DNA from: Candidatus Latescibacterota bacterium
Lineage (GTDB): Bacteria; Latescibacterota; UBA2968
Length of the DNA stretch: 64,000 nucleotides
Assembly (NCBI GenBank): GCA_965204745.1
Contig: OZ242010.1
Location: 5,408,001-5,472,000, forward strand
Direction: 5' to 3'
Under the pieces are notes generated by a model. It was not told the DNA's origin. It worked only from the letters and a program-made list of their open reading frames with translations, and made no database searches. The stretch's first letter is position 1, and every line of letters starts with the position of its first letter. Positions 1 through 64,000 of the stretch are shown one piece after another. The position numbers and the translations under genes were made by a program.

Positions 1-1548
1 GCTGCCATTTTGCACGGCTATCGTCATCACGCGGTGCGTTTCATGCTCCGGCGTCGTCACTTGCATCGACCAGATCGACGTCCGCCCATTTTTGCAGTTG
101 TTCGCGTACGAGCCGACGCAGTGGTGCATCTTCCGGCCTTCGTCGGACAATTCCTTGGCTGTCACCAACTCGGTAATGGTCCAGCGATCCCTTGCGTTTC
201 CATACCCGTCCGTTTCCGTCCAATCCAGCGCGTTGAATCCCGAAGGCGCCCACACCTTTGCGGGCAAGCGATTCTGCCGCGCCAACTGCCGGTGCCACAT
301 CTCGACCTGCCGCAACAACTTGACCATGCTGCGGCCCTTAATCGAAAAATTCGGTTGCTCTGGGGGCAACCGCACGATTTCGCCATTGACCACTTCCTCT
401 CGCGGTGCGTACTTCTGATTGTGAATATAATCCACAATCGGGCCGACCTCGTCCGGGTCGAGCATGGGATTGTTCACAAAAAAATGCACCACCTTGCACC
501 AGAAAGACTCGCGATCAAAAGACGCCCCCAAGCGCGTGTTGTTCACAGCACGCACCAAGGGATCTTCCCCGCCAAGCCCGAGAATTTGCCCGCGCCGAAA
601 CGCCTCGTAAATCGCGTAATCAGCAGGCGACTGCAAAAACAAATGGGCCATCTTCTTCGTCAGGGTCAGCGGAATATCGGCCTTGCGGATATTGCCCCCA
701 GTGCCCACATGGACAAACCATCCCTGTTGCTGTCGCGCCTCAGCTTCCCCGCTGAGAAACCACGCGATGTCCATAAACCCGGGCACCTCGTATTTCGCCA
801 ACAAATGTCGCGCCAAGGCCGCAAATTGCTTGCGCGCATTGTGCGACTCGGGCCGCCACGCAATCGGATCGCGCAACCAATGCTCGTGCCAGCGCGCCAG
901 TTCGCCCAAGGCTTCGATATGCGTATTGCCATCTTGCGGCCCCAAGCGCGCCATCGCGGGTTTGACGTCAAAGAACCGCCCGTGTTTTTCCACATGCAAC
1001 AATAAGTGCAACAAGGCGCGCCGACCCTTGCGATCCCTGCCCATCCGATCAAACGCGCGCTGAATTTTTTGCAAATGCGGGCGATTCAACGCCCCTTCCG
1101 GCAACGTGCCGTCACAGATCGCCCGAATCGTCTCTTGGGGCCGCCGCGTGTGATTTTTCATTTTCGCCAACACGGCATCGCTCTTCAGGCGTTCGGCCAA
1201 ATCGCGTTCTTTTTTGCGTTGCGCCGCGCTTTTATGCGTGCCCGCGCTCAACCCATGCGCGTTGCACCACGCCGCGTAATCCGCGACCGTTTTCAACCCC
1301 AACTCTCGGATGTGTTGCAAGAGTTCCCGCTCGGTCAATTCCGCATCTATGGCCCGCTCGGCAATCGTCCGCTCGCGCCGCCGCGCTTGCCATCCCTTGT
1401 TCAACGCCCGATTCAACCCGTGATCCCGGCACCACGTTTGATATTGCGCCACCCCCGTCAACCCGAGCGACCGAATATGCGCGGTCAAATCCGCATTTGC
1501 CTTGCCCGCGGCGCCTCGATGCCGTCTCTTTTTGCGCTTTGTCGCCAT
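1..1548 (-). CDS. PcfJ-domain protein (runs off window start)
   Basis: Not in ORF track. Manual translation from ATG 1548: MATKRKKRRHRG...; C-terminal part WTITELVTAKELSDEGRKMHHCVGSYANNCKNGRTSIWSM is the typical PcfJ 'EG..M.HCV.SY' motif. Confidence 0.8.
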   Translation of the reverse strand, partial: MATKRKKRRHRGAAGKANADLTAHIRSLGLTGVAQYQTWCRDHGLNRALNKGWQARRRERTIAERAIDAELTERELLQHIRELGLKTVADYAAWCNAHGLSAGTHKSAAQRKKERDLAERLKSDAVLAKMKNHTRRPQETIRAICDGTLPEGALNRPHLQKIQRAFDRMGRDRKGRRALLHLLLHVEKHGRFFDVKPAMARLGPQDGNTHIEALGELARWHEHWLRDPIAWRPESHNARKQFAALARHLLAKYEVPGFMDIAWFLSGEAEARQQQGWFVHVGTGGNIRKADIPLTLTKKMAHLFLQSPADYAIYEAFRRGQILGLGGEDPLVRAVNNTRLGASFDRESFWCKVVHFFVNNPMLDPDEVGPIVDYIHNQKYAPREEVVNGEIVRLPPEQPNFSIKGRSMVKLLRQVEMWHRQLARQNRLPAKVWAPSGFNALDWTETDGYGNARDRWTITELVTAKELSDEGRKMHHCVGSYANNCKNGRTSIWSMQVTTPEHETHRVMTIAVQNGS

Positions 1549-1627
1549 GAAATCCCCCTGCGCTTGTCGAGTCTATTTTACACTTGTTGGGATGCACCAG
1601 ACGGCAAAAATGCGAATGGACAAAAAA

Positions 1628-1662
1628 ATCAGTAGTCAGTGGTCAGTGGTCAGTAGTCAGTC
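1628..1662. repeat. Heptamer repeat GTCAGT(A/G) cluster
   Basis: tcagtagtcagtggtcagtggtcagtagtcagt. Confidence 0.85.
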
Positions 1663-1694
1663 CGCCCCGCAACCCCAAACCCGTACAAACAGCT

Positions 1695-3254
1695 TCAGTG
1701 GGAATAGTCAGGCAAAGAAATCTCGATCAGCGTTGGGCCATCCGCTTGCAATGCCTGTTCGAGCGCGTCGCCAAATTCTCGCGCACACGTCACGCGCACC
1801 CCCGCCATGCCAAAACTCTGTGCGAACATCACAAAATCCGGATTCGCCAGTTGCACCGCAATATGCCGCCCCCCGCATTCTCGGTCCTGTGCGCGTTTGA
1901 TTGCGGTGTACGCATTGTCATTGCACAAAATAATGGGCAGGGACACGCCTTGTTGCACCGCGGTTGAAAGTTCTGTTGCCGTGTACATAAACCCGCCGTC
2001 GCCGCACAGGGACACCACCTGCTTGTGTGGACACGCGATCTTCGCGCCCACGGCCGCGGGCATGGAAAATCCCAGCGTCCCAAAAACCGTTGGCGACAGA
2101 AATGTGCGCGGGTGATATACCGGAAAAATCCTGCGCGCCTGATAGCTGATCATCGTCATGTCATTTACGACCACCGCATCCCGGTCCAGCACGTCCCGCA
2201 AGATGCCCAACAATTCGGGAAAAGGGCCATGAGTCCCGGAATCGGACGCCGCGTCCTCACGCGGCACGGGCAGACGCCACGCGGTTTGCACCCCCTCCAA
2301 CCGTGCGTGCAATGCCTGCAACCCCGCGCCTGCATCGCCGATCAGCGCGACATCCGGCGCAAATGACCGCCCGATCACAGCCGGATCGATATCCAGGTGA
2401 ATGAGTTTTTCCAGCGCGCCTTTCCACAGTTGCCCAAATCGAAACCCCAAGCGCGTGCCCACCGCGATCACCACATCGGCCTCCTTCAAACACTGCGTCA
2501 TCGCCACATCGCGCACCAGCGCGGGATGATCCGCGGGGATCGCGCCCTGTCCATTGACCGTAATCCCCACGGGCATGCCGAGGTTCTCCGCCAGCGCGAC
2601 CACCTCAGCACTCGCATTTTGCGCGCCACCGCCAGCGATCAGCATGGGTTTGCGCGCCGATTGAATCAGCGCGGCGGCGGCATCGAGCGCGGACGCATCG
2701 GGCACTTGCGGCGGGCGATGCGCGGGTTCGGCAATCTCGACCTCTGCCTCTGCCGCGAACACATCGAGTGGGACTTCCAGAATATAGGGGCGCGGTCGCC
2801 CGTACTTCATCGCCTCGAATCCCTCCGCCAAGGCTTTGGGGATCTCCGCCACGCAGGACACGCGCCGCCCCTGCCCGGTCACGGAAAACAACGTGCCAAA
2901 TTGGTCGCGCATATCGTGCAATACCCCGGCATCTGTCCCGTTTGTCTCATCGGTTGGGCCGCTGCATATCAGCAACACGGGCGACGATTCCGCCCGTGCC
3001 TCGCCGATAGGGGTCAGCGCGTTCACCGCGGCCGGCCCGGTCGTGGTCAACGCCACGCCCACGCGCCCAGAGGCCCGCGCATACCCATCGGCCATAAAAC
3101 CCGCGCCTTGCTCGTGTCGCGTGGTCACATGGCGAATGCGCGGATGACCGTACAGTGCATCGTAAAGTGCGAGGGTGTGAACTCCCGGAATGCCAAACAC
3201 CACATCCACGCCCCATGCATCCAGCGTCTCAACCACAGCTCGACCGCCAGTCAT
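1695..3254 (-). CDS. Thiamine pyrophosphate-binding protein (acetolactate synthase-like)
   Basis: MTGGRAVVETL..VFGIPGVH, TTRHEQGAGFMADGYAR, GDGGFMY...NDN TPP motif; probable start 3254 rather than 3374. Confidence 0.9.
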   Translation of the reverse strand: MTGGRAVVETLDAWGVDVVFGIPGVHTLALYDALYGHPRIRHVTTRHEQGAGFMADGYARASGRVGVALTTTGPAAVNALTPIGEARAESSPVLLICSGPTDETNGTDAGVLHDMRDQFGTLFSVTGQGRRVSCVAEIPKALAEGFEAMKYGRPRPYILEVPLDVFAAEAEVEIAEPAHRPPQVPDASALDAAAALIQSARKPMLIAGGGAQNASAEVVALAENLGMPVGITVNGQGAIPADHPALVRDVAMTQCLKEADVVIAVGTRLGFRFGQLWKGALEKLIHLDIDPAVIGRSFAPDVALIGDAGAGLQALHARLEGVQTAWRLPVPREDAASDSGTHGPFPELLGILRDVLDRDAVVVNDMTMISYQARRIFPVYHPRTFLSPTVFGTLGFSMPAAVGAKIACPHKQVVSLCGDGGFMYTATELSTAVQQGVSLPIILCNDNAYTAIKRAQDRECGGRHIAVQLANPDFVMFAQSFGMAGVRVTCAREFGDALEQALQADGPTLIEISLPDYSH

Positions 3255-3429
3255 AACGCCATCCTTTCGCTCCAGTTTGTGAAAAGTCAATATACATCCA
3301 AAAATGCCGGACATCAGATCCATTTTTACGGCCTTGCCAATCCTCTGGCAACGCGCTATTTTAATATTCGTCAAACAAAAAACTCGAAGCGAGACTCATC
3401 GGTCGGTTCAGCCTAAAAAGGTCGGTTCT

Positions 3430-5931
3430 ATGCCCCGCAAGCGTCGAAGTAAAAAGACCGGTTCCCGCAAGCGCGACAATAAAAACGCCAACCCAATGCC
3501 CCCAAAGCGTCCGTTTCCCACCTTGTGGTTGCTACTCTTCTTGAGCTGTTTAGCGATCTGCATGCAGTACGTCACGATGACAAAATTCTCGGTCTTACCA
3601 CCTGCTGGCACCTTCGTCACCCTGTCTGCCTTTGTACAGGTCATTGAACAAAAGATCGCATTTGAGAAGATCGACATCGCGTTGCTCGTCCTATTCCTCG
3701 CGACCTGTGCATTGCTCTTGTGGAAAGAGAGGCGCGGGCAGGTGCTCACCGATTTTCTAAAGGACTTATTCGCCAGCGAGCGCAAACCCGTGTACCTGCT
3801 CTTGGGCTGTTCGCTGATATGCGTCCGTTTTTACTTTGCCCCCGGCGCAATGCACTGGGGCGCAGACGCCTCTCACCACATCGCCCAATCCTATCTCGCG
3901 GCCAGAACCATCGCGGACGGTCAGTGGCCCATCTATACGTTCTTCATGGGCAATGGATCGCCCTACCTGCAAAATTACGGCTTTGCCTTCTTTTGTCTCG
4001 TTGGCTTTGTCGAGCTCATTTGTCGGGATTTATTTTTTTCACTGAAATTGGTCATGGCGGGCACACACATCATTTCCGGCATCGGCATGTACTTCTTTGT
4101 CGGCAACCTGTGTCAATCGCGTCGCGCCGGGTTTATCGCGGGGCTGGGCTATGTGCTTTGTTTTTGGCACACGCAACAGGTGCTCATCATGGGCCGCTTG
4201 CCCCTGTCCCTGTTTTACGCCCTCCTGCCTTGGCCCTTCTATGCTGTCGAAAGCATGATCCGCTCGCCCTACAAGATGCGCGCGGCTTTGATAGGAGGCG
4301 CGTCTCTCGCCCTCCTGAATTTCACGCACCCGGGCTACGGTACGTATGCGATGCTATTTTGGGGATGCTACTGTATCGGCCGCTTGTGGTCATTATGGGG
4401 CCGTGCAGACCTTGGGGCACTCCTCCGCGCAGGGGTGTTGTGCATGGGCTTGGGCGTCTTTTTCAGTGCGTACATGAACGCGGGAATGTATTTCGAGCTC
4501 GAGCACACCGAGATGGCCGACTTTCGCCTCGGCTTAAAAGGCGTAGCAGACGAGGGAATGTCAGGCGTTCCCGACCCCACTTGGCGACACTTGCTCGGCT
4601 GGTCAAACTACCGCTTTTGGCTACTTCCGCCCGAGCCTTACCACTGGTACGGCGGGTATTTGGGCCTGTCTTTGTGCGCGTTGGCCTTGGCCGGGATCGC
4701 GCTTTTCCGGCGCGACAAGCCGCGGCACTTCGCGCCCGGTTGGCTGTGTCTCGCGCTGGTCGTGCTGATCGTCTTCGCTTACCGGTTGCCGCCCTTCAAC
4801 ATGCTATCCCTCATCCAAGCCTCAAACGCCGCGCGCTACTTGCTCTTTCTCGCGTTCTTTCTCGCCCTATCTGCGGGCATTGGCACGCGCCTGCTCTTGC
4901 GACACCGTCCTTGGAGGCTCTCGCGCAATCGCTGTTTTACCCTCCTCTTGCTCCTCTTGTTGATCGATCTCTTCCCCACCACCTTCTTGCATGCTTATAT
5001 ACGGCCCCGCGACCGATCTTCGGATACATTTACGAATATTTGGAAGGCGTCCGCACCCTTCACAGCGCGGGGCGAATTGCCCAATTACCGCGTGCAGTGG
5101 GTTGACAAAGACAACTTCTCTTACTACCGCATGGCATCCCCGCTTTTTATGAGCGAGACCCCGATATCCGAGGCATTCCACCCCGCGGAACTCCGCACCC
5201 GCGGCGCATTTGTCGCTCCCTTCCTCCACTTCGCACGCGATCAGGCCCCCGCTTTAACCGCAGAGCCCAACCGACTTTTCACCGACAAACTGCTGACCGC
5301 GGGTTTGTACCTGCTCAATACGCGCTACGTGGTCTTGTCCTCTAAAAACACGGGATTTGAGCTTTCCCTACCCCACAGTCCGATCACTGTCTCCTCGCGC
5401 TTGGTCGGCTATGACGCCGAGGCCGCCGCCGAGCGTGCGGGACAAATCCGCGCAGACCTGCAAGTTGACAGCCTGCGCGCGCGTTCCATTTCGCAAGTCA
5501 GGTGGCTCATTGAGCAGATGGGGGTTCGTTTTCAGGACAATTCCTGCGAACGCATTTTCGTTCGAGACCATGAAGGGAGCGACCTACAAACAACGCCCAC
5601 GGCGCAGGTCGTCTCTCACGTCGTCGGCCACAAAGAAGTCAAAATGAAGGTGTCGGTCTCCGAAAATTGCTATGCGCGGTTGTCTTACGCGTACTTCCCC
5701 TATCTACACATCACTGTAGATGGAACGCCCGTGCAACCCCTGGAAACAGCGGGTCACTTCATCGCATTGCCCCTTGACGCGGGCGAACGCGATATTGTAA
5801 TCCAAGCGCGGCTTTCCCCGTTGCGGAAAAACCTGCTCTATCTCAAGTTGATCCTACTATCAATCGCTCTGGGCCTGGTCTTCATAGAACACAAGCGCGT
5901 CAACTCCCCTAACCCCGTTACTGATCACTGA
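3430..5931 (+). CDS. Multi-pass membrane protein, YfhO/PTPS-related (GT-C glycosyltransferase-like)
   Basis: Many TM segments, WGADASHH...G.WP.Y...GNGSPYLQNYG N-terminal loop, C-terminal SYAYFPYL..TVDG motif; start uncertain. Confidence 0.65.
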   Translation: MPRKRRSKKTGSRKRDNKNANPMPPKRPFPTLWLLLFLSCLAICMQYVTMTKFSVLPPAGTFVTLSAFVQVIEQKIAFEKIDIALLVLFLATCALLLWKERRGQVLTDFLKDLFASERKPVYLLLGCSLICVRFYFAPGAMHWGADASHHIAQSYLAARTIADGQWPIYTFFMGNGSPYLQNYGFAFFCLVGFVELICRDLFFSLKLVMAGTHIISGIGMYFFVGNLCQSRRAGFIAGLGYVLCFWHTQQVLIMGRLPLSLFYALLPWPFYAVESMIRSPYKMRAALIGGASLALLNFTHPGYGTYAMLFWGCYCIGRLWSLWGRADLGALLRAGVLCMGLGVFFSAYMNAGMYFELEHTEMADFRLGLKGVADEGMSGVPDPTWRHLLGWSNYRFWLLPPEPYHWYGGYLGLSLCALALAGIALFRRDKPRHFAPGWLCLALVVLIVFAYRLPPFNMLSLIQASNAARYLLFLAFFLALSAGIGTRLLLRHRPWRLSRNRCFTLLLLLLLIDLFPTTFLHAYIRPRDRSSDTFTNIWKASAPFTARGELPNYRVQWVDKDNFSYYRMASPLFMSETPISEAFHPAELRTRGAFVAPFLHFARDQAPALTAEPNRLFTDKLLTAGLYLLNTRYVVLSSKNTGFELSLPHSPITVSSRLVGYDAEAAAERAGQIRADLQVDSLRARSISQVRWLIEQMGVRFQDNSCERIFVRDHEGSDLQTTPTAQVVSHVVGHKEVKMKVSVSENCYARLSYAYFPYLHITVDGTPVQPLETAGHFIALPLDAGERDIVIQARLSPLRKNLLYLKLILLSIALGLVFIEHKRVNSPNPVTDH

Positions 5932-5950
5932 CCGGTAACCACTACTTATT

Positions 5951-6137
5951 GGGACCTACCCCCCTGGCCCCCCTTCCTGTGAGGAAGGGGGGAATGGCGA
6001 GAGGTTGTGCGAGGGGTTTGGGTTTCCAGGGCGTGATCTATTCGCTCAAAGCCATCAGAACAGCCAGGGAGACAAACCTTCAAAAAGCCATGCGCTCCCC
6101 CTTTCCTTGTAGGAAAGGGGGCCGGGGGGATAGGTCC
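5951..6137. repeat. Family C palindromic element (GGACCTATCCCCCGGCCCCTTTCCT-nnn-AGGAAAGGGG), inverted pair
   Basis: Inverted pair of hairpin units; same unit and interior at 39020-39290 and 60036-60351. Confidence 0.85.
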
Positions 6138-6262
6138 TACGAGGAGGGGGAAGAACATCTCTCGTTGCGGAGAGGAGCCGAATGACTCGTCCATGTCTTT
6201 GGGCGATTGGTCTCGGCTTGCTTCCTACTCGCTTTCTACTCTTAATTCGCATCGGTAGAGAC

Positions 6263-7354
6263 ATGATAAACACCATCGTCATAGGCGGGGGGCAGGCGGG
6301 CGTTGTGCTGAGTTATTTTTTGCAACAACGCGGCGTTGAGCACCTCGTCTTGGAACGCGACCGGGCGTTTTCGGCATGGCACAAGTGCTGGGACAACTTT
6401 CGCCTAAACACCGCCAATTGGATGAACGCCTTGCCCGGCATGCGAGAACCGTTCGCGCCGCACAAGGCGTGGTACGACACGGCCACGCGAGACGAAGTGC
6501 TCAACTATTTCAGCGCGTACCTCCAAATGGTCGATCCGCCCATCAAAGAAGGTGCGACCGTGCTACGAGTCGTCGAAGGCAAAGAAAACTGGCATGTGCA
6601 TACGGATACCGAAATCTATCAAACGATCAATGTCGCCGTATGTACCGGGCACGCGGCCCAACCCTCTGTGCCGGAGGTGGCCCATCAACTGCCGCGCTCA
6701 ACTCCGCAACTGCATTCAGCGGCCTATCGCAACCCCGCGCAGATCAAAACCGCGAATGTGCTGATCGTGGGCAGCGGGAGTAGCGGGGTTCAAATTTGTC
6801 AAGACCTCGCGCAATCGGGTCAATTTGACCATCTCGCGTTCGCGCTCAGCGGCAACATGGTCATCCCGTGGTCCATTTTGGGCATTCCCATCGGCGTGTT
6901 TTCGCGCTTGCTCCCGGCATTTGAAATCCAGCGACAATCGTGGCTCGGTCGGCGCATTGCACGCCAATGGCACGGCGGCGAGCCTGCGATGGCGCCGTCC
7001 CCGCGATGGCTTTCAAAACGCTACGGCGTGCAGCGAGTTGGTCGCGTCACGGCCGTTGCCGAGCGCGGCATCGCCTGCGCCGATGGCGAGATCGTCAGTT
7101 TAGAAGATCGAACCGTCTTGTGGTGTACGGGTTTTAGGTCCGATTACAAATTCATTCGGCCGCGCCATCCCAAATCCGCATTTGACGAAAATGGGCCCAT
7201 TCACAACCGCGGCGTTGGCGTGCCCGGCCTGTTTTTCGTCGGCTTGAAGTTTCAGCACAGGGTCGGCTCTCACTTGTTGCACGGCGTTGGCCGAGACGCG
7301 GAATACGTCGCCTGCAAAATTGCGGAAAGGAAAACCGCATGTCTCCATCCATGA
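6263..7354 (+). CDS. Flavin-containing monooxygenase-like FAD/NAD(P) oxidoreductase
   Basis: IGGGQAG and VGSGSSG Rossmann motifs, LHSAAYRNP, WCTGF. Confidence 0.85.
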   Translation: MINTIVIGGGQAGVVLSYFLQQRGVEHLVLERDRAFSAWHKCWDNFRLNTANWMNALPGMREPFAPHKAWYDTATRDEVLNYFSAYLQMVDPPIKEGATVLRVVEGKENWHVHTDTEIYQTINVAVCTGHAAQPSVPEVAHQLPRSTPQLHSAAYRNPAQIKTANVLIVGSGSSGVQICQDLAQSGQFDHLAFALSGNMVIPWSILGIPIGVFSRLLPAFEIQRQSWLGRRIARQWHGGEPAMAPSPRWLSKRYGVQRVGRVTAVAERGIACADGEIVSLEDRTVLWCTGFRSDYKFIRPRHPKSAFDENGPIHNRGVGVPGLFFVGLKFQHRVGSHLLHGVGRDAEYVACKIAERKTACLHP

Positions 7355-8400
7355 AGCGCGCGCCGTTGCGCGTCGGCCTGATAGGTTGCGGCGGCATCGT
7401 CCAAAAATCGCATCTGCCCGGCCTGCTCGAAATTCCCGATCTCGTAACCGTCTCGGCCATTGCCGATCCCATACCCGAAAACAGAAACCGCGTTGGCACA
7501 GCCGCAGACATTCCCTTGGCCCAACGCTACGAAGACCATCGCCACATGCTCGACCGCGCCAAACTCGACGCCGCGATCATCGCCACCCCGCATCACTTGC
7601 ACGCCGAACACGTCCTCCACGCGGCACATGCAGGCGTTGCCATCATCTCGGAAAAACCCATGGCAACCTCGCTTGAAGAAGCCGATCAGATTCTCGACAC
7701 GGTGAAAAAATGCGGCGCACCCTACGGCATCGTCCACAATTTTCTTTCCATGCCCGGCACGGTGGAAGCACTCCGAATCTTGCGCGGGGAAAACGCGGGC
7801 ACGCCCCAAACCGGACGCGCCCTTTCCCTGTTTGGCAAAACAGAAGATCAGGCGGACCCCAACGCGGTTTGGCGCGCATCCAAAGCAGCCGGTGGCGGTT
7901 GCCTCAGCGACAGCGCCTATCACGAAATCTATTTGATCGAAGCCATGATCGGTTCGCCCGTGCGCTATGTCGAAGCCCGCGTGCAAACCAAATTTTTCGC
8001 CTTTGATGTCGATGACGTGGCCTTCCTCCTCTTTGAACACGAAAATGGCGCCATCTCCACAGTCGCCACTTCTTGGGGCATGCCCATCGGCCGAGACGGC
8101 AACCTGTGCGAAGTCTATACCCGCACGCACGCCATCCGCATCGTCAGCCGCGGGCGCGAACTCTTTTGCATGGACAAATCCAATCGCAGATGGGAATCCG
8201 TCCCCCTCGGCCATGGCCTTGACGACGCGGCCCTGGCCCGCGCAGGACATGCCAACTATTTCGCCGCCACCTTCAAAGCACTCGCCAACGGCAACCCACC
8301 GCCGATCACCTGCGAACACGCCCGCCACAACCTCGCCATCATCCACGCCGCACACCGAGCGACCACCTCGCGCCGAGCAGTCGATGTGAAAGCCCTTTAG
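7339..8400 (+). CDS. Gfo/Idh/MocA family oxidoreductase
   Basis: VGLIGCGGI, IATPHHLH, SEKPMA, GGG.L.D..YHEIY. Confidence 0.9.
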   Translation: MSPSMKRAPLRVGLIGCGGIVQKSHLPGLLEIPDLVTVSAIADPIPENRNRVGTAADIPLAQRYEDHRHMLDRAKLDAAIIATPHHLHAEHVLHAAHAGVAIISEKPMATSLEEADQILDTVKKCGAPYGIVHNFLSMPGTVEALRILRGENAGTPQTGRALSLFGKTEDQADPNAVWRASKAAGGGCLSDSAYHEIYLIEAMIGSPVRYVEARVQTKFFAFDVDDVAFLLFEHENGAISTVATSWGMPIGRDGNLCEVYTRTHAIRIVSRGRELFCMDKSNRRWESVPLGHGLDDAALARAGHANYFAATFKALANGNPPPITCEHARHNLAIIHAAHRATTSRRAVDVKAL

Positions 8401-8593
8401 AACACGCGCAAGCGACGTTCGCAGATTCGTACATTGCATGTCGCGTACAACAGGTATCCATTCATCGACGGTAGAAAAAACAAAATATCCTTGATTAGAT
8501 AGAAGTATTGTATATTTTCATAACTGATCGCGGCTATCGCCAAAACCGATGAACAACCGCCACGCAAACCCATAACTCGAAAGGAACAGCGCT

Positions 8594-10006
8594 ATGGCAG
8601 ACAAACCCGTTTTGTTGACCGACGCCCAGATGCAGCAATTCATTCGGGAGGGGTATTTGATGCTCCATCCGGATTTTCCAGAGGGATTTCACGCGAAAGT
8701 CTATAAGCGCATCGACGAATCCTTTGGCAAGTCCGGTGGCAAAAACCCGGGCAACAACCTCCTCCCGGCCGTGCCAGAATTGCAAGACGTGTGGGATCAT
8801 CCCGTCGTTCACGGCGCGTTTTCCAGCATCCTCGGCCCGGATTACTATTTGCACCTGCACCGCCACGTTCACGAAAGTCGTCCGGGCAGTGCGGCGCGCG
8901 GCATGCACAAAGACAGCTTGCACAACAGCCGGTTCTGCGCGGATCACAATCGCCGCCATCACCACTGCCGCTGGATGATGGCGATGTATTATCCGCAGGA
9001 TACGCCCGACGAGATGGGCCCCACCAGCGTGATTCCAAAATCGCAATACATCACGGCCCGCGAACAGGACGGCGAGCATCTCTTCTCGTCCGGGCCAGCG
9101 GGCACGGTTGTGCTGATTCACTACGACATCTTGCACAAAAAAGAAGCCAACAACACGGACATCACGCGCCACATGGTCAAATTTCTGTTCACGCGCATGA
9201 CCGAACCCACCGAACCCACTTGGGATCACACAGATGAAACCTGGGTCGCGTCCGATGATCCGCAAGACCCTATCTGGCAGGCCATGTGGCACTGGCACTT
9301 GGGCAAAGCACCTAAACGCCTGGCAACCGGCGCGTCTGTCGAAACCCTGGCCGGCCGCCTTTCCCATGCGGACGAAGCCCTCGCGCTCAATGCGTCCTAC
9401 ACCTTGGGGTCGCGGGGCGAACGCGCCATACCCGCCTTGATCGACGCGCTCGCGGACGCGGAAAACGCGGATCGGCCCCGCAACGCGGGATATGGACTCG
9501 CCGCAGTTGGCGAACGCGCCGTCCCCGCATTGCTCAAACTCAGCCGCGATCCAAATCCCCAAATCCGCGCGCGCGCTGTCGATGTGCTCGGTGACTTGGG
9601 CTGGCGTGCCAAAATAGGTACGCCCGACCTCATCGCGCTGTTGCGAGACCCCGATGAAGACGTGCGCGCCCGCGTTGCCGAATCCCTGGGCACAGTGAGC
9701 CAAAACACTGCGGATGCCGTGCGCCCACTCGCGGCTATCCTGTCCACAGATGAGAGCGACTTCGTGCGCCGCAACGCGGCCCTCTCCCTCGCTCGCCTCG
9801 GCCCCCATGCCCAACCGGCCATTCCCGAATTGGCAGACGCCATGCGCGACAGCAACCACTACGTGCGCGGATTTGCCGTCCACGCCCTCTATCGCATTGG
9901 CACGGCCGAAGCACTCGGGGCCGCCCTGCAACGCCTGCAAACCCTGCGCTGGGACAGCGAACCCAGGGGTCAGGTGCAAAGACCCACCCCCATCAAGGCG
10001 GCGTAA
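8594..10006 (+). CDS. Phytanoyl-CoA dioxygenase (PhyH) family protein fused to HEAT/PBS repeats
   Basis: F.REGYL, HKD iron motif, GPTSVIPKS, GPAGTV...H; C-terminal repeated AIPAL..AL.D...VR..AA..L units. Confidence 0.85.
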   Translation: MADKPVLLTDAQMQQFIREGYLMLHPDFPEGFHAKVYKRIDESFGKSGGKNPGNNLLPAVPELQDVWDHPVVHGAFSSILGPDYYLHLHRHVHESRPGSAARGMHKDSLHNSRFCADHNRRHHHCRWMMAMYYPQDTPDEMGPTSVIPKSQYITAREQDGEHLFSSGPAGTVVLIHYDILHKKEANNTDITRHMVKFLFTRMTEPTEPTWDHTDETWVASDDPQDPIWQAMWHWHLGKAPKRLATGASVETLAGRLSHADEALALNASYTLGSRGERAIPALIDALADAENADRPRNAGYGLAAVGERAVPALLKLSRDPNPQIRARAVDVLGDLGWRAKIGTPDLIALLRDPDEDVRARVAESLGTVSQNTADAVRPLAAILSTDESDFVRRNAALSLARLGPHAQPAIPELADAMRDSNHYVRGFAVHALYRIGTAEALGAALQRLQTLRWDSEPRGQVQRPTPIKAA

Positions 10007-10053
10007 CTGACTTGGATCTCCGTGCCCCAACACACTGTTTCCGGACTGGTATC

Positions 10054-11568
10054 ATGATCTTTCAATACATCCGACTTATGCTGATCGCCTGCATCTTTTT
10101 GTCGTGCGCCGCACAGACGCCTACGACAAAAATCGATACAAAAATTTATGTGGTACAACCGGGGGATTCGCTGACGAAAATCGCCGATCAGTTTTCCATG
10201 AGCGTGATCGAACTCAAGCAACTCAATGGCCTTACGTCGAATCGCATTCACCCCGGCCAACGCCTCCGAGTGCGCGCTTCTTCTACGCAACGACCACAGG
10301 CGCGCCCACCTTCTGCCCAGATAAAAAATATAGAATACGTGGTGCAACCGGGGGATTCGCTGACGAAAATCGCCGATCAGTTTGACATGCACGTTGACGA
10401 ACTCAAGCGACTCAATGGCCTTACGTCGAATCTCATTCGCCCCGGCCAACGCCTCCGCGTGCGCGACCTGTCTCCTGGCCGCTCATCTTCTGGGCGAGAA
10501 AATCGCGTTCAACCTTCTTTTGGCGAAATGGAATATGTGGTAAAACCGGGGGATTCGCTTTCTAAAATCGCCACGCGGTTTGCCATTGATTTGGCGGCAC
10601 TCAAACGCGCCAATGGCCTCAGATCGGATCGCATTTATGTGGGGCAAAAGTTAAAGATCCGGACGCAGGCAAAAGAAATCGCGGCGCCCAATGGCCCGTA
10701 TTATTTTTTTCAGCCCAAAGCGACCGTGCAACGAAGCCGGAATTATCGGGAAGAACCGAAAACAAAGCCGATTGAAGATTATCGAAATGCCCACAATTTG
10801 CTACGCGGTTTCAATGCGGGGATCGATTTGCAAATGCGCCGAGAGGGGCGTAAATCACAGCCGTTAAAAGGATGGCGCGTTGTGCTTGACCCGGGGCACG
10901 GAGGGCGCGATCCGGGCGCGATTGTTTCCAATGAAGATGGCAACAACAACCCGGTATATGTGGTTGAGGACGAATATGTGTACGATATTGGATTGCGGCT
11001 GTACCAAAAGCTGAGACTCGCCGGTGCCGCGGTGGAAATGACGGTGGTCAGTCCGAATCATCTCATTCGAGACAATGATCCTGCCGCGAAGACGTTCGTA
11101 CACGAGCAAAATGAGGTCTATAACGATGAAGCCTACAATAGACGGAACAGTTTTTCAGTGCGCCCGGGGCTTAGCAACATCACGCAACGGGTCAAAATAG
11201 CCAACCGGTTTTTCCAGGGCGCAAGACCGGGACAGACCCTGTTTTTATCGCTCCATGCAGACAACAGCCCCGGTCGCCTCAAAGGGCCTATGGTTATTTA
11301 TTGGGGGCGGCAGGGCAGAATCGATTCGCGGTCTCGAGCTTTTGCACGGGTTCTACAAAAAGCACTCGAGCGGTCGGGTGTACGCTCGCAAATTGGGGCG
11401 CGCAATCTGGCGGTGTTGCGGAACAATTCGGCGCACGCAGAAGTTCTGGTGGAAGTACGCAATGTACACGACACCGGCGAAGCCTATGCCTTGCGCTTCC
11501 ACGACAAGCGCGAGGAGGATGTAGATCGCATTTTCCAGGGGATACTCAATTACGCAAAGCAACGGTAA
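10054..11568 (+). CDS. Lipoprotein with 3 LysM domains + N-acetylmuramoyl-L-alanine amidase (Amidase_3)
   Basis: FLSC lipobox; three YVV(Q/K)PGDSL..IA LysM; LDPGHGGRDPGA, SLHAD, LVEV. Confidence 0.9.
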   Translation: MIFQYIRLMLIACIFLSCAAQTPTTKIDTKIYVVQPGDSLTKIADQFSMSVIELKQLNGLTSNRIHPGQRLRVRASSTQRPQARPPSAQIKNIEYVVQPGDSLTKIADQFDMHVDELKRLNGLTSNLIRPGQRLRVRDLSPGRSSSGRENRVQPSFGEMEYVVKPGDSLSKIATRFAIDLAALKRANGLRSDRIYVGQKLKIRTQAKEIAAPNGPYYFFQPKATVQRSRNYREEPKTKPIEDYRNAHNLLRGFNAGIDLQMRREGRKSQPLKGWRVVLDPGHGGRDPGAIVSNEDGNNNPVYVVEDEYVYDIGLRLYQKLRLAGAAVEMTVVSPNHLIRDNDPAAKTFVHEQNEVYNDEAYNRRNSFSVRPGLSNITQRVKIANRFFQGARPGQTLFLSLHADNSPGRLKGPMVIYWGRQGRIDSRSRAFARVLQKALERSGVRSQIGARNLAVLRNNSAHAEVLVEVRNVHDTGEAYALRFHDKREEDVDRIFQGILNYAKQR

Positions 11569-11655
11569 GGTGAGACGGGAGAGGTAAGAGGTAAGATGGG
11601 ATTTTAGCCATGAGCGGGGTACAACTGGCGATAGATAGTTCAAAGGCACAAAGCA
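11569..11655. repeat. Purine-rich heptamers + family B repeat (GAGCGGGGTACAACTGGCGA..GTTCAAAGGCAC)
   Basis: Family B also at ~17685, 28697, 42190, 46888, 59838. Confidence 0.8.
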
Positions 11656-11688
11656 TATAGGGGTGCGGCTACTGGATTAAAATGTGCG

Positions 11689-11727
11689 AAAAAAAATAAT
11701 AGCCCGAGTTCCTTGCGAACCCGGGCT
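11689..11727 (-). terminator. Intrinsic terminator downstream of AAA ATPase gene
   Basis: AGCCCGGGTTC-gcaag-GAACTCGGGCT followed by ATTATTTTTTT on minus strand. Confidence 0.6.
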
Positions 11728-11807
11728 TGTGCTTTATGTCGCGTCTAAAAAAAAAATAGAGAAGTATGTCTCCCGTGTAGGCTATGTCTGTGCGGGTAGG
11801 GGACGGG

Positions 11808-13385
11808 TTACATCCCCCACACCTCGATCTCCACTCCGCTGTCCAATGCTCGGCGATCTCGAAATATCTTGTCCCGCCAACGCCGATCCTCGCGGCGGTC
11901 AAAGATCACCAAGTGCCCCGCCTCTGCATCGCAGCGATCCATGTACTCGAAGGTCTGTTCCAGGCCCTCAGCGATGGTCCGTTCCAAAGTCTTGCGGAGC
12001 ACTTTGCACTCGATGACGAATTTGCGCTCTCGCTCGGCCTGGGGCCAGACGATGAGCAAATCAGTACGCAGACGGCCCAAGCCATACTCGCGCTCGATGC
12101 GCCCGCCGCTGTTCATGATCCTTTGCAAAAACGCCTGCAACAGCAACTGGGGGCCGGCCTCTTGATACGCGAATCGCTTGACCCAATGCTCGGAGTGTTC
12201 GCGGAAGAAGGTTTGGAACGCGGTCAGCAATTTGACCACATCCAAACTGCCATCAGCGTTGACGTACCAGACCGTTTCCTGATTGAACTCCTCTTGTACC
12301 ACCCATGTCAATTCGCGGGGAACGACTTCTGCGTAGATCGGGTTGGCGATGCGGATCGGACGATCTCGCGTCACGAGCCCGAGATCCTGTACATACTCCA
12401 AATCGCGATCCGTAAAATGGCGTTCCTCGCCACCGCTCAACAGCGGTTCAACCACGCGTTGCACCCGCTTCTCTTTGAGTTTATCGGTCAACTGGTCGAG
12501 ATGTGTTTCGCGGCGCAAGATGAGTTGTTCTTGCGCTCCGCGGATGTCGTCCTCGGTGATCGGATCGATCCGCGCCTCTGTGGCTTCATCCTTGAAGCAG
12601 GTCTCGTAAGCCAGCGCGTTGACCAGCCATGGTTGCCCCTGTGTTTGTGTCCAGATCAATTCCATCGCCTCGGGCGTGAATACCTGACCCGTCTCCTCGG
12701 TGTGTTGCACGAGCAAGGCCCGCACCTCGTCTTGCGAAAAATCGCCCAAGCGCAACGATTGCGCCTTGATGTTAAATGCACTGCCCCCGGTAATGACCGC
12801 ATTTTCTGTGGTGGATTGGATGCGATAATCGCGCACGTCGCGCACCCCGCATAAGACGACGCTCTGCGGAAACCCCTTTGGGCGTAGGTCATAGCCGGCG
12901 CGCAACTGCCGCAACACCGCCAGCAACGAGTCGCCGATCAGCGAATCGATCTCGTCGATGAGCAACACCAAGGGCTTCGGATCAGCTTTTGCCCAGCGTG
13001 TCAATGTTGCATACAGCGCAGCACCCGGCCCGGTTTCGGCGAGAATGCCGGGCCAAACCTCGTGCAAAAATTCGTCGTCTAATATCAAACTGGCCCGAAT
13101 TGCCAATGTCGCCAGAATGGTGCGCGTCACTTGTTCCACATCTTCGCGCATCGCCTGTCCGCTTTCGACATTGACGTACACGCAGCGGTAGCCATCCTCT
13201 TGGTTGAGCAAATCGCACAGGGCCAGTAGCGCAGACGTCTTGCCCGTTTGCCGGGGGGCGTGCAATACAAAATAGCGTTTGTCCCGGATGATTCGGCGCA
13301 CCTCGGCGAGATTTAGCCGTTCCAAGGGCGGGATGCAGTAGTGGTCTTCAGCCACGACCGGGCCGGTGGTGTTGAAGAAGCGCAT
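11808..13385 (-). CDS. AAA-like ATPase with C-terminal PD-(D/E)XK nuclease-like domain
   Basis: MRFFNTTGP, HAPRQTGKTS Walker A, LLIDEID Walker B; REYGLGRLRTDLLI...VIECK. Confidence 0.85.
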   Translation of the reverse strand: MRFFNTTGPVVAEDHYCIPPLERLNLAEVRRIIRDKRYFVLHAPRQTGKTSALLALCDLLNQEDGYRCVYVNVESGQAMREDVEQVTRTILATLAIRASLILDDEFLHEVWPGILAETGPGAALYATLTRWAKADPKPLVLLIDEIDSLIGDSLLAVLRQLRAGYDLRPKGFPQSVVLCGVRDVRDYRIQSTTENAVITGGSAFNIKAQSLRLGDFSQDEVRALLVQHTEETGQVFTPEAMELIWTQTQGQPWLVNALAYETCFKDEATEARIDPITEDDIRGAQEQLILRRETHLDQLTDKLKEKRVQRVVEPLLSGGEERHFTDRDLEYVQDLGLVTRDRPIRIANPIYAEVVPRELTWVVQEEFNQETVWYVNADGSLDVVKLLTAFQTFFREHSEHWVKRFAYQEAGPQLLLQAFLQRIMNSGGRIEREYGLGRLRTDLLIVWPQAERERKFVIECKVLRKTLERTIAEGLEQTFEYMDRCDAEAGHLVIFDRREDRRWRDKIFRDRRALDSGVEIEVWGM

Positions 13386-13398
13386 GGCGAGCGTCTCC

Positions 13399-14517
13399 TC
13401 ATTTTAGATTCTCGGGATTGAGTCCCTGCAGGTCTTCGGCGATGAAACGGCCGTCTTTGCGAATGCACGCGTCGTCGAAGTGGATTTCCCCGCCGCCGTA
13501 TTCCGGGGTTTGGATGAAGACCATATCCCAATGTACGGAGGATCGGTTGCCGTTGTCCGCGTCGTCTTGATAGGCGTTGCCGGGCGTGAAGTGGAATGAT
13601 CCCGCTATTTTTTCGTCGAAGAGAATGTCGAGCATGGGCGAGGTGATATAGGGGTTGAAGCCAATGGCAAATTCCCCGATGTAGCGCGCGCCTTCATCCG
13701 TGTTGAGAATCGCGTTGAGTTTGGCGGTGTCGCTCGCGGTCGCGTCTGTGATTTTGCCATCCCGAAAGGTCAACCGAATATCCGAAAACGGCGTGCCGTG
13801 ATAAATGGTGGGCACGTTGAACCGGATATGCCCATTGACAGAGGTTTTGACCGGGGCCGTGAAACACTCGCCGTCGGGAATGTTGCGCGAGCCAGTGCAG
13901 GTTCGCACCCCGATATCTTTGATGCTAAACGACAAGTCCGTATCTACCCCCATGATATGCACGCGGTCCGTTTGTTCCATGCGCTTTTTTAAGGGCGCGA
14001 CGGCCTGGGCCATTTTGCCGTAGTCGAGCGTACACACGTCAAAATAAAAATCCTCAAAGGCTTCGGTGCTTTGCCGCGCCTGTTGCGCCATCGAAGGCGT
14101 GGGCCATCGCAACACCACCCATTTGGTTTTCGGCACGCGGATGGCAAAATGCACTGGGTTGAGCCAGTGCTTTTCGTACACATCCATTGCCGCGCTGGAG
14201 ACATCCGAGAGTTCTGCGATGTTGCGACTGCCGCGCAACCCAATATAGACATGGGCGCGTTGCATGCGGTGGGCTTCATACGCGCCTATTTTTCGCATGG
14301 TGGTGACATCGCCTGCGCGGATGAGTTCGCGTTGGATGCGGGTGTTCTTGATGGACACCTGCGGGATGCCGCCCACATCGCGCACTTTGCGAATCAGCGC
14401 GATGAGCATATCTTCGGGCATGTCGTAGCCTTCGATGAGCACGGTTTCACCCGGTTGCACCTGCGTGGAATGATGAATCAAGACGTCGGCGAGTTTTTCC
14501 AATCGGGGGTCTTGCAT
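13399..14517 (-). CDS. Aminopeptidase, M29 (AmpS/aminopeptidase II) family
   Basis: DPRLEKLADVL, NIPDGECFTAP, GEFAIG, LFDEKI, N.SSVHWD. Confidence 0.9.
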   Translation of the reverse strand: MQDPRLEKLADVLIHHSTQVQPGETVLIEGYDMPEDMLIALIRKVRDVGGIPQVSIKNTRIQRELIRAGDVTTMRKIGAYEAHRMQRAHVYIGLRGSRNIAELSDVSSAAMDVYEKHWLNPVHFAIRVPKTKWVVLRWPTPSMAQQARQSTEAFEDFYFDVCTLDYGKMAQAVAPLKKRMEQTDRVHIMGVDTDLSFSIKDIGVRTCTGSRNIPDGECFTAPVKTSVNGHIRFNVPTIYHGTPFSDIRLTFRDGKITDATASDTAKLNAILNTDEGARYIGEFAIGFNPYITSPMLDILFDEKIAGSFHFTPGNAYQDDADNGNRSSVHWDMVFIQTPEYGGGEIHFDDACIRKDGRFIAEDLQGLNPENLK

Positions 14518-14724
14518 GGGGTCTCCTTTGCGACTATTGTTGGCGGTTAAAAAAAATAACACATGATAGACTTGCAAGCCATTCTTTTGTCACCCCACCT
14601 CCGGCCCCTCCCCGAGACGGAGAGAGGAGAAGTGATTCCCCATTCCTCTTATACTAAATTGATTTTCTGTTGACCTCATGCGATATGCTACCAGTCTGTG
14701 ATCCCCTTGATGTAGGGAAATTTT

Positions 14725-14874
14725 GTGGTTATTGACGCGCATAATCACGTTTGTTATCGCGATTTGAATTGGGCATGGACACGGTATTTGCCGCCGAGTG
14801 AGCATATCGCACGCAACTATCGCGTGGTTAATCCGGCCGATGCGTTGCGCTTGGTCCCTTTGGAAAGTCCGTGA
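14725..14874 (+). pseudogene. Collapsed amidohydrolase remnant (49 aa)
   Basis: GTG start, MVIDAHNHV (amidohydrolase HxH N-terminus) joined to a short ...DALRLVPLESP* end. Confidence 0.45.
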
Positions 14875-14952
14875 CATCGGGCAGTGTCACGGTTATTTTT
14901 AGATAGACTTTGACAGCCGTTCACATCAACCCCAAAACGAAAGGAGATCGCG

Positions 14953-15222
14953 ATGAGTGCAGAATTGATTGGCATTTTGACGGTGGGCGTTGCGATCATC
15001 GCCGTCGTTGCGGTGTTGTTTCAACGCCTTGACAGTCGCATTGACCTTTTGGAATCGCGGCTTGAAAAGCGTCTCGACCGGTTGGAAACGGGCATGGTGG
15101 ATATACGCGAACGGCTGGTGCGCGGTGAAACCAAAGTCGATAGCCTCGAGCGATGGGCATTCCAGGGCATGCCCGAACCCCTGACTATACCACCCGCATC
15201 GCAGGCGGCGAAATCCTCTTAA
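14953..15222 (+). CDS. Small N-terminal TM + coiled-coil protein
   Basis: AAGGAG RBS; hydrophobic N-terminus then RLDSRIDLLESRLEKRLDRLE heptads. Confidence 0.7.
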   Translation: MSAELIGILTVGVAIIAVVAVLFQRLDSRIDLLESRLEKRLDRLETGMVDIRERLVRGETKVDSLERWAFQGMPEPLTIPPASQAAKSS

Positions 15223-15257
15223 AAAATATCCGGTCTGATCGATGAGGAGGTCATGAA

Positions 15258-16037
15258 ATGGCACTGTCCGACCACATGCACTGGTCGTTTCAATACGACG
15301 GGAGAAGCCAGAGGCCGCATTTTTGCAACCAGTTGATGGGTGTTTTGCGTCGGGCGGAGCGAGCGCGGGGTGGCGATAGGTACGCGATTTTGCCGAATTA
15401 CTGGAAGGGGTACAACCGCGCAACCGCGATGGCGAATGGGGTCGATCTGGCAATCGGCGAGGTCGCGATCAACAGAAGGCGCGAGGTGTCGGGGAACTGG
15501 CGTTACGACGTTCGGGTTTTGAATGCGACGAGTGGTGAAAATTTGCACTTTGACTTTTGTTGCGCGGACGATGACGTTCGCACCTTGTCGGACACCTGGC
15601 GCGTGCGGGCGATCAATGGCGCGGGGGACGGCTATCGCACGTTCACCTGCGAGGGGCACATGACGGATCGACGAGAGGTCGCGCTCGTGGTCAATGGCGT
15701 CACATTGCCCGTCGGGCGTTTTGAGCTGTCGCAAGCCGTGACGTGTAACTGGGCGTTGTTCGACGCAATCCCCCATCTGGCCCATCGCCTAAAAGCGTTA
15801 GGCGAGCGGGTATCTCTGGGGATTTTAGAAGATTTGGAAAAAGTGCGCGCGCCCGCATCTATCGGCTTTTTGGAAGACTGGGTTATGCCACTTGACGACA
15901 GCGCGTTGGAACTCTCTGGTTTTTTCGTCTATGGCGCGGGCATGTTGCCATCGTATTGGTGGGTTGATCAGCAGGAGCGAGTGGTGATCGCCTCCACGAC
16001 ATTCCAAACCTTTGTGCTAGAAGGAGGCGCGGCATGA
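15258..16037 (+). CDS. Hypothetical protein
   Basis: GAGGAGG RBS, 259 aa, ATGA overlap with the sulfatase. Confidence 0.7.
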   Translation: MALSDHMHWSFQYDGRSQRPHFCNQLMGVLRRAERARGGDRYAILPNYWKGYNRATAMANGVDLAIGEVAINRRREVSGNWRYDVRVLNATSGENLHFDFCCADDDVRTLSDTWRVRAINGAGDGYRTFTCEGHMTDRREVALVVNGVTLPVGRFELSQAVTCNWALFDAIPHLAHRLKALGERVSLGILEDLEKVRAPASIGFLEDWVMPLDDSALELSGFFVYGAGMLPSYWWVDQQERVVIASTTFQTFVLEGGAA

Positions 16038-17488
16038 GCGACCGCCCGAATATCCTGTTTATCAACACGGACCAACACACGTGGAATGCGATATCGGCGT
16101 ATGGCAACGCGCATGTGCAAACGCCCAATATCGACCGCCTGCACGCCAATGGCATTTCGTTTATGCGCTCTTATTGCAGCGACCCGGTCTGCGCGCCTGC
16201 GCGGGCGAGTTGGATGACGGGCCGTTTTACGTCGGAAGCGGGCACGCCGTTCAACGGGGGCTATTTGCACGACGATTTGCCGGATTTGGGACGAATTTTG
16301 AAAGCCGGCGGGTATCGGGCGATTCACTGCGGCAAATGGCATGTGGATGGTCGAGATGTACACAGCAGTTTTGACGTGCTGTATTTCGGTCAACGCCCCA
16401 TTGGCGCGGGCGGCGGCGAATATTACGATGCGGCGATGACGCACGCCGTGGTGGATTTTTTGACCGGTTGCAAAGATGCCGGCCCGTTTTACCTGCAAGT
16501 CGGGTACGTCAATCCCCACGACATTTGCGAGTATGGGCACAATTTTGAAACCAAAGAGATGCCCGACGCCATCCGCAGGGGGATGCTCAATGAAGCGGAG
16601 TTGCCGCCCCTGCCCGAGAATTTTGAGTACGATGAACGCGAGACGGTTTTGCACCGGGTGTGCAGGCGCGTGGATGAGTGCTTGATCCACTGGCCCATTT
16701 TGCGCGCGACGAGAACGTGGGCCGAGCACCAATGGCGAACCTTTATTTGGCATCACCACCGGTTTGTGGAAAAGGTGGATGGCGAGATCGGCTTGATTTT
16801 GGCAGCGCTCGAACAAAGTGGGCACGCCGATGATACGCTGATCATTTTCAGTGTGGACCACGGCGAAGCCTTTGGGCAACACCAGATGTTCCAAAAATTT
16901 TCCCTGTACGAAGCGAGTATCCGCGTGCCGTTTATCGTAGCCACGCTCGGGCGCGGGTTGGATGTTCCAAAGGGGGTGTTCGATCAAACGCATTTTGTGT
17001 CCGGGGTCGATCTGTTGCCCACGGTTTGCGACTATGCCGGGATCGATCCGCCCGTGCATGTGCGGGGGATGAGCACGCGCCCCCTCGTTGAAGGCCGAGA
17101 GGTGGCGTGGCGCGATTTTGCCTTTGTCGAGAGCAATTACTGGGGCCGCGCCCTGATTTTTGATCGGCATAAATACGTTTGTGAGTATATTCCCCAGGGA
17201 AATGAAAACGACCTGTTGCCGCCTGGCCCGGATCCCTATCGCATCGGCCTTGAGCAACTGTTCGATTTGCAGGCAGACCCGGCCGAGACGCGCAATCTCG
17301 CTTATGAGGCGGGCAACCGCGCACTGCTGATGCACTGTCGCCAAACCATGCTGAATTTTGAATCCGGATTGGAACGGCGGCGCATTACCCATGCGCGGCC
17401 CGCGCAGCGAATCGGCGAATGGGCACAGCGGCTTCGGGCGCACTGGGATGCACATCCCGAGTTGAACGCGATGCGGATTCGGGGGTGA
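16034..17488 (+). CDS. Sulfatase
   Basis: RPNILFINTDQ, CAPARAS (CxPxR), GKWH, DHGE. Confidence 0.92.
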   Translation: MSDRPNILFINTDQHTWNAISAYGNAHVQTPNIDRLHANGISFMRSYCSDPVCAPARASWMTGRFTSEAGTPFNGGYLHDDLPDLGRILKAGGYRAIHCGKWHVDGRDVHSSFDVLYFGQRPIGAGGGEYYDAAMTHAVVDFLTGCKDAGPFYLQVGYVNPHDICEYGHNFETKEMPDAIRRGMLNEAELPPLPENFEYDERETVLHRVCRRVDECLIHWPILRATRTWAEHQWRTFIWHHHRFVEKVDGEIGLILAALEQSGHADDTLIIFSVDHGEAFGQHQMFQKFSLYEASIRVPFIVATLGRGLDVPKGVFDQTHFVSGVDLLPTVCDYAGIDPPVHVRGMSTRPLVEGREVAWRDFAFVESNYWGRALIFDRHKYVCEYIPQGNENDLLPPGPDPYRIGLEQLFDLQADPAETRNLAYEAGNRALLMHCRQTMLNFESGLERRRITHARPAQRIGEWAQRLRAHWDAHPELNAMRIRG

Positions 17489-17597
17489 GAGGGAAAACGG
17501 AGCAACCTTATACCAAATTGATTTTATATTTTCCGCATCCTGCTTCACATCAAAAATGAATGAGGAATAGACGGTCCGTAGGGATCATGCGGTGCTG

Positions 17598-17880
17598 ATT
17601 TAATGCGTTTGGTCCTACAGCCTCGGTTGTTGCTTTCGATGCCTTCGGCGACCTACTTTTTTTCAACAGCAAAAAAAAGTAGGCGAGCGGGGTACAACTG
17701 CCCCAGCAGTTCAAAAATGCCGCTCTCAAACGCCGAGGGGCTTGCACAGCGCAAAGCGCTTTTGTAATCGCACGACATGCGCCAGCCTGCAAGGTGGGTT
17801 GCCAGATGGATGTTGGTTGCGAAACGGCCTTGCGCGCTGTGCGTGATGGCTTTAGCTGATGGGCTTTTGCGATGGCAGGG
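17598..17880 (+). mobile_element. Degenerate internal copy of family E MITE
   Basis: Matches 28245-28500 and 47035-47285 (reverse complement); lacks clear termini; carries a 28-bp family B insert at ~17684-17712. Confidence 0.75.
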
Positions 17881-18001
17881 GTGCCATGGCTTCGCTGAAT
17901 GACTGTGGAACCTCAAGAGGATCATGGACTCGGAGCAGATCGCATCACATCAAGACAACAGCAACTCAATTCGGTATTATTCTTTATGAAAGGACGACGC
18001 A

Positions 18002-19555
18002 ATGGACGCACCAGACTACACGTCACTCGTGCCGCACTACGCGTTTCCAACCGCGCTGGCGAAACAGCGCGAGGCACTTGCGACCAATCCGTTGTTGCAG
18101 CGGATGAAGGACGCGCGGAAGGGATATGCGGGCGATCCGCACAGGCCCATCTATCACTACGTGAATCCCGAACACACGCTCAACGACCCCAATGGGCTTT
18201 GTTTTTGGCAGGGCCGATGGCATTTGTTTTATCAGGCGTATCCCCCCGAAGACCCGCGCCAGCACTGGGGCCATGCGATCAGCGATGATTTGATCCACTG
18301 GGAGGATTTGCCCTACGCGATTTATCCGAATCCGGAGCGATGCTGTTTTTCGGGGGCAACGCTCGTGGAAGAAGACCGCGTGATCGCCATGTACCACGGC
18401 ACAGAAGTCGGCAATATGGTGGCGGTGTCACATGATCCCCTGTTGTTGAACTGGGAGAAAGTGACCGGACGCGCCGTGATACCGATGAAGAATCCGGATG
18501 GCTCTGCGCCGCCCTATCGGGTATTTGATCCGTGTATCTGGAAAAAGGGCGCGTTTTATTATTCGCTTTCCGGTGGCACATTGCCAGGACCGGGCGGCAA
18601 GCGCACGCGGGCAAATTTTTTGCTCCGCTCGCCGGATTTGGCAACTTGGACGTATTTGCATCCGTTTGTGGAAGACGACCGCTTTACGCTGGTGGGCGAC
18701 GATGGCGCGTGTCCCTATTTCTGGCCCATTGGCGACCGCCACATCTTGCTTTTTTATAGCCACATGAGCGGCGGGCAATATCTGCTCGGGGATTACGATA
18801 CCGCCCGCGACAAGTTCGTCGTGACCGCGCATGACAAATGCAATTTCGGCCCCTCCGGCCCCTGCGGGGTCCACGCGCCTTCGGCAACGCCCGACAGCGA
18901 GGGCAATATCATCGCGATTTTCAACATGAACCCGGGAAAGCCGACAAAGAATTGGAATCAGATTATGACGTTGCCCCGCAAGTTGACGCTGGTGGGCGAA
19001 GAGGAGTTGCGGGTCGAGCCGGCAGGAGATGTGGCGTCGCTGAGGCGCGATCACCGTGAGGTGGCGGGGATGACGCTTGCGGCCAATCAGGAGGTGGTGC
19101 TCGACGGTATTCGGGGCAATGCCATGGAGATCGAAGCGGAGATCGATCCCAAAAACGCGCCGATGGTCGAGATGAATGTGTTGCGGTCGCCAAACGCGGA
19201 AGAGGTGACGCGCATCCTGTTTTTCAAGGATCGCGGGTTTAGAAATCGGGCGTTGAACACGCAGAAGAGTTTGATCACCATCGACTCGTCTCGTTCTTCC
19301 ATTTTGCCCGACGTGCGGACGCGCGCGCCCGAGACCGGGTCGGTTTCTATCGCGCCGGATGAGACCCTGAAGTTGCGCGTGTTCGTGGATAAGAGCGTGG
19401 TGGAGGTGTTCGTCAATGGCAAACAATGCGTGGCCTTGCGCGTGTATCCCGGGCGTGAAGATAGCGTTGGCGTTTCCCTGCGGTCACAAGGCCAAGACAG
19501 CGAACTCATTTCGCTCGATGCGTGGCAGATGGAAGATATTTATGCGGGTCAGTAG
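18002..19555 (+). CDS. Glycoside hydrolase family 32
   Basis: LNDPNG, HWGHAIS.DL.HW, FSG, FDP, ACP, C-terminal VFVDKSVVEVFVNG. Confidence 0.9.
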   Translation: MDAPDYTSLVPHYAFPTALAKQREALATNPLLQRMKDARKGYAGDPHRPIYHYVNPEHTLNDPNGLCFWQGRWHLFYQAYPPEDPRQHWGHAISDDLIHWEDLPYAIYPNPERCCFSGATLVEEDRVIAMYHGTEVGNMVAVSHDPLLLNWEKVTGRAVIPMKNPDGSAPPYRVFDPCIWKKGAFYYSLSGGTLPGPGGKRTRANFLLRSPDLATWTYLHPFVEDDRFTLVGDDGACPYFWPIGDRHILLFYSHMSGGQYLLGDYDTARDKFVVTAHDKCNFGPSGPCGVHAPSATPDSEGNIIAIFNMNPGKPTKNWNQIMTLPRKLTLVGEEELRVEPAGDVASLRRDHREVAGMTLAANQEVVLDGIRGNAMEIEAEIDPKNAPMVEMNVLRSPNAEEVTRILFFKDRGFRNRALNTQKSLITIDSSRSSILPDVRTRAPETGSVSIAPDETLKLRVFVDKSVVEVFVNGKQCVALRVYPGREDSVGVSLRSQGQDSELISLDAWQMEDIYAGQ

Positions 19556-19642
19556 TCAGTCCCCGCGCCCAACCCCCTTCGGTGAGACGGGAGAGGTGAG
19601 ACGGGAGAGGTGAAGCAACCCCGCCACCGCCCAAGTGGTCAG
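19549..19642. repeat. Composite heptamer module
   Basis: Inverted near-copy at ~42410-42500. Confidence 0.75.
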
Positions 19643-19659
19643 CGAAATGAGTGGGTAAG

Positions 19660-20207
19660 TGTCTGAATCGCGGATTAAACGGATTACGCGGATGAACGCG
19701 GATTGGGTTGGCAGGTAGGGCGGAGGGTGCAGATGGCATAGACGCCGTAAGTGGGGTAAAGGAAGGACGCGGATTGGGTTGGCAGGTAGGGCGGAGGGTG
19801 CAGATGGCATAGACGCCGTAAGTGGGGTAAAGGAAGGACGCGGATTGGGGAGCGCAGATAGGGCGGAGGGTGCAGATGATACAGACGCCGCAAGTGGGCA
19901 TGGTCTCTGTGTGCCTCGAGGCTTTACAGTTTGGGGGTGGCCTTGGCCTTGCAATCGCCACACAAAGGCGGTCAATCCCAAAGCGATGAGCAAGCGCAAG
20001 TGGGCAGAGGAAGCGGATGAAAAGCGAAAGGCACGGCTTTCAGCCCTCGTCAATCCGGTGGAAGCCGCTTTTGTTTTTTTGTCCAAAGATAAGCGGAGGA
20101 CATAGCGGGTGCGAAGGTCGTAGGTGGTGCGAAGGACGCAGTAGGTGCGGGGTTGGTGCGGGGTAATCCGTGCAATCCCCAAATCCGCGTAATCCGCGAT
20201 TCAGACA
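19660..20207. repeat. Family D element with 17-bp terminal inverted repeats TGTCTGAATCGCGGATT...AATCCGCGATTCAGACA
   Basis: Perfect terminal inverted repeats; internal ~71-bp tandem units; related copies at 24680-24904 and 24962-25186. Confidence 0.85.
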
Positions 20208-20219
20208 AATGGACCATCC

Positions 20220-23200
20220 ATGAATAACAACATCAGAGAACAAATTGAGCATGCCTTGGGCGCGCTGGCGGATGGGGATTTTGTGGTGGGGGCGCGAGAC
20301 ATGCTCGCGGTGCTCGGTTATGAGAGCACGCGCACCTTAGACATCTCGGGCAAGGTGAATGAGTTTATTGCTCAATTCCCCGCGCCAAACGAGAACACGC
20401 AGACCGAGCAAGTGTTCCGCGAGAACGCCCGATCCATTCGGATTCTCTTTCAGGTGACGGATACTGAAATCGCAACGGTGCAAAGGACCGCTAGCTTTGA
20501 CCGCGGCAATGCGCGGAGTTTCTTGTTCGCCGCCGTCGAACTAAACGGCAAAACCTATTCGCGTGGGCAATACGCCCAATTCACCCGCGAGATCAACAAG
20601 CGGATCAACATGCCGACGGTGGTGCTGTTCAAGGCCGCAACCGATCTGCTGACCCTATCCTTTGTTCACCGCCGCGAACACAAGCGCGATTCCAACCGCG
20701 ATGTGCTCGGTCATGTGTCGCTGATCCGAGAGATCGATCCCATCAAGCCGCATCGCGCTCACTTAGATATTTTGTCCGATTTGTCGCTACCGCAACGCTT
20801 GCAATGGATGAACGCCCATGACAAGCCGCACAATTTTGATGGCCTGTTAGCCGCTTGGCTCAACGCGCTGGATACCGAGGTGCTGAACAGGCGATTTTAC
20901 GGGGATTTGTTCGGCTGGTTTGAACGCGCCATCCGCGAGGCCACCTTCCCGTCTCGTCAGAAGCGGACGTTGCCACCGGAAGAACATATCATCCGCTTGA
21001 TCACTCGGTTGATGTTCGTTTGGTTCATCAAGGAGAAAAGGCTGATCGCAGAGGATCTGTTCATCGAGGAGCGAATCGCCAGGTTGCTGAAAAACTATGA
21101 CCGCGACGCGGGCGATTCGTATTATCGCGCTGTGTTGCAAAATCTGTTTTTCGCCACCCTGAACACCGAGCGCGACAGACGCGGTTTTAGCGCGGGGAGC
21201 AACGCCACGCACCGAGATTTCTCCCGCTATCGGTACGAGAACGAGATCGCTACTCCCGACCAGTTGCTCGCCCTGTTCGATCAAACGCCGTTCATCAATG
21301 GCGGCCTGTTCGATTGCCTCGACAGCGAGGAGGCCACCCGCGCTGGCGGCTATCGCATCGACTGTTTCACCGACACCCCCGGTCAACGTCGCGACTATTC
21401 TATCCCCAATCGCCTGTTCTTCGACGACGATGGGCTGATTCCCCTGTTCAACCGCTACAAGTTCACGGTGGAGGAGAACACGCCTGTCGAGCAAGAAGTC
21501 GCGCTTGACCCCGAGCTTCTCGGCAAGGTGTTTGAGAATCTCCTCGCCGCGTACAATCCAGAGACACGCGACACCGCCCGCAAGCAGACCGGCTCGTACT
21601 ACACGCCGCGCCCTGTGGTGGATTACATGGTGGATGAGGCATTGGTCGCGGCATTGGCGCAGGCGTGTTCGCCAAGCGATAGCGACACAGATTTTTGGCA
21701 AGATCGATTGCGCTATTTGCTGGACTACGAGGATGCGTTCAACGACGCCCATGAACTGTTTGAGGAAGGGGAAACCGCGGGCATTGTGCGGGCGATTTCC
21801 GAGATTAAAGTGCTCGATCCTGCGGTCGGTTCGGGCGCGTTTCCAATGGGCATGTTGCACAAGATGGCGATGGCCTTGCGTCGTCTTGATCCAGACAACC
21901 AACGCTGGGCCACCTTGCAAAAAGAACGCGCCCGCACAAAGGCAGACGCGGCGTTTGATACGAAAAATCAGCGAGAACGCGATGCCGAGTTGCTGGCGAT
22001 CAGCGACACGTTTGAGCGGTATTCGGGCGACTTTGGGCGCAAGTTGTATCTGATTCAAAACAGCATTTTCGGCGTGGATATTCAGCCTATCGCCACGCAG
22101 ATCGCCAAGCTGCGATTTTTCATCTCCCTCGCCATCGAGCAAGAGCCGGACGAGACCGCGGACAACTTCGGCATCAAGCCCTTGCCCAATTTGGAAACGC
22201 GCTTTATCGCCGCGGATACGCTGATGCAACTCAAGGCCGCAGATCAACTGGACTTGTTCCGCCAACAGATTGATGCCCTAAAAACAAAACTGACGGAGAA
22301 CCGCGAGCGACATTTTCACGCGACCACGCGACGCAAAAAACTCGCATGCAGAGATGCGGACAACCAGTTGCGCCGCGCATTGGCAGACGAACTCAACGCT
22401 GCCGGCCTTCCCGAAGATGATGCGAAGAAAATCACGCATTGGGATCCCTACGACCAAAACGCCAAAGCCGACTGGTTCGACCCCGAGTATATGTTCGGCA
22501 TCGCAGACGGGTTCGACATCGTGATCGGCAATCCGCCGTACATCCAGTTGCAGAAAAACAGAGGGGAATTGCGCCGCCGTTACCAAACCGCTGATTTTGA
22601 AACCTTTGCCGCCACCGGCGACATCTACCAACTGTTCTACGAGAAAGGTTGCCAACTGCTTATGCCACAGCACGGCCTGATCGCTTATATCACGTCCAAC
22701 AGTTGGCTGAAGGCGCAATACGGCAAATCCACGCGCCGCTATTTCGCCGAGCAACACACGCCCCTGCAATTAGTGGAAATGGGCAAGGATGTTTTTGAAA
22801 ACGCCATCGTTGACACCAACATTCTGATAGCGCGCAGCGGCAAAAACGATGCGATCTGCAAGGCGGTGGACATAGATCGCCTTCCCGATAAAGCCTTCCC
22901 GCCGGCCGAAAACCTTTGGGGACAGTTGCGTCCGCGAAAGGACAGGCCATGGAGCGCGATGTCGGTCATAGAGCAGTCGATTATGGACGAGATGGAGGCG
23001 ATTGAAACGCCGTTGAAAGAGTGGGATGTGGTTATCAACTATGGGATCAAGACTGGCTACAACAACGCCTTCATTATCGACGATGAGACCAAAGAGGAGT
23101 TGGTTGCCGCAGATCCGAAATCCGCCGAGATTATCAAGCCCGTGTTGCGTGGCAGGGACATTCAGCGATGGCGAGCGGAGTGGGCGGGCTTGTGGCTGGT

Positions 23201-24116
23201 TGATACACACAACGGATATGACGATGTTTCCGCCATCAACATTGAGGACTACCCAACCATCAAAAACCATCTGGACGAATTCTATCCTCAACTGGAAAAG
23301 CGGCAGGACAAAGGCAAGACGCCGTACAATCTACGCAACTGCGCTTATCACGAGGATTTTCAAAAAGAAAAGCTGTTCTGGATGGACCTGACAGAGCAAG
23401 GAAGATTTGCGTATGATGCGGGGGAAATGTTTTGCGTGAATACGGCTTTTATGATGTCTGGGCAAGCAATCAAGTATCTGTGTGCGATTCTTAACTCTCG
23501 GCTGATCACTTGGTTTATGCGGAATACGGCACTCAATTCTGGTATGGGCGTGCCCCGATGGATTCGCAGTTCGGTTGAAACCATCCCCATTCCCAAGATC
23601 ACCGCTGATAGGGACGCCCTCATCTCGACCATCGTCGATTATATCCTTTACCTCAAGAAGCAACCCTCTACGGATGGCAAAAATTTAGCGTATGCCCGCG
23701 ACTACCTAATGGTCAAGTATTTTGAGCGAATAATCGACGGACTGGTTTATGAACTCTACCTGAGTGATGAACTGCATCGCGCTGGCAAGTACTTCTTCAA
23801 GCCGTTGCAGGACGAGCAGTTGCCCTCTATTGAGGAAATCACCGGCGATAAAATGTCTGCACTCCGCGCCATCTTTGAGCAGTTGTTTGACAGAAAACAT
23901 CCCGTGCGGAAAAACCTTTTCTTTTTGAATAGTTTGGAAATCATCCGCATCATTGAGGGGAAAGAGGAACTGAAAATCCAACGTCGGCCAGAACGCGACC
24001 CCCTACTGGCATTAGCAGGCACATTGACTTGTGATGTCACAGATATCGGCGAGAGACACGACGAATATATCGGGCAAGCGTTGCAAAAAGAAATGCGAGG
24101 CGTTGATAATGAATGA
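20220..24116 (+). CDS. Eco57I-like adenine DNA methyltransferase (type IIG/IIL-like R-M) with TaqI-like specificity domain and antitoxin-like C-terminal tail
   Basis: GSYYTP, LDPAVGSGAF (motif I), IGNPPY (motif IV), LCAILNS; tail DPLLALAGTL..DVTDIGERHDEYIG. Confidence 0.9.
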   Translation: MNNNIREQIEHALGALADGDFVVGARDMLAVLGYESTRTLDISGKVNEFIAQFPAPNENTQTEQVFRENARSIRILFQVTDTEIATVQRTASFDRGNARSFLFAAVELNGKTYSRGQYAQFTREINKRINMPTVVLFKAATDLLTLSFVHRREHKRDSNRDVLGHVSLIREIDPIKPHRAHLDILSDLSLPQRLQWMNAHDKPHNFDGLLAAWLNALDTEVLNRRFYGDLFGWFERAIREATFPSRQKRTLPPEEHIIRLITRLMFVWFIKEKRLIAEDLFIEERIARLLKNYDRDAGDSYYRAVLQNLFFATLNTERDRRGFSAGSNATHRDFSRYRYENEIATPDQLLALFDQTPFINGGLFDCLDSEEATRAGGYRIDCFTDTPGQRRDYSIPNRLFFDDDGLIPLFNRYKFTVEENTPVEQEVALDPELLGKVFENLLAAYNPETRDTARKQTGSYYTPRPVVDYMVDEALVAALAQACSPSDSDTDFWQDRLRYLLDYEDAFNDAHELFEEGETAGIVRAISEIKVLDPAVGSGAFPMGMLHKMAMALRRLDPDNQRWATLQKERARTKADAAFDTKNQRERDAELLAISDTFERYSGDFGRKLYLIQNSIFGVDIQPIATQIAKLRFFISLAIEQEPDETADNFGIKPLPNLETRFIAADTLMQLKAADQLDLFRQQIDALKTKLTENRERHFHATTRRKKLACRDADNQLRRALADELNAAGLPEDDAKKITHWDPYDQNAKADWFDPEYMFGIADGFDIVIGNPPYIQLQKNRGELRRRYQTADFETFAATGDIYQLFYEKGCQLLMPQHGLIAYITSNSWLKAQYGKSTRRYFAEQHTPLQLVEMGKDVFENAIVDTNILIARSGKNDAICKAVDIDRLPDKAFPPAENLWGQLRPRKDRPWSAMSVIEQSIMDEMEAIETPLKEWDVVINYGIKTGYNNAFIIDDETKEELVAADPKSAEIIKPVLRGRDIQRWRAEWAGLWLVDTHNGYDDVSAINIEDYPTIKNHLDEFYPQLEKRQDKGKTPYNLRNCAYHEDFQKEKLFWMDLTEQGRFAYDAGEMFCVNTAFMMSGQAIKYLCAILNSRLITWFMRNTALNSGMGVPRWIRSSVETIPIPKITADRDALISTIVDYILYLKKQPSTDGKNLAYARDYLMVKYFERIIDGLVYELYLSDELHRAGKYFFKPLQDEQLPSIEEITGDKMSALRAIFEQLFDRKHPVRKNLFFLNSLEIIRIIEGKEELKIQRRPERDPLLALAGTLTCDVTDIGERHDEYIGQALQKEMRGVDNE

Positions 24117-24524
24117 GGTATTCGTAGATACGTCGGGATGGGCTAGCTTTTTTGTCGTACTGAACCTCATCATGCGAAAGCCATCGAGTTGATGACGCAG
24201 TGGCAACAACAAAACGGGCGCGTGGTCACGACAAACTACATCTTGAGTGAATTAGCCGCCCTCTTTACGAGTCCCTTACGTGTACCAAGGTCGACAATTC
24301 TGGATTGTATTCAGACCATCTGCTCACGGCCTTGGGTCGAAGTTGTCCACATTGACCTGTCCTTAGACGAGGCGGCATGGAAGTTATTCGGAGACCGATT
24401 GGATAAAGAATGGAGCCTCGTGGATTGTGCGAGTTTTGTCGTGATGCAACAGCACGGCTTGACCGACGCCTTGACGGCGGATCACCACTTTGAACAAGCT
24501 GGCTTTGTCCGCCTGCTAAAATAA
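24109..24524 (+). pseudogene. vapC: PIN/VapC toxin, frameshifted at a T6 run
   Basis: ATG 24109 MNEVFVDTSGWASFF, stop at 24192; the -1 frame continues RTEPHHAKA...TTNYILSE...SLVDCASF...TADHHFEQAGF. Confidence 0.8.
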
Positions 24525-24589
24525 TTCATCCATGAAGTCGCTCCCTACTCAACCCCAGCGCAAGAAGCCTACAACACCGCCGCCTATCC

Positions 24590-25414
24590 AACCCCTAAAT
24601 CCTGCAAATCCTGATCCAGACAAATGACGCAGAGATCGCGGATTGAGGAAGCGCAGGTGGGGCGGAGGGCGCGGGTAACTGTCTGAATCGCGGATTAAAC
24701 GGATTACGCGGATGAACGCGGATTGGGTTGGCAGGTAGGGCAGAGGGCGCAGATGACACAGACGCCGCAAGTAGGGCAGAGGATGTGGATTGGGGAAGCG
24801 CAGGTAGGACAAAGGTCGCAGGTGGTGCGAAGGACATAGCGGGGGCAGGGGGTAGCGGGGTAATCCGTGAAATCCCCAAATCCGCGTAATCCGCGATTCA
24901 GACAAATGACGCAGAGATCGCGAATTGAGGAAGCGCAGGTGGGGCGGAGGGCGCGGGTAACTGTCTGAATCGCGGATTAAACAGATTACGCGGATGAACG
25001 CGGATTGGGTTGGCAGATAGGACAGAGGATATAGCAGACACAGACGCCGCAAGTAGGGCAGAGGACGCGGATTGGGAAAGCGCAGGTAGGACGAAGAATG
25101 CAGAGGGCATGAAGGACATAGCGGATGCGGGGAGTGATGGGTAATCCGCGTAATCTCCTAATCCGCGAAAATCCGTGATTCAGACAAGGGGTGGACGCAG
25201 ATTGGACAGTGCAGGTGGCACGAAAGACACAGCGGGGGCAGGGGGGAGCGGGGTAATCTGTGAAATCCCCAAATCCGCGAAAATCCGCGATTCAGACAAG
25301 GGGCAGAGGACGCGGATTGGACAGTGCAGGTGGTACGAAGGACACAGTGGTTGTGAAGGGCGGCGGGTTTTAATCCGCGTAACCCCCAAATCCGCGTAAT
25401 CCGCGATTCAGACA
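24590..25414. repeat. Array of family D units, including a ~282-bp tandem duplication
   Basis: Two 225-bp units bounded by the inverted repeats, plus extra right ends at 25298 and 25414. Confidence 0.85.
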
Positions 25415-25440
25415 ATAGGTTTTTTATATCGGAGGTCAGA

Positions 25441-26223
25441 ATGACATTGAACGAGCGACAGAAGCGATTTTTTTACGAACAGGGTTATCTCAAGGTCGCG
25501 GGCGCGGTGCCGCGCGTGATGGTGGATGCGGCGCGGCAGGCGATCAACGCCGAAATCGGCAAGGGGAATGCCAATCCGTTTGCCGAAATCAACACCGCGC
25601 CGGTCATTGCGGATTTGTTCAATGAAACGCCCGTGTTTTCCCTGCTCGAATCCGCATTGGGAACGGGCAATTTGCAACGTTGTCGAGCGGGCGGCATTAA
25701 GCTCAATTTTCCGCGTCCCCCCGGCAGTTCGGCAGATGTATTGACGCGAGAAATTGGATGGGGCAGAAGTGGTGGGCATCTCGATGGGATCAAGGCCGTG
25801 GGCGACCGGTTGCGCGGGTTGCGCGATGATGGGACGTATAACCGCAATTTTACGTCGTTTGCCGTGGTGTATTTGGACGATGTGCCGGTGCCCAATGGTG
25901 GCAATTTTACCGTGTGGCCCAAGTCGCATCACTTTTTTGAAGATTATTTTCGGGAACACGGGCATCGCGTTTTGGACGATCACATGCCCCATGTCACCTT
26001 GCCCGAAGGCCCGGTCTTCGTGACTGCCGAGGCAGGAGATGTGATTTTTGCCCATCACGCAATGGTGCATACGGGCGGCCCCAACACCTCGCCCAATATC
26101 CGGTACGCGGTGATTTTCAGGGCGAAACACGCGCGGATCGACGACATTGGATTCGACGCGTTCACGGATATATGGCGCGAGTGGGATGGGGTGCGCGAAG
26201 CCGCGGGCATTGGGAAAAGATAA
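25441..26223 (+). CDS. Phytanoyl-CoA dioxygenase (PhyH) family protein
   Basis: FYEQGYL, GHLDG, GNFTVWPKSH, AGDVIFAH..MVH, R. Confidence 0.85.
   Translation: MTLNERQKRFFYEQGYLKVAGAVPRVMVDAARQAINAEIGKGNANPFAEINTAPVIADLFNETPVFSLLESALGTGNLQRCRAGGIKLNFPRPPGSSADVLTREIGWGRSGGHLDGIKAVGDRLRGLRDDGTYNRNFTSFAVVYLDDVPVPNGGNFTVWPKSHHFFEDYFREHGHRVLDDHMPHVTLPEGPVFVTAEAGDVIFAHHAMVHTGGPNTSPNIRYAVIFRAKHARIDDIGFDAFTDIWREWDGVREAAGIGKR
26172..26211 (+). repeat. 40-bp direct repeat, copy 1 (phyH 3' end)
   Basis: 39/40 identical to 27017-27056. Confidence 0.9.
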
Positions 26224-26226
26224 ACG

Positions 26227-26763
26227 ATGCCGCGAAAGATAAGGGCGTTAATCCGACAACTCGAAAAGGCTCAATTCATCAATCGGGGTGGTAAAGGTAG
26301 CCATAGAAATTGCGAAACATCCAAAAGGGTGAAAGTCTTGTCGTTAATTTGTTGGTCATTGTTGATTGTTTGGTGTATGTTTTGTGTCGTATTTGTTCTT
26401 TGAAAAGTGAATCGGGATAGGCCGTTGCTGATAAAGACATGTCTGCGACAGCGACAACCAAGCGGCAGACCTAAAATCTCCTATCAGCGTAAAATCCACA
26501 GGAAGAATAGGAAATAATAGACTATTCACTTGCGCGGCTAGCTTGACCGAGCAAGTAAAAAACGGACGTGGAGGTGCTGTAAGACGGACAAGAGGTTGTA
26601 TGTGCTTGGACGCTGACCCGATGAAGCGTCAATTTCAGTTGGTCAACAATGATCAACAAGAAAGGAGCGGATGCGCGTCACAATTTCTGGCAAACTCGGT
26701 GATGATGCGAAACCCTACCAAGAAAAGGAAGTCAAAAGGAAAATTGAGGAGTCTCAACGATGA
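26227..26763 (+). pseudogene. hicA: HicA toxin split by a 342-bp insertion
   Basis: MPRKIRALIRQLEKAQFINRGGKGSHRN..KV (26227-26337) + TISGKLGDDAKPYQEKEVKRKIEESQR* (26680-26763); ATGA overlap with hicB. Confidence 0.85.
26338..26679 (+). other. Structured insert (candidate RNA or mobile element) with boxA-like motif
   Basis: GTC duplicated at the junctions; closing stem 26349-26368/26640-26659; TGTTCTTTGAAAA at 26394; several internal hairpins. Confidence 0.6.
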
Positions 26764-26996
26764 CTGAAAGTGCCCAGTACATCAAAATTGTCGAATGGTC
26801 GGACGAAGACCGATGTTTTATTGGGTATTGTCCGGGCATTATCGGTCCGTGTTGCCACGGGGACAATGAAATCGAAGTCTATCGGGCACTGTGCCAGATT
26901 GTCGATGAGTGGTTGGAAATCGCCCGCCGAGAAAACAAGGCATTGCCGCCCCCAACGATTGGCAGAAACGTCGCCAAATTGTTAATGCCAGCCTAA
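26760..26996 (+). CDS. hicB: HicB-like antitoxin
   Basis: YIKIVEWSDEDRCFIGYCPG...HGD..E......IVDEWLE......LPPP. Confidence 0.8.
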   Translation: MTESAQYIKIVEWSDEDRCFIGYCPGIIGPCCHGDNEIEVYRALCQIVDEWLEIARRENKALPPPTIGRNVAKLLMPA

Positions 26997-27016
26997 CCCA
27001 AAAGCCGTAGCGATTG

Positions 27017-27056
27017 ATGGCGCGAGTGGGATGGGGTGCGCGAAGCCGTGGGCATT
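27017..27056 (+). repeat. 40-bp direct repeat, copy 2
   Basis: Duplicate of the phyH 3' end. Confidence 0.9.
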
Positions 27057-27086
27057 AATTGTGAACCCTACCAAAAGGAGATCAGC

Positions 27087-27974
27087 ATGAAATCGGCGTC
27101 TGAATTTGATCGGGAACTGCTCGACCTTTACGACGAGTATGTGCATGGGCAAACGGATCGGCGGGGCTTTTTGAATCGCGCTGCGAAATTTGCCGTTGGC
27201 GGTGCGACAGCGGCTTCCATTCTGGACAGCTTGAAACCCAATTACGCGCTCGCCCAGCAAATCGCCACAGATGACGAGCGCATCAATGCGGACCATCGAG
27301 CCTATCCATCGCCAGACGGACACGACGAGACGCGCGGGTATCTCGTCGCGCCGGCGGGAACCGAGGGCAAAGTGCCCGGGGTGGTCGTTCTGCACGAAAA
27401 TCGGGGCTTGAATCCCTATATCGAGGATGTCGCGCGCCGCGTGGCCGTGGCCGGTTTTTTGGCCTTTGCCCCGGACGCGCTGGCGCCTTTGGGCGGATAC
27501 CCCGGCACGGATGACGAAGGGCGGCTCATGCAGCGGCAAGTGGATCGCGACAAGATGATGGCAGATTTTATCGCGGCTGCGCGTTTTGTGCATTCGCACC
27601 CCAAATGCACGGGCAAAGTCGGGGTGGTGGGGTTCTGCTTTGGCGGCGGCATGTCCAACGCGCTCGCGGTGAGCATCCCGGATATTATTGCCGCTGCCGT
27701 GCCCTTTTACGGGCGGCAACCCGCGGCTGAAGACGTGCCGAAAATCAAAGCCGCGTTGCTCATTCACTACGCGGAATTGGACAGGCGCATCAACCGGGGG
27801 TGGCCCGCGTACGAAGCCGCCCTCAAAGAAGCGGGCGTGACTTATACGGCGCACATTTACGAAGGCGTCAACCACGGGTTTCACAACGACACGACGCCGC
27901 GCTATGACGAGGCCGCTGCAAAATTGGCGTGGCAACGCACGATTGACTTTTTCAACGCGACATTGCGGGAGTAG
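27087..27974 (+). CDS. Dienelactone hydrolase family (YghX-like)
   Basis: [41 protein letters not shown]. Confidence 0.92.
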
Positions 27975-27991
27975 TGGATCTGAAAATCCGC

Positions 27992-28020
27992 TTGACAATC
28001 GCTTTGGATTCACATAGCTT
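27992..28020 (+). promoter_or_regulatory. Sigma70-like promoter of tRNA-Val
   Basis: TTGACA-17 nt-TAGCTT. Confidence 0.6.
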
Positions 28021-28046
28021 GTCCGCCACAAATACAGCGCGAGGGT

Positions 28047-28123
28047 GGGCGATTAGCTCAGGTGGTTAGAGTGCTTGCTTGACATGCAAGAGGTCACTGG
28101 TTCAAGTCCAGTATCGCCCACCA
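28047..28123 (+). tRNA. tRNA-Val (GAC)
   Basis: GGGCGAT/ATCGCCC acceptor stem, CTTGC-TTGACAT-GCAAG anticodon arm, GGTTCAAGTCC T-arm, encoded CCA. Confidence 0.95.
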
Positions 28124-28134
28124 TTAAAACGACA

Positions 28135-28172
28135 AAATGGGTTACGCTACTCAGCGTGACCCATTTTTTTTT
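28135..28172 (+). terminator. Intrinsic terminator after tRNA
   Basis: AAAATGGGTTACGCT-act-c-AGCGTGACCCATTTTTTTTT. Confidence 0.75.
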
Positions 28173-28680
28173 GGTCGTGTTGACATTTTATTTTTTTCAC
28201 GTTACGCACAGATTAGCAAGATTAGCAAATGTGTTGCTTGCTCATTTAAGGCGTTTGGTCCTACAGCCTCGTTGGTTGCCTCCGATGCCTTCGGCGACCT
28301 ACTTTTTTTCAACAGCAAAAAAAAGTAGGCAAAAAATGCCGCTCTCAAACGCCGAGAGGCTTGCACAGCGCAAATCGCTTTTGTAATAGGACGATATGCG
28401 CCAGCCTGCAAAGTGGGTTGCGAGATGGACGTTGGTTGCGAGACGGACTTGCGCGCTGTGCCTGATGGCTTTAGCTGATGGGCTTTTGCGATGGCATTTG
28501 TTGTGATGCCTTATTTGAACTGCGGAACGTCCGTGAATACGATGAGCGTGGTAGCAAAAGCGAGAGTGCTGAAGGAGCGACTGTCCGAATTTCTCAAACC
28601 GAGAGCATATTCTGCGATAGGGCTAATTTTTTTCATAAACCGCCCCATCTAGTTGCATTGCTCGTAAATGTCAACATACC
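28173..28680 (+). mobile_element. Family E MITE (terminal inverted repeats GGTCGTGTTGACATTT / AAATGTCAACATACC)
   Basis: Imperfect 16-bp terminal inverted repeats; interior shared with 46931-47349 and 17598-17880; no transposase. Confidence 0.8.
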
Positions 28681-28774
28681 CCCCTACACACGGCTCGCCT
28701 TTGAATTGGCTGTTGTACCCCGCTCGTGGCTAATCGCCTCGTGTGGCTCACTTCAGGTTGGGTGGTTGGGTGGG

Positions 28775-28985
28775 GACTGACTACTGACTACTGACTACTG
28801 ACTACTGACTACTGACTACTGACTACTGACTACTGACTACTGACTACTGACTACTGACTACTGACTACTGACTACTGACTACTGACTACTGACTACTGAC
28901 TACTGACTACTGACTACTGACTACTGACTACTGACTACTGACTACTGACTACTGACTACTGACTACTGACTACTGACTACTGACT
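28775..28985. repeat. Perfect tandem (GACTACT)x29
   Basis: 29 full units at 28779-28981. Confidence 0.95.
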
Positions 28986-29041
28986 CTCCCGTATCGCCTT
29001 TCACCTCTTGCCTTTCACCTCTTGCGTCTCCCGTCTTACCC

Positions 29042-30988
29042 TCATTCTATCGCAAAGTGAATGTCGTCTGCCCATGGATCGACTCGCGTGAGGCGGGCGG
29101 TTATGTGGTCGCCGGGGCGAAGGGGCGAGGGTGGGCGGGCGTCAACTTGCAGGGCCAAGGTGAGGATTTCGATTCGGGCGCGTTGTTCCCGAACATCCAA
29201 AACGAGTGCGTCGAATGTCTGGCCTTTGTGTTGCGCGAGGTGGTGATAGACCCAGTAGCGTTCGCGGCGGCGTTCCAAGCGGCTGATCAGGCGCAACCGT
29301 TCTTCGATTTCGGGCCGCAACGCGGTCAGTGCATCAAACGAATAGGGCGGGGCCTCGTCGTTGAGAATCGCCACGAGTTGCCGCTGTGAGACCAGATCGA
29401 CAAATCGCCGCAGGGGGGAAGTGACCTGGCAATAGGGTTCGACGCCCAATCCCCCGTGAAGGCCCGGCTCTAATGACATGGCCGCAGCGCGCATGCGCGT
29501 CAAGACCCGATAGCGGTGCAACAACTCGTTGTGCGTGGGTTCTAAATCGGAGAGGTCGGGCATGTCTTGGATGCGAAAAATCGCCGGGGCATTTTGATCG
29601 ACACACAATTTTGCGGCTTCGACATTGGCCTTGACCATCAACTCGCTGACCAGCACATCGGCCCGGGAATCGCGCGGTTTGACCGCGATATCCACCCTGC
29701 CATCGGCCGAGACCTGCACGCGGCGGGTGACTTGATCCACGGCGATGGCACCTGCTTCTACGCGCTGGATCAAAAGCGATTCTGCCGCGTGGAACAGGGC
29801 GGACAACATCGCGTGCCGCGGATGCGTCTCATCGTCGAGAATCGCATCCACATCCTCGTAACTCAATTTCTCGCAACACCGGATCGCGGACAGTGCCCAA
29901 GTCGGCGTTGTCGCGACGCCATCGCGCCCCACATCCCACAACAAACTGACGGTCAACCGAGTTTCACGCGGCAACAGACTGCCCAGATTTTCCGAGAGAT
30001 CGGGCGGCAGCATGGGAAAAGTCGCCTCGGGCAAGTACAGACTGGCCCCGCGGCTTTGGGCGGCTTCATCCAAGGCGGACCGCACCGGGATCAGCGCGGC
30101 AACGTCGGTAATATGCACCCCCACTTGAACCCCGCCATCTTCCCGAAATTGAATGGACACCGCGTCATCCATGTCGGTCGTGGATGCGTGGTCGATAGTC
30201 ACGGCGTCCAAAAACGTGAGGTCTTCGCGGTTTTCAAAAAGCGATTCGAGTTGTAGCGCGCCCGCTTCTTTGAGCACCACATCGGGGAAATCGAGATCGA
30301 AGTCCTCGCGCATCAGCTCGACAAAGGCGTGCTCGTCCCACAGACCTTCGGCGACGACGCGCAGGTATGCCCGCCGCGCAGAAATGGATTCGCCGGCCAT
30401 GCGTTCAAGCCAAGGCGCGTACCGGCTTCGTCCGCCGTACAGTGCCACGTCTTTTAACCGATCCATCCAGTCGGCATCCCCTTGCCCAGAACCGTTCAGC
30501 CACGCCAAAAACCGCTCGCGCTCGGCCTCTCGCGCTTTGGCGAGGGCGGCCATTTTCAGCCTGCGATCCACCTCTACCCGATTCGCAGCGTGAAACTTGC
30601 ACCCCGCGGCATCAAAATAAACACTTGTTTCCAAAGCGATTAAAAATGCCGACATTTGTTCGGGCGCGGGCGCGTGGGCGCAATACAATTCGGCCAATTC
30701 GCGCAAGTGCCAACCCTCGTCTTCTCCTACGATGAGTTCCCACAGTTCGCGGAGATCCATAGCCGCGCTGGCCCTTTCTGCGCGCTTGAACCACGCCTTG
30801 CCGGCGGATTTGTCCCGTCCGACGCGCCCTGTTGGTTGCAGGATGTTGTCGAGAGGCACATTGAGGGATGTTTTCGCAGAGACCGCAAATCTGGCTCTGG
30901 TATGCGAAATGTTGACACACACCCCCGCCAGCAACCGATTGCGGTAGCGAAACAAGACGATTTCGTTTTCTGTGGGTCGCGCATTCAT
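29042..30988 (-). CDS. Ribonuclease II/R (RNB domain) protein
   Basis: IDHASTTDMDDA catalytic motif, VHITDV, H.GLG..PY.QVTSPLRRF.DL. Confidence 0.9.
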   Translation of the reverse strand: MNARPTENEIVLFRYRNRLLAGVCVNISHTRARFAVSAKTSLNVPLDNILQPTGRVGRDKSAGKAWFKRAERASAAMDLRELWELIVGEDEGWHLRELAELYCAHAPAPEQMSAFLIALETSVYFDAAGCKFHAANRVEVDRRLKMAALAKAREAERERFLAWLNGSGQGDADWMDRLKDVALYGGRSRYAPWLERMAGESISARRAYLRVVAEGLWDEHAFVELMREDFDLDFPDVVLKEAGALQLESLFENREDLTFLDAVTIDHASTTDMDDAVSIQFREDGGVQVGVHITDVAALIPVRSALDEAAQSRGASLYLPEATFPMLPPDLSENLGSLLPRETRLTVSLLWDVGRDGVATTPTWALSAIRCCEKLSYEDVDAILDDETHPRHAMLSALFHAAESLLIQRVEAGAIAVDQVTRRVQVSADGRVDIAVKPRDSRADVLVSELMVKANVEAAKLCVDQNAPAIFRIQDMPDLSDLEPTHNELLHRYRVLTRMRAAAMSLEPGLHGGLGVEPYCQVTSPLRRFVDLVSQRQLVAILNDEAPPYSFDALTALRPEIEERLRLISRLERRRERYWVYHHLAQHKGQTFDALVLDVREQRARIEILTLALQVDARPPSPLRPGDHITARLTRVDPWADDIHFAIE

Positions 30989-31051
30989 AAATACTCCACA
31001 AAACAAAACAGCAGACGAATGCCATCCGCCTGCCGCCGTGTCGAGACACCT

Positions 31052-31489
31052 CTAAAGGGTGGCTAACAACGCCTCTGGATGCGTGCGGGCATTGACATTG
31101 GCGTGTACTTGTGCGATCACGCCATCGGGTGCAATGACGTAGGTCATGCGTTTGGCCGCGCGGTCAGATGTCGATTGGCACGCGCCATAAGTTAGACAGA
31201 TTTCGCGTTTTGTGTCGCACAACAACGGGTAGCCAAAATTCTGTGCGGTTGCGAACTTGGCATTGGCAACACTATCGTCTGTGCTCACGCCCAAGAGTTG
31301 CACATTCTTGGCCGCATAGTCTTGGATTCGCGCCTGGAATCCCTGGCCTTCAGCCGTTCAGCCACCCGTGCTCGCCCTCGGATAAAACCAGAGCACGACG
31401 GTCTTGCCGCGATAATCGCTGAGCCTCACCTCATTGCCTGCGTGATCTTTGACCAAAAAATCAGGCGCGACATCACCAACAGCGAGCAT
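31052..31489 (-). CDS. bcp: Peroxiredoxin (BCP-like), probable selenoprotein (UGA at codon 44)
   Basis: MLAVGDVAPDF...VVLWFYPRASTGG-U-TAEGQGF; TGA at 31358-31360 sits at the peroxidatic Cys position; the frame continues into ORF 31052..31303; downstream hairpin. Confidence 0.85.
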
Positions 31490-31714
31490 AGTTCCTCCTC
31501 AAAAAAATGAACGTCTTTGCAAACGCAACCAATATAGGCAAATGGGGTATGGAAAACCAGAGGGAAATAAGCGGTTGGCGATCAGCCCTCCCCGCACCAC
31601 CCGGCCAAATGCGACTTGTTTTTTGACCGCTTGTTTCGCTAACCGCTGAAACAAGCCTTTACACCTGCTCTATTTTGTGTATCTTGGGATTGACACTGAC
31701 CACTTGAGGATGAA

Positions 31715-31790
31715 CTGAGACTGACCAACCCTCTTACCTCTCCCGTCTCACGTCTCACCGAAGGGCGGTTGGGCGGGGCGGTGAGGCGGG
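31715..31790. repeat. Pyrimidine-strand heptamer module upstream of dipeptidase
   Basis: ctcttacctctcccgtctcacgtctcaccgaagggcggttgggcgggg. Confidence 0.7.
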
Positions 31791-31824
31791 ATTCGTCTAT
31801 TCGCACTTTTTCCGAGGATAACCC

Positions 31825-32895
31825 ATGTTAATCATCGACAGCCATTTGGACCTCGCCTTTTGCGCCATTCAGGTCAACCGCGACCTCACGCAACCCGCGG
31901 CAACCGTGCGGGTTCACGATTCAGACGCGACCACGCGCAGTTTTGGGTCGTGTACGACCACGTTTCCCGAGTTGCACAAAGGCCATGTGGGGATTGTGTT
32001 TGGCACGGTGATGTCGCGCATCGACCAAAAGGACCGCTGGACGCGCACGGGCATGTGGGATCAGACGCAGTGTTATGGCATTGGAATGGGGCATCTCGCG
32101 TTTTATCGGGCGATGGAACGGCGCGGGGTCATTCGGCAGATTCACACGGTTGCGGATTTGGACGCTTGTATCGCGGCGTGGGCACATCCCGCGGCAGATA
32201 CGCCCATCGGCTTGGTGCTGGCGATGGAAAGCGCGGATCCGATTCTCGATCCGGATTGCGTCTCCGAATGGCGCGATTTGGGCTTGCGAATGGTGAGCCT
32301 GTCGCATTATGGCGTGAGTTCCTATTGCCACGGCACCGGCACCGAAGGCGGGTTGCTGGACAGGGGCAAGCCCTTGCTCGACGCGCTCAAAGCCGCGGGC
32401 ATCATCGTGGATTTGACCCATACGACTGATCAAGCATTTTGGGAAATCCTCGATTATTACGACGGCCCGGTCGCGGCGAGTCACCACAACTGCCGCGCAC
32501 TCACGCCCGGTCAGCGGCAGTTGACAGATGAGATGATCGAGGCGATAATCGCACGCGGTGGGGTCATCGGCGCGGCATTCGATGCGTGGATGCTCGATCC
32601 GCACTGGCAACGCGACATCCCCTGTTATGAACAAAGCACGCAGGCCACGCTCGAGACCGTGGTCGATCACATCGATCACGTCTGCCAACTCGCGGGCAAT
32701 GCCAACCACGCGGGCATCGGCAGCGATCTCGATGGCGGATTCGGGCAAGAACAATCCCCACGCGATCTCAATACCATCGCGGACCTGCAAAACCTGTTGC
32801 CCATCTTTGACCGACGCGGATACGCCCAAGCCGATGTAGAACGGGTCATGTCCGGGAACTGGGTGCGGTTGTTGAAATCGGTTTGGGAGAGGTGA
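31825..32895 (+). CDS. Membrane dipeptidase (peptidase M19)
   Basis: IDSHLD, MESAD, DLTH, SHHNCR, IGSDLDGG, GNW. Confidence 0.9.
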   Translation: MLIIDSHLDLAFCAIQVNRDLTQPAATVRVHDSDATTRSFGSCTTTFPELHKGHVGIVFGTVMSRIDQKDRWTRTGMWDQTQCYGIGMGHLAFYRAMERRGVIRQIHTVADLDACIAAWAHPAADTPIGLVLAMESADPILDPDCVSEWRDLGLRMVSLSHYGVSSYCHGTGTEGGLLDRGKPLLDALKAAGIIVDLTHTTDQAFWEILDYYDGPVAASHHNCRALTPGQRQLTDEMIEAIIARGGVIGAAFDAWMLDPHWQRDIPCYEQSTQATLETVVDHIDHVCQLAGNANHAGIGSDLDGGFGQEQSPRDLNTIADLQNLLPIFDRRGYAQADVERVMSGNWVRLLKSVWER

Positions 32896-32976
32896 ACTGG
32901 TAACCACGGATGAAAGGCGAGGGTCGAGGCATGGCCCCCTGCTCGCCCAAAGAGGCGAGAGAAAGGAGATTTTGCA

Positions 32977-33258
32977 ATGCGCTTCATTCAGATAAGAGAT
33001 CTGCGCCCATCCGAGGTTTGGGAGCAGTTGGCTGATGAGCGAGAAATGGTGATTACGGCTCGGGGAAAGCCCGTCGCTATTTTGTCCTCTGTTTCCGATG
33101 CGAATTGGGCAGAGACCCTGGCGGCTGTTCGCCGCGTGCGTGCGATTCAAGCGGTTGATGAACTCCAAACGCAATCGGTTGTAAATGGTCTCGATGAGAT
33201 GAGCGCAAAAAAAATAGACCGCGAAATCCAAGCCGTGCGAAAACGGACTGACCACTGA
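32977..33258 (+). CDS. Phd/YefM family antitoxin (orphan)
   Basis: MRFIQIRDLR...EMVITARGKPVAIL; no toxin gene follows. Confidence 0.8.
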   Translation: MRFIQIRDLRPSEVWEQLADEREMVITARGKPVAILSSVSDANWAETLAAVRRVRAIQAVDELQTQSVVNGLDEMSAKKIDREIQAVRKRTDH

Positions 33259-33276
33259 CCACTGAAGGAGACAAAC

Positions 33277-34740
33277 ATGTCAGAGCGTCCGAATTTGTTG
33301 TTGATCACAACGGATCAACAGCGCGGGGATTGTTTGGGATGCGACGGGCATCCGGTATTGGAGACGCCGTATCTCGACGAATTGGCCGAACAGGGGGCGC
33401 GTTTTCCCCATGCCTATACGTCTGTGCCGTCGTGTACGCCTGCGCGAGCCGGGATTTTGACCGGCATGGATCAGTGGCACCACGGGCGGTTGACCATGAC
33501 CGGGGCCGATCCATTGGAATATCCGGCGACCTTGCCTGGGGAACTCGCAAAGGCCGGGTATCACACGCAGGCCGTGGGCAAGATGCACCACGCGCCGCAG
33601 CGCAGGTTGTACGGGTTCCACCACATGGTGTTGGATGAAAGCGGGCGGCGCATGGGCGATTTCATCAGCGATTACCACCTCTTTTTTGAGCAACACAAAC
33701 AGGGCGCGTACGGGTACCGCGACCACAGCGTGGATTGGAATTCGTGGATGGCGCGGCCGAGTCACTTGCCCGAGCATCTGCACCCCACGCATTGGACCGC
33801 GAGCGAGGGGATCAAGTTTTTGCAACAACGCGACCCGACCAAGCCGTTCTTCATGTGGCTCTCGTTTGCGCGGCCGCATTCGCCCTACGACGCGCCCCAA
33901 GCGTATTGGGATATGTACATCCACAACGAGGACATCCCCAAAGCCGCAATCGGGGACTGGGCCGCGGAATTTGACCACGAGATCGCGGATGTCAACGCGC
34001 CGCGCACGCATCGCACAGACGCGGAAACGCATCGCGCACGCGCGGGATACTACGGCAACATCACGTTTATCGATCACCAAATCGGGCGCGTGCTCTACGA
34101 GTTGCGTCGGCACGACCCGAACACCTATCGCAATACCCTGATCATCTTCACCTCTGACCACGGCGATATGATGGGCGACCACCACCATTGGCGAAAGACC
34201 TACGCCTATGAGGGGTCGGCGCGCATTCCGTTTATCGTCAAATATCCGGATGCGTGGCGCGATGTGGCGCGGGGTGTGGCGTACGACCATCCCATAGAGT
34301 TGCGCGACGTCATGCCCACCATGCTCCACGCGGCCGGGGTGGATATACCCGCGTCTGTGGATGGACAGTCCCTGTTGGACATTGCACGCGGTCAGGCCGA
34401 TAGCTGGCGCGAGTTTGTGCAGGGCGAGCATACGACGTGTTATACCCGAGAACACGGCATGCAATACGTCACGGACGGGCATGAAAAGTACATCTATTTT
34501 CACCACACCGGGGAAGAACAGTTTTTCAACTTGGATGACGATCCCCTAGAATGCTGCGAGTTGTCCAAAGACCCGGCCTGTGCGGACCGCGTGGCCCTGT
34601 GGCGCGGGCGATTGGCAGAGATAAATGAAAATCGCGGGGACCCACGCGGGCAAAATGGCGAACTCGTGCCGCAGGTGGATGGCGCGTTATCCCTGTCGCC
34701 GAATTATTACAAGTGGAAAGAAAGATGCGGTGAGACGTGA
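33277..34740 (+). CDS. Arylsulfatase/sulfatase
   Basis: RPNLLLITTDQQRGD, CTPARA, GKMH, PHSPYD, SDHGD. Confidence 0.92.
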   Translation: MSERPNLLLITTDQQRGDCLGCDGHPVLETPYLDELAEQGARFPHAYTSVPSCTPARAGILTGMDQWHHGRLTMTGADPLEYPATLPGELAKAGYHTQAVGKMHHAPQRRLYGFHHMVLDESGRRMGDFISDYHLFFEQHKQGAYGYRDHSVDWNSWMARPSHLPEHLHPTHWTASEGIKFLQQRDPTKPFFMWLSFARPHSPYDAPQAYWDMYIHNEDIPKAAIGDWAAEFDHEIADVNAPRTHRTDAETHRARAGYYGNITFIDHQIGRVLYELRRHDPNTYRNTLIIFTSDHGDMMGDHHHWRKTYAYEGSARIPFIVKYPDAWRDVARGVAYDHPIELRDVMPTMLHAAGVDIPASVDGQSLLDIARGQADSWREFVQGEHTTCYTREHGMQYVTDGHEKYIYFHHTGEEQFFNLDDDPLECCELSKDPACADRVALWRGRLAEINENRGDPRGQNGELVPQVDGALSLSPNYYKWKERCGET

Positions 34741-34842
34741 GACGTAAGAGGGGAGACGGGAGAGGTAAGAGGCAAGAGGGGAGACGCAAACCGTAAGACG
34801 CGAGAGACCGGCCATGTAGGGACGAGCCCCCGTGCCTGTCCG
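34731..34842. repeat. Purine heptamers + GTAG-type REP-like palindrome
   Basis: (GAGACGT/GAGGCAA)n then GTAGGGACGAGCCCCCGTGCCTGTCC. Confidence 0.7.
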
Positions 34843-34904
34843 TGTAGCTGATCTCGAGACAATCCCCCATACAGGTGATCGCTGATCCAAGATGCGAGGA
34901 TGCT

Positions 34905-35402
34905 ATGGCGCGAAAATACTGGCTCGTCAAGTGCGAGTACGACGTGTGTTCTTTTGAAACACTGAGCAACCGGCCCGGGGGCAGGGGGTATTGGCGCGGG
35001 GTACGCAATTATCAGGCGCGCAATTTTATCCGCGACGACATGCAAAAAGGGGATTGGGCACTGTTCTACCAGTCGAATTGCAAAGACCCCGGCATTGCGG
35101 GCCTCGTGGAAATCGTGCGTGCGGGGTACCCCGATCCCTCGCAATTTGACGCCGATGACCCGTACTACGACCCGAAAGCCACAACGGACGACCCGCGCTG
35201 GTTTTCCTTTGACGTGCAATGGTCAACGGCGTTTGAGCCTTATGTGAGCCTGAAAGACCTCAAGAACAATCCCAAACTCGGGGATATGAAAGTGGTGCAA
35301 CGCGGGCAACGCTTGTCCATCCAACCCGTGACAAAACGAGAGTTCGACATCGTCTGCGAAATGGGCGGACTGACTCCTCCCCGCCCAACCGCCCTTCGGT
35401 AA
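34905..35402 (+). CDS. EVE domain-containing protein
   Basis: YWLVKCE, W.GVRNYQARNF, FYQS, RLSIQPV. Confidence 0.9.
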   Translation: MARKYWLVKCEYDVCSFETLSNRPGGRGYWRGVRNYQARNFIRDDMQKGDWALFYQSNCKDPGIAGLVEIVRAGYPDPSQFDADDPYYDPKATTDDPRWFSFDVQWSTAFEPYVSLKDLKNNPKLGDMKVVQRGQRLSIQPVTKREFDIVCEMGGLTPPRPTALR

Positions 35403-35588
35403 GACGGAAGACGGAAGATGGAAGTTTAGCCACAAAAGGCACAAAAGGTGAGCAGTGTGTAGGGGCGATGACCTCGTGCTCGCCCAAAGATACAAAGACG
35501 GTGGGCCTTCTCACCTCTCCCCTCTGCCCTCTTACGTCTGCGGCCGGGCGGGGCGGACTGACAACCGACAACCGACAACTGACAACTC
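35366..35588. repeat. Composite intergenic repeat mosaic (heptamers, family B end, GTAG REP)
   Basis: GTAGGGGCGATGACCTCGTGCTCGCCC at 35459-35485; (GACAACC/T)n before ATG 35591. Confidence 0.75.
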
Positions 35589-35590
35589 CC

Positions 35591-36751
35591 ATGACCAAAA
35601 CCATCATCATGCCCAAATACGGGCTTCAGCAAGACGAAGGCACGGTTGTTGAATGGCGCGTCAAAGAGGGCGACCACGTCAACAAGGGCGATGTGTTGCT
35701 CGACTTGGAAACGGACAAAGCCCTGTTTGAATACGAATCGCCCGAAACCGGGTATGTCCGCAAACTCGTGGCGCGAGATGGCGACGTGGTGCCCGTGCTC
35801 TCGGTGATCGCGCTGATTACCGATGAAGCCGACGAAGCCATCGAGCACACCGAGACGACAGAACAGGGCGCGAGCGAAGCGGCGGAAACAACCGCTGTGA
35901 GCCGAGAACCCGAACCTGCGCGACGAGCTCCCGATCAGCGCGTCAAGCGGTCGCCTGCTGCACGGCGGCGCGCCCGCGAGCTCGAGATGGACCTCGCCAC
36001 TATCGCGGGCACGGGGCCGGGCGGGCGCATCGTATTGGCCGATGTTGAACGCGCAGCCTCTGCCGCGCCGAGTTCGACCGTGCTTTCGCGCATGCGGCAG
36101 GCCATTGGCAAAACCATGGCGTACAGCAAAAGCACCATCCCGCACTTTTATGTCGCTGCGGAAATCGACCTGACAGATGCGGAAGTCTGGCGAAAAAACC
36201 TCGCGGAGACAGATGGCATCGCGCTCTCGGTGACGGACCTCTTTGTCAAAGCCGCAGCCGATGCCCTCGCCCAATACCCGGCCCTGAATGCCAGTCTGGA
36301 TGGCGAAACCGCAGTCATCCTGCACGACGCGGTCAACATCGGCCTCGCCGTTGGCACAGACGACGGCCTTGTGGTGCCGGTCATTCCAAACGCGGACAAG
36401 GCATTTTTGACCGACTTGGCAGACGAGCGCGGTCAGCGCGTTGCCGAAGCCCGGCAGGGCAAATTGCGCGGCGACGCCCGTGCCACGTTCACCATCTCGA
36501 ACCTGGGGATGTACGGGGTCACGTCGTTCACCGCCATTGTCAACCCGCCCGAAGCCGCGATTTTAGCTATCGGCGCGGCCATTCCCCGCGTTGTGCCCAT
36601 CGGCGACGGCCTGACCATTGGCATCCGCCGAATTGCCGAAGTCACTCTGTCTGCGGATCACCGCCTCGTGGATGGCGTGGTCGCAGCGCAATTCCTCCAA
36701 GCCCTCAAACGCAATTTGGAAGATACCGACCAATTGGAGCGGTGGTTGTGA
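35591..36751 (+). CDS. 2-oxoacid dehydrogenase E2 (dihydrolipoamide acyltransferase)
   Basis: ETDKA lipoyl motif, SPAARR..GTGPGGRI, FTISNLG, DHRLVDG. Confidence 0.92.
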   Translation: MTKTIIMPKYGLQQDEGTVVEWRVKEGDHVNKGDVLLDLETDKALFEYESPETGYVRKLVARDGDVVPVLSVIALITDEADEAIEHTETTEQGASEAAETTAVSREPEPARRAPDQRVKRSPAARRRARELEMDLATIAGTGPGGRIVLADVERAASAAPSSTVLSRMRQAIGKTMAYSKSTIPHFYVAAEIDLTDAEVWRKNLAETDGIALSVTDLFVKAAADALAQYPALNASLDGETAVILHDAVNIGLAVGTDDGLVVPVIPNADKAFLTDLADERGQRVAEARQGKLRGDARATFTISNLGMYGVTSFTAIVNPPEAAILAIGAAIPRVVPIGDGLTIGIRRIAEVTLSADHRLVDGVVAAQFLQALKRNLEDTDQLERWL

Positions 36752-36756
36752 AATGC

Positions 36757-36847
36757 GGTAAGAGGTGAGACGGGAGAGGTGAGACGGGAGAGGTGAGACG
36801 GCCATCGCGCTATCCCGATCAAGTAGTCAGTAGTCAGTTGTCAGTCT
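36757..36847. repeat. Heptamer repeats
   Basis: (GAGGTGAGACGGGA)x3 and agtagtcagtagtcagttgtcagt. Confidence 0.75.
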
Positions 36848-37035
36848 CCGCCTCCGCCCTACCGCCATTCGTCATACGGACTAATAGTAGCACATGCTTT
36901 GACGAAAGCAGTCTCCGTGATCGCCTAAAGATACGAAGGGCCACCGGCCATTCTCCCAAAGCGATGTGTGGGCTAATCGCTCGTTTTGCTGACCGCTGAT
37001 CGTTGATCGCTTAAAGCTCTCACCGAGGAGTTTCG

Positions 37036-37998
37036 ATGTCTCTATCCCCTGAAATTTTGATCAAAATGTACCGCACAATGCTCCGCATCCGCAGGTTTGA
37101 GGAGCAAATCTGGGAGGTCTATACCAGCGGCCTCATGCACGGATTGGCGCATCTCTACATCGGCGAGGAAGCCGTTGCCGTGGGGGTTTGCGCGGCCCTG
37201 CGCGATGACGATTTCATCACCAGCACGCACCGCGGGCACGGGCATTGCGTTGCCAAAGGCGGGAATCTCGAAGCGATGATGGCCGAAGTGATGGGCCGGG
37301 TCACGGGGCATTGCCGGGGCAAGGGCGGGTCTATGCACATCGCGGACATGTCCGTTGGTATCCTCGGCGCGAACGGCATTGTCGGCGGGGGATTTGGCAT
37401 TGCCACGGGCGCGGGTCTGTCTGCAAAACAGCGCGGCACAGACCAGGTGGCGGTCTGCTTTTTTGGCGACGGCGCGTCCAATCAGGGCATTTTTTTTGAG
37501 GTGATGAACTTCGCCGCGATCTGGAAACTCCCGGTCATCTACGTCTGCGAAAACAACCACTACGGGGAATACACGCCCACCGAAAGCGTCACCGCCGGAC
37601 CGCGCATTGCGGACCGCGCCCTGCCCTTTGGCATTCCGAGCGCGACGGTGGATGGCAGCGACGCCATCGCCGTGTATCGGGCCACAGCCGAAGCGGTCGC
37701 GCGCGCGAGACAGGGCGAAGGGGCCACCCTCATCGAGTGCGACACGTATCGCTATCGCGGCCACCATGTGGGCGATCCGGGGGAAGGCTATCGGCCAAAA
37801 GAGGAAATTGAAGCGTGGATGGCAAAAGACCCCATCGAGCGGTTGCGGAAGAAAATCGTCGGGGACGATCTCGCGTCTGAAGCCGAACTCGACGCGGAAG
37901 TGCGCGAAGTGGAACGGGAAATGGAAAACGCTTTGGAGGCGGCCAAAGCCGCGCCCTATCCCGAGGTTGCGGAGGTGAACCAGCATGTCTATGCGTGA
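37036..37998 (+). CDS. TPP-dependent dehydrogenase E1 alpha (AcoA/PdhA-like)
   Basis: HRGHGH, GKGGSMH, FFGDGA, CENN.Y, TYRYRGH. Confidence 0.92.
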   Translation: MSLSPEILIKMYRTMLRIRRFEEQIWEVYTSGLMHGLAHLYIGEEAVAVGVCAALRDDDFITSTHRGHGHCVAKGGNLEAMMAEVMGRVTGHCRGKGGSMHIADMSVGILGANGIVGGGFGIATGAGLSAKQRGTDQVAVCFFGDGASNQGIFFEVMNFAAIWKLPVIYVCENNHYGEYTPTESVTAGPRIADRALPFGIPSATVDGSDAIAVYRATAEAVARARQGEGATLIECDTYRYRGHHVGDPGEGYRPKEEIEAWMAKDPIERLRKKIVGDDLASEAELDAEVREVEREMENALEAAKAAPYPEVAEVNQHVYA

Positions 37999-38974
37999 AC
38001 TGAATTATGGCGAAGCGGTCAAAGAAGCCATTGCCGAGGAAATGCGGCGCGATCCCACGGTGTTTCTGATGGGCGAAGACGTGGGCAGAGCGGGCACGGT
38101 GTTCAAAGTGCTTTCCGGGTTGCACGATGAATTTGGCGACGACCGGGTGATGGACACGCCCATTGCCGAAGCGGGTTTGGTGGGCTTGGGCGTTGGCGCG
38201 GCACTGACCGGGTCGCGGCCCATTGTGGATATCATGTTCGGCGATTTCATCACCTTGGCGATGGATCAAATCGTCAACCAAGCCGCCAAATTGCGCTATA
38301 TGTCCGGAGGGCAGGCCCGCGTGCCCCTCACCATCCGCTCCACGATGGGCGCGGGGCGATCCTCTGCGGCGCAACATTCGCAGAGTTTGCACGCCTGGCT
38401 CGCGCACATTCCCGGGCTCAAAATCGCCATCCCATCCACGCCCGCAGACGCCAAGGGCCTCTTCAAATCCGCTGTGCGAGACGACAACCCAGTGGTCATC
38501 TACGAAGACAAAATGATGTACGCGCTCAAGGGCATGGTGCCCACGCAAGACGATTATACCATTCCGTTTGGACAGGCGGACATCAAGCGCGAAGGGGACG
38601 ACGTAACCCTGATCGCCACGTCGAGCATGGTTCACGTCGCATTAGAAGCTGCCGCCGAACTCGCGGAACAGGGCATCAGCGCAGAGGTCGTGGATCCGCG
38701 CACCCTCGTCCCCTTAGACAGCGAAACCCTCATCAACTCCGTGGTCAAAACCACCCGTGCGGTCATCATCGACGAAGGCCACAAGAGTTTTGGCATCACC
38801 GGAGAACTCGCCTCTATGGTCTATCGCGGCGCGTTCGACTACATAGACGCGCCCATCGCCCGCCTCGGTGCGATGGACGTGCCCGTTCCCTTCAGCAAAC
38901 CCCTCGAAGACGCCACCATCCCCACAGCAACAGATGTAATCAACGCGGTGCGGGAGATGGGGATAAGCTCTTGA
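37985..38974 (+). CDS. Dehydrogenase E1 beta (AcoB/PdhB-like)
   Basis: GEDVG, DTPIAE, AQHSQ, DPRTL.PLD. Confidence 0.92.
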   Translation: MSMRELNYGEAVKEAIAEEMRRDPTVFLMGEDVGRAGTVFKVLSGLHDEFGDDRVMDTPIAEAGLVGLGVGAALTGSRPIVDIMFGDFITLAMDQIVNQAAKLRYMSGGQARVPLTIRSTMGAGRSSAAQHSQSLHAWLAHIPGLKIAIPSTPADAKGLFKSAVRDDNPVVIYEDKMMYALKGMVPTQDDYTIPFGQADIKREGDDVTLIATSSMVHVALEAAAELAEQGISAEVVDPRTLVPLDSETLINSVVKTTRAVIIDEGHKSFGITGELASMVYRGAFDYIDAPIARLGAMDVPVPFSKPLEDATIPTATDVINAVREMGISS

Positions 38975-38985
38975 AAGAAATCCTA

Positions 38986-39321
38986 GGTCGTAATGTGTTG
39001 CTTGATGGCTTATAGCTAAGGGACCTATCCCCCGGCCCCTTTCCTGCGAGGAAAGGGGAGTAAAGTTCCTTTGATGGCTTAGGTTGCTCTGATGGCGTTG
39101 TGCGAGGGGACCTATCCCCCGGCCCCTTTCCTGCGAGGAAAGGGGAGTAGAGTTCCTTTGATGGCTTAGGTTGCTCTGATGGCGTTGACCGAGGGCATAA
39201 AGCGATTAAAAATCCCTCATCGATACCCTCGCAAAACCGCTCACAGTTCCCCCCTTCCTCGCAGGAAGGGGGGTTAGGGGGGTAGGTCCCGATAAGGAGC
39301 GATTCTTCTGTCAACACAACC
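38986..39321 (+). mobile_element. Family E MITE shell (TA-flanked) filled with family C hairpins
   Basis: TA-GGTCGT..AATGTGTTGCTTG left end (internally deleted), TGTCAACACAACC-TA right end; 88-bp tandem duplication inside. Confidence 0.65.
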
Positions 39322-39342
39322 TACTGACTACTGCCCCTCTCA

Positions 39343-39371
39343 TTGACTTTTCTATCCTGACGCGCTATATT
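39343..39371 (+). promoter_or_regulatory. Sigma70-like promoter
   Basis: TTGACT-17 nt-TATATT upstream of the alcohol dehydrogenase gene. Confidence 0.55.
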
Positions 39372-39447
39372 ACGCGGTCTTGCGAAGTGGGAAGCTGAAA
39401 GGATCACGGGGGATGGCGTAGCAAAGGCTCTAGACTGGGAGCGGAAT

Positions 39448-40491
39448 GTGAAAGCAGCGCAGATTGTCGCCCGCAGGCGCGTGGTGGTTGTCGATGCAGA
39501 GGAGCCGCAACTCACGGCTGCCGGGCAAGTGAAAATTCGGTTGGAACGCGCGTGTTTGTGCGGGTCAGACGTGCCTTTGTGGAATTGCGATCACAATGAA
39601 TTGGCCGAAGTCGCGCAGCGCGATCCGCGCCGGGCCAAGTGCGTGCCATTTGTCGATTACGTGCATGGAGATCCGTATCCCCTGCGCGTGGGCCTGTCGA
39701 TTCACGAATGCTTGGGCACGGTGGTCGCATCCACATCCGACCGATTTCAGGAGGGCGATTTTGTGCTCGCATTGCCCGATAGCCAAACCGGGTTGTGCGA
39801 ATATATGTGCGCGCCCGAGAGCCGAATCATTCCCCTGCCAAAAGGCGCTGTGCCAGACGAACAAATTTTGATGACGCAACCCTTGGGCACAGTGGTATGG
39901 GCGTGTCAACGGCTGGGCAATATCGTGGATGCGGATGTGGTCATCGTGGGGCAAGGGCCGATGGGCTTGCTGTTCACGCGCATGATCGGCAATTTGGGCG
40001 CACGAAGCGTGATTGGGATGGACGAGTTGGATTACCGCTTGCACGCGGCAAAAAAGATGGGCGCGACCCATGTGGTCAATGTCGATGAGACCGACGCGGA
40101 AGAAGCCGTGCGCGAGATCACCGGGGGCGAGATGGCGGATCTGGTCGTGGAGGTGGTCGGGCATCAGACCGAGACCTTGAATGCGTGCATGAAACTCCTG
40201 CGGCGGTTGGGCACTCTATTGTGCTTTGGGGTGCCGGACGATGTGTATTATCCCTTTGCGTACGCGGAGTTTTTCAGGCTCAATCTCAATCTGATTTCCA
40301 CGGTGGGGCCGAATGTACAACCCAATTTTTCGCTCGCCCGCGACTTGATCGCGCAAGGACGGGTGGATGTGGCACCGCTGGTGACGCATGTATTGCCATT
40401 TGAGGACATTCAGCGCGGGTACGAGTTGTTCGCGGACCGCAGGGATGGCGCCATTAAAGTGGTGATGGATTACGATTCGTTGAGGACCTGA
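39448..40491 (+). CDS. Zinc-binding (MDR) alcohol dehydrogenase family
   Basis: LCGSD, HECLG, VGQGPMG, AIKVV. Confidence 0.85.
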   Translation: MKAAQIVARRRVVVVDAEEPQLTAAGQVKIRLERACLCGSDVPLWNCDHNELAEVAQRDPRRAKCVPFVDYVHGDPYPLRVGLSIHECLGTVVASTSDRFQEGDFVLALPDSQTGLCEYMCAPESRIIPLPKGAVPDEQILMTQPLGTVVWACQRLGNIVDADVVIVGQGPMGLLFTRMIGNLGARSVIGMDELDYRLHAAKKMGATHVVNVDETDAEEAVREITGGEMADLVVEVVGHQTETLNACMKLLRRLGTLLCFGVPDDVYYPFAYAEFFRLNLNLISTVGPNVQPNFSLARDLIAQGRVDVAPLVTHVLPFEDIQRGYELFADRRDGAIKVVMDYDSLRT

Positions 40492-40516
40492 CAAAAGGGG
40501 GTTTTTGCTCGTGGCA

Positions 40517-42097
40517 ATGACGTTTGAAAACGGCGCAGTGGTCGGACAACCCGAGTCCGATTCTGCGGCTGTGAGTATCTTACAAAAAGGTGGCAATGCC
40601 GTGGATGCGGCTGTTGGCGCAGCCTTTCTCGCGTGCGTTGCAACGCCCAAGTCCTGCGGCATTGGCGGGTATGGCGGGGTGATGACCGCGTACATTGGCG
40701 GCGAAGTCGTCTGCGTCGATTTTAATACAGTCGCGCCGCGGGCGGCCCATGCGCGCCTGTTTCGCGTGACGCGCTCGGACGGGCGGTTTGGCTCTGTGGT
40801 CGGCGGGTATGCCAATCAGGTGGGGTGCAAAGCCATTTCCGTGCCCGGAGTGCTGGCAGGCCTGGGCCTCGCGCTGGAGAAGTTCGGCAAGATGAGGTTG
40901 GCAGACGTGCTCGCGCCGGCGATTCGCGCGTGTCAAAGCGGGTTTCGGGTGTCGGCAAATTACGCGGCAGGCATTGCCCAAAGCGAGCGGCGCATCCGGG
41001 AATTTCCGGAAACCGAGCGGTTGTTGCTGATCGATGGCGAAGTGCCCAAAACCGGAGATCGGGTGAAAAACCCCGAGTTGGGCGACTTGCTCGGTCAGGT
41101 CGCGGACAAGGGCGTGCGCGAGTTTTACGAGGGAGACATCGCAGAGCGCGTCGCCAAGCACGTTCGGGACAATGGCGGGGTCTTATCGCGCAATGATTTG
41201 GCAAAGTACGAGGCGCGAGTGGTCGATCCCATCCACGAGGTGTGCATGGAATACGACGTGTACAGTTCGCCGCTTTGTAGCGCGGGCGTGAGCTTGGTGC
41301 AGATGTGTGCCATTGCCGACGTGGCCGAATTGGATCTGTACGCACGCGACGCGGCCCGCTTGGCCCATGGCATGGTCGAAACCATCCGTGCGGCGTGGAT
41401 GGATCGGTACCGGCATTTTGGCGATCCGAGGTTCGTCACTGTGCCCCTGGACATTCTGATGTCGGATGTCCACTTGGGCGCGACCGCAAAAGAGGTCGCC
41501 GCCTATATTGCCGAGGGCAAACGCGGTCAATCCCTGTTGCGGCCATTTTACACGGGCGGCACCACGCATATTTGCACCGCAGACGCGCAAAACAATCTGG
41601 TCGCGCTGACCCTCACGCACGGGCCGAGCTTTGGGTCTTTTGTCACCATCCCCGGCATGGGCTTGCTGATGAACGCGGGCATGTCGCGGTTCGATCCCGG
41701 TTCCGGGTTGAAAAACTCCATTGGCCCCGGCAAAGCGCCGATTATGAACATGTGCCCGGCCATCGTGTTGCGCGATGGCGAACCCGTGCTGACCATTGGC
41801 GCGTCCGGGGGCACGCGCATCCCGTCGTCCGTGTTTCAGGTGTTGGCGCGCAGGCTAGTGCTCGACGAAGACCCCGAATGGTCGATCTCCGCGCCGCGCG
41901 TGCATTCAGAGGGCAATGAGTGGGTGCGTTTGGAAGAAGAGTTCGGCGAGGCCGCGCCGGACTATCTCCAGTCCATTGGGTACAAGGTCCATACCAAAGG
42001 CGCGGTAGCCGCCCATGTGCGGATGATCGAAGTCGCAGAAGACGGCCTGCTGGCAATGTACGACCCACGCATGAAAGCACGGGAGAAGGGGTACTGA
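40517..42097 (+). CDS. ggt: Gamma-glutamyltransferase family
   Basis: GGNAVDAA, GIGGYGG, VPGVLAG, GTTH nucleophile, GASGG.RI. Confidence 0.9.
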   Translation: MTFENGAVVGQPESDSAAVSILQKGGNAVDAAVGAAFLACVATPKSCGIGGYGGVMTAYIGGEVVCVDFNTVAPRAAHARLFRVTRSDGRFGSVVGGYANQVGCKAISVPGVLAGLGLALEKFGKMRLADVLAPAIRACQSGFRVSANYAAGIAQSERRIREFPETERLLLIDGEVPKTGDRVKNPELGDLLGQVADKGVREFYEGDIAERVAKHVRDNGGVLSRNDLAKYEARVVDPIHEVCMEYDVYSSPLCSAGVSLVQMCAIADVAELDLYARDAARLAHGMVETIRAAWMDRYRHFGDPRFVTVPLDILMSDVHLGATAKEVAAYIAEGKRGQSLLRPFYTGGTTHICTADAQNNLVALTLTHGPSFGSFVTIPGMGLLMNAGMSRFDPGSGLKNSIGPGKAPIMNMCPAIVLRDGEPVLTIGASGGTRIPSSVFQVLARRLVLDEDPEWSISAPRVHSEGNEWVRLEEEFGEAAPDYLQSIGYKVHTKGAVAAHVRMIEVAEDGLLAMYDPRMKAREKGY

Positions 42098-42503
42098 GGG
42101 GAGAGGCAAGACGGGAGAGGCAAGAGGCAAGAGGCAAGACGTAAGAGGCAAGACGTAAGAGGTAAGACGTAAGAGGCAAGAGGGGAGTTTAGCCACAAAA
42201 GGCACAAAAGGGGTACAACTGGCGATAGCCCGTTCAAAGGTGAGCAGTATATATCGCCCAAAGAGGCAAGACGTAAGAGGCAAGAGGGCAGGCCACCGTC
42301 ATTCCGGCGAAAGCCTGCCCCTATATGCTTTTGGCTGACCGCTAGGTATGCGGACAAGCACAGGGGCCTGTCCCTACGGGGCTTGGGGATGGGTGGACTG
42401 ACAACTGACTACTGACAACTTGGGCGGTGGCGGGGTTGCCTCACCTCTCCCGTCTTACGTCTCACTGAAGGGGGTTGGGCAGGGTGGGAACTGACAACTG
42501 ATT
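42098..42503. repeat. Large multi-family repeat mosaic
   Basis: Purine heptamers, family B, GTCATTCCGGCGAAAGCC fragment (42298), REP-like 42352-42377, ACTGAC heptamers before the RBS. Confidence 0.8.
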
Positions 42504-42518
42504 TTAGGAGATGAGTCC

Positions 42519-43637
42519 ATGGAAAATTATCCCTTTGGCAGTGGGCGGCCCGATCCGGGGTCGTTTCCCAACCGCGAATTGGGCGAGGCGGCCATGCGTA
42601 TTTTGCCCGAGATGGGCGATGAGTTGGCCCTGTATCCCGGCACATTGGGGTATCGGCCCCTGCGACAGGTGATGGCGGATCGCTTGTCACATCGCGAGGG
42701 CGTCGCCCCCCCGATTGACGAGATCGCATTGACTAATGGCTCGATGCAAGCCGTGACCCTGATGGCGCAGGTGTTTGTCGATCAGCCCGGCGATGGGGTG
42801 GTGATGGAGGAATTTTGTTATTCGGGTACGATTGGCGCGTATCAAAAAGAGGGCGCGGAATTGGTGGGCATTCCGGTGGATGAACACGGCATGCGGATGG
42901 ACGCGCTGTCCGATGAACTAAAAAAACGGGCCGCGAAGGGCAAGTTGCCCAAGTTCATTTACGTGCTGGCGACGTTTCAAAATCCCACGGGCGCGATTAT
43001 GCCCCTCGAGCGGCGCAAGGAATTGCTGCAAATCGCCGCGCAGTACGCGCTCCCGGTTGTGGAAGATCACTGTTATGCCGATACGGTGTACGAAGACGAT
43101 TATTACGTGCCCGCGCTCTATACCCTGCCTGCGGAGGTGCCGGTGGTGCATATCGAATCGCTGTCCAAAATTTTGGGGCCGGGCGTGCGCTTGGGGTGCT
43201 TTTTTGCCGAGCAACCCCTGTTGGGCAAAATTTTGCAAATTCGCCGGGACGGGGGAACGAGTTCGCTGGCCGCGGCGGTCGTGTACGAGTATTTCCGCGA
43301 GCACCTGTGGACGCACGTCAATCGCATCAATGCGATAGTGAAGCAAAAGCGCGATGCGATGTTTGAGATGCTCGGGCAATTTCCCGATGCGTTTGAGTGG
43401 TTTAGCCGACCCAAGGGCGGGTTGTTCATCTGGGTCAAATTGCCCGATGCCACCGATGTGGTCAAGTGCGAACAAGTCGCCGAGTCCCGCGGGATCGATT
43501 ACGCCACGGGCAAGGCGTTTCACGTCTTCCGCCGCGATGTGCCCTACCTGCGCCTCGCGTTTGGGTACGCGTCGCTGGCACAAATTCGAGAAGGCATTCC
43601 AAAGTTGGCCGAATGCGTGATTGAGACGCAAAGTTGA
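42519..43637 (+). CDS. PLP-dependent aminotransferase (class I/II, MocR/2-aminoadipate transaminase-like)
   Basis: TNGSMQA, FQNPTG, EDHCY, SLSKILGPGVRLG, LRLAF. Confidence 0.9.
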   Translation: MENYPFGSGRPDPGSFPNRELGEAAMRILPEMGDELALYPGTLGYRPLRQVMADRLSHREGVAPPIDEIALTNGSMQAVTLMAQVFVDQPGDGVVMEEFCYSGTIGAYQKEGAELVGIPVDEHGMRMDALSDELKKRAAKGKLPKFIYVLATFQNPTGAIMPLERRKELLQIAAQYALPVVEDHCYADTVYEDDYYVPALYTLPAEVPVVHIESLSKILGPGVRLGCFFAEQPLLGKILQIRRDGGTSSLAAAVVYEYFREHLWTHVNRINAIVKQKRDAMFEMLGQFPDAFEWFSRPKGGLFIWVKLPDATDVVKCEQVAESRGIDYATGKAFHVFRRDVPYLRLAFGYASLAQIREGIPKLAECVIETQS

Positions 43638-43639
43638 GG
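43542..43639 (+). repeat. 98-bp direct repeat, copy 1 (aminotransferase 3' end)
   Basis: 94/98 identical to 45078-45175. Confidence 0.92.
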
Positions 43640-43695
43640 TGGCGGTTTGGTCGCTGATCGGTTTTACGCGAACGCATCATTGAGGAGATTCAGCC

Positions 43696-43979
43696 ATGGC
43701 GGATTCACCTATCGCATTGATTTCTGACCCTGATCGCACAATGGGCCTGCCTTCAAAGACCGCTACCATCTGGCGAGCATGGACGCGCAAACGCGCACAA
43801 CACGCGCCCACGCTCGAACAGGTCCAAGAGATCACAAAAAAAGTGCAACTCAATGTCACACAGACCATCTTGGAAGAACGCAGGAAAACCTCGTGAGCGC
43901 AGATATCGACTTAAACGCATTGGCCCGGCAAGTCAACATTTTGACATTTGATCCTGAAAATCCTTTTTCATTCCTCTAA
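43696..43979 (+). pseudogene. Collapsed antitoxin + PIN toxin remnants
   Basis: GAGGAG RBS; ISDPDRTMGLP (DUF433-like start), PTLEQVQEITKK..IL.EERR (antitoxin-like end), then LVSADIDLNALARQVNILTFDP (PIN C-terminus-like). Confidence 0.45.
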
Positions 43980-43992
43980 AAATGGGTTCGCT

Positions 43993-44958
43993 ATGGCACT
44001 TGATGATCTGACAGCCACTATCGAAAAATTGCAAGACAAAATTAGGACACATCACCCGTACCTTTCTGGTAATGAGACAGCCACGCGGCAAGTGCTGATC
44101 GATCCCCTGTTGCTGGCGTTGGGATGGGATGTGTCGGATCCGGCACAAGTTGCGTTGGAGTATTCAGCAGGAGGGGGACGAGTTGATTACGCGCTGATGT
44201 CAAACGATGCCCCTGTCGCTGTAATTGAAGCGAAAAATTTGGGTACCTCATTGGAAGAGCGCGAGACCAGGCAGACTCTCAACTACGCAAATTCTGATGG
44301 CATCCCATATATGGTCGTTACCAACGGCAACGATTGGCGAATGTACGACGTTTTCACCCAGCAAACCATTGAGAAACGCATACTCATGCAGTTTTCGATA
44401 ACTCAAACACCAGCTCATGAGAGTGCGTTGCAAGCGTTGTGGATGTGGCGGTCAAATCTCGCTTCGTCTGGGAATCCCATGCCGGCAAGAGAGCCAGTAT
44501 TGCAGTCCGATGAGAAAGAACTGCCTCCTGCTGATGAGCAAGAAGGGGAAACGCCGCCGCAACCGATTATCGAATCCGACACAGAATCCGGATGGATTGC
44601 ACTGACAGATTTATCAGGAATAAATAAAACCAGTCCAAAGCCAAAGTGTATCAAACTCCCGGATGGACAGACTGAATCGTTTCGAGTTTCTGCGGTAGGC
44701 GTGCTAAGAGAAACTGCGAAATGGCTTGCTAACAGCGGGAAACTGACACCCAAAAACGCTCGGATAGAACATCCGAAATATCAAAACCGTTGTGTTTCGT
44801 CCGACACAGAGCAAACTCTCCAAAAACCAGAAAAAATCTGTGACGGTGTGTACTTCGACAAGAATTGGGGGGCTCAAGATACCATAGAGGGCACAATAGC
44901 ACTTCTCAAACACTGTGGAGAGGATCCGAGCAAAATCCATGTCAAGCTCAACCGATGA
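43993..44958 (+). CDS. HsdR N-terminal-like PD-(D/E)XK restriction nuclease domain protein
   Basis: NETATRQVLIDPLLLALGWD, EY...RVDYAL, IEAK, Y...VTNGNDW; lower GC than flanks. Confidence 0.8.
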   Translation: MALDDLTATIEKLQDKIRTHHPYLSGNETATRQVLIDPLLLALGWDVSDPAQVALEYSAGGGRVDYALMSNDAPVAVIEAKNLGTSLEERETRQTLNYANSDGIPYMVVTNGNDWRMYDVFTQQTIEKRILMQFSITQTPAHESALQALWMWRSNLASSGNPMPAREPVLQSDEKELPPADEQEGETPPQPIIESDTESGWIALTDLSGINKTSPKPKCIKLPDGQTESFRVSAVGVLRETAKWLANSGKLTPKNARIEHPKYQNRCVSSDTEQTLQKPEKICDGVYFDKNWGAQDTIEGTIALLKHCGEDPSKIHVKLNR

Positions 44959-45173
44959 ATACTCGAGAGATGACGACTGAAGAACTGCTTCGGATGGGGG
45001 ATCAAGAGATCGATTTTTCTCTCATTCCCGAATCGGAAGCAGATTTTTTTCCTAGCTGTTTTAAGACGAAATATGACCCCTACCTGCGCCTCGCGTTTGG
45101 GTACGCGTCGCTGGAACAAATCCGAGAAGGCATTCCAAAGCTGGCCGAATGCGTGATGGAGACGCAAAGTTGA
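44955..45173 (+). pseudogene. BrnA-like antitoxin N-terminus fused to the duplicated aminotransferase 3' end
   Basis: M.DQEIDFSLIPESEADFF then PYLRLAFGYASLEQIREGIPKLAECVMETQS. Confidence 0.55.
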
Positions 45174-45175
45174 GG
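45078..45175 (+). repeat. 98-bp direct repeat, copy 2
   Basis: Duplicate of 43542-43639. Confidence 0.92.
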
Positions 45176-45223
45176 GGTCGGTTTTGGCAAGTGTGATGCC
45201 TCGAGGTATCCGCAAGGGGAATC

Positions 45224-45430
45224 ATGAACGGAAGGGAATTTGTCAGATATGCCAGACGCTACGCGAGAAAGACAGGGGTGGAGTTCCGCTTTGATCCGCG
45301 CCGCGGCAAGGGTAGCCATGGGACTCTTTATGTGGGCAACCGCTACACAGTGGTCAAGCATGGCGAGATTTCCAAGGGCCTGTTGACAACCATGCTCGAG
45401 CAACTCGGAATTGACAGGAAGGAGTTCTGA
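45224..45430 (+). CDS. hicA: HicA family toxin
   Basis: RRGKGSHGTLY, EISKGLL..ML.QLGI. Confidence 0.85.
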   Translation: MNGREFVRYARRYARKTGVEFRFDPRRGKGSHGTLYVGNRYTVVKHGEISKGLLTTMLEQLGIDRKEF

Positions 45431-45433
45431 ATC

Positions 45434-45868
45434 GTGCAATACGCTTACCCGTGCAATTTGATGCCCGACCCCGAAGAAAGGGAGGGTTTTATCGTGACCT
45501 TTCCCGACGTGCCCGAAGCGATAACAGGGGCGCGAACCAGGGCAGAGTCTCTTTTTTATGCCGAAGACGCCCTCGTCGCCATCCTCGCTGTGTACGTCCA
45601 AGAGAAACGGGAAATCCCAACGCCAAGCCCTGTGGCTACCGGTCAGGAACTCGTCGCTGTCCCGCCTGTGGCCGCCGCTAAGTTGGCCCTCTATACAGCC
45701 ATGTGTAAGCAGGGGATCACCAGGGACGCGCTCGCTGACCGCCTGGGTTTGAGCGAGTCGGTCATCCGCAAATTGATCGACCCGGATTGCTACTCTCACA
45801 TCAGCCAGATCATGAAAGCACTCAAAACCGTCGGGCGCAATCTGGTCGTAGAAGACAGGGCGGCATAA
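45434..45868 (+). CDS. hicB: HicB family antitoxin with HTH
   Basis: FIVTFPDVPEAITGA, IPTPS, AKLALY.AM..QGIT...LA.RLG. Confidence 0.88.
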   Translation: MQYAYPCNLMPDPEEREGFIVTFPDVPEAITGARTRAESLFYAEDALVAILAVYVQEKREIPTPSPVATGQELVAVPPVAAAKLALYTAMCKQGITRDALADRLGLSESVIRKLIDPDCYSHISQIMKALKTVGRNLVVEDRAA

Positions 45869-45888
45869 AATAAAAATGGGAGTGCGAT

Positions 45889-46677
45889 GTGAATGCACCG
45901 ACTTTAGAACGCCCGCCCATTCCGGGCGTCAAATACATTGTTGCTATCGCCAGCGGCAAGGGTGGGGTGGGCAAATCCACGACAGCGGCTAATTTGGCTG
46001 TGGCTCTGGCGATGATGGGGCACGCGGTGGGGCTGATGGATGCGGATATTTACGGCCCGAATGTGCCGATTATGATGGGCACCAAAGCGCAGCCACAGAT
46101 GACGCCCGAGCGCGAAATTGAACCCATTGAGCGGCATGGCGTCAAACTGGTGTCGTTGGGATTGATCGCGGGCGATGGCGTGCCGATTATCTGGCGCGGC
46201 CCCATGCTGGCGAAAATGGTGACGCAATTTGTGCGCGGCGTGGCATGGGCACCGCTCGATTGTCTGGTGATCGACTTGCCACCGGGCACTGGGGATGTGC
46301 AGTTGACGTTGACCCAAACGACCCCGTTGGATGGGGCCTTGATCGTGACCACGCCCCCGTTGGTGGCGCAAGAAGACGTGCGGCGCGGGGTCGAAATGTT
46401 TCGCACGGTTGACGTGCCCGTGCTCGGGGTGATCGAAAATATGAGCACTTACATCTGTAGCAGTTGCGGCACAGAGACTCCGATTTTTGGACGGGGCGGG
46501 GGACAGCGCACCGCAGATGCGTATCGCGTGCCGTTCTTGGGCGCGATACCGTTGCATCGTCAAGTGCAATTAGGCAGCGATGCGGGCGAGCCAATCGCGG
46601 CGGCTGATCCCGACGCGCCACTGGCAAAAATGTACCGCGCCATCGCCGAGCGCGTCTGGCGATCTTTGGCGCGGTGA
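45889..46677 (+). CDS. mrp: Mrp/NBP35 Fe-S cluster carrier ATPase (ApbC-like)
   Basis: SGKGGVGKST, DADIYGP, WRGPM, DLPPGTGD, ENMS..C..C. Confidence 0.92.
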   Translation: MNAPTLERPPIPGVKYIVAIASGKGGVGKSTTAANLAVALAMMGHAVGLMDADIYGPNVPIMMGTKAQPQMTPEREIEPIERHGVKLVSLGLIAGDGVPIIWRGPMLAKMVTQFVRGVAWAPLDCLVIDLPPGTGDVQLTLTQTTPLDGALIVTTPPLVAQEDVRRGVEMFRTVDVPVLGVIENMSTYICSSCGTETPIFGRGGGQRTADAYRVPFLGAIPLHRQVQLGSDAGEPIAAADPDAPLAKMYRAIAERVWRSLAR

Positions 46678-46711
46678 AGTACTTATGCAAGAAATCATGC
46701 CTCTTTTGAAC

Positions 46712-46739
46712 AGGCGGTCGTTCTGCGGTCGCCTTTTTT
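46712..46739 (+). terminator. Putative intrinsic terminator
   Basis: AGGCGGTCG-ttctg-CGGTCGCCT followed by a T-run. Confidence 0.55.
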
Positions 46740-46930
46740 ATTTTTTGGCAACTATACATTCGTTTAGTATATTGTGTTGGTAGGCAAAAAAAGTGTATCT
46801 TTTTAGGCGGTTGTGGGTTTATTTAGAGTACAATTTGGGATTGGGGGTAGGGAGCCACTGGATTACTTACGTTGTGCTTGCGCGTGCGCCTTTGAACGGG
46901 TTGTCGCCAGTTGTACCCCGCTCGTGGCTA

Positions 46931-47349
46931 GGTTGTGTTAACATTTACGAGCCATGCAACGGCTTGAGTGGTTTATCGAGAAAATCAAGCCCTCCCTGAC
47001 GTTCCGCAGTTCAAAGAAGGCATCACAATAAGTGCCATCGCAAAACACCCTCAGATCAAGCCATCACGCACAGCGCGCAAGGCCGTCTCGCAACCCACAT
47101 CCATGTTGCAACCCACTTTGCAGGCTGACGCATATCGTGCGATTACAAAAGCGCTTTGCGCTGTGCAAGCCTCTCGGCGTTTGAGAGCGGCATTTTTTGC
47201 TTACTTTTTTTTGCTGTTGAAAAAAAGTAAGTCGCCGAAGGCATCAAAGGCAACCAACGAGGCTGTAGGACCAAACGTCTTAAATGAGCAAGCAACGCAT
47301 TTGCTACTCTGTGCGGAACGTCAAAAAAAAATAAAATGTCAACACGACC
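46931..47349 (-). mobile_element. Family E MITE, TA target duplication
   Basis: TA-GGTTGTGTTAACATTT...AAATGTCAACACGACC-TA; empty-site sequence GTGGCTAAACTTCCATCT occurs (reverse complement) at 35416-35433. Confidence 0.85.
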
Positions 47350-47450
47350 TAAACTTCCATCTACCTTTTTTCCGCTTTTCCCAAAACCAATTTTCTCATT
47401 GGTGCGTCTAATGTCTTGCAAACTTTGGGCCATGTAACTTGCGAGGGCGA

Positions 47451-48665
47451 ATGATGTTGCAACGTATATCGAATGTGCTGGGGATTTTGATCGTTCTGTG
47501 GATGTTTTCGGGATGCAGCGACGAAGCTGAAACGGACAAGGCGTCGTCTGATGGTGCGGCAAAGGCCGATTCCACGAAGGTGGATTCTGCCAAAGTCGCC
47601 AAAAATCAGAAGCGCAAACGACCACCGAAGCCGAAAGAGACGAACAAGAACCAAAGGAAGAAAGTCGTCGAAGGCGTTCCCGTGAAGGTGTCTGTCGTGG
47701 AGACGGGCGAGATTTCCGATCATGTGTTGTACAGCGCGACCGTGGAAGCCGAAGAGACCATCGACATTTACGCGCGAGGGGCCGGGCTGGTGCGGCGCGT
47801 GCTGGTCGAAGAGGGCACGCAGGTGCGCGAGGGGCAGGTGCTGATCGAACTGGTTGACGACGAGTTGAAGCTCAACGAGGCCGAAGCGCACTTGGCGTAT
47901 CAAAAATTGGCGAGCCAACTCAAGCGCAAAGAGGAGTTGTTCAACCGACAACTGCTCGCCAAAGAGGAATACGAAGACCTCAAGATCAATGTCGAACAGA
48001 GCAAAATTCGGTGGGAACGCTCGCGCTTGGCTCTGGATTACGCTCGCGTGCGCGCGCCTGTCAGCGGGATCATCGCGCGGCGGTTGGTCAAATTGGGCGA
48101 CCGCGTTGGGGGCAATTCCAAGCTGTACGAGATGGTGAATTTGAGCCGCCTGATCGCACACGTACACGTGCCCGGGCAGGGCATGCACAATTTGGCAATC
48201 GGGCAACCCGCGTTGGTGACGACCGATTTTCTGCCCGACACAAAATTCGAGGGCAAGATATTGCGGATCAGCCCAGTGGTCGATCCCAATTCGGGCACGT
48301 TCAAGGTGACGCTGGAACTCGACACGCGGAACCGGCTGTTGCGGCCGGGCATGTTCGTCAATGCACACATCGTCACCGCGACTCATCCCCAAGCCGTGCT
48401 CGTGCCCAAGCGGGCCGTGGTGTACGACGATGGCATGCCGCACGTTTTTGTGGTGTCGGACAGCACGGTCAAGAAGGTGCGCTTTGAAATGGGGTTTGAC
48501 GACACGGAATTTGTCGAAGTGTTGTCCGGCGTGAAAAAGGGCGATCAGATCGTGGTGGTCGGGCAGAACGGGTTGAAGGACAAGGCCAAGGTGCGGATCA
48601 TCAAAGGCGAGGGCCTGCGGATTCCCGCGAAGCCCGATTCGACTGAACAGACCGAAAAGACGTGA
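47451..48665 (+). CDS. RND efflux periplasmic adaptor (MFP), lipoprotein
   Basis: FSGC lipobox, VEEG..V..GQ.L, RAPVSG, LRPGMF, G.K.GDQIVVVGQ. Confidence 0.9.
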   Translation: MMLQRISNVLGILIVLWMFSGCSDEAETDKASSDGAAKADSTKVDSAKVAKNQKRKRPPKPKETNKNQRKKVVEGVPVKVSVVETGEISDHVLYSATVEAEETIDIYARGAGLVRRVLVEEGTQVREGQVLIELVDDELKLNEAEAHLAYQKLASQLKRKEELFNRQLLAKEEYEDLKINVEQSKIRWERSRLALDYARVRAPVSGIIARRLVKLGDRVGGNSKLYEMVNLSRLIAHVHVPGQGMHNLAIGQPALVTTDFLPDTKFEGKILRISPVVDPNSGTFKVTLELDTRNRLLRPGMFVNAHIVTATHPQAVLVPKRAVVYDDGMPHVFVVSDSTVKKVRFEMGFDDTEFVEVLSGVKKGDQIVVVGQNGLKDKAKVRIIKGEGLRIPAKPDSTEQTEKT

Positions 48666-48715
48666 TGCGGAATCGGCAGTTCATCGAAGTTCGCCACGGT
48701 TGAGGGGTTGGGTGG

Positions 48716-48820
48716 GGACTGACTACTGACCACTGACTACTGACCACTGATTTTGATATTGGGCGAGCACGGGGGCATCGCCCCTACACACTGCTCGCCT
48801 TTTGTGCCTTTTGTGGCTAT
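48716..48820. repeat. ACTGAC heptamers + GTAG REP-like + family B fragment
   Basis: gactgactactgaccactgactactgaccactga; GGGCGAGCACGGGGGCATCGCCCCTAC. Confidence 0.75.
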
Positions 48821-48843
48821 CCATCTCACCTGTGGAGAAGAGT

Positions 48844-51800
48844 ATGGCATCGGATGATCGGGATTTTTCTCGCACGTTTGAGATAACGACTCGGCGGCCC
48901 GTGGCGATTTTTATGGTAGTGCTCGCGGTCGCCGTATTCGGGTACGTGTCGTATCAGCAGTTGCCGCTGAATATGATGCCCGATATTTCGTATCCCACCT
49001 TGACCGTGCGGACGGAATATCCCGATACCGCGCCCGAAGAAGTTGAAAATTTGATCTCGAGGCCGATTGAACAGCGCCTTGGGGTGGTGAGCAATCTGGT
49101 GGGCATTACGTCGATTTCTAGGCCCGGCCTGTCCGATGTGATTTTGGAGTTCGGCTGGGATACGGATATGAATGACGCGGTGCAAACCGTGCGCGAAAAT
49201 CTCGACCGCCTCAATTTGCCGCGCGGGGTCAATCGGCCATTGATTTTGCGCTACGACCCCACGCAAGACCCGATTATGCGCGTGGGGATTTACGGCAAGA
49301 GAAATATGTACGTGTTGCGCCACATCGCCGAAGAGGAAATCAAGCAGGAATTGGAGGCCCTCAAGGGCGTGGCCGCGGCCCGCGTCAAAGGCGGGCTGGA
49401 AGAGGAAATTCGAGTCGAGATCAGCGAGCGGCAGTTGGCGATGATGGGCCTGAATATCAACACCATCAACCGGCGGTTGCAAGAGGAAAACGTCAACCTC
49501 GCGGGCGGCAGTTTGCTGGACGGACAAACGCAGTACCTCGTGCGGACCCTGAATGAATTTCGCACCATTGACGAGATCGCCAATTTGGTGGTGGGCAGCC
49601 GCGGGGACGTGGAAATTCGCGTGAAAGACGTGGGGCGGGTGTATCGCACGCACAAAGAGCGGGAGATCATCACCCGGGTCAATGGCACGGAAAGCGTGGA
49701 GATCGAGATTTTTAAGGAGGCGGACGCCAATATCGTGGCGACAGCGCAGCGCGTGCGCGACCGCCTCTTTGGCACGCCCGAGCAACTGGCGTACGTCGCC
49801 AAGCTCAGAGGCGGCGAGATCGAACGGGCCGCTGCCAGTGACCGGCGCGAGCAGGTGCGGCAATTCGTGCAGATGAAGGAGATGACGAGTTTTATCGCCT
49901 TTACACTGCCCGAAGGCGTGGCGATGGAGTTGTTGTCCGATCAATCCACGTTCATCGAATCGTCTGTGAACGAGGTCAAGCAAACCGCGCTGTTGGGCGG
50001 TGGATTGGCGATTTTGGTCTTGTACATTTTTCTTCGCAACCCATCGCACACCGCAATCGTGGGCCTGGCCATCCCCATTTCCATCGTGGCGACATTCGCG
50101 CCGATGAACATTTTTGGCGTGTCCCTCAATATCATGTCCTTGGGCGGGCTCGCGCTCGGCATTGGGATGTTGGTCGATAATGCCATCGTGGTCTTGGAGA
50201 GCATTTTCCGATGCCGCGAAGAAGGCGACGATATGATCGCGGCCACCATCCGAGGCACCGGGGAAGTCGGCGGCGCCGTGGTTGCCTCCACCCTGACGAC
50301 TGTGGCGGTGTTTTTCCCCATCGTGTTTGTCGAGGGCGTGGCCGGGCAGATTTTTGGCGATATGGCCCTCACGGTCGTGTTTTCGCTCGTGGCGTCTTTG
50401 GGGGTGGCGCTGTTTTTTATTCCCATGCTGGCTTCGCGGCAGGTGCATCTATGGCGCGGCGACGGGCAAGGCGATTCCACGCGGTTGACGGGTTCGGCCA
50501 TTTTGCAACTGCGTTCTGTCGCGTGGTTGAGCGAGGGCATGGGGCTTCGGAAAAGGGGCGAGGACGCGCTCAAGTACCACGCCGCGAATTTGGGCGCGCT
50601 GGTGGGCCGCGTGCCCCTCGGCTTTGTCTATGTGGTGGGCGAATACGGCGGCCGGGCCTTGTGGATCGCCGCTGCGCTAGGCGTGGTCGCGCTCAAAGCC
50701 ACGGTCGCGCTTTTGGCGGTGGCGCTCTTTCCGATCATCTATCCCGGCTGGTGGTTCTATTGCTGGTTGAGTTCCGGGCCCACGTGGCGCGAGGATGCGC
50801 GCAGGCTGTGGGCCGGGCTATGCGCGTGGGCACAGGGCCGCGATCTGTTCGGCAGTGCTTGGGTGCGCCTGATTTGGGACGATTTGTTGGCCTTTGTGGC
50901 GCCGCAAAATTTGGGGCGCGACCTCGGCGTGCAAATGCGATGGACCGCGCGTGCGATCAAGCAGATGTTCCAATGGGCTTTGCGCGGGGCCATGGGGTTG
51001 CGCGTTTTGAAAATCGCGCCGGCCCTGGTGGGCGCGGTGGGCGTTTCGCTGCTGGTCGCGCTCGGCCCGGTGTATTTTATTTCTCGGTTTCTGATTTTTA
51101 TGACGCTCATGATGCTCGGCAAACTGCTGGTGCTCGCGCTCTTGTTTGTGTTTTTGACAGGCCTGGTCGCGCTGGTGGTGCTCGCGCTCATCGCACTGCC
51201 CATTCTCGCGCCGGTGCTGTTTTTGTTTGAACGCGGGTTTGACGCCATTCGCCGCGCGTACACGCCGTTTATCCGCTGGGCACTGCACAACCGATTGAGC
51301 ATCGTGGCGGGCGCGGTGTTGCCGTTTGCAATCTGCTGGCTGGTACTGTTGCCCCGGTTGGGCAACGAATTGATCCCGCAGGTGCATCAGGGGGAATTTA
51401 ATGTGGATGTGGCCCTGCCCGTGGGCACGCCCCTCGAGACGACCGACGAGACCCTCGCGCTCATCGAATCGCGGGTGATGGCTACGGCTGATGTCGGCGC
51501 GATTTCCGCGACTGTGGGCGTGGATAAAACCGATATCTCATCGTCTGACCAGGGCGAGCACACCGGGGTGATTTCCGTGGTGCTCAAAGAGATCGAATCC
51601 GATGAAGGGGAAAGCGCGCCGGCGCGTTGGGCGCAGTATTTCGCGGCATTGCCCGGCCGGATCTGGGGCGGCATCCGAGGCGAGAGCGTTTTGGCACAGC
51701 GCGAAGACGCATTGATGGCCGAGTTGCGGAGCAGGCTGTCGGATTTGCCGCAGATCAAGGCGGATTTTTCCCGGCCCGCGCTGTTCAGTTTTAAGACCCC

Positions 51801-52854
51801 GGTGGAGGTGGAAATTCGCGGGTACGATTTGCCGACCCTGACGCGATTGGGCCGCGAGGCCGAGCGCGTGTTGACCGAGATTCCCATGCTCTACGATGTG
51901 AAATCGAGTCTCCAGCGCGGCAACCCCGAGGTGCAGATCGTGTACAACCGAGATGTTTTGGCAAAGTACAATTTGAACGTGCGATCCGTGGCGTCGCTAG
52001 TGCGCGAGAAGGTGCAGGGCAATGTGGTCACGCGCTTTCGGGAAGCGGACAGGCGCATCGACGTGCTGGTGCGCGTGGATGAGGCGGACCGCACAGGGGT
52101 GTCGGATTTGCGGCGGCTGGTGGTGAACCCGGGCCGGCGAGTACCCATTCGCCTCTCCTCGGTAGCCGATATCGAGGTTCACGAAGGCCCGAGTGAAATT
52201 CGGCGGATCGATCAACAGCGCGCGGTGCTGATTTCGGCCAATGTGAGCGGCATAGATTTGGGCACGATGACCGCGATGATTCAGCAGGGGTTAGAGACCA
52301 TAGACGTGCCCCCGGATGTGTCGATGGTGATCGGCGGACAAAACAAGGAGATGGAGACCTCGCTGGACAGTTTGACGTTCGCGCTGGGCTTGGCGATTTT
52401 CTTGGTGTACATTGTGATGGCTTCGCAATTTGAGTCCTTTCTCCACCCGTTTGTGATTATGTTCAGCATTCCGCTCGCGCTCATCGGCGTGATTGTCATG
52501 TTGTATGTCATCGGCATTCCCCTCTCGGTGGTGGTCTTTTTGGGCATTATTATGCTGGCGGGCATCGTGGTGAACAACGCCATTGTGCTCGTGGATTATA
52601 TCAACCACCTGCGGCGCAGTGGCTCGTCCAAGATCGAGGCGATTGTGCAGGCCGGCGAAGTGCGGTTGCGCCCGATTTTGATGACCACGTCGACCACGGT
52701 GCTGGGCCTGTTGCCGATGGCACTCGGCTTGGGCGATGGCGCGGAAATCCGCACGCCCATGGCGATTACCGTCGTGGCCGGGCTGATCAGTTCCACGATT
52801 TTAACGCTGGTGATCATCCCAACGGTGTATTCCCTGATGGACCGCGGGGAGTGA
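48844..52854 (+). CDS. RND efflux permease (AcrB family) with large hydrophobic insertion
   Basis: RRPVA, GMLVDNAIVVLE, ASQFES..HPF, GIVVNNAIVLVD, RLRPILMT; 1336 aa. Confidence 0.92.
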   Translation: MASDDRDFSRTFEITTRRPVAIFMVVLAVAVFGYVSYQQLPLNMMPDISYPTLTVRTEYPDTAPEEVENLISRPIEQRLGVVSNLVGITSISRPGLSDVILEFGWDTDMNDAVQTVRENLDRLNLPRGVNRPLILRYDPTQDPIMRVGIYGKRNMYVLRHIAEEEIKQELEALKGVAAARVKGGLEEEIRVEISERQLAMMGLNINTINRRLQEENVNLAGGSLLDGQTQYLVRTLNEFRTIDEIANLVVGSRGDVEIRVKDVGRVYRTHKEREIITRVNGTESVEIEIFKEADANIVATAQRVRDRLFGTPEQLAYVAKLRGGEIERAAASDRREQVRQFVQMKEMTSFIAFTLPEGVAMELLSDQSTFIESSVNEVKQTALLGGGLAILVLYIFLRNPSHTAIVGLAIPISIVATFAPMNIFGVSLNIMSLGGLALGIGMLVDNAIVVLESIFRCREEGDDMIAATIRGTGEVGGAVVASTLTTVAVFFPIVFVEGVAGQIFGDMALTVVFSLVASLGVALFFIPMLASRQVHLWRGDGQGDSTRLTGSAILQLRSVAWLSEGMGLRKRGEDALKYHAANLGALVGRVPLGFVYVVGEYGGRALWIAAALGVVALKATVALLAVALFPIIYPGWWFYCWLSSGPTWREDARRLWAGLCAWAQGRDLFGSAWVRLIWDDLLAFVAPQNLGRDLGVQMRWTARAIKQMFQWALRGAMGLRVLKIAPALVGAVGVSLLVALGPVYFISRFLIFMTLMMLGKLLVLALLFVFLTGLVALVVLALIALPILAPVLFLFERGFDAIRRAYTPFIRWALHNRLSIVAGAVLPFAICWLVLLPRLGNELIPQVHQGEFNVDVALPVGTPLETTDETLALIESRVMATADVGAISATVGVDKTDISSSDQGEHTGVISVVLKEIESDEGESAPARWAQYFAALPGRIWGGIRGESVLAQREDALMAELRSRLSDLPQIKADFSRPALFSFKTPVEVEIRGYDLPTLTRLGREAERVLTEIPMLYDVKSSLQRGNPEVQIVYNRDVLAKYNLNVRSVASLVREKVQGNVVTRFREADRRIDVLVRVDEADRTGVSDLRRLVVNPGRRVPIRLSSVADIEVHEGPSEIRRIDQQRAVLISANVSGIDLGTMTAMIQQGLETIDVPPDVSMVIGGQNKEMETSLDSLTFALGLAIFLVYIVMASQFESFLHPFVIMFSIPLALIGVIVMLYVIGIPLSVVVFLGIIMLAGIVVNNAIVLVDYINHLRRSGSSKIEAIVQAGEVRLRPILMTTSTTVLGLLPMALGLGDGAEIRTPMAITVVAGLISSTILTLVIIPTVYSLMDRGE

Positions 52855-53037
52855 GCGCGCCCCTCTGTTGTTAGATGCGGCGTCCTTTTTTTGTCGAATT
52901 TTCGCAATTTTCCGTCTGACTCAATTTTTTTGTGGCAACACAAGCAGATACTTGGTAACTTTTTGGGCGTTTTTTCGTCTAATCGTTTTAGAGAATTGGT
53001 TGGACATCATTTTGTTGGAAATTATGGAGATTGAACA

Positions 53038-54414
53038 ATGGGATTTGTGAGACATATCGCAGTGTTGGCAATCGCGGTTATGGGTGTACAGGCAAGCGCC
53101 CAAGAGCCACAGCGGGAGATGCGCCTGACCTTGGGCGAATGCGTGGAGATCGCGTTGACGAATAATGCACAGATCGAGCAGGATAGGTACACGGTTGCGA
53201 TTTCCGAGACCCAAGTCGATAATGTGCGGAATGGGTTTTTTCCATCGACTTCCACTGTGTCGTGGGGAATCAGCAGGGGGGTGCAGGGGCCGCGCGAAGG
53301 CCAAGTTTTAGATCAGACGACGGGCACGCTGGTGCAGTTGTTGGGGGAAGACCGCATTACGGGCGGGCAGAATGTCCGGGTCGGCGGCTTGTCCATGCCG
53401 ATTTACAACGGGCAACTCATCTCCCAACTTTCGGGCGCGAAGAAATCCCTGATGCAGGCGCAAATGCAGCAAATCGGCAACCGCAAGGACATTGTTTTCC
53501 AAACCAAACAGCGGTACTTTCAGTTGTTGCAAGCCATCAAACTCTTGGAATTGCAACAAGAGCGCGTGCGGGTTTCCGAAGAAAGCCTGCGCCGTGCAGA
53601 GACCCTGTACGAGATCGGCTCCGCTGCCATCTTGCAGGTGGCGAACGCAAAGTCGAATTTGGCTGTTACGCGCGCGATTCTGATTCAGCGAGAAAACGAT
53701 GTGAGTCTCGCGCGGTTGAATTTGGCATTTACAATGGGCCTGGGCACGGATGTGGATGTGATTCCAGCCGAAGAAGAGTTTGAGTTGTTGCCGCTGAAGT
53801 ATTCTTATCGGGACGCGCTGAATCTCGCGCTCAAAGAACACCCCGACATTCTGGACAGCAAGTACGGGATGCTGGCGGCCCGAGACAATTACAATGCGAC
53901 TCGGAAGGGGTTGTACCATCCCCGAATTACGATGAGCACGAGTGCGTATAGCTGGAGCATTGGCAGGGATGAGGAATTTGGCGGTTTGGAAGACCTGTTC
54001 CTCAAGAACTACAACTATAGCTTCAGTATCAACGCGAGCATTCCCCTGTTCAATTTTAATACGAGCAATACCCTCAGGCGGCAAAAGCTCCAGTATTTGC
54101 GAAGCCAAGAGCAGTTGGATCAGACCAAACGGCTGCGGGCATTGAATATCCGCCAGCGGTACCTCAACTTGGAGCGGTATCGGCGTTTGGTCGAAGCCAG
54201 TGAAGTGGCTGTGGAGGCGGCTGAGGAGAATTTTAAGTTGGAAGAAGAGCGGTATAATTTTGGTGGCGGGACCTTTCTCGAGCGGTTGACTGCACAACGC
54301 GATTTGTTCGATTCGCGCAATGATTTGGTGCAGTCAAAATACAACTATTTGATCGAGATGGCGAATTTGGAAAATCAAGTCGGCACGGCTGTTGCCGGAA
54401 CAGTTAAAAAATAA
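53038..54414 (+). CDS. TolC family outer membrane protein
   Basis: Signal peptide, LTLGECVEIAL.NN, two OEP repeats (YFQLL; EERY..G..T.LE). Confidence 0.88.
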   Translation: MGFVRHIAVLAIAVMGVQASAQEPQREMRLTLGECVEIALTNNAQIEQDRYTVAISETQVDNVRNGFFPSTSTVSWGISRGVQGPREGQVLDQTTGTLVQLLGEDRITGGQNVRVGGLSMPIYNGQLISQLSGAKKSLMQAQMQQIGNRKDIVFQTKQRYFQLLQAIKLLELQQERVRVSEESLRRAETLYEIGSAAILQVANAKSNLAVTRAILIQRENDVSLARLNLAFTMGLGTDVDVIPAEEEFELLPLKYSYRDALNLALKEHPDILDSKYGMLAARDNYNATRKGLYHPRITMSTSAYSWSIGRDEEFGGLEDLFLKNYNYSFSINASIPLFNFNTSNTLRRQKLQYLRSQEQLDQTKRLRALNIRQRYLNLERYRRLVEASEVAVEAAEENFKLEEERYNFGGGTFLERLTAQRDLFDSRNDLVQSKYNYLIEMANLENQVGTAVAGTVKK

Positions 54415-54426
54415 ATGGAGGCGGTT

Positions 54427-54882
54427 ATGGGTATGTTTTTTCGAATCGGTACCGGATTGGTTGCGATGGCCTTGCTCCTGAGCGTGGCAGTGCCCGCTCA
54501 AGCCGTAGGGAGGGATTTTTTGTTGCGGTCAAAATTCCACGGCGCGCTGATGTTGGGGTTGGGCGGTCTTCTGATTAAAGAAGCGGTTGACGCAAAAAAG
54601 GAGGCCAATGACACCTACGATCTGTACAAGCAGGCAGGCACTGCTACCTCAGCGCGCGATCTGTACGATAGTTCCAAGCGTCACGACACCCGCGCTGCTG
54701 TGTTGGGCGTTTTGGGCGGTGCAGCGATTCTCTATTCCGTGCATTTGTTCATCAAAGAGGACGCGGATTTGCCACCGCCCAAGCTGAACCGGGGACTCGT
54801 CAATATCAAGGGCGTGGCATTGGATGTGAAGGGCGATGTGTTCCAACGAAAGATGCAGGTGCAGTTAAAAAAAGGGTTCTGA
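54427..54882 (+). CDS. Hypothetical exported/membrane protein
   Basis: GGAGG RBS, signal peptide, two hydrophobic segments. Confidence 0.65.
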   Translation: MGMFFRIGTGLVAMALLLSVAVPAQAVGRDFLLRSKFHGALMLGLGGLLIKEAVDAKKEANDTYDLYKQAGTATSARDLYDSSKRHDTRAAVLGVLGGAAILYSVHLFIKEDADLPPPKLNRGLVNIKGVALDVKGDVFQRKMQVQLKKGF

Positions 54883-54907
54883 TGGTTGCAACAAAAGGAC
54901 GAAAAGC

Positions 54908-54942
54908 AAAAGGACGATACGGATGAGGTATCGTCCTTTTTT
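54908..54942 (+). terminator. Intrinsic terminator
   Basis: AAAAGGACGATAC-ggatgag-GTATCGTCCTTTTTT. Confidence 0.8.
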
Positions 54943-55038
54943 GTTTTTTTCTGAAAAAGTGGACACGGGTAACAAAACACCTTATACTCGATAGCGGTAG
55001 CGAGGGCGGATCAGCGGGCATTTGTGGAGGGTTGAGGG

Positions 55039-55533
55039 ATGCCATCGGGCAAGACGCATACGCGAATCGATCTGTGTTGTCTCGCGGTGATTCTGGGGAC
55101 AGGTGCTGTTTTTTGGGGGCATCTCGTCCGATTTTTTGGGCGCGATGCAATGGTCGAATACGCGGTTGTTTTTGTGGCGGCCTATTTGTTCGGCACGTTT
55201 TTGCTGTCGCCCGATCTGGATTTGAAGAAGAGCGATCCACTGAAAAACTGGGGGATTTTGCGCTGGCTGTGGCGGCCCTATGCCCGTTTTTTTAAGCACC
55301 GGGGGATTTCCCACATGCCGCTTGTGGGAATGATGACCCGGGTGATTTATCTGCTCGCGGTGGTGGGCGTGCTCGCCATTGCGGCCAACGCATTTTTGAA
55401 TTTAGGCTGGACGCTATCGTCGGACGATTTGAAGCAGATCGATCTCATGATGGTTTTGTGGGCATTTGCCGGGCTGTGTTTGCCGGACCTGTTTCACATC
55501 GCGGCGGATCACACGCTCAAAAACCCCCGGTGA
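55039..55533 (+). CDS. DUF2227 family putative metal-binding membrane protein
   Basis: MPSGKTH, LSPDLD, WG.LRWLWRPY, HRGISH, H..AD. Confidence 0.85.
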   Translation: MPSGKTHTRIDLCCLAVILGTGAVFWGHLVRFFGRDAMVEYAVVFVAAYLFGTFLLSPDLDLKKSDPLKNWGILRWLWRPYARFFKHRGISHMPLVGMMTRVIYLLAVVGVLAIAANAFLNLGWTLSSDDLKQIDLMMVLWAFAGLCLPDLFHIAADHTLKNPR

Positions 55534-55553
55534 TTTTGGCAGAGGAAATTGAA

Positions 55554-56339
55554 TTGGCAAAGAAACGCAAAAAGTTTTCCGTGCTGGTCATTCCAGACGA
55601 CGGTTCAAAGAGCTTCGAGTTTCAATTCAGTTATTCCCTGCTGTGGGTGATGGGCGTCGTCTTGGTCTTTTCGCTGTATATGGTCTTTGCCGGCTTTGGG
55701 TTTTTCTTACAAGCCAGATCTTGGGAACACGCCGCACAAACTCGTGAACGGGACAATGCACGCCTGCGTGCCGATGTTGCCCGCGTGGATGAATTGGCAC
55801 AACTGGTGACGCACATGAAGGCCGGAGAGCAACAACTGCGTTCCGTGTTGGCGAGCCACATCAACTTGCCGCCCGCGCCTTATGAAACGCGATCTGCGGA
55901 GGTCGCAACGCTGTTAGAACGACCGTCTGTTAGACGAGACAGCCATTGGCGCCCCGCGATCTGGCCCATATCGCCTGCGGTGGGATGGATAATGCGCGGG
56001 TTTGAGTTGGCAGAGGGCATCGTCCAAACGCGCCATTTCGGGATCGATATCGCCGCGGTTGTGGGAACGCCCGTGCGGGCCACCGCCGACGGGCAGGTAA
56101 AATTCGCAGGTGCGGACCCGGCGTTGGGCTATCTGTTGGTTATCGATCACGGGGGGATTTATACGACTCGGTACGGCAACAATGGCATACTGCTGGTCAA
56201 GGCGGGCACGCGGGTTCGGCAAGGGCAATACATCGCGCTGGTGGGCAGTTCCGGGCGCGGTACGCCGCCCCATTTGCACTACGAGGTGATTGAATCGGGC
56301 AGGGCACGCGATCCGCGAGATTTTCTGCCAGAGGAATGA
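55554..56339 (+). CDS. M23 family metallopeptidase with N-terminal TM/coiled coil
   Basis: HFGIDI, GTPVRATADG, PHLHYE; start uncertain (TTG 55554 or GTG 55530). Confidence 0.85.
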   Translation: MAKKRKKFSVLVIPDDGSKSFEFQFSYSLLWVMGVVLVFSLYMVFAGFGFFLQARSWEHAAQTRERDNARLRADVARVDELAQLVTHMKAGEQQLRSVLASHINLPPAPYETRSAEVATLLERPSVRRDSHWRPAIWPISPAVGWIMRGFELAEGIVQTRHFGIDIAAVVGTPVRATADGQVKFAGADPALGYLLVIDHGGIYTTRYGNNGILLVKAGTRVRQGQYIALVGSSGRGTPPHLHYEVIESGRARDPRDFLPEE

Positions 56340-56352
56340 AGCGGGAGAAGGG

Positions 56353-56381
56353 AAGCGCGCGTTGATGACGCGCGTTTTTTT
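56353..56381. terminator. Terminator between convergent M23 gene and hflX
   Basis: GCGCGCGT-tgatg-ACGCGCGT followed by a T-run. Confidence 0.6.
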
Positions 56382-57681
56382 ATTTCAAAACAGAGGCCTG
56401 ATACCGCCCGCGAGGCAAGAGGCGGCGGGCATTGTGGTGGCTGAGTTTGACTTCCATGCACACGTCATTGCCTTTGTAGTCCGTGTGCAAAATTTCGCCG
56501 ATGCGGTAGAGTTCGGACAGGAGTTTGCCCTCGCGTTGCGGGATTTGAACTTGGAGGGTCAGGCGGTCGCCCTCGAGGTGGTTGTAGATGGCCCAGCGCA
56601 GGTCGTCGAGGCCGTCGCCCGTTTCAGCGGAGATCCACACCGCGTCTGGATAGGTCGTTGCGAGGTGTTCGCGTCTGACCGAGTCGTGCAACAAGTCGCT
56701 TTTGTTGAACACCATCATGGTCGGCAGGGCCGCCACGTCGAGTTCGCAGAGCACGTCGATGACCGTGGCGATGTGTTCTTCACAGGCCGGATGGCTGGCA
56801 TCGACGAGGTGGATCAGCAGGTCCGCGCCGATAGCCTCTTCAAGCGTGCTGCGAAATGAGGCGACCAAATGGTGGGGGAGTTTTTTGATGAATCCGACCG
56901 TGTCGGAGAGGAGCATCTCCCGGTTGTAGCCGAGGGAGACGCGCCGCGTGGTGGAGTCCAGCGTGGCAAAGAGGCGGTTTTCGATGGGGACATCGGCGCC
57001 GGAGAGGGCGCGCATCAGGGTGGATTTGCCCGCGTTGGTATAGCCGACGAGGGCTACGCGAAAGAGGTCCGCGCGTTGTTTGCGGGCAATTTCGCGCTGT
57101 TTGGCGATGCGGCCGAGGGCGCGTTTGAGAACCGTGATGCGGCGATGCGTTGCGCGTCTATCCACTTCGAGCTGGGTTTCGCCCGGCCCGCGCGTGCCCA
57201 CGCCGCCCGTGCCTCCGGTGCCGCCTGCTTGGCGCGACAGGTGCGTCCATTGCCGGGTCAATCGGGGCAACATGTAGATGAGTTGGGCCAACTCGACTTG
57301 GGTTTGCGCTTCGCGGGTCTTGGCGCGGCTGGCAAAGATGTCGAGGATGAGCCGGCTGCGGTCGATGATTTTGACTTCTATCAGGGTTTCGAGATTGCGG
57401 GTTTGCGCGGGCGAGAGGTCTTCGTCAAAGATGACGACCTGGGCGCGGTGTTCTGCGACTCGCTGGACGAGTTCTTCGGCTTTGCCGCGGCCAATGAGAT
57501 AGGCGGGGTCCTTGTGCTGGCGTTCCTGAAGCACTTTTTCGGCGACCACAACCCCTGCGGTGTCCGCCAAGAGCGCGAGTTCGTCGAGGGTGTCTCGCGC
57601 TTCGCCGAGTGAGACGCCGGGCAGTGCGAGGCCGACGAGGATGCCCCGCTCAGGAGCGCGTTCCTTTTTCAAGTCGTGCAT
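56380..57681 (-). CDS. hflX: GTPase HflX
   Basis: IG.GKAEE, LSPAQ.RNLE, GPGETQLE, GYTNAGKS, LFATLD, DTVGFI, NKSD. Confidence 0.95.
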   Translation of the reverse strand: MHDLKKERAPERGILVGLALPGVSLGEARDTLDELALLADTAGVVVAEKVLQERQHKDPAYLIGRGKAEELVQRVAEHRAQVVIFDEDLSPAQTRNLETLIEVKIIDRSRLILDIFASRAKTREAQTQVELAQLIYMLPRLTRQWTHLSRQAGGTGGTGGVGTRGPGETQLEVDRRATHRRITVLKRALGRIAKQREIARKQRADLFRVALVGYTNAGKSTLMRALSGADVPIENRLFATLDSTTRRVSLGYNREMLLSDTVGFIKKLPHHLVASFRSTLEEAIGADLLIHLVDASHPACEEHIATVIDVLCELDVAALPTMMVFNKSDLLHDSVRREHLATTYPDAVWISAETGDGLDDLRWAIYNHLEGDRLTLQVQIPQREGKLLSELYRIGEILHTDYKGNDVCMEVKLSHHNARRLLPRGRYQASVLK

Positions 57682-57714
57682 AGCAAAAGTCTCTCAAAGT
57701 TGCAATGAACATTG

Positions 57715-57919
57715 AAGTGAATCGAGGCAACCAAGCGGTACTTGTTACCGGCGATATTGAACACGACAAATTCTCCGACTTTGTCAGCCGAAGGAAAGGT
57801 GCGGCGCAATCGTGCAAAACTGTGAAATTGAGTCTGTCGCATGATCTTGAACCAGCGACTCAACGGCTCCTGACTGGCGGGATGCTGTGCCCAAAACACC
57901 CGGAGGGCATGATGTGCAT
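57715..57919 (-). pseudogene. higB: HigB/RelE-type toxin remnant (frameshifted, truncated)
   Basis: MHI.. start is out of frame with FWAQHP...FPSADKVGEFVVFNIAGNKYRLVASIHFN; C-terminus and antitoxin missing. Confidence 0.75.
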
Positions 57920-58005
57920 TTATTCAATACGCTTTCGTTGCCGATGGCGAGATCAGAGTATTGGGTCTTGATTTTCAGTCACGGCCTCTTATATTTTAAT
58001 AGCAA

Positions 58006-58263
58006 ATGGATATGACCTTAAGCACAAGGATATTTGTTATGGGGATCGCTAACTTGAAAGTCGAACTTCCCTTCAGTCTTTCTGGAGAGGAGGCAAAAGT
58101 TTTTCTCGCCATCAAACTCTATGAAGTTGGCAAAGTGTCGCTTGGTCAGGCAGCAAAAATCGCTGGACATTCCAAACGCACCTTCATGGAGATGCTCGGA
58201 CGCCATCGCGTTCCCGTCTTTGATTATTCTCCCGAAGAATTGCGGCAGGAGATCTGCCCGTGA
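58006..58263 (+). CDS. UPF0175 family antitoxin-like protein
   Basis: LAIKLYE.GKVSLGQAAKIAG.S...F.E.L; true start may be 58039. Confidence 0.85.
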   Translation: MDMTLSTRIFVMGIANLKVELPFSLSGEEAKVFLAIKLYEVGKVSLGQAAKIAGHSKRTFMEMLGRHRVPVFDYSPEELRQEICP

Positions 58264-58709
58264 ACGAGCGCATCGCAACAGATAGCACATGTTTGATTGC
58301 GCTTGAACGAATCGGCCATCTCGAGATTCTGCCAGCCCTTTTTGAGCATGTCTTAATCCCACCGGCTGTGGCACGAGAATTTGGCATCTCCTTCCCGTGG
58401 TTAAGGGTAGAGAGCGTTTCTGATCAAACGCTAATTGTCGCATTGAAAATGATGATTGATGATGGCGAAGCAGAGGCCATTGCCTTGGCCCAAGATCAGA
58501 AATGCCGAATTATCTTGGATGACCGACAGGCACGCAGTGTGGGCAGAAACATGGGGCTTAGGGTGATTGGCACAGTCGGTATTTTGATTCTCGCTAAGAA
58601 AATGAAAATTCTATCCGCCATCAAGCCCGCGCTTCAAAATTTGGATGATACCGGATTCTATATCAGTGTTGCTTTGAAGAAAGAAGCTCTGCGCCTCACA
58701 AAAGAATAA
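58260..58709 (+). CDS. DUF3368 family PIN-like toxin
   Basis: DSTCLIAL, IPPAV..E, D.GEAEAIALA, LDD..AR, GTVGIL..AK. Confidence 0.88.
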   Translation: MNERIATDSTCLIALERIGHLEILPALFEHVLIPPAVAREFGISFPWLRVESVSDQTLIVALKMMIDDGEAEAIALAQDQKCRIILDDRQARSVGRNMGLRVIGTVGILILAKKMKILSAIKPALQNLDDTGFYISVALKKEALRLTKE

Positions 58710-58782
58710 ACATAGAGAAGGTAAAACTCATATTTGTTTTAGGTGCTATACATTTTGCTATACATTTTAAGATGCAGAAACC

Positions 58783-58835
58783 AATGGGCGAACTGTTTTG
58801 GGGTTTTGCGAAGTTTAACAGTTCGCCCATTTTTT
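58783..58835. terminator. Inverted repeat between convergent genes
   Basis: AATGGGCGAACTGTT...AACAGTTCGCCCATT followed by a T-run. Confidence 0.55.
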
Positions 58836-58872
58836 GTTTGTCGAACACATTGAGGCAAAACTGCCCTGTGGA

Positions 58873-59622
58873 TCAAATTTCGGTTTTGCCTTGGAGGGAG
58901 AGGAGTTGATCGCGCAACTCGGCGGCGCGCTCGAAGTCTTCATGGCCCACGGCTTCGCGGATTTGGTCGTGCAAATCCTGTGACCGGGATTTGGGGCGGT
59001 CGCGGCGAATCTCGTCTGCCCACTCTTGGAGGAAGGCGATTTCTTCGCTGTCTTCGATGAGGTCGTGCCGATCAAATTCCTCGAAAAAGGATTGGAGCTC
59101 GTCAATGCCCGCGTCGATTTTTGACAGGGCCATGTCGTAGGATTCGCGCTCGAGGTGCATCAACACTTCGGCGCGCACGCGATGCCCAATGACAAAGGGA
59201 CGGTAGTGTTCAAAGGCCAGCCGGTCTTCCTCCTCCTCTGCGTATTCTTTGACAAAGTCGAAGAGTTCGAGGTTTCTTTCAGCGTCCTTTTTCGCGTTGC
59301 GGTAGTCGCCGATTTCGAGAAAGCTGATGCGGCGATGGTAGTACTGAAGGGCTTCCATTTGCAGGGCCATGCAGGTTTCCGTATCGAGCGAGAAGTTTTT
59401 CGCCCTCGCTTTTCGCGCCTGAGCTTGGTAATAGTGCAAGAGCGATTCATAGCCATAGGGATTTTGACCGTCAGGGCGACCGATAACATCCATTTGCAAG
59501 ATGCCCATTTCAATGCGGAGTTGGATTTTTTTTCGTCCGTCCAGTCCCGTGATTTTGCGAACACACAGTTGACCTGGCTCACAGGGCCAGGTGTCCAGAA
59601 GAGGCTGAATGTCCTTATTCAT
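58873..59622 (-). CDS. UvrB/UvrC (UVR) motif-containing protein
   Basis: G.DG..KIQLR..MGILQM...GRPDG N-terminus; C-terminal AV..EDFERAAELRDQL. Confidence 0.85.
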   Translation of the reverse strand: MNKDIQPLLDTWPCEPGQLCVRKITGLDGRKKIQLRIEMGILQMDVIGRPDGQNPYGYESLLHYYQAQARKARAKNFSLDTETCMALQMEALQYYHRRISFLEIGDYRNAKKDAERNLELFDFVKEYAEEEEDRLAFEHYRPFVIGHRVRAEVLMHLERESYDMALSKIDAGIDELQSFFEEFDRHDLIEDSEEIAFLQEWADEIRRDRPKSRSQDLHDQIREAVGHEDFERAAELRDQLLSLQGKTEI

Positions 59623-59734
59623 CGGTGTGTATCCTCCGTTTGCGGATTGGCTGCAACAACTAAGCTCAAATCAGTTTACGCTAATCGCTCGTCATTGTCA
59701 AGGGATTAGAGGGGAGAGGGAAGAGGGGAGAGGG

Positions 59735-59832
59735 GAGAGGCGAGAGGCGAGAGGCGAGAGGCGAGAGGCGAGAGGCGAGAGGCGAGAGGCGAGAGGCGAG
59801 AGGCGAGAGGCGAGAGGCGAGAGGCGAGAGGC
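59735..59832. repeat. Perfect tandem (GAGAGGC)x14
   Basis: 14 units, followed by two family B copies at 59838-59935. Confidence 0.92.
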
Positions 59833-60035
59833 GAGATAGCCACAAAAGGCACGAGCGGGGTACAACTGGCGACAGCCAGTTCAAAGGCACAAAAGGGGTA
59901 CAACTGGCGACAGCTAGCTCAAAGGCACAAAAGGTGAGACGTAAGACGGGAGACCGCCCTGCCCAACCGCCCGTGCGTGACCATCACCGCTCCACCGTGT
60001 CTGAATCGCGGATTACCCCACACCGCCCTACCGCA

Positions 60036-60468
60036 GACCTATCCCCCCGGCCCCCTTTCCTACAAGGAAAGGGGGAGTGCATGGCTTTTTGAAGGTTTGT
60101 ATCCCTAGCTGTTCTGATGGCTTTGAGCGAATGGATCAAGCCATGAAAATGCGACCTATCCCCCCGGCCCCCTTTCCTACAAGGAAAGGGGGAGCGCATG
60201 GCTTTTTGAGGGTTTGTCTCCCTGGCTGTTCTGATGGCTTTGAGCGAATGGATCAAGCCATGAACCCCCAAAAAACCTCTCGCCATTCCCCTCGGAAGAC
60301 CGCTCACCGTTCCCCCTTCCTGTTAGGAAGGGGGTTAGGGGGTAGGTCCCCATCAGAGCAACCATCGCTAGAAGCCATCAAAGGAAACGCCTTAAATGAG
60401 CAAGCAACACATTTGCTAATCTTGCTAATCTGTGCGTAACGTCAAAAAAATAAAATGTCAACACGACC
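60036..60468 (-). mobile_element. Family E left end + family C hairpin array (117-bp duplication)
   Basis: AAATGTCAACACGACC-TA at 60453-60470 abutting heptamers; family C units at 60036, 60153 and 60311. Confidence 0.7.
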
Positions 60469-60495
60469 TACTGACCACTGACCACTGACCACTGA

Positions 60496-61542
60496 CTACT
60501 GACCACCGACCACTGACACCCCCAACTCATTCGCGGTTTCGACTGTGTTGTTCCACGTCTCGTCTTCGATGAAGATGCCTTCGGCTTCGCGTTTGGCGCG
60601 GGTGTCGTATTCGATTTCGCCGGGGAGGTAGATTTTGTCCGTACCTGGTTGGGTTCGAGAGGATTTGATCCAGTCGATGAGCCGCCCGATTTCGTCGAGA
60701 TAGTCGTCGAGGTCGATGAAACTGTCGATTTTGATGGCAAGGGCGATGTAACCGCTGCCGCCGCGGGTGGGTTGTTCTGAACTGCATCCCGCCCATGATA
60801 GGCCGCCCGCAATGGCATCGATCATCATGCCCAAGCCGTATCCCTTGTGCCCTTGGGGTCCGCCTAAGGGCAGCATCGCCACGTCGTGGCTTTTGAAGCG
60901 ATTGGGGTCGTTTATGGCGTTGCCGTCTGCGTCGATGAGCCAGCCATCGGGCGTTTGTTGCCCGCGTGCGCGGTACACATCCACTTTGCCGCCGGCAGAC
61001 ATGCTGGTGGTGATGTCGAGCATGAGCGGCGGGCCATGGGGCGTGGGTGCAGCAAAGGCGAGGGGATTGGGAGGCAGGCGCCGGCTCGTGCCGCCAAAAG
61101 GCGCGGTAAAACGCCCGCCGCCGTTGAGCATCAGCAGGCCAATGCAGTCGCGCTCCGCGGCTTTGGGGGGATAATCGCCCAAGCGACCGATATGGCTGGA
61201 GCGGTGAACGGCCACGGCGCCGAGGGTGTGTTCAAGGGCGCGATCAGTCGCCATTTGCATGGCTTTGTGGGCGACGACAATGCCGATGGTGCGCTCCGCG
61301 TCGATGACCGCAGAGACGGGCGTTTCCCGAATGATTTTAAGCGCGCGCACGGGTTTGATGTTGCCGGCGCAGATGCCGCGAATATAGCCCGGCGTGCGGA
61401 TGACGCCGTGCGAGTCGTGCCCGTAGAGGTTGGCATCTACGAGGTGATCCGCGACGATGTTGGCCTGATCTTCGGGAAATCCCGCGGCGCGGTACAGTTC
61501 GCGTTGCAGGGTTCTAAGCTGAGTCGCGTCGATGATGGGCAT
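60496..61542 (-). CDS. Ldh_2 (malate/L-lactate/sulfolactate dehydrogenase) family oxidoreductase
   Basis: G.DSHG, SHIGRLG, NPLAFA, LDITTS, LPLGG..GHKGYGL, YLPGE. Confidence 0.9.
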   Translation of the reverse strand: MPIIDATQLRTLQRELYRAAGFPEDQANIVADHLVDANLYGHDSHGVIRTPGYIRGICAGNIKPVRALKIIRETPVSAVIDAERTIGIVVAHKAMQMATDRALEHTLGAVAVHRSSHIGRLGDYPPKAAERDCIGLLMLNGGGRFTAPFGGTSRRLPPNPLAFAAPTPHGPPLMLDITTSMSAGGKVDVYRARGQQTPDGWLIDADGNAINDPNRFKSHDVAMLPLGGPQGHKGYGLGMMIDAIAGGLSWAGCSSEQPTRGGSGYIALAIKIDSFIDLDDYLDEIGRLIDWIKSSRTQPGTDKIYLPGEIEYDTRAKREAEGIFIEDETWNNTVETANELGVSVVGGQ

Positions 61543-61747
61543 GCTGTGATGTCCTTTCGGTGAATGATGATCCCGTCTAATTTCCGCGAATTGCGCCATG
61601 GTATTTCCGTTTTGGAGAATTGCAAAGCGATTTTTGAACCGGGCGGAAACGGAATTGACTTTTTGCGTAAAATGTGGTAAGTACCCGAAGTTTCGCGGGT
61701 GGAGAATCGGTTTGTTTTGCTAAGGGACTGACAACTGAGAGGGACAC

Positions 61748-62788
61748 ATGACAAAACTCGGATTAGGCGTCATTGGATGCGGCAACATGGGCGCGAGTCT
61801 GGCGACCGGGGCGCGGGATTTGGCTTGCGCGGAGGTGGTTTGCGTCAGCGATGTGGATGGCGAAAAGGGCCGCGCACTGGCCGAGAAAATGGGTTGCGAT
61901 TACGAGGCCGATTATCAAGCGATGCTCGCGCGCGAAGATGTGCAGGCCGCGTTGATCGCCACGCCGCCGTTTTTGCACGTCGATCCCACATTGGCGGCAG
62001 CGCGGGCAGGGGTACACGTGTTTTGCGAAAAGCCCATGGTGCCCACGCTCGCGGGGTGCGATGCGATGATTGAGGCGTGTGAAGCGGGCCGCGTCAAGTT
62101 GGGCATTGGGCTGGTGTGCCGGTTTCACGCGGTGCATCGCAAGGTGCGCGATTTGGCGCATGGGGGCGATTTGGGCACGCCCATGTGTTTGACCGTGCAT
62201 CGCTTGGGCGGGGGATGGGGCGGCATTTGGGCCGCGTCGTGGCGCGACCTGCGGGCCGAAAGCGGGGGAACGCTGATGGAGGTGAATGCCCATGAAATTG
62301 ATTTTATGCGCTTTGTCATGGGCGAGGCCGAATCGGTTTATGCCGTGGGCGGACAATACGTGCAGACAGAGACGGATTATCCAGATGTCGCGCTCGTGTC
62401 TATCCGATTCAAAAACGGCGGGGTCGGGGTTCTGCATTCGAGTCAGGCGAGCGCGATTGGGGGATATGGCGGGCGGTTGGATTGCATCGCGGGTTCCGTG
62501 GTTTTTCCATCGTTTTGGGGGCAGGACGGTGGCTTGCGCTACAAGCGGTACGACGGCGATGAGACCGCGGTTGCCGCCGCAGAGTTGGCGCAGGATGAGA
62601 GTCCGGTAAGCCAAGAGATTCGCGCGTTTTGCGAGGCCGTGCTCCGCGGGGACGACCCGCCCGTGTGCGGCGCAGATGGCCGCGCAGCCGTAGAGATCGC
62701 ACTGGCCGCATATCGGTCTATTGAAACGGGTGAGTCCGTCCGCTTGCCTTTGTCTGAAAGCGGGGCGAATAACGGGGTTAGGGGATAG
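61748..62788 (+). CDS. Gfo/Idh/MocA family oxidoreductase
   Basis: GVIGCGNMG, IATPP.LH, FCEKPM, SGG.L.E...HEID. Confidence 0.9.
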   Translation: MTKLGLGVIGCGNMGASLATGARDLACAEVVCVSDVDGEKGRALAEKMGCDYEADYQAMLAREDVQAALIATPPFLHVDPTLAAARAGVHVFCEKPMVPTLAGCDAMIEACEAGRVKLGIGLVCRFHAVHRKVRDLAHGGDLGTPMCLTVHRLGGGWGGIWAASWRDLRAESGGTLMEVNAHEIDFMRFVMGEAESVYAVGGQYVQTETDYPDVALVSIRFKNGGVGVLHSSQASAIGGYGGRLDCIAGSVVFPSFWGQDGGLRYKRYDGDETAVAAAELAQDESPVSQEIRAFCEAVLRGDDPPVCGADGRAAVEIALAAYRSIETGESVRLPLSESGANNGVRG

Positions 62789-62813
62789 GGCTTAATCATT
62801 TTTGGAAAATGCC

Positions 62814-64000
62814 ATGGCCAGAAAATTTGATATTCCAGTCTTTTACAAGAGCCAGATCATTTCCCGCGTGAAAAGGGCGCGGCAGTTGGCGGACCCCAAA
62901 AAGCGCGATTTGCAACCGTCCGTGCTGGATTTTGGGCCTGTGCGGTTTTTGTTGGCGCGGCATTTTGGGTTTTGTTTTGGCGTGGAAAATGCCATTGAAA
63001 TCGCGTATCAGACCTTGGATGCGTGCGCGGATCGGCGCGTGTTTTTCCTCAGCGAGATGATTCACAACCCCCAGGTGAATGCGGATTTGCAAGCGCGCGG
63101 GGTGCGATTTATGTTCACGCCTTCGGGGGAACAACTCGTTCCATGGGACGTGCTCAAGCCCGACGACATCGTGGTGGTGCCCGCATTTGGTACGACAGTG
63201 GAAATTCAAGCGGAGTTGGACAGGCGGTGCATCGACCCGTATCAGTACAATACCACCTGTCCATTTGTGGAAAAGGTGTGGAAGCGCGGCGCGCAACTCG
63301 GGGCGGGAGATTATACAGTGGTCATCCACGGGAAGGCCGCGCACGAGGAGACGCGGGCCACGTTTTCGCACACGGTTCAGAATGCGCGAGTCGTGGTGGT
63401 GCTCAATGTGGAAGAGGCACGTCTGTTGGCAGATCTGATTCGGGGCACATGCGACCTCGGGGTTTTTGAGCGGCATTTTCGGCACAAGTGCTCAGCGGGG
63501 TTTGACCCTGCGCGGCATTTGGCTCGCATTGGCGTGGTGAATCAGACGACGATGCTGGCCGCCGAGACGCACGAGATTGCGCGGGTCATCCGCCGCGCCC
63601 TCGTCGACCGGTACGGGGAAGACCACATCGCGGATCATTTTGCCGATACATCGGACACGCTTTGTTATGCGACCAATGAAAATCAAAACGCGACCTACGC
63701 GCTGATCGAGCGAGCCGCGGACCTCGCGCTGGTGGTGGGCGGGTACAATTCTTCCAATACGTCTCATATCGTAGAGTTGTGCGAAGAAGCCATGCCCACG
63801 TTTTTTGTGAAGGACGCGGAGGAGTTGATTTCAGAACGCGAGATTCGACACTTTTCCCCGGCGTCTCAAGCGGTGGCGACATCCGCGCATTGGTTGCCCG
63901 ATAAGCCGCGCGTGGATATCGCCCTGACCTGCGGGGCCTCGTGTCCGGATGCAGTGGTGGATGGCGTGTTGCTGCGCGTGCTGTCATTTTTCTCCGATGT
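62814..64000 (+). CDS. ispH: 4-hydroxy-3-methylbut-2-enyl diphosphate reductase (runs off window end)
   Basis: Not in ORF track. MARKFDIP...ARHFGFCFGVENAI, EMIHNP, TTCPFV, NQTT, DTLCYAT, VGGYNSSNT, GASCPD. Confidence 0.92.
   Translation, partial: MARKFDIPVFYKSQIISRVKRARQLADPKKRDLQPSVLDFGPVRFLLARHFGFCFGVENAIEIAYQTLDACADRRVFFLSEMIHNPQVNADLQARGVRFMFTPSGEQLVPWDVLKPDDIVVVPAFGTTVEIQAELDRRCIDPYQYNTTCPFVEKVWKRGAQLGAGDYTVVIHGKAAHEETRATFSHTVQNARVVVVLNVEEARLLADLIRGTCDLGVFERHFRHKCSAGFDPARHLARIGVVNQTTMLAAETHEIARVIRRALVDRYGEDHIADHFADTSDTLCYATNENQNATYALIERAADLALVVGGYNSSNTSHIVELCEEAMPTFFVKDAEELISEREIRHFSPASQAVATSAHWLPDKPRVDIALTCGASCPDAVVDGVLLRVLSFFSD

What the first reader, a model, noticed from the sequence alone, without database searches (positions are those of the whole stretch)
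26227..26763. hicA toxin split by a 342-bp structured, boxA-bearing insert that supplies a new RBS and start to the second half
Seen: removing 26338-26679 (GTC present at both junctions) restores one HicA frame, ...GGKGSHRN..KV|TISGKLGDDAKPYQ. The insert ends pair as a ~20-bp stem (26349-26368 with 26640-26659) whose non-Watson-Crick positions are all G-U, which points to RNA-level selection rather than a DNA terminal repeat. Inside are TGTTCTTTGAAAA (26394-26406, matching the rrn boxA antitermination consensus of many bacteria) and hairpins GCTGATA/TATCAGC enclosing GTCTGC/GCAGAC, GAATAG/CTATTC, ACTTGCGCGG/CCGAGCAAGT and GACGCT/AGCGTC. It ends with AAGGAG-cgg-ATG in frame with the HicA C-half (26671-26763, 30 aa). 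The N-half reads on into a 21-residue hydrophobic tail (26227-26403). Inference: a mobile structured RNA (retron/RT-ncRNA-like, IS110-derived, or a captured antiterminated leader), or a conditional split toxin reconstituted by excision, splicing or bypassing (matching GTC codons at both junctions).
Basis: partly seen in the sequence, partly recalled or inferred. Interest (0 to 1): 0.85.

Follow-up and report, generated by a model that had tools for sequence, protein, structure and literature searches.

The report
Guide-RNA mini-transposon splitting a hicA toxin gene
The insert that splits the hicA toxin gene is a 341-bp protein-less relative of IS607-type transposons that carries only the guide-RNA scaffold of a TnpB nuclease, preceded by a ribosomal-RNA-type boxA motif, so it is a known kind of selfish element with an unusual leader and not a new splicing or toxin-switch system.

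Summary
The split hicA, the inverted repeat, boxA, the hairpins and AAGGAG-cgg-ATG are all present. The boundaries given and the "frame restored" argument are not right. The insert is one of three 98-100% identical copies in this genome, and five more diverged copies lack any gene. Its 3' 144 nt match the region that follows four intact tnpB genes here and tnpB genes in three related genomes. Every member ends in GAGCGG and follows GGG, as in IS607-family elements, which recombine at a GG core. A sponge-metagenome contig holds the empty site, an intact hicA. Precise excision or splicing would therefore leave this genome's hicA frameshifted. The boxA 13-mer equals this genome's own rrn leader boxA, and the hairpin after it covaries. 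Best reading: a TnpB-less IS607-type miniature element that supplies an omega (guide) RNA to TnpB made elsewhere in the genome; the guide would be the hicA sequence just after the insert. No Rfam family, group I intron, retron or IS110 link was found. No RNA data exist. Novelty: new variant of a known kind.

The parts
26227..26329 (+). hicA 5' part (native coding sequence up to the GGG target). In this genome the frame then reads on into the element as far as 26403.
   Evidence: ortholog in G010
26315..26317 (+). Run of A that holds one extra A compared with the empty allele, another strain's occupied allele and G010. This frameshift is separate from the insertion.
   Evidence: table 4: 1 base left out at 26315 in X10, and in one of two X1 contigs
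26330..26670 (+). The inserted element, 341 bp (copy A). It follows GGG (26327-29) and ends GAGCGG. The GG core dinucleotide is present at both junctions (26328-29 and 26669-70).
26349..26368 (+). Left-end subterminal repeats (two 10-mers of the TTGTTGRYYR type). This is also the 5' arm of the 20-bp inverted repeat.
26394..26406 (+). boxA-like 13-mer TGTTCTTTGAAAA, identical to the genome's rrn leader boxA.
26427..26488 (+). Covarying nested hairpin of the central domain (outer helix 26427-33/26482-88, inner helix 26441-46/26465-70).
26505..26527 (+). Small hairpin GAATAG/CTATTC. Other copies keep a hairpin here with different sequence, but the alignment is not in register.
   Evidence: by eye; not counted
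26527..26670 (+). TnpB omega-RNA (right-end RNA) scaffold module, homologous to the 3' ends of the tnpB elements.
26640..26659 (+). Right-end subterminal repeats (TGGTCAACAA, TGATCAACAA). This is the 3' arm of the inverted repeat.
26660..26670 (+). Conserved right terminus GAAAGGAGCGG. It is the end of the scaffold, and AAGGAG looks like a Shine-Dalgarno sequence.
26671..26690 (+). Predicted guide portion of the omega RNA, i.e. the hicA sequence just 3' of the element. Its length is inferred from other TnpB systems.
   Evidence: inference; the 16-mer is unique in the genome
26671..26763 (+). hicA 3' part, a 30-codon ORF that starts at a native internal Met codon.
26760..26996 (+). hicB antitoxin gene, intact, with its start overlapping the hicA stop.

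Best explanation
The insert is a non-autonomous, protein-less miniature element of an IS607-like transposon family. It integrated at a GG core after GGG inside hicA and killed the toxin gene. It carries, in order: left-end recombinase-binding repeats, a boxA motif, a covarying hairpin domain, the omega-RNA scaffold of a TnpB nuclease, and right-end repeats. Shown: it is a repeated element with defined ends; its 3' module is homologous to the tnpB 3' ends; the helices covary; an empty site exists. Inferred: a serine recombinase TnpA from one of the genome's six IS607 elements moves it in trans. Transcripts that run through it (here from the hicAB promoter, same strand) give an omega RNA whose guide is the hicA sequence just 3' of the element. 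A TnpB made by one of the four related tnpB elements uses that RNA to cut any vacant GGG-plus-target allele, which favours retention of the insert. The boxA would recruit Nus factors so that this long untranslated RNA, and hicB behind it, escape Rho termination.
For: Copies in the genome:
- There are 3 copies at 98-100% identity, 5 gene-less copies at 81-89%, and 4 copies of the 3' module alone behind tnpB ORFs of 414-447 aa.
- One of those ORFs (K) carries the Pfam domains HTH_OrfB_IS605, OrfB_IS605 and Cas12f1-like_TNB. It matches ISDra2 TnpB structures at E=4e-38.

Conserved module and ends:
- The same module follows tnpB homologs in G016, G019 and G006.
- All 17 aligned members end in CGG, 16 of them in GAGCGG.
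- 11 of 11 copies with a left end follow GGG.
- This mirrors the CboIStron (IS607) passages read in 10.1101/2023.11.20.567912: GG core, TGGG TAM, scaffold ending UCGG.

RNA structure:
- Scaffold helices: 96.4% of cells paired, against 25-40% when the partners are slid, with 5 compensatory pairs.
- Central hairpin: 99.4% paired against 21-55%, with 8 compensatory pairs. G-U pairs fit the + strand.

Insertion site and mobility:
- An empty-site contig is present in run X5. Occupied-site contigs are present in X1, X2 and X10.
- G010 has an uninterrupted hicA at the same place.
- Six resolvase-plus-tnpB elements are in the genome.
- The ends of the insert resemble theirs and those of a second miniature family.
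- One CRISPR spacer holds the last 26 nt of the right end plus 9 foreign bases.

boxA:
- The 13-mer equals the rrn leader boxA. The relaxed pattern has 11 hits in the genome: 2 in the rrn operon, 6 in these elements, 3 elsewhere.
Against: No RNA run holds the locus, so transcription, RNA ends and TnpB binding are untested.

No element with a recombinase gene has exactly these ends. The motif TTGTTGRYCA clusters only in copies A-C and in one unrelated protein-coding repeat, so the mobilising enzyme is a guess.

The stretch between the scaffold core and the terminus is shorter in A-C than in any tnpB-linked member, so the scaffold may be impaired.

The covariation rests on few independent lineages from one genome plus three relatives.

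The family was not found in 40 relatives by DNA, nor by exact-pattern scans of two collections, so there is little outside support.

The boxA role is inferred from sequence identity alone. In copies D-F a hairpin followed by a U run lies just upstream of boxA, which fits poorly with read-through from outside the element.
Confidence: 0.78

Rival explanations
1. It is an inert relic: a miniature IS607-type element that still moves or once moved as DNA, but whose RNA module, boxA and hairpin no longer do anything. The hicA disruption is then just an insertional knock-out.
For: No expression data exist. The scaffold's 3' variable region is shortened compared with tnpB-linked copies. hicA is lost or broken in other ways in relatives G018, G016 and G009 and in the strain of run X10, so the gene is dispensable.
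Against: Compensatory changes in the central hairpin and scaffold between the A-C and D-H subfamilies indicate selection on RNA or single-strand structure after tnpB was lost. The boxA 13-mer is kept in 6 of 8 gene-less copies.
Confidence: 0.15
2. It is a miniature IStron: a self-splicing (group I-like) intron combined with an IS607 element, removed from hicA mRNA so that the toxin is still made.
For: IS607-family IStrons with omega RNA at the intron's 3' end exist (10.1101/2023.11.20.567912, passages read). The element lies inside a gene, on the sense strand, is highly structured and ends in G.
Against: An Rfam scan at E up to 10 over 25900-27200 found no intron or ribozyme family, and scans of other copies found none. 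The 5' exon ends in G, not U. The element is 341 nt, about 144 of which are scaffold. Exact removal leaves this genome's hicA frameshifted because of the extra A. Another strain has lost the hicA start region (19 bases left out at 26216 in X10).
Confidence: 0.04
3. It is a retron-like or IS110 bridge-RNA-like non-coding RNA, or a captured piece of the rRNA leader.
For: It has terminal inverted repeats and a boxA identical to the rrn leader.
Against: The genome's single RT hit is about 420 kb away. None of the 57 IS110 hits is next to copies A, B or C. Similarity to the rrn operon is limited to boxA and a few bases beyond it. The 3' module is homologous to tnpB 3' ends.
Confidence: 0.02

Closest known systems
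IS607-family TnpB elements and IStrons (CboIStron; 10.1101/2023.11.20.567912, passages read)
   Same: GG core dinucleotide at both junctions. A G-rich motif (GGG here, TGGG there) precedes the left end. The omega-RNA scaffold runs to the right boundary and ends in CGG, so the occupied site lacks the G at position -3. There is no target duplication beyond GG. The laboratory 'mini-IS' without tnpA or tnpB is excised in trans and can guide TnpB.
   Different: This is a natural element with no protein gene. No group I intron was detected. It has a boxA and its own covarying hairpin where tnpB would be. The recombinase partner is unidentified.
PATE-like minimal IS200/IS605 elements that encode omega RNAs (Meers et al., PMC10055086, passages read)
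   Same: Protein-less derivatives that keep the transposon ends and an omega RNA, which must be used in trans by TnpB made elsewhere.
   Different: Those are moved by a Y1 (HUH) transposase as single strands and have hairpin ends and a TTGAT-type TAM. This one has the IS607 features (GG core, repeated subterminal motifs).
ISDra2 TnpB-omega RNA complex (PDB 8exa, 8bf8, 8h1j)
   Same: The linked TnpB proteins are full-length homologs (E=4e-38). The guide RNA lies at the 3' end of tnpB.
   Different: The RNA is unrelated in sequence, and no Rfam family covers this scaffold.
boxA/Nus-factor antitermination of rRNA operons (and, from recall, of CRISPR arrays)
   Same: The same 13-mer as the genome's rrn leader boxA, placed early in a long untranslated RNA.
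   Different: No boxA has been reported with TnpB guide RNAs in the library searched: 3 papers hold both words in the search listing, and their titles concern unrelated genome surveys; none was opened. Function is untested.

Membership tests
IS607-family transposon (non-autonomous derivative) | GG core dinucleotide at both junctions, with no further target duplication | tested here: met
   The empty allele reads ...AAAAGGG|ATG..., and the occupied allele reads ...AAAAGGG-TGAAAG...GAGCGG-ATG. All 17 aligned members end in CGG, 16 in GAGCGG. 11 of 11 left ends follow GGG.
IS607-family transposon (non-autonomous derivative) | Serine recombinase TnpA, in cis or available in trans | tested here: inconclusive
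   The element has none. There are six Resolvase hits next to tnpB in the genome, three of them without internal stops. Their ends only resemble those of the insert.
IS607-family transposon (non-autonomous derivative) | Repeated subterminal motifs at both ends, in inverted orientation | tested here: met
   There are two 10-mers at each end. Other subfamilies have their own repeat sets.
TnpB omega RNA (right-end RNA) | Lies at the 3' end of tnpB and runs to the transposon's right boundary | tested here: met
   Homologous modules follow 4 tnpB genes in this genome and tnpB genes in G016, G019 and G006. In the insert itself tnpB is absent.
TnpB omega RNA (right-end RNA) | Conserved secondary structure | tested here: met
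   16 pairs; 96.4% of cells paired; 5 pairs with changes on both sides; slid controls 25-40%. The full published three-stem-plus-pseudoknot layout was not resolved.
TnpB omega RNA (right-end RNA) | Bound by TnpB and guides cleavage of a TAM-flanked target | not testable with these tools
   Needs a biochemical or plasmid-interference assay.
Group I intron / IStron | Match to the group I covariance model and conserved core | tested here: not met
   No Rfam hit at E up to 10. Other copies give none.
Group I intron / IStron | Spliced exon-exon product that restores the gene | not testable with these tools
   No RNA holder is listed. Exact removal would not restore this genome's frame.
Retron non-coding RNA | Adjacent reverse transcriptase | tested here: not met
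   There is a single RVT_1 hit, at C1:5010819, far from all copies.
IS110 bridge RNA | Adjacent DEDD IS110 recombinase | tested here: not met
   There are 57 hits, none next to copies A, B or C. One lies about 400 bp from tnpB copy J, and with so many copies chance can explain that.
boxA antitermination site | Sequence match to the organism's own rrn boxA | tested here: met
   13 of 13 to the leader boxA. Copies D-F match the spacer boxA at 12 of 13.
boxA antitermination site | NusB/NusE binding and Rho read-through | not testable with these tools
   Needs reporter or binding assays.
HicA toxin (PF07927) | Full-length match to the family model | tested here: met
   The uninterrupted G010 ortholog scores 41.3 bits against a cut-off of 27. 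The N-half of the window's gene scores 13.4 bits, below the cut-off, and the C-half matches no family.

The most novel reading that the evidence does not exclude
Guide-only IS607-type miniature elements have replaced tnpB with a leader of their own: an rrn-type boxA plus a stabilising hairpin. With it, a long untranslated transcript survives Rho termination and delivers an omega RNA to a TnpB encoded elsewhere. Such an element parasitises the nuclease of its relatives, and it also softens polar effects on genes downstream of its insertions. This would be the first Nus-factor antitermination site tied to a transposon guide RNA.
Probability: 0.25. Interest if true: 0.7.

Novelty: new variant of a known kind. 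Interest (0 to 1): 0.5.

Why it matters
TnpB guide RNAs are the ancestors of Cas12 guides, and how they are made and kept is an active question. A natural element that keeps only the guide scaffold shows that guide and nuclease can be uncoupled in IS607-type families, as was noted for IS605 PATEs. The conserved boxA and covarying hairpin in the tnpB-less copies suggest a way for such RNAs to be expressed without translation of tnpB. The locus also comes with matched natural alleles (empty, occupied, and occupied plus further decay) and a CRISPR spacer against the element's junction. Together these make transposition, homing and host defence directly testable. For hicA itself the result is ordinary: an insertional knock-out of a toxin that relatives have also lost.

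Tried and rejected
Rfam. Scans at permissive E-values over the locus, at gathering thresholds over seven copies and at E up to 5 over three loci found nothing relevant.

Exact-pattern scans for the scaffold core.
- The strict pattern gave 0 hits in genome contigs and 0 in metagenome contigs.
- A loose pattern gave 118 stretches in genome contigs. None of the fetched stretches matched the element by BLAST, so these are chance hits.

Relatives. A DNA search of 40 relatives found the element only in the window's own genome.

Sequencing runs. No RNA holder is listed, so nothing can be said on expression, RNA ends or splicing. Only Logan contigs could be laid.

Structure prediction. RNAalifold on the 17-member alignment gave only a sparse consensus, so helices were named by hand and counted. 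The single-sequence fold (z = -2.84) is dominated by the terminal inverted repeat. It did not recover the covarying hairpins, so I did not use it as evidence.

Promoter scan. No sigma-70-like site was found on the + strand in 26100-27100. A weak TGGTCA-N17-TATGTT site upstream of boxA, seen by eye, falls below the tool's threshold.

G-U pairs in the 20-bp end stem. All 4 non-Watson-Crick positions are G-U on the + strand. However, the equivalent end repeats of tnpB copy J do not show this pattern, and the arms are arrays of a repeated 10-mer, as in IS607 ends. I regard RNA-level selection on this stem as undecided.

Captured rrn leader. Rejected, because only boxA and a few following bases match.

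Supplementary files of the papers were not available; the figures and tables on IS607 ends and TAMs in 10.1101/2023.11.20.567912 could refine the comparison. The role of boxA at CRISPR arrays is recalled, not read. For one search I saw the search listing and abstracts only.

Full report
What is at the coordinates. The sequence holds a hicA N-terminal ORF (26227-26403), a 30-codon ORF that matches the HicA C-terminus (26671-26763) and an intact hicB (26760-26996). The N-half matches Pfam HicA only weakly and the C-half matches no family.

The insert is a repeated element. A search of the window's own 5.48-Mb genome gave these copies:
- three copies at 98-100% identity: A in hicA, B at C1:3848535, C at C1:3055907;
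- five gene-less copies at 81-89% that share positions 43-297 of the query or part of that span (D-H);
- four places that share only a 75-nt core (I-L).

A three-way alignment with flanks shows that identity begins at GGGTGAAAG and ends at GGAGCGG. With the query reset to 26329-26670, B and C align end to end. The element was not found in the 40 relatives searched, 20 of them in the same genus.

What the shared core is. In I-L the core lies directly after ORFs of 414-447 residues. The ORF of K carries HTH_OrfB_IS605, OrfB_IS605 and Cas12f1-like_TNB. It matches ISDra2 TnpB structures over its full length (E=4e-38). By eye its RuvC Asp, Glu and Asp motifs are intact.

TnpB homologs at 56-74% identity in G016, G019 and G006 are followed by the same module. 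In the 17-sequence alignment every member ends in CGG, and 16 of the 17 in GAGCGG. Hand-named helices of this module are paired in 96.4% of cells, against 25-40% when the partners are slid. Five pairs change on both sides, and U-G pairs fit the + strand. The module is therefore the omega (right-end) RNA scaffold of this TnpB clade. Rfam has no family for it.

Which transposon family. All 11 copies with a left end are preceded by GGG, and all right ends read CGG. Each subfamily has its own short repeats near both ends, in inverted orientation.

These are the features described for IS607-family elements in the passages I read of 10.1101/2023.11.20.567912:
- a serine recombinase that needs a GG core;
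- a TGGG TAM;
- a scaffold ending UCGG, so that the occupied site lacks the discriminating G at position -3.

The genome has six Resolvase genes, each next to a tnpB. Their ends, and those of a second gene-less family (C1:1109975 and 2785248-2785629), resemble the ends of A-C. No element with a recombinase has exactly the A-C ends, so the mobilising enzyme is inferred.

Exact insertion site.
- Relative G010 has an uninterrupted hicA between the same neighbours. It matches HicA_toxin at 41.3 bits.
- Laying Logan contigs of four runs showed one 436-nt contig in a sponge-metagenome run (X5) that joins 26316 to 26669 with ten letters between. This is the vacant site, reading ...AAAAGGG then ATGCGC..., an open hicA.
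- Contigs in X1 and X2 cross each junction, and one contig in X10 spans the whole insert.

The insertion is therefore 26330-26670, 341 bp, with GG on both sides. This genome also has an extra A in the run 26315-26317. The extra A is missing from the vacant allele, from X10, from one of two X1 contigs and from G010.

Without the extra A the N-half stops at the TGA made by the element's first bases. With it, the frame reads through the T-rich left end, and that produces the 'hydrophobic tail'. Precise excision or splicing would leave this genome's hicA out of frame.

hicA decays in other ways too. X10 lacks 19 bases around the start codon. G018 and G016 keep hicB but not hicA, and G009 has an internal deletion.

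The part that replaces tnpB. Copies A-H share about 140 nt that the tnpB-bearing copies lack. This stretch begins with the boxA-like 13-mer. The genome's single rRNA operon has TGTTCTTTGAAAA upstream of 16S and TGCTCTTTGACAA in the spacer. A-C carry the first exactly, and D-F carry TGTTCTTTGACAA. Of 11 genome hits to the relaxed pattern, 2 are in the rrn operon, 6 in these elements and 3 elsewhere; I calculate about 1.3 expected by chance. Nothing else resembles the rrn leader.

Over 8 copies, 99.4% of cells are paired, against 21-55% when slid. Eight pairs change on both sides, and the G-U pairs fit the + strand. The lineages are few, so this is good evidence but not overwhelming. I did not find boxA linked to TnpB guide RNAs in the library: the search listing held 3 papers, with titles on unrelated genome surveys.

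How it most likely works. The shown and inferred steps are listed under Best explanation. In short, a resident serine recombinase moves the element in trans. Read-through transcripts, here from hicAB on the same strand, carry boxA, the hairpin, the scaffold and then 16-20 nt of hicA as guide. That 16-mer is unique in the genome. A TnpB from copies I-L could use this RNA to cut a vacant GGG-flanked site, and the CGG of the occupied site would protect it.

The AAGGAG before the ATG is the conserved terminus of the family, and the ATG is a native Met codon. The 'new RBS and start' is therefore a by-product, though it could still help translation into hicB.

Rivals are given with their tests in Rival explanations. 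The main one is that the RNA parts are relics. Splicing, retron, IS110 and captured-leader readings found no support.

An unplanned finding bears on mobility. A CRISPR array of 194 repeats (C1:1458780-1472708) has one spacer, out of 193, that matches the genome outside the array with more than an 18-nt word. That spacer holds the last 26 nt of the A-C right end followed by 9 unrelated bases. The match stops exactly at GAGCGG. It confirms the boundary independently, and it shows a fourth insertion, on DNA that this lineage once sampled.

Limits. There are no RNA data. Only contigs could be laid, not reads. Paper supplements were not available.

Noticed in passing
own genome C1:1458780-1472708 (outside the window): A large CRISPR array with 194 repeats of 37 nt. 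One of its 193 spacers (at C1:1461126) equals the last 26 nt of the element's right end plus 9 unrelated bases. No other spacer matches the genome with more than an 18-nt word.
   Followed up: partly
window 26167-26211 and 27012-27056: A 45-nt direct repeat (93% identity) brackets the whole hicAB cassette. It duplicates the 3' end of the upstream PhyH-like gene. Relative G016 shows a remnant of the same arrangement.
   Followed up: partly
window 24606-25415: Tandem repeats with periods of 282 nt (2.1 copies, 86%) and about 112 nt (2.4 copies), just upstream of the PhyH-like gene. They are non-coding in appearance and their nature is unknown.
   Followed up: no
loci L024 (G018), L025 (G016), L027 (G009); run X10 at window 26216: hicA is lost or broken independently in relatives while hicB is kept. 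G018 and G016 have no hicA. G009 has an internal deletion. The strain of run X10 lacks 19 bases around the hicA start.
   Followed up: partly
own genome C1:1109975-1110385 and C1:2785248-2785629: A second protein-less miniature family. Its right end and RNA module derive from the genome's six recombinase-plus-tnpB IS607 elements, and its left end resembles that of the hicA insert.
   Followed up: partly
own genome, whole: A very heavy load of insertion sequences: 57 matches to the IS110 transposase domain (mostly identical copies), 16 TnpB zinc-ribbon matches and 6 IS607-type recombinases.
   Followed up: no
window 26282-26356 in run X1: Two haplotypes of the occupied junction are present in one run (contig depths 52 and 31). 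They differ by the extra A and two substitutions, which suggests two strains or two copies in that sample.
   Followed up: no
own genome C1:98990, 483270, 3084699: Three more boxA-like 13-mers lie outside the rrn operon and the elements. Their contexts were not examined.
   Followed up: no

What the first reader, a model, noticed from the sequence alone, without database searches (positions are those of the whole stretch)
43542..45175. Integrase-less defence mini-island bounded by a 98-bp duplication of the host gene's 3' end
Seen: the last ~96 nt of the aminotransferase, including its stop codon (43542-43639), recur 1536 bp later (45078-45175, 4 mismatches). Between them lie TA remnants, an HsdR-N-like nuclease and a BrnA-like fragment fused in frame to the duplicate. 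An intact hicAB follows. Established: integrase-driven islands restore the 3' end of a target gene and leave the displaced piece at the far end. Here there is no recombinase and the unit is only 1.5 kb. Inference: with the second case at 26172-27056, this suggests a general mechanism that drops small TA/restriction cassettes into operons at arbitrary gene 3' ends, using a trans-acting recombinase or short-homology recombination. The cassettes could excise again via the direct repeats.
Basis: partly seen in the sequence, partly recalled or inferred. Interest (0 to 1): 0.82.

Follow-up and report, generated by a model that had tools for sequence, protein, structure and literature searches.

The report
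Recombination scar at a defence-gene hotspot
A small gene cassette is flanked by two copies of the end of a housekeeping gene, and it looks like the scar left when two alternative versions of a fast-changing toxin-antitoxin/defence locus were joined, a known but poorly understood way for bacteria to gain defence genes without a dedicated insertion enzyme.

Summary
The last ~96 nt plus stop of a class I/II aminotransferase (AT) recur 1536 bp downstream, with 4 mismatches in 98 nt and 93% identity over 112 nt. The repeat brackets a low-GC cassette: orf66, an HSDR_N-domain protein and a truncated BrnA-like stub. It lies in front of hicAB and mrp.

In 20 related Latescibacterota genomes the AT–mrp interval is hypervariable. 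Five are empty, and the others hold 0.8–6 kb of shuffled modules. The two closest relatives carry the exact single-copy empty site (AT→hicA). The AT→orf66 junction also exists in another relative. So only one joint, at 45077/45078, is new.

Best reading (about 0.6): two alternative hotspot alleles were stacked by one homologous exchange in the AT 3' end plus one illegitimate join. That is homology-facilitated illegitimate recombination or Campbell-type integration, not an integrase island.

The pattern recurs genome-wide. Nineteen unique repeats are of the 3'-end type, against 8.4±2.7 expected. Their cargo includes type I and II RM, CBASS and ThsB. The repeats share no motif, and the genome has only two tyrosine recombinases, both distant.

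This matches the "insertion with long target duplication" described for RM systems, so it is a new member of a known kind. Excision was not testable.

The parts
42519..43637 (+). Class I/II aminotransferase (AT), a conserved core gene that forms the left border of the hotspot
   Evidence: ORF. PF00155 E 5e-30. Present in 31 of 31 genomes searched.
43537..43648 (+). Direct-repeat copy 1: last 96 nt of AT, its stop codon and about 10 nt downstream (core 43542-43639)
   Evidence: The sequence continues into orf66 collinearly with relative G003 (window 43401-43968 matches L022 883-1439).
43696..43896 (+). orf66, a small ORF of no known family. Its 3' half (43792-43887) is the best-conserved piece of the variable region across relatives.
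   Evidence: No Pfam or PADLOC hit. 84-88% nt identity in the nine relatives where 43792-43887 aligns as its own HSP (L016, L018, L022, L024, L026) or within a longer one (L019, L020, L025, L030).
43993..44958 (+). orf321: N-terminal HSDR_N (PD-(D/E)XK-type) domain plus a C-terminal domain of unknown family
   Evidence: PF04313 E 6e-15 and PF13588 E 4.5e-10. No PADLOC hit. Homologues at 40-58% aa identity sit at the same locus in G002, G006, G012, G003 and G016.
44955..45077 (+). Truncated N-terminal stub of a BrnA-like gene (brnA'). In this genome it is fused in frame to copy 2 (chimeric ORF 44865/44955-45173).
   Evidence: Homologous to G001 L017 1140-1216 (84% nt) and G016 L014. The G001 C-terminal frame hits PF14384 at E 5e-4. 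A 1-nt deletion at 45044 is seen in runs X1 and X2.
45077..45078 (.). The only novel (illegitimate) joint: brnA' stub | AT nucleotide 1024
   Evidence: Sequence. Everything to the right is collinear with G018 and G016, and the AT→orf66 junction to the left exists in G003.
45073..45184 (+). Direct-repeat copy 2: displaced AT 3' end, stop codon and leader, contiguous with hicA as in the closest relatives
   Evidence: Window 45078-45998 matches G018 L013 1024-1945 at 93.1%, and 45078-45844 matches G016 L014 1024-1802 at 89%.
45224..45430 (+). hicA toxin gene
   Evidence: PF07927 E 3e-5, below cut-off. 72-96% aa identity at the same locus in relatives.
45434..45868 (+). hicB antitoxin gene (HicB-like N-terminus plus HTH)
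   Evidence: PF15919 E 3.5e-5 and PF01381 E 2e-3. Conserved in relatives.
45889..46677 (+). mrp/apbC-type P-loop NTPase, a conserved core gene that forms the right border of the hotspot
   Evidence: PF10609 E 9e-94. Directly follows AT in 5 of 20 relatives.
26167..26211 (+). Second case, repeat copy 1: 3' end of the PhyH-family gene 25441-26223
   Evidence: PF05721.
26227..26996 (+). Second case, cargo: a weakly HicA-like gene interrupted by a 331-nt dispersed repeat (26340-26670), plus a weakly HicB/UPF0150-like ORF 26760-26996
   Evidence: PF07927 E 0.034 and PF21748 E 0.01. The repeat has 2 further copies at 98% and about 10 diverged copies in the genome.
27012..27056 (+). Second case, repeat copy 2, just upstream of the dienelactone-hydrolase gene (starts 27087)
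   Evidence: G001, G006 and G013 carry a single copy with PhyH and DLH adjacent.

Best explanation
The AT-mrp interval is a hypervariable toxin-antitoxin/nuclease hotspot between two core genes of a Candidatus Latescibacterota genus. The repeat is a recombination scar, not the att site of a mobile island.

Two alternative alleles of the hotspot were stacked in tandem. One is 'AT-orf66-orf321-brnA...'. The other is 'AT-hicA-hicB-mrp', as still seen in the two closest relatives. One exchange was homologous, within the shared AT 3' end; homology between alleles stops about 10 nt after the stop codon, and that sets the outer edge of the repeat. The other end was joined illegitimately, cutting brnA and AT at nucleotide 1024, which sets the inner edge.

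Two routes give this product. One is homology-facilitated illegitimate recombination of a linear fragment. The other is Campbell-type integration of a fragment that had circularised.

The result is an intact AT gene, a 1.4-kb low-GC cassette, a dead chimeric ORF (brnA'::AT C-terminus) and the untouched hicAB-mrp. The same process, anchored in conserved gene ends, explains the other 3'-end duplications around RM, CBASS, ThsB and similar cassettes in this genome.

Shown: the repeat, the hotspot, the empty sites, the single novel joint, the lack of a recombinase, and the genome-wide excess. Inferred: the recombination pathway, which allele was donor, and DNA uptake.
For: (1) Of 20 relatives, 5 have AT directly followed by mrp: G013, G010, G005 and the two other-family genomes G023 and G021. 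The rest hold different module sets of 0.8-6 kb. States differ even between neighbouring tips of the AT tree.

(2) G018 and G016 carry the exact single-copy site. Window 45078-45998 is collinear with their AT 3' end-hicAB-mrp at 93% and 89%.

(3) The AT→orf66 junction is collinear in G003 (43401-43968, 76%), and the AT→leader junction in G008 up to 43665. That leaves only 45077/45078 as a new joint.

(4) The cassette modules occur in relatives only at or next to this locus, at 74% identity or less. They are resident alleles, not an incoming mobile element.

(5) A second locus (L044) reads x-B-y'x'-C-y, with a permuted middle junction y'|x' at the microhomology CAA(A/T)CGCC. This is what stacking of two alleles predicts.

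(6) At L045 two paralogous AAA_5 genes (615 and 737 aa) that share 154 nt of 3' end are stacked. G001 has only one of them.

(7) The 12 repeats share no motif: 13 shared 8-mers against 8.8±3.7 in shuffles. There are only two tyrosine recombinases, both far away, and no serine recombinase in any cassette.

(8) 3'-end-type repeats number 19 against 8.4±2.7 (maximum 17 in 200 relocations). 5'-end-type repeats number 10 against 8.1±2.6.

(9) Cassette GC is 48.5%, against 58% for AT and 61% for mrp.

(10) On the rooted AT tree G018 and G016 are not sisters, so a single gain in the G000 line is more parsimonious than two precise losses.

(11) ComEC and DprA homologues are present. This is weak evidence, since the same families ring in 10 of 14 control genomes.
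Against: No donor allele with a full brnA after orf321 was found in the 20 genus genomes, so microhomology at 45077/45078 cannot be assessed. About 26 nt (45052-45077) are of unclear origin.

The two copies are closer to each other (4 of 98 differences) than either is to G018 or G016 (8-10 of 98). This fits a within-species donor, but equally an in-situ duplication or later gene conversion. Copy 2 holds the genus-consensus base at 3 of the 4 variable sites and copy 1 at 1 of 4. That is only a weak hint that copy 1 is the imported one.

Polarity rests on a single-gene tree without support values. G018 and G016 could be repeat-mediated deletions of a G000-like state.

The genome-wide scan used ORFs rather than curated genes. 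Random relocation is a crude null because repeats cluster in variable regions. I chose the 8 repeat pairs whose cargo I annotated by eye from 28, so the defence-cargo share is not an unbiased rate.
Confidence: 0.6

Rival explanations
1. In-situ 'insertion with long target duplication' in the strict sense. A free cassette entered a naive AT-hicA site through widely staggered breaks or double-strand-break repair, copying about 100 nt of target on both sides. Both junctions would then be new.
For: The final structure is identical to that class, whose mechanism is unresolved (Furuta 2010, passages read). The two copies differ by only 4 of 98 nt, and both are 8-10 of 98 from the nearest relatives, as expected for a duplication made in this lineage.
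Against: The left junction (AT stop→leader→orf66) is not new. It is collinear in G003, and partly in G008. The cassette modules are residents of this locus in 11 of 20 genus genomes and are never found at 75% identity or more elsewhere. The outer repeat edge coincides with the end of inter-allele homology.
Confidence: 0.17
2. An att-flanked, non-autonomous island (CIME-like) moved by a site-specific recombinase encoded elsewhere in the genome or on a helper element.
For: Direct repeats at a gene's 3' end with restoration of the gene are the classic signature of integrase islands (established knowledge). At L044 two cassettes sit in tandem, separated by repeat copies.
Against: Only two PF00589 proteins exist in the genome, at 0.68 and 2.80 Mb. 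Their being XerC/D-type is my guess and was not tested. The six PF00239 hits are small, multi-copy and not in the cassettes; three carry stop codons. Repeat lengths range from 30 to 190 nt and share no core. The middle junction at L044 is a permuted y'|x' joint, not a shared core. The cassette contents are locus-specific.
Confidence: 0.06
3. The G000 arrangement is old, and the 'empty' AT-hicA alleles of G018 and G016 arose from it by repeat-mediated deletion. The finding then documents loss rather than a gain in this lineage. The origin of the repeat would still need one of the mechanisms above.
For: Recombination between 100-nt direct repeats gives exactly the G018/G016 sequence. The same arrangement is present at 95-99% identity in contigs of runs from other studies, so it is not a very recent event. 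G016 carries orf321C-brnA' downstream of hicB, a circular permutation that a circle excised through the repeats could produce.
Against: It needs two independent precise deletions on the AT tree. No third AT 3' copy is present in G016.
Confidence: 0.15
4. Assembly artefact (false duplication).
For: None found.
Against: The copies differ at 4 sites and have different flanks. In two independent runs the shared node has about double depth, and cassette contigs enter copy 2.
Confidence: 0.02

Closest known systems
Insertion with long target duplication of restriction-modification gene complexes (Furuta, Abe & Kobayashi 2010, NAR 38:2428, PMC2853133, passages read; first described by Nobusato et al. 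2000, known to me only through that paper's citation and recall)
   Same: The insert is under 20 kb and has no integrase or transposase. It is flanked by unique direct repeats longer than 30 bp (46-423 bp in their tables). The repeat sequence is present once in a related genome without the insert. The repeat often overlaps a gene's 3' end. Insert GC deviates from the genome. Several RM cassettes of this genome (L043 type I; L044 Dcm plus REase) fit all of their criteria.
   Different: The cassette at 43649-45072 has no R-M pair, only an HSDR_N-domain protein. Cargo in this genome extends to TA genes, CBASS, ThsB-TIR and Lamassu-like genes. Here one of the two junctions can be shown to pre-exist in relatives, which points to homologous plus illegitimate recombination between alleles rather than the RM-inflicted double-strand breakage those authors suggested.
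Homology-facilitated illegitimate recombination and the 'displacement arrays' attributed to it: orphan immunity genes behind T6SS effector-immunity modules and orphan Rhs/CDI 3' ends (Kirchberger et al. 2017, Sci Rep 7:45133, PMC5361080, passages read; de Vries & Wackernagel 2002 and Prudhomme et al. 2002 seen only in its reference list)
   Same: A conserved upstream gene serves as the homologous anchor. The new module is added next to it. The older module is pushed downstream together with a remnant of the conserved gene's 3' part. No recombinase is involved, and successive events build arrays.
   Different: The anchor here is an unrelated housekeeping gene rather than the toxin's own constant region. 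No experimental evidence for transformation exists in this uncultured lineage.
Integrase-borne genomic islands and their recombinase-less derivatives (CIMEs) at tRNA genes or gene 3' ends
   Same: A direct repeat of the target gene's 3' end flanks the insert, the gene stays intact and a displaced fragment lies at the far end.
   Different: There is no integrase in or near the unit. The repeats of different loci share no core. Cassette contents are locus-specific rather than mobile. One junction is ancestral.
Integrase-free defence hotspots between core genes in E. coli and Pseudomonas pan-genomes (recalled; not searched or read here)
   Same: A fixed pair of core genes brackets highly variable defence/TA cargo that turns over faster than species diverge.
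   Different: Those hotspots are thought to exchange cargo by double homologous recombination in the flanks, which leaves no duplication. Here an illegitimate joint left a visible scar.

Membership tests
Insertion with long target duplication (criteria of Furuta 2010) | Direct repeats longer than 30 bp flank the insert and are unique in the genome | tested here: met
   112 nt at 93%, 98-nt core with 4 mismatches, two copies only.
Insertion with long target duplication (criteria of Furuta 2010) | The repeat sequence occurs once, with no insert, in a related genome | tested here: met
   G018 and G016 have a single AT 3' end contiguous with hicA.
Insertion with long target duplication (criteria of Furuta 2010) | Insert under 20 kb with no other mobile-element genes | tested here: met
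   The insert is 1.4 kb. Its ORFs are orf66, orf321 (HSDR_N) and brnA'. PF00589 and PF00239 hits lie elsewhere. No inverted repeats sit at the cassette ends.
Insertion with long target duplication (criteria of Furuta 2010) | The insert contains both R and M gene homologues | tested here: not met
   There is no methyltransferase, only an HSDR_N domain, and no PADLOC hit. The criterion is met at other loci of the genome: L043 HsdS/M/R, and L044 Dcm plus REase_II.
Product of homology-facilitated illegitimate recombination / Campbell-type allele stacking | One side of the insert is joined through homology, i.e. that junction already exists in related alleles | tested here: met
   AT→orf66 is collinear in G003. 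Copy 2→hicA is collinear in G018 and G016.
Product of homology-facilitated illegitimate recombination / Campbell-type allele stacking | The other side is an illegitimate joint at a short microhomology | tested here: inconclusive
   The joint at 45077/45078 truncates brnA and AT, but the donor sequence beyond the joint is unknown. At the analogous L044 joint the microhomology CAA(A/T)CGCC is visible.
Product of homology-facilitated illegitimate recombination / Campbell-type allele stacking | DNA uptake and RecA-dependent integration demonstrated | not testable with these tools
   Only ComEC and DprA homologues were found. These families also ring in 10 of 14 control genomes.
Integrase-type genomic island / CIME | A cognate tyrosine or serine recombinase in the element or available in trans | tested here: not met
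   The genome has two PF00589 hits, at 676 kb and 2.80 Mb, and six small PF00239 hits, three with stop codons, none in a cassette.
Integrase-type genomic island / CIME | A common att core among elements served by the same recombinase | tested here: not met
   The 12 repeats share 13 8-mers, against 8.8±3.7 in shuffles.
HicAB type II toxin-antitoxin pair (45224-45868) | A HicA toxin domain followed by a HicB antitoxin with a DNA-binding domain, as adjacent genes | tested here: inconclusive
   PF07927 E 3e-5 (24.4 bits, cut-off 27), PF15919 E 3.5e-5 (24.4 bits, cut-off 27) and HTH_3 E 2e-3. The genes are 3 nt apart and the pair is conserved in relatives. Both domain hits are below the curated cut-offs.

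The most novel reading that the evidence does not exclude
These repeats may mark a recombinase-free 'accretion cycle' for defence and TA cassettes that operates throughout this sponge-associated lineage. Cassettes would loop out as circles through the gene-end repeats, pass between strains, and re-enter by short homology to any conserved gene end. Hotspots would then grow like integron arrays without an integrase. This would be the virus-like life cycle that Kobayashi's group proposed for RM systems but never demonstrated. The circularly permuted module order in G016 relative to G000 would be a footprint of such a circle.
Probability: 0.12. Interest if true: 0.75.

Novelty: new member of a known kind. 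Interest (0 to 1): 0.45.

Why it matters
Defence islands and TA loci turn over very fast, yet many have no integrase or transposase, and how cargo gets in is largely inferred. Here one genome offers about ten scars of the same type, in a phylum with no genetics. At three loci (AT-mrp, L044 and L045) the scar can be read as two alleles stacked, and at AT-mrp and L044 as one ancestral junction plus one illegitimate joint.

This gives a concrete, testable route for "insertion with long target duplication", whose mechanism has stayed open since 2000. The route is homologous anchoring in a conserved gene end plus an illegitimate join. It also extends the phenomenon from RM systems to CBASS, ThsB, Lamassu-like and TA cargo.

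For annotation, it flags short ORFs that end like a neighbouring housekeeping gene as chimeric remnants rather than genes.

Tried and rejected
I replaced them with k-mer scripts.
- Rfam on 43400-46000 gave no match at E ≤ 0.1, so the conserved 96-nt piece of orf66 is not a known RNA.
- PADLOC gave nothing for orf321 or orf66.
- I looked for a near-identical donor of the cassette in 20 genus genomes and found none above 74%.
- I compared single-base differences to decide which copy is native. The result is not decisive: 8 against 10 differences to G018, and 9 against 10 to G016.
- I looked for a mosaic donor tract in AT. G000 against G018 has 11 mismatches in the 1000-1100 bin, against 1-7 in the other full bins. 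This is suggestive only.
- Read-level evidence for excision or circles could not be obtained. Only Logan contigs were available, and they break inside the first 30 nt of the repeat. No contig skipping the 1536-bp unit was listed, which says nothing either way.
- In run X11 the AT contig has depth 61.9 against 18.2 for the cassette. This may mean strain heterogeneity at the hotspot, but contig depths are not reliable for that.
- Loci L049-L054 were fetched but not compared with relatives, and L048 was annotated but not compared.
- By their ORF content, several rows of the scan look like tandem paralogues, segmental duplications or repeat proteins, not cassettes: 790661, 1198854, 1783466, 2749522, 3241124, 4691206 and 4692688.
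Full report
**Observation.** The repeat is as described. The repeat finder gives 43537-43648 and 45073-45184 (112 nt, 93%), 1536 bp apart. The 98-nt core has four mismatches, at repeat positions 38, 45, 64 and 81. Copy 1 is the end of ORF 42519-43637, a class I/II aminotransferase (AT; PF00155, E 5e-30). Copy 2 forms the last 32 codons of a chimeric ORF (44865-45173). The repeat occurs only twice in the 5.48-Mb single-contig genome.

**Anatomy.** Between the copies lie three elements:
- orf66 (43696-43896), with no family hit.
- A 321-aa protein (43993-44958) with an N-terminal HSDR_N nuclease-type domain (PF04313 E 6e-15) and an unassigned C-terminal half.
- A 41-codon stub (44955-45077), fused in frame to copy 2.

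The stub is homologous to the start of a longer gene that lies between AT and hicA in relative G001. That gene's C-terminal frame weakly matches BrnA_antitoxin (E 5e-4, below cut-off). Downstream are hicA (45224-45430), hicB (45434-45868) and an Mrp/NUBPL-type NTPase (45889-46677). The cassette has 48.5% GC, against 58% for AT, 56% for hicAB and 61% for mrp. No inverted repeats bound it, and Rfam finds nothing.

**The locus in relatives.** AT has an orthologue in all 31 genomes searched. Record titles of related contigs name Candidatus Latescibacterota MAGs. I fetched the AT-downstream region from 18 same-genus and 2 other-family genomes and mapped the window's proteins and DNA onto them.
- AT is followed directly by mrp in G013, G010, G005 and both outgroups, so adjacency is the likely ancestral state.
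- The other 15 carry between 0.8 and about 6 kb of differing material. It is built from a recurring set of modules (orf66, orf321, brnA, hicA, hicB) plus unrelated inserts.
- States differ between neighbouring tips of the AT tree, for example G013 (empty) against G012 (5.5 kb).
- None of the 20 has a second AT 3' end.
- Cassette DNA (43640-45077) finds matches in 11 of 20 genus genomes. Nearly all are at this same locus, and none exceeds 74% over a long stretch.

The cassette parts are therefore old residents of one hotspot, not a travelling element.

**The junctions.** In G018 and G016, the two closest relatives (AT 95% aa), window 45078-45998 and 45078-45844 are collinear with 'AT 3' end-leader-hicA-hicB(-mrp)' at 93% and 89%. 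This is the exact one-copy site. In G003, window 43401-43968 is collinear across the AT stop into orf66 (76%). In G008 collinearity runs to 43665. So both outer junctions exist elsewhere, and only the brnA'|AT-nt-1024 joint at 45077/45078 is novel. The outer edge of the repeat, about 10 nt past the stop, coincides with the point where the relatives' sequences stop aligning.

**Mechanism.** One novel joint plus one duplicated homologous segment is what results when two alternative alleles are joined by a homologous exchange in the shared gene end and an illegitimate join at the other end. Two routes give this: homology-facilitated illegitimate recombination of a linear fragment, or single-crossover integration of a circularised fragment. 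Which allele was resident cannot be told.

The four differences do not settle the origin. Copy 2 carries the genus-consensus base at 3 of 4 sites and copy 1 at 1 of 4. Both copies are 8-10 of 98 nt from G018 or G016 and only 4 of 98 from each other. This fits a within-species partner, an in-situ duplication or gene conversion equally well. On the rooted AT tree G018 and G016 are successive branches, so one gain in the G000 line is more parsimonious than two precise losses. This is a single-gene tree without support values.

**Generality.** A k-mer scan sought direct repeats of 30-250 nt, at least 85% identical, 250-10,000 bp apart, unique in the genome, and overlapping the stop of an ORF of at least 150 aa. 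It gave 29 rows, or 28 distinct repeat pairs.

With a stricter uniqueness filter, 177 unique pairs remain. Of these, 19 are of the 3'-end type, against 8.4±2.7 (maximum 17) in 200 random relocations. Ten are of the mirror-image 5'-end type, against 8.1±2.6. This null is crude.

From the ORF listing I picked 8 pairs at 6 loci by eye and annotated them:
- L043: type I RM, HsdS/M/R.
- L044 B: Dcm plus a PADLOC REase_II.
- L044 C: a protein with a LmuA-like C-terminus plus an 865-aa unknown.
- L045: two AAA_5 proteins.
- L046: a ThsB-type TIR protein.
- L047: a CBASS cyclase (E 2e-145) with a patatin effector, plus HTH-M78 and HTH genes.
- L048: an MNT-type nucleotidyltransferase.

Other rows look like tandem paralogues or segmental duplications.

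I checked seven loci against five relatives. Each has at least one relative lacking the cargo, with the flanks adjacent or nearly so:
- The AT locus.
- PhyH: G001, G006 and G013.
- L043: G001, G006 and G013.
- L044: G001 and G006 lack everything; G018 and G016 lack both cassettes at this site.
- L047: G018.
- L046: G001.
- L045: G001 has only the 737-aa unit.

L044 is instructive. It reads x-B-y'x'-C-y, where x and y are the ends of two convergent genes. The middle copy is a permuted y'|x' joint at the microhomology CAA(A/T)CGCC. This is again two alleles stacked.

**Against a site-specific recombinase.** The genome has two PF00589 matches, at 0.68 and 2.80 Mb. It has six small multi-copy PF00239 matches, three with stop codons and none in a cassette. 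Twelve repeats of 30-190 nt share no motif: 13 shared 8-mers against 8.8±3.7 in shuffles.

**Reads.** Only Logan contigs were available. They break within the first 30 nt of the repeat, as expected for k-mer graphs. In two runs from different studies the shared 63-nt node has about double depth, and cassette contigs reach 30 nt into copy 2. So the duplication is real and is shared by populations 95-99% identical. In those two runs a 1-nt deletion at 45044 would destroy the in-frame fusion, which supports the view that the chimeric ORF is a remnant. No contig skipping the unit was listed. Contigs cannot address excision.

**Comparison with what is known.** Furuta et al. 2010 (PMC2853133; passages read) define "insertion with long target duplication" as:
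- an RM insert under 20 kb,
- without mobility genes,
- flanked by unique direct repeats longer than 30 bp (46-423 bp),
- with the repeat present once in a genome lacking the insert.

They report it for RM types I-IV and several phyla, and some of their repeats overlap a gene's 3' end. They leave the mechanism open and suggest double-strand breakage. The present case meets every criterion except the R+M cargo; other loci of this genome meet all of them.

Kirchberger et al. 2017 (PMC5361080; passages read) invoke homology-facilitated illegitimate recombination for T6SS effector-immunity arrays and cite the same idea for orphan Rhs 3' ends. That is the nearest mechanistic parallel.

I therefore file this as a new member of a known kind. 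It has wider cargo and comes from an uncultured phylum, and junction evidence favours the homologous-plus-illegitimate route.

**Limits.**
- The donor allele was not found.
- Polarity rests on one gene.
- The scan used ORFs.
- Cargo loci were chosen by eye.
- Integrase-free core-genome defence hotspots in other bacteria are cited from memory only.

Noticed in passing
window 42088-42299 and 28734-28992: Arrays of a 14-nt tandem unit (AGAGGCAAGACGTA-like) lie in intergenic DNA upstream of AT (8 copies in register) and at 28.7-29.0 kb (12 or more copies, many identical).
   Followed up: no
window 26340-26670: A 331-nt dispersed repeat interrupts the weakly HicA-like gene of the second case. The genome holds two further full-length copies at 98% (G000 3848546 and 3055918) and about 10 diverged partial copies. 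It looks MITE-like.
   Followed up: partly
L044 5094-5385 (G000 1682593-1682884): A roughly 285-nt element inside cassette C has dozens of copies at 80-93% in relatives G018 and G016. A roughly 500-nt element at L047 1-504 has more than 30 copies in G016. The genus is rich in dispersed repeats.
   Followed up: no
window 45218-45387: Contigs of three runs (X11 minor, X1, X13) join 45218 to 45387, or 45222 to 45391. This removes 168 nt, most of the hicA toxin gene, and leaves hicB. It suggests toxin loss in part of the population.
   Followed up: no
L014 (G016) 1377-2497, against window 44417-45844: In G016 hicB is fused at codon ~137 to the C-terminal half of orf321, followed by brnA' and an IS. 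The order hicAB→orf321C-brnA' is a circular permutation of the G000 order orf321C-brnA'→AT3'-hicAB.
   Followed up: partly
window 43792-43887: The 3' half of orf66 aligns at 84-88% nt identity where it forms its own HSP in five relatives (L016, L018, L022, L024, L026), and it lies within longer 69-80% HSPs in four more. In some relatives it is a fragment directly upstream of hicB or mrp. It is better conserved than its surroundings, and there is no Rfam or Pfam hit.
   Followed up: partly
window 42200-42240 and 46889-46929: A 41-nt inverted repeat (85% complementary) brackets the whole AT-mrp block, 4.6 kb apart. It may be copies of a dispersed intergenic repeat.
   Followed up: no
window 42800-45063 in run X11: In the run that holds 94% of the stretch, the AT contig has depth 61.9 and the cassette contig 18.2. 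This may reflect co-existing strains with other alleles at the hotspot. Contig depths are unreliable.
   Followed up: no
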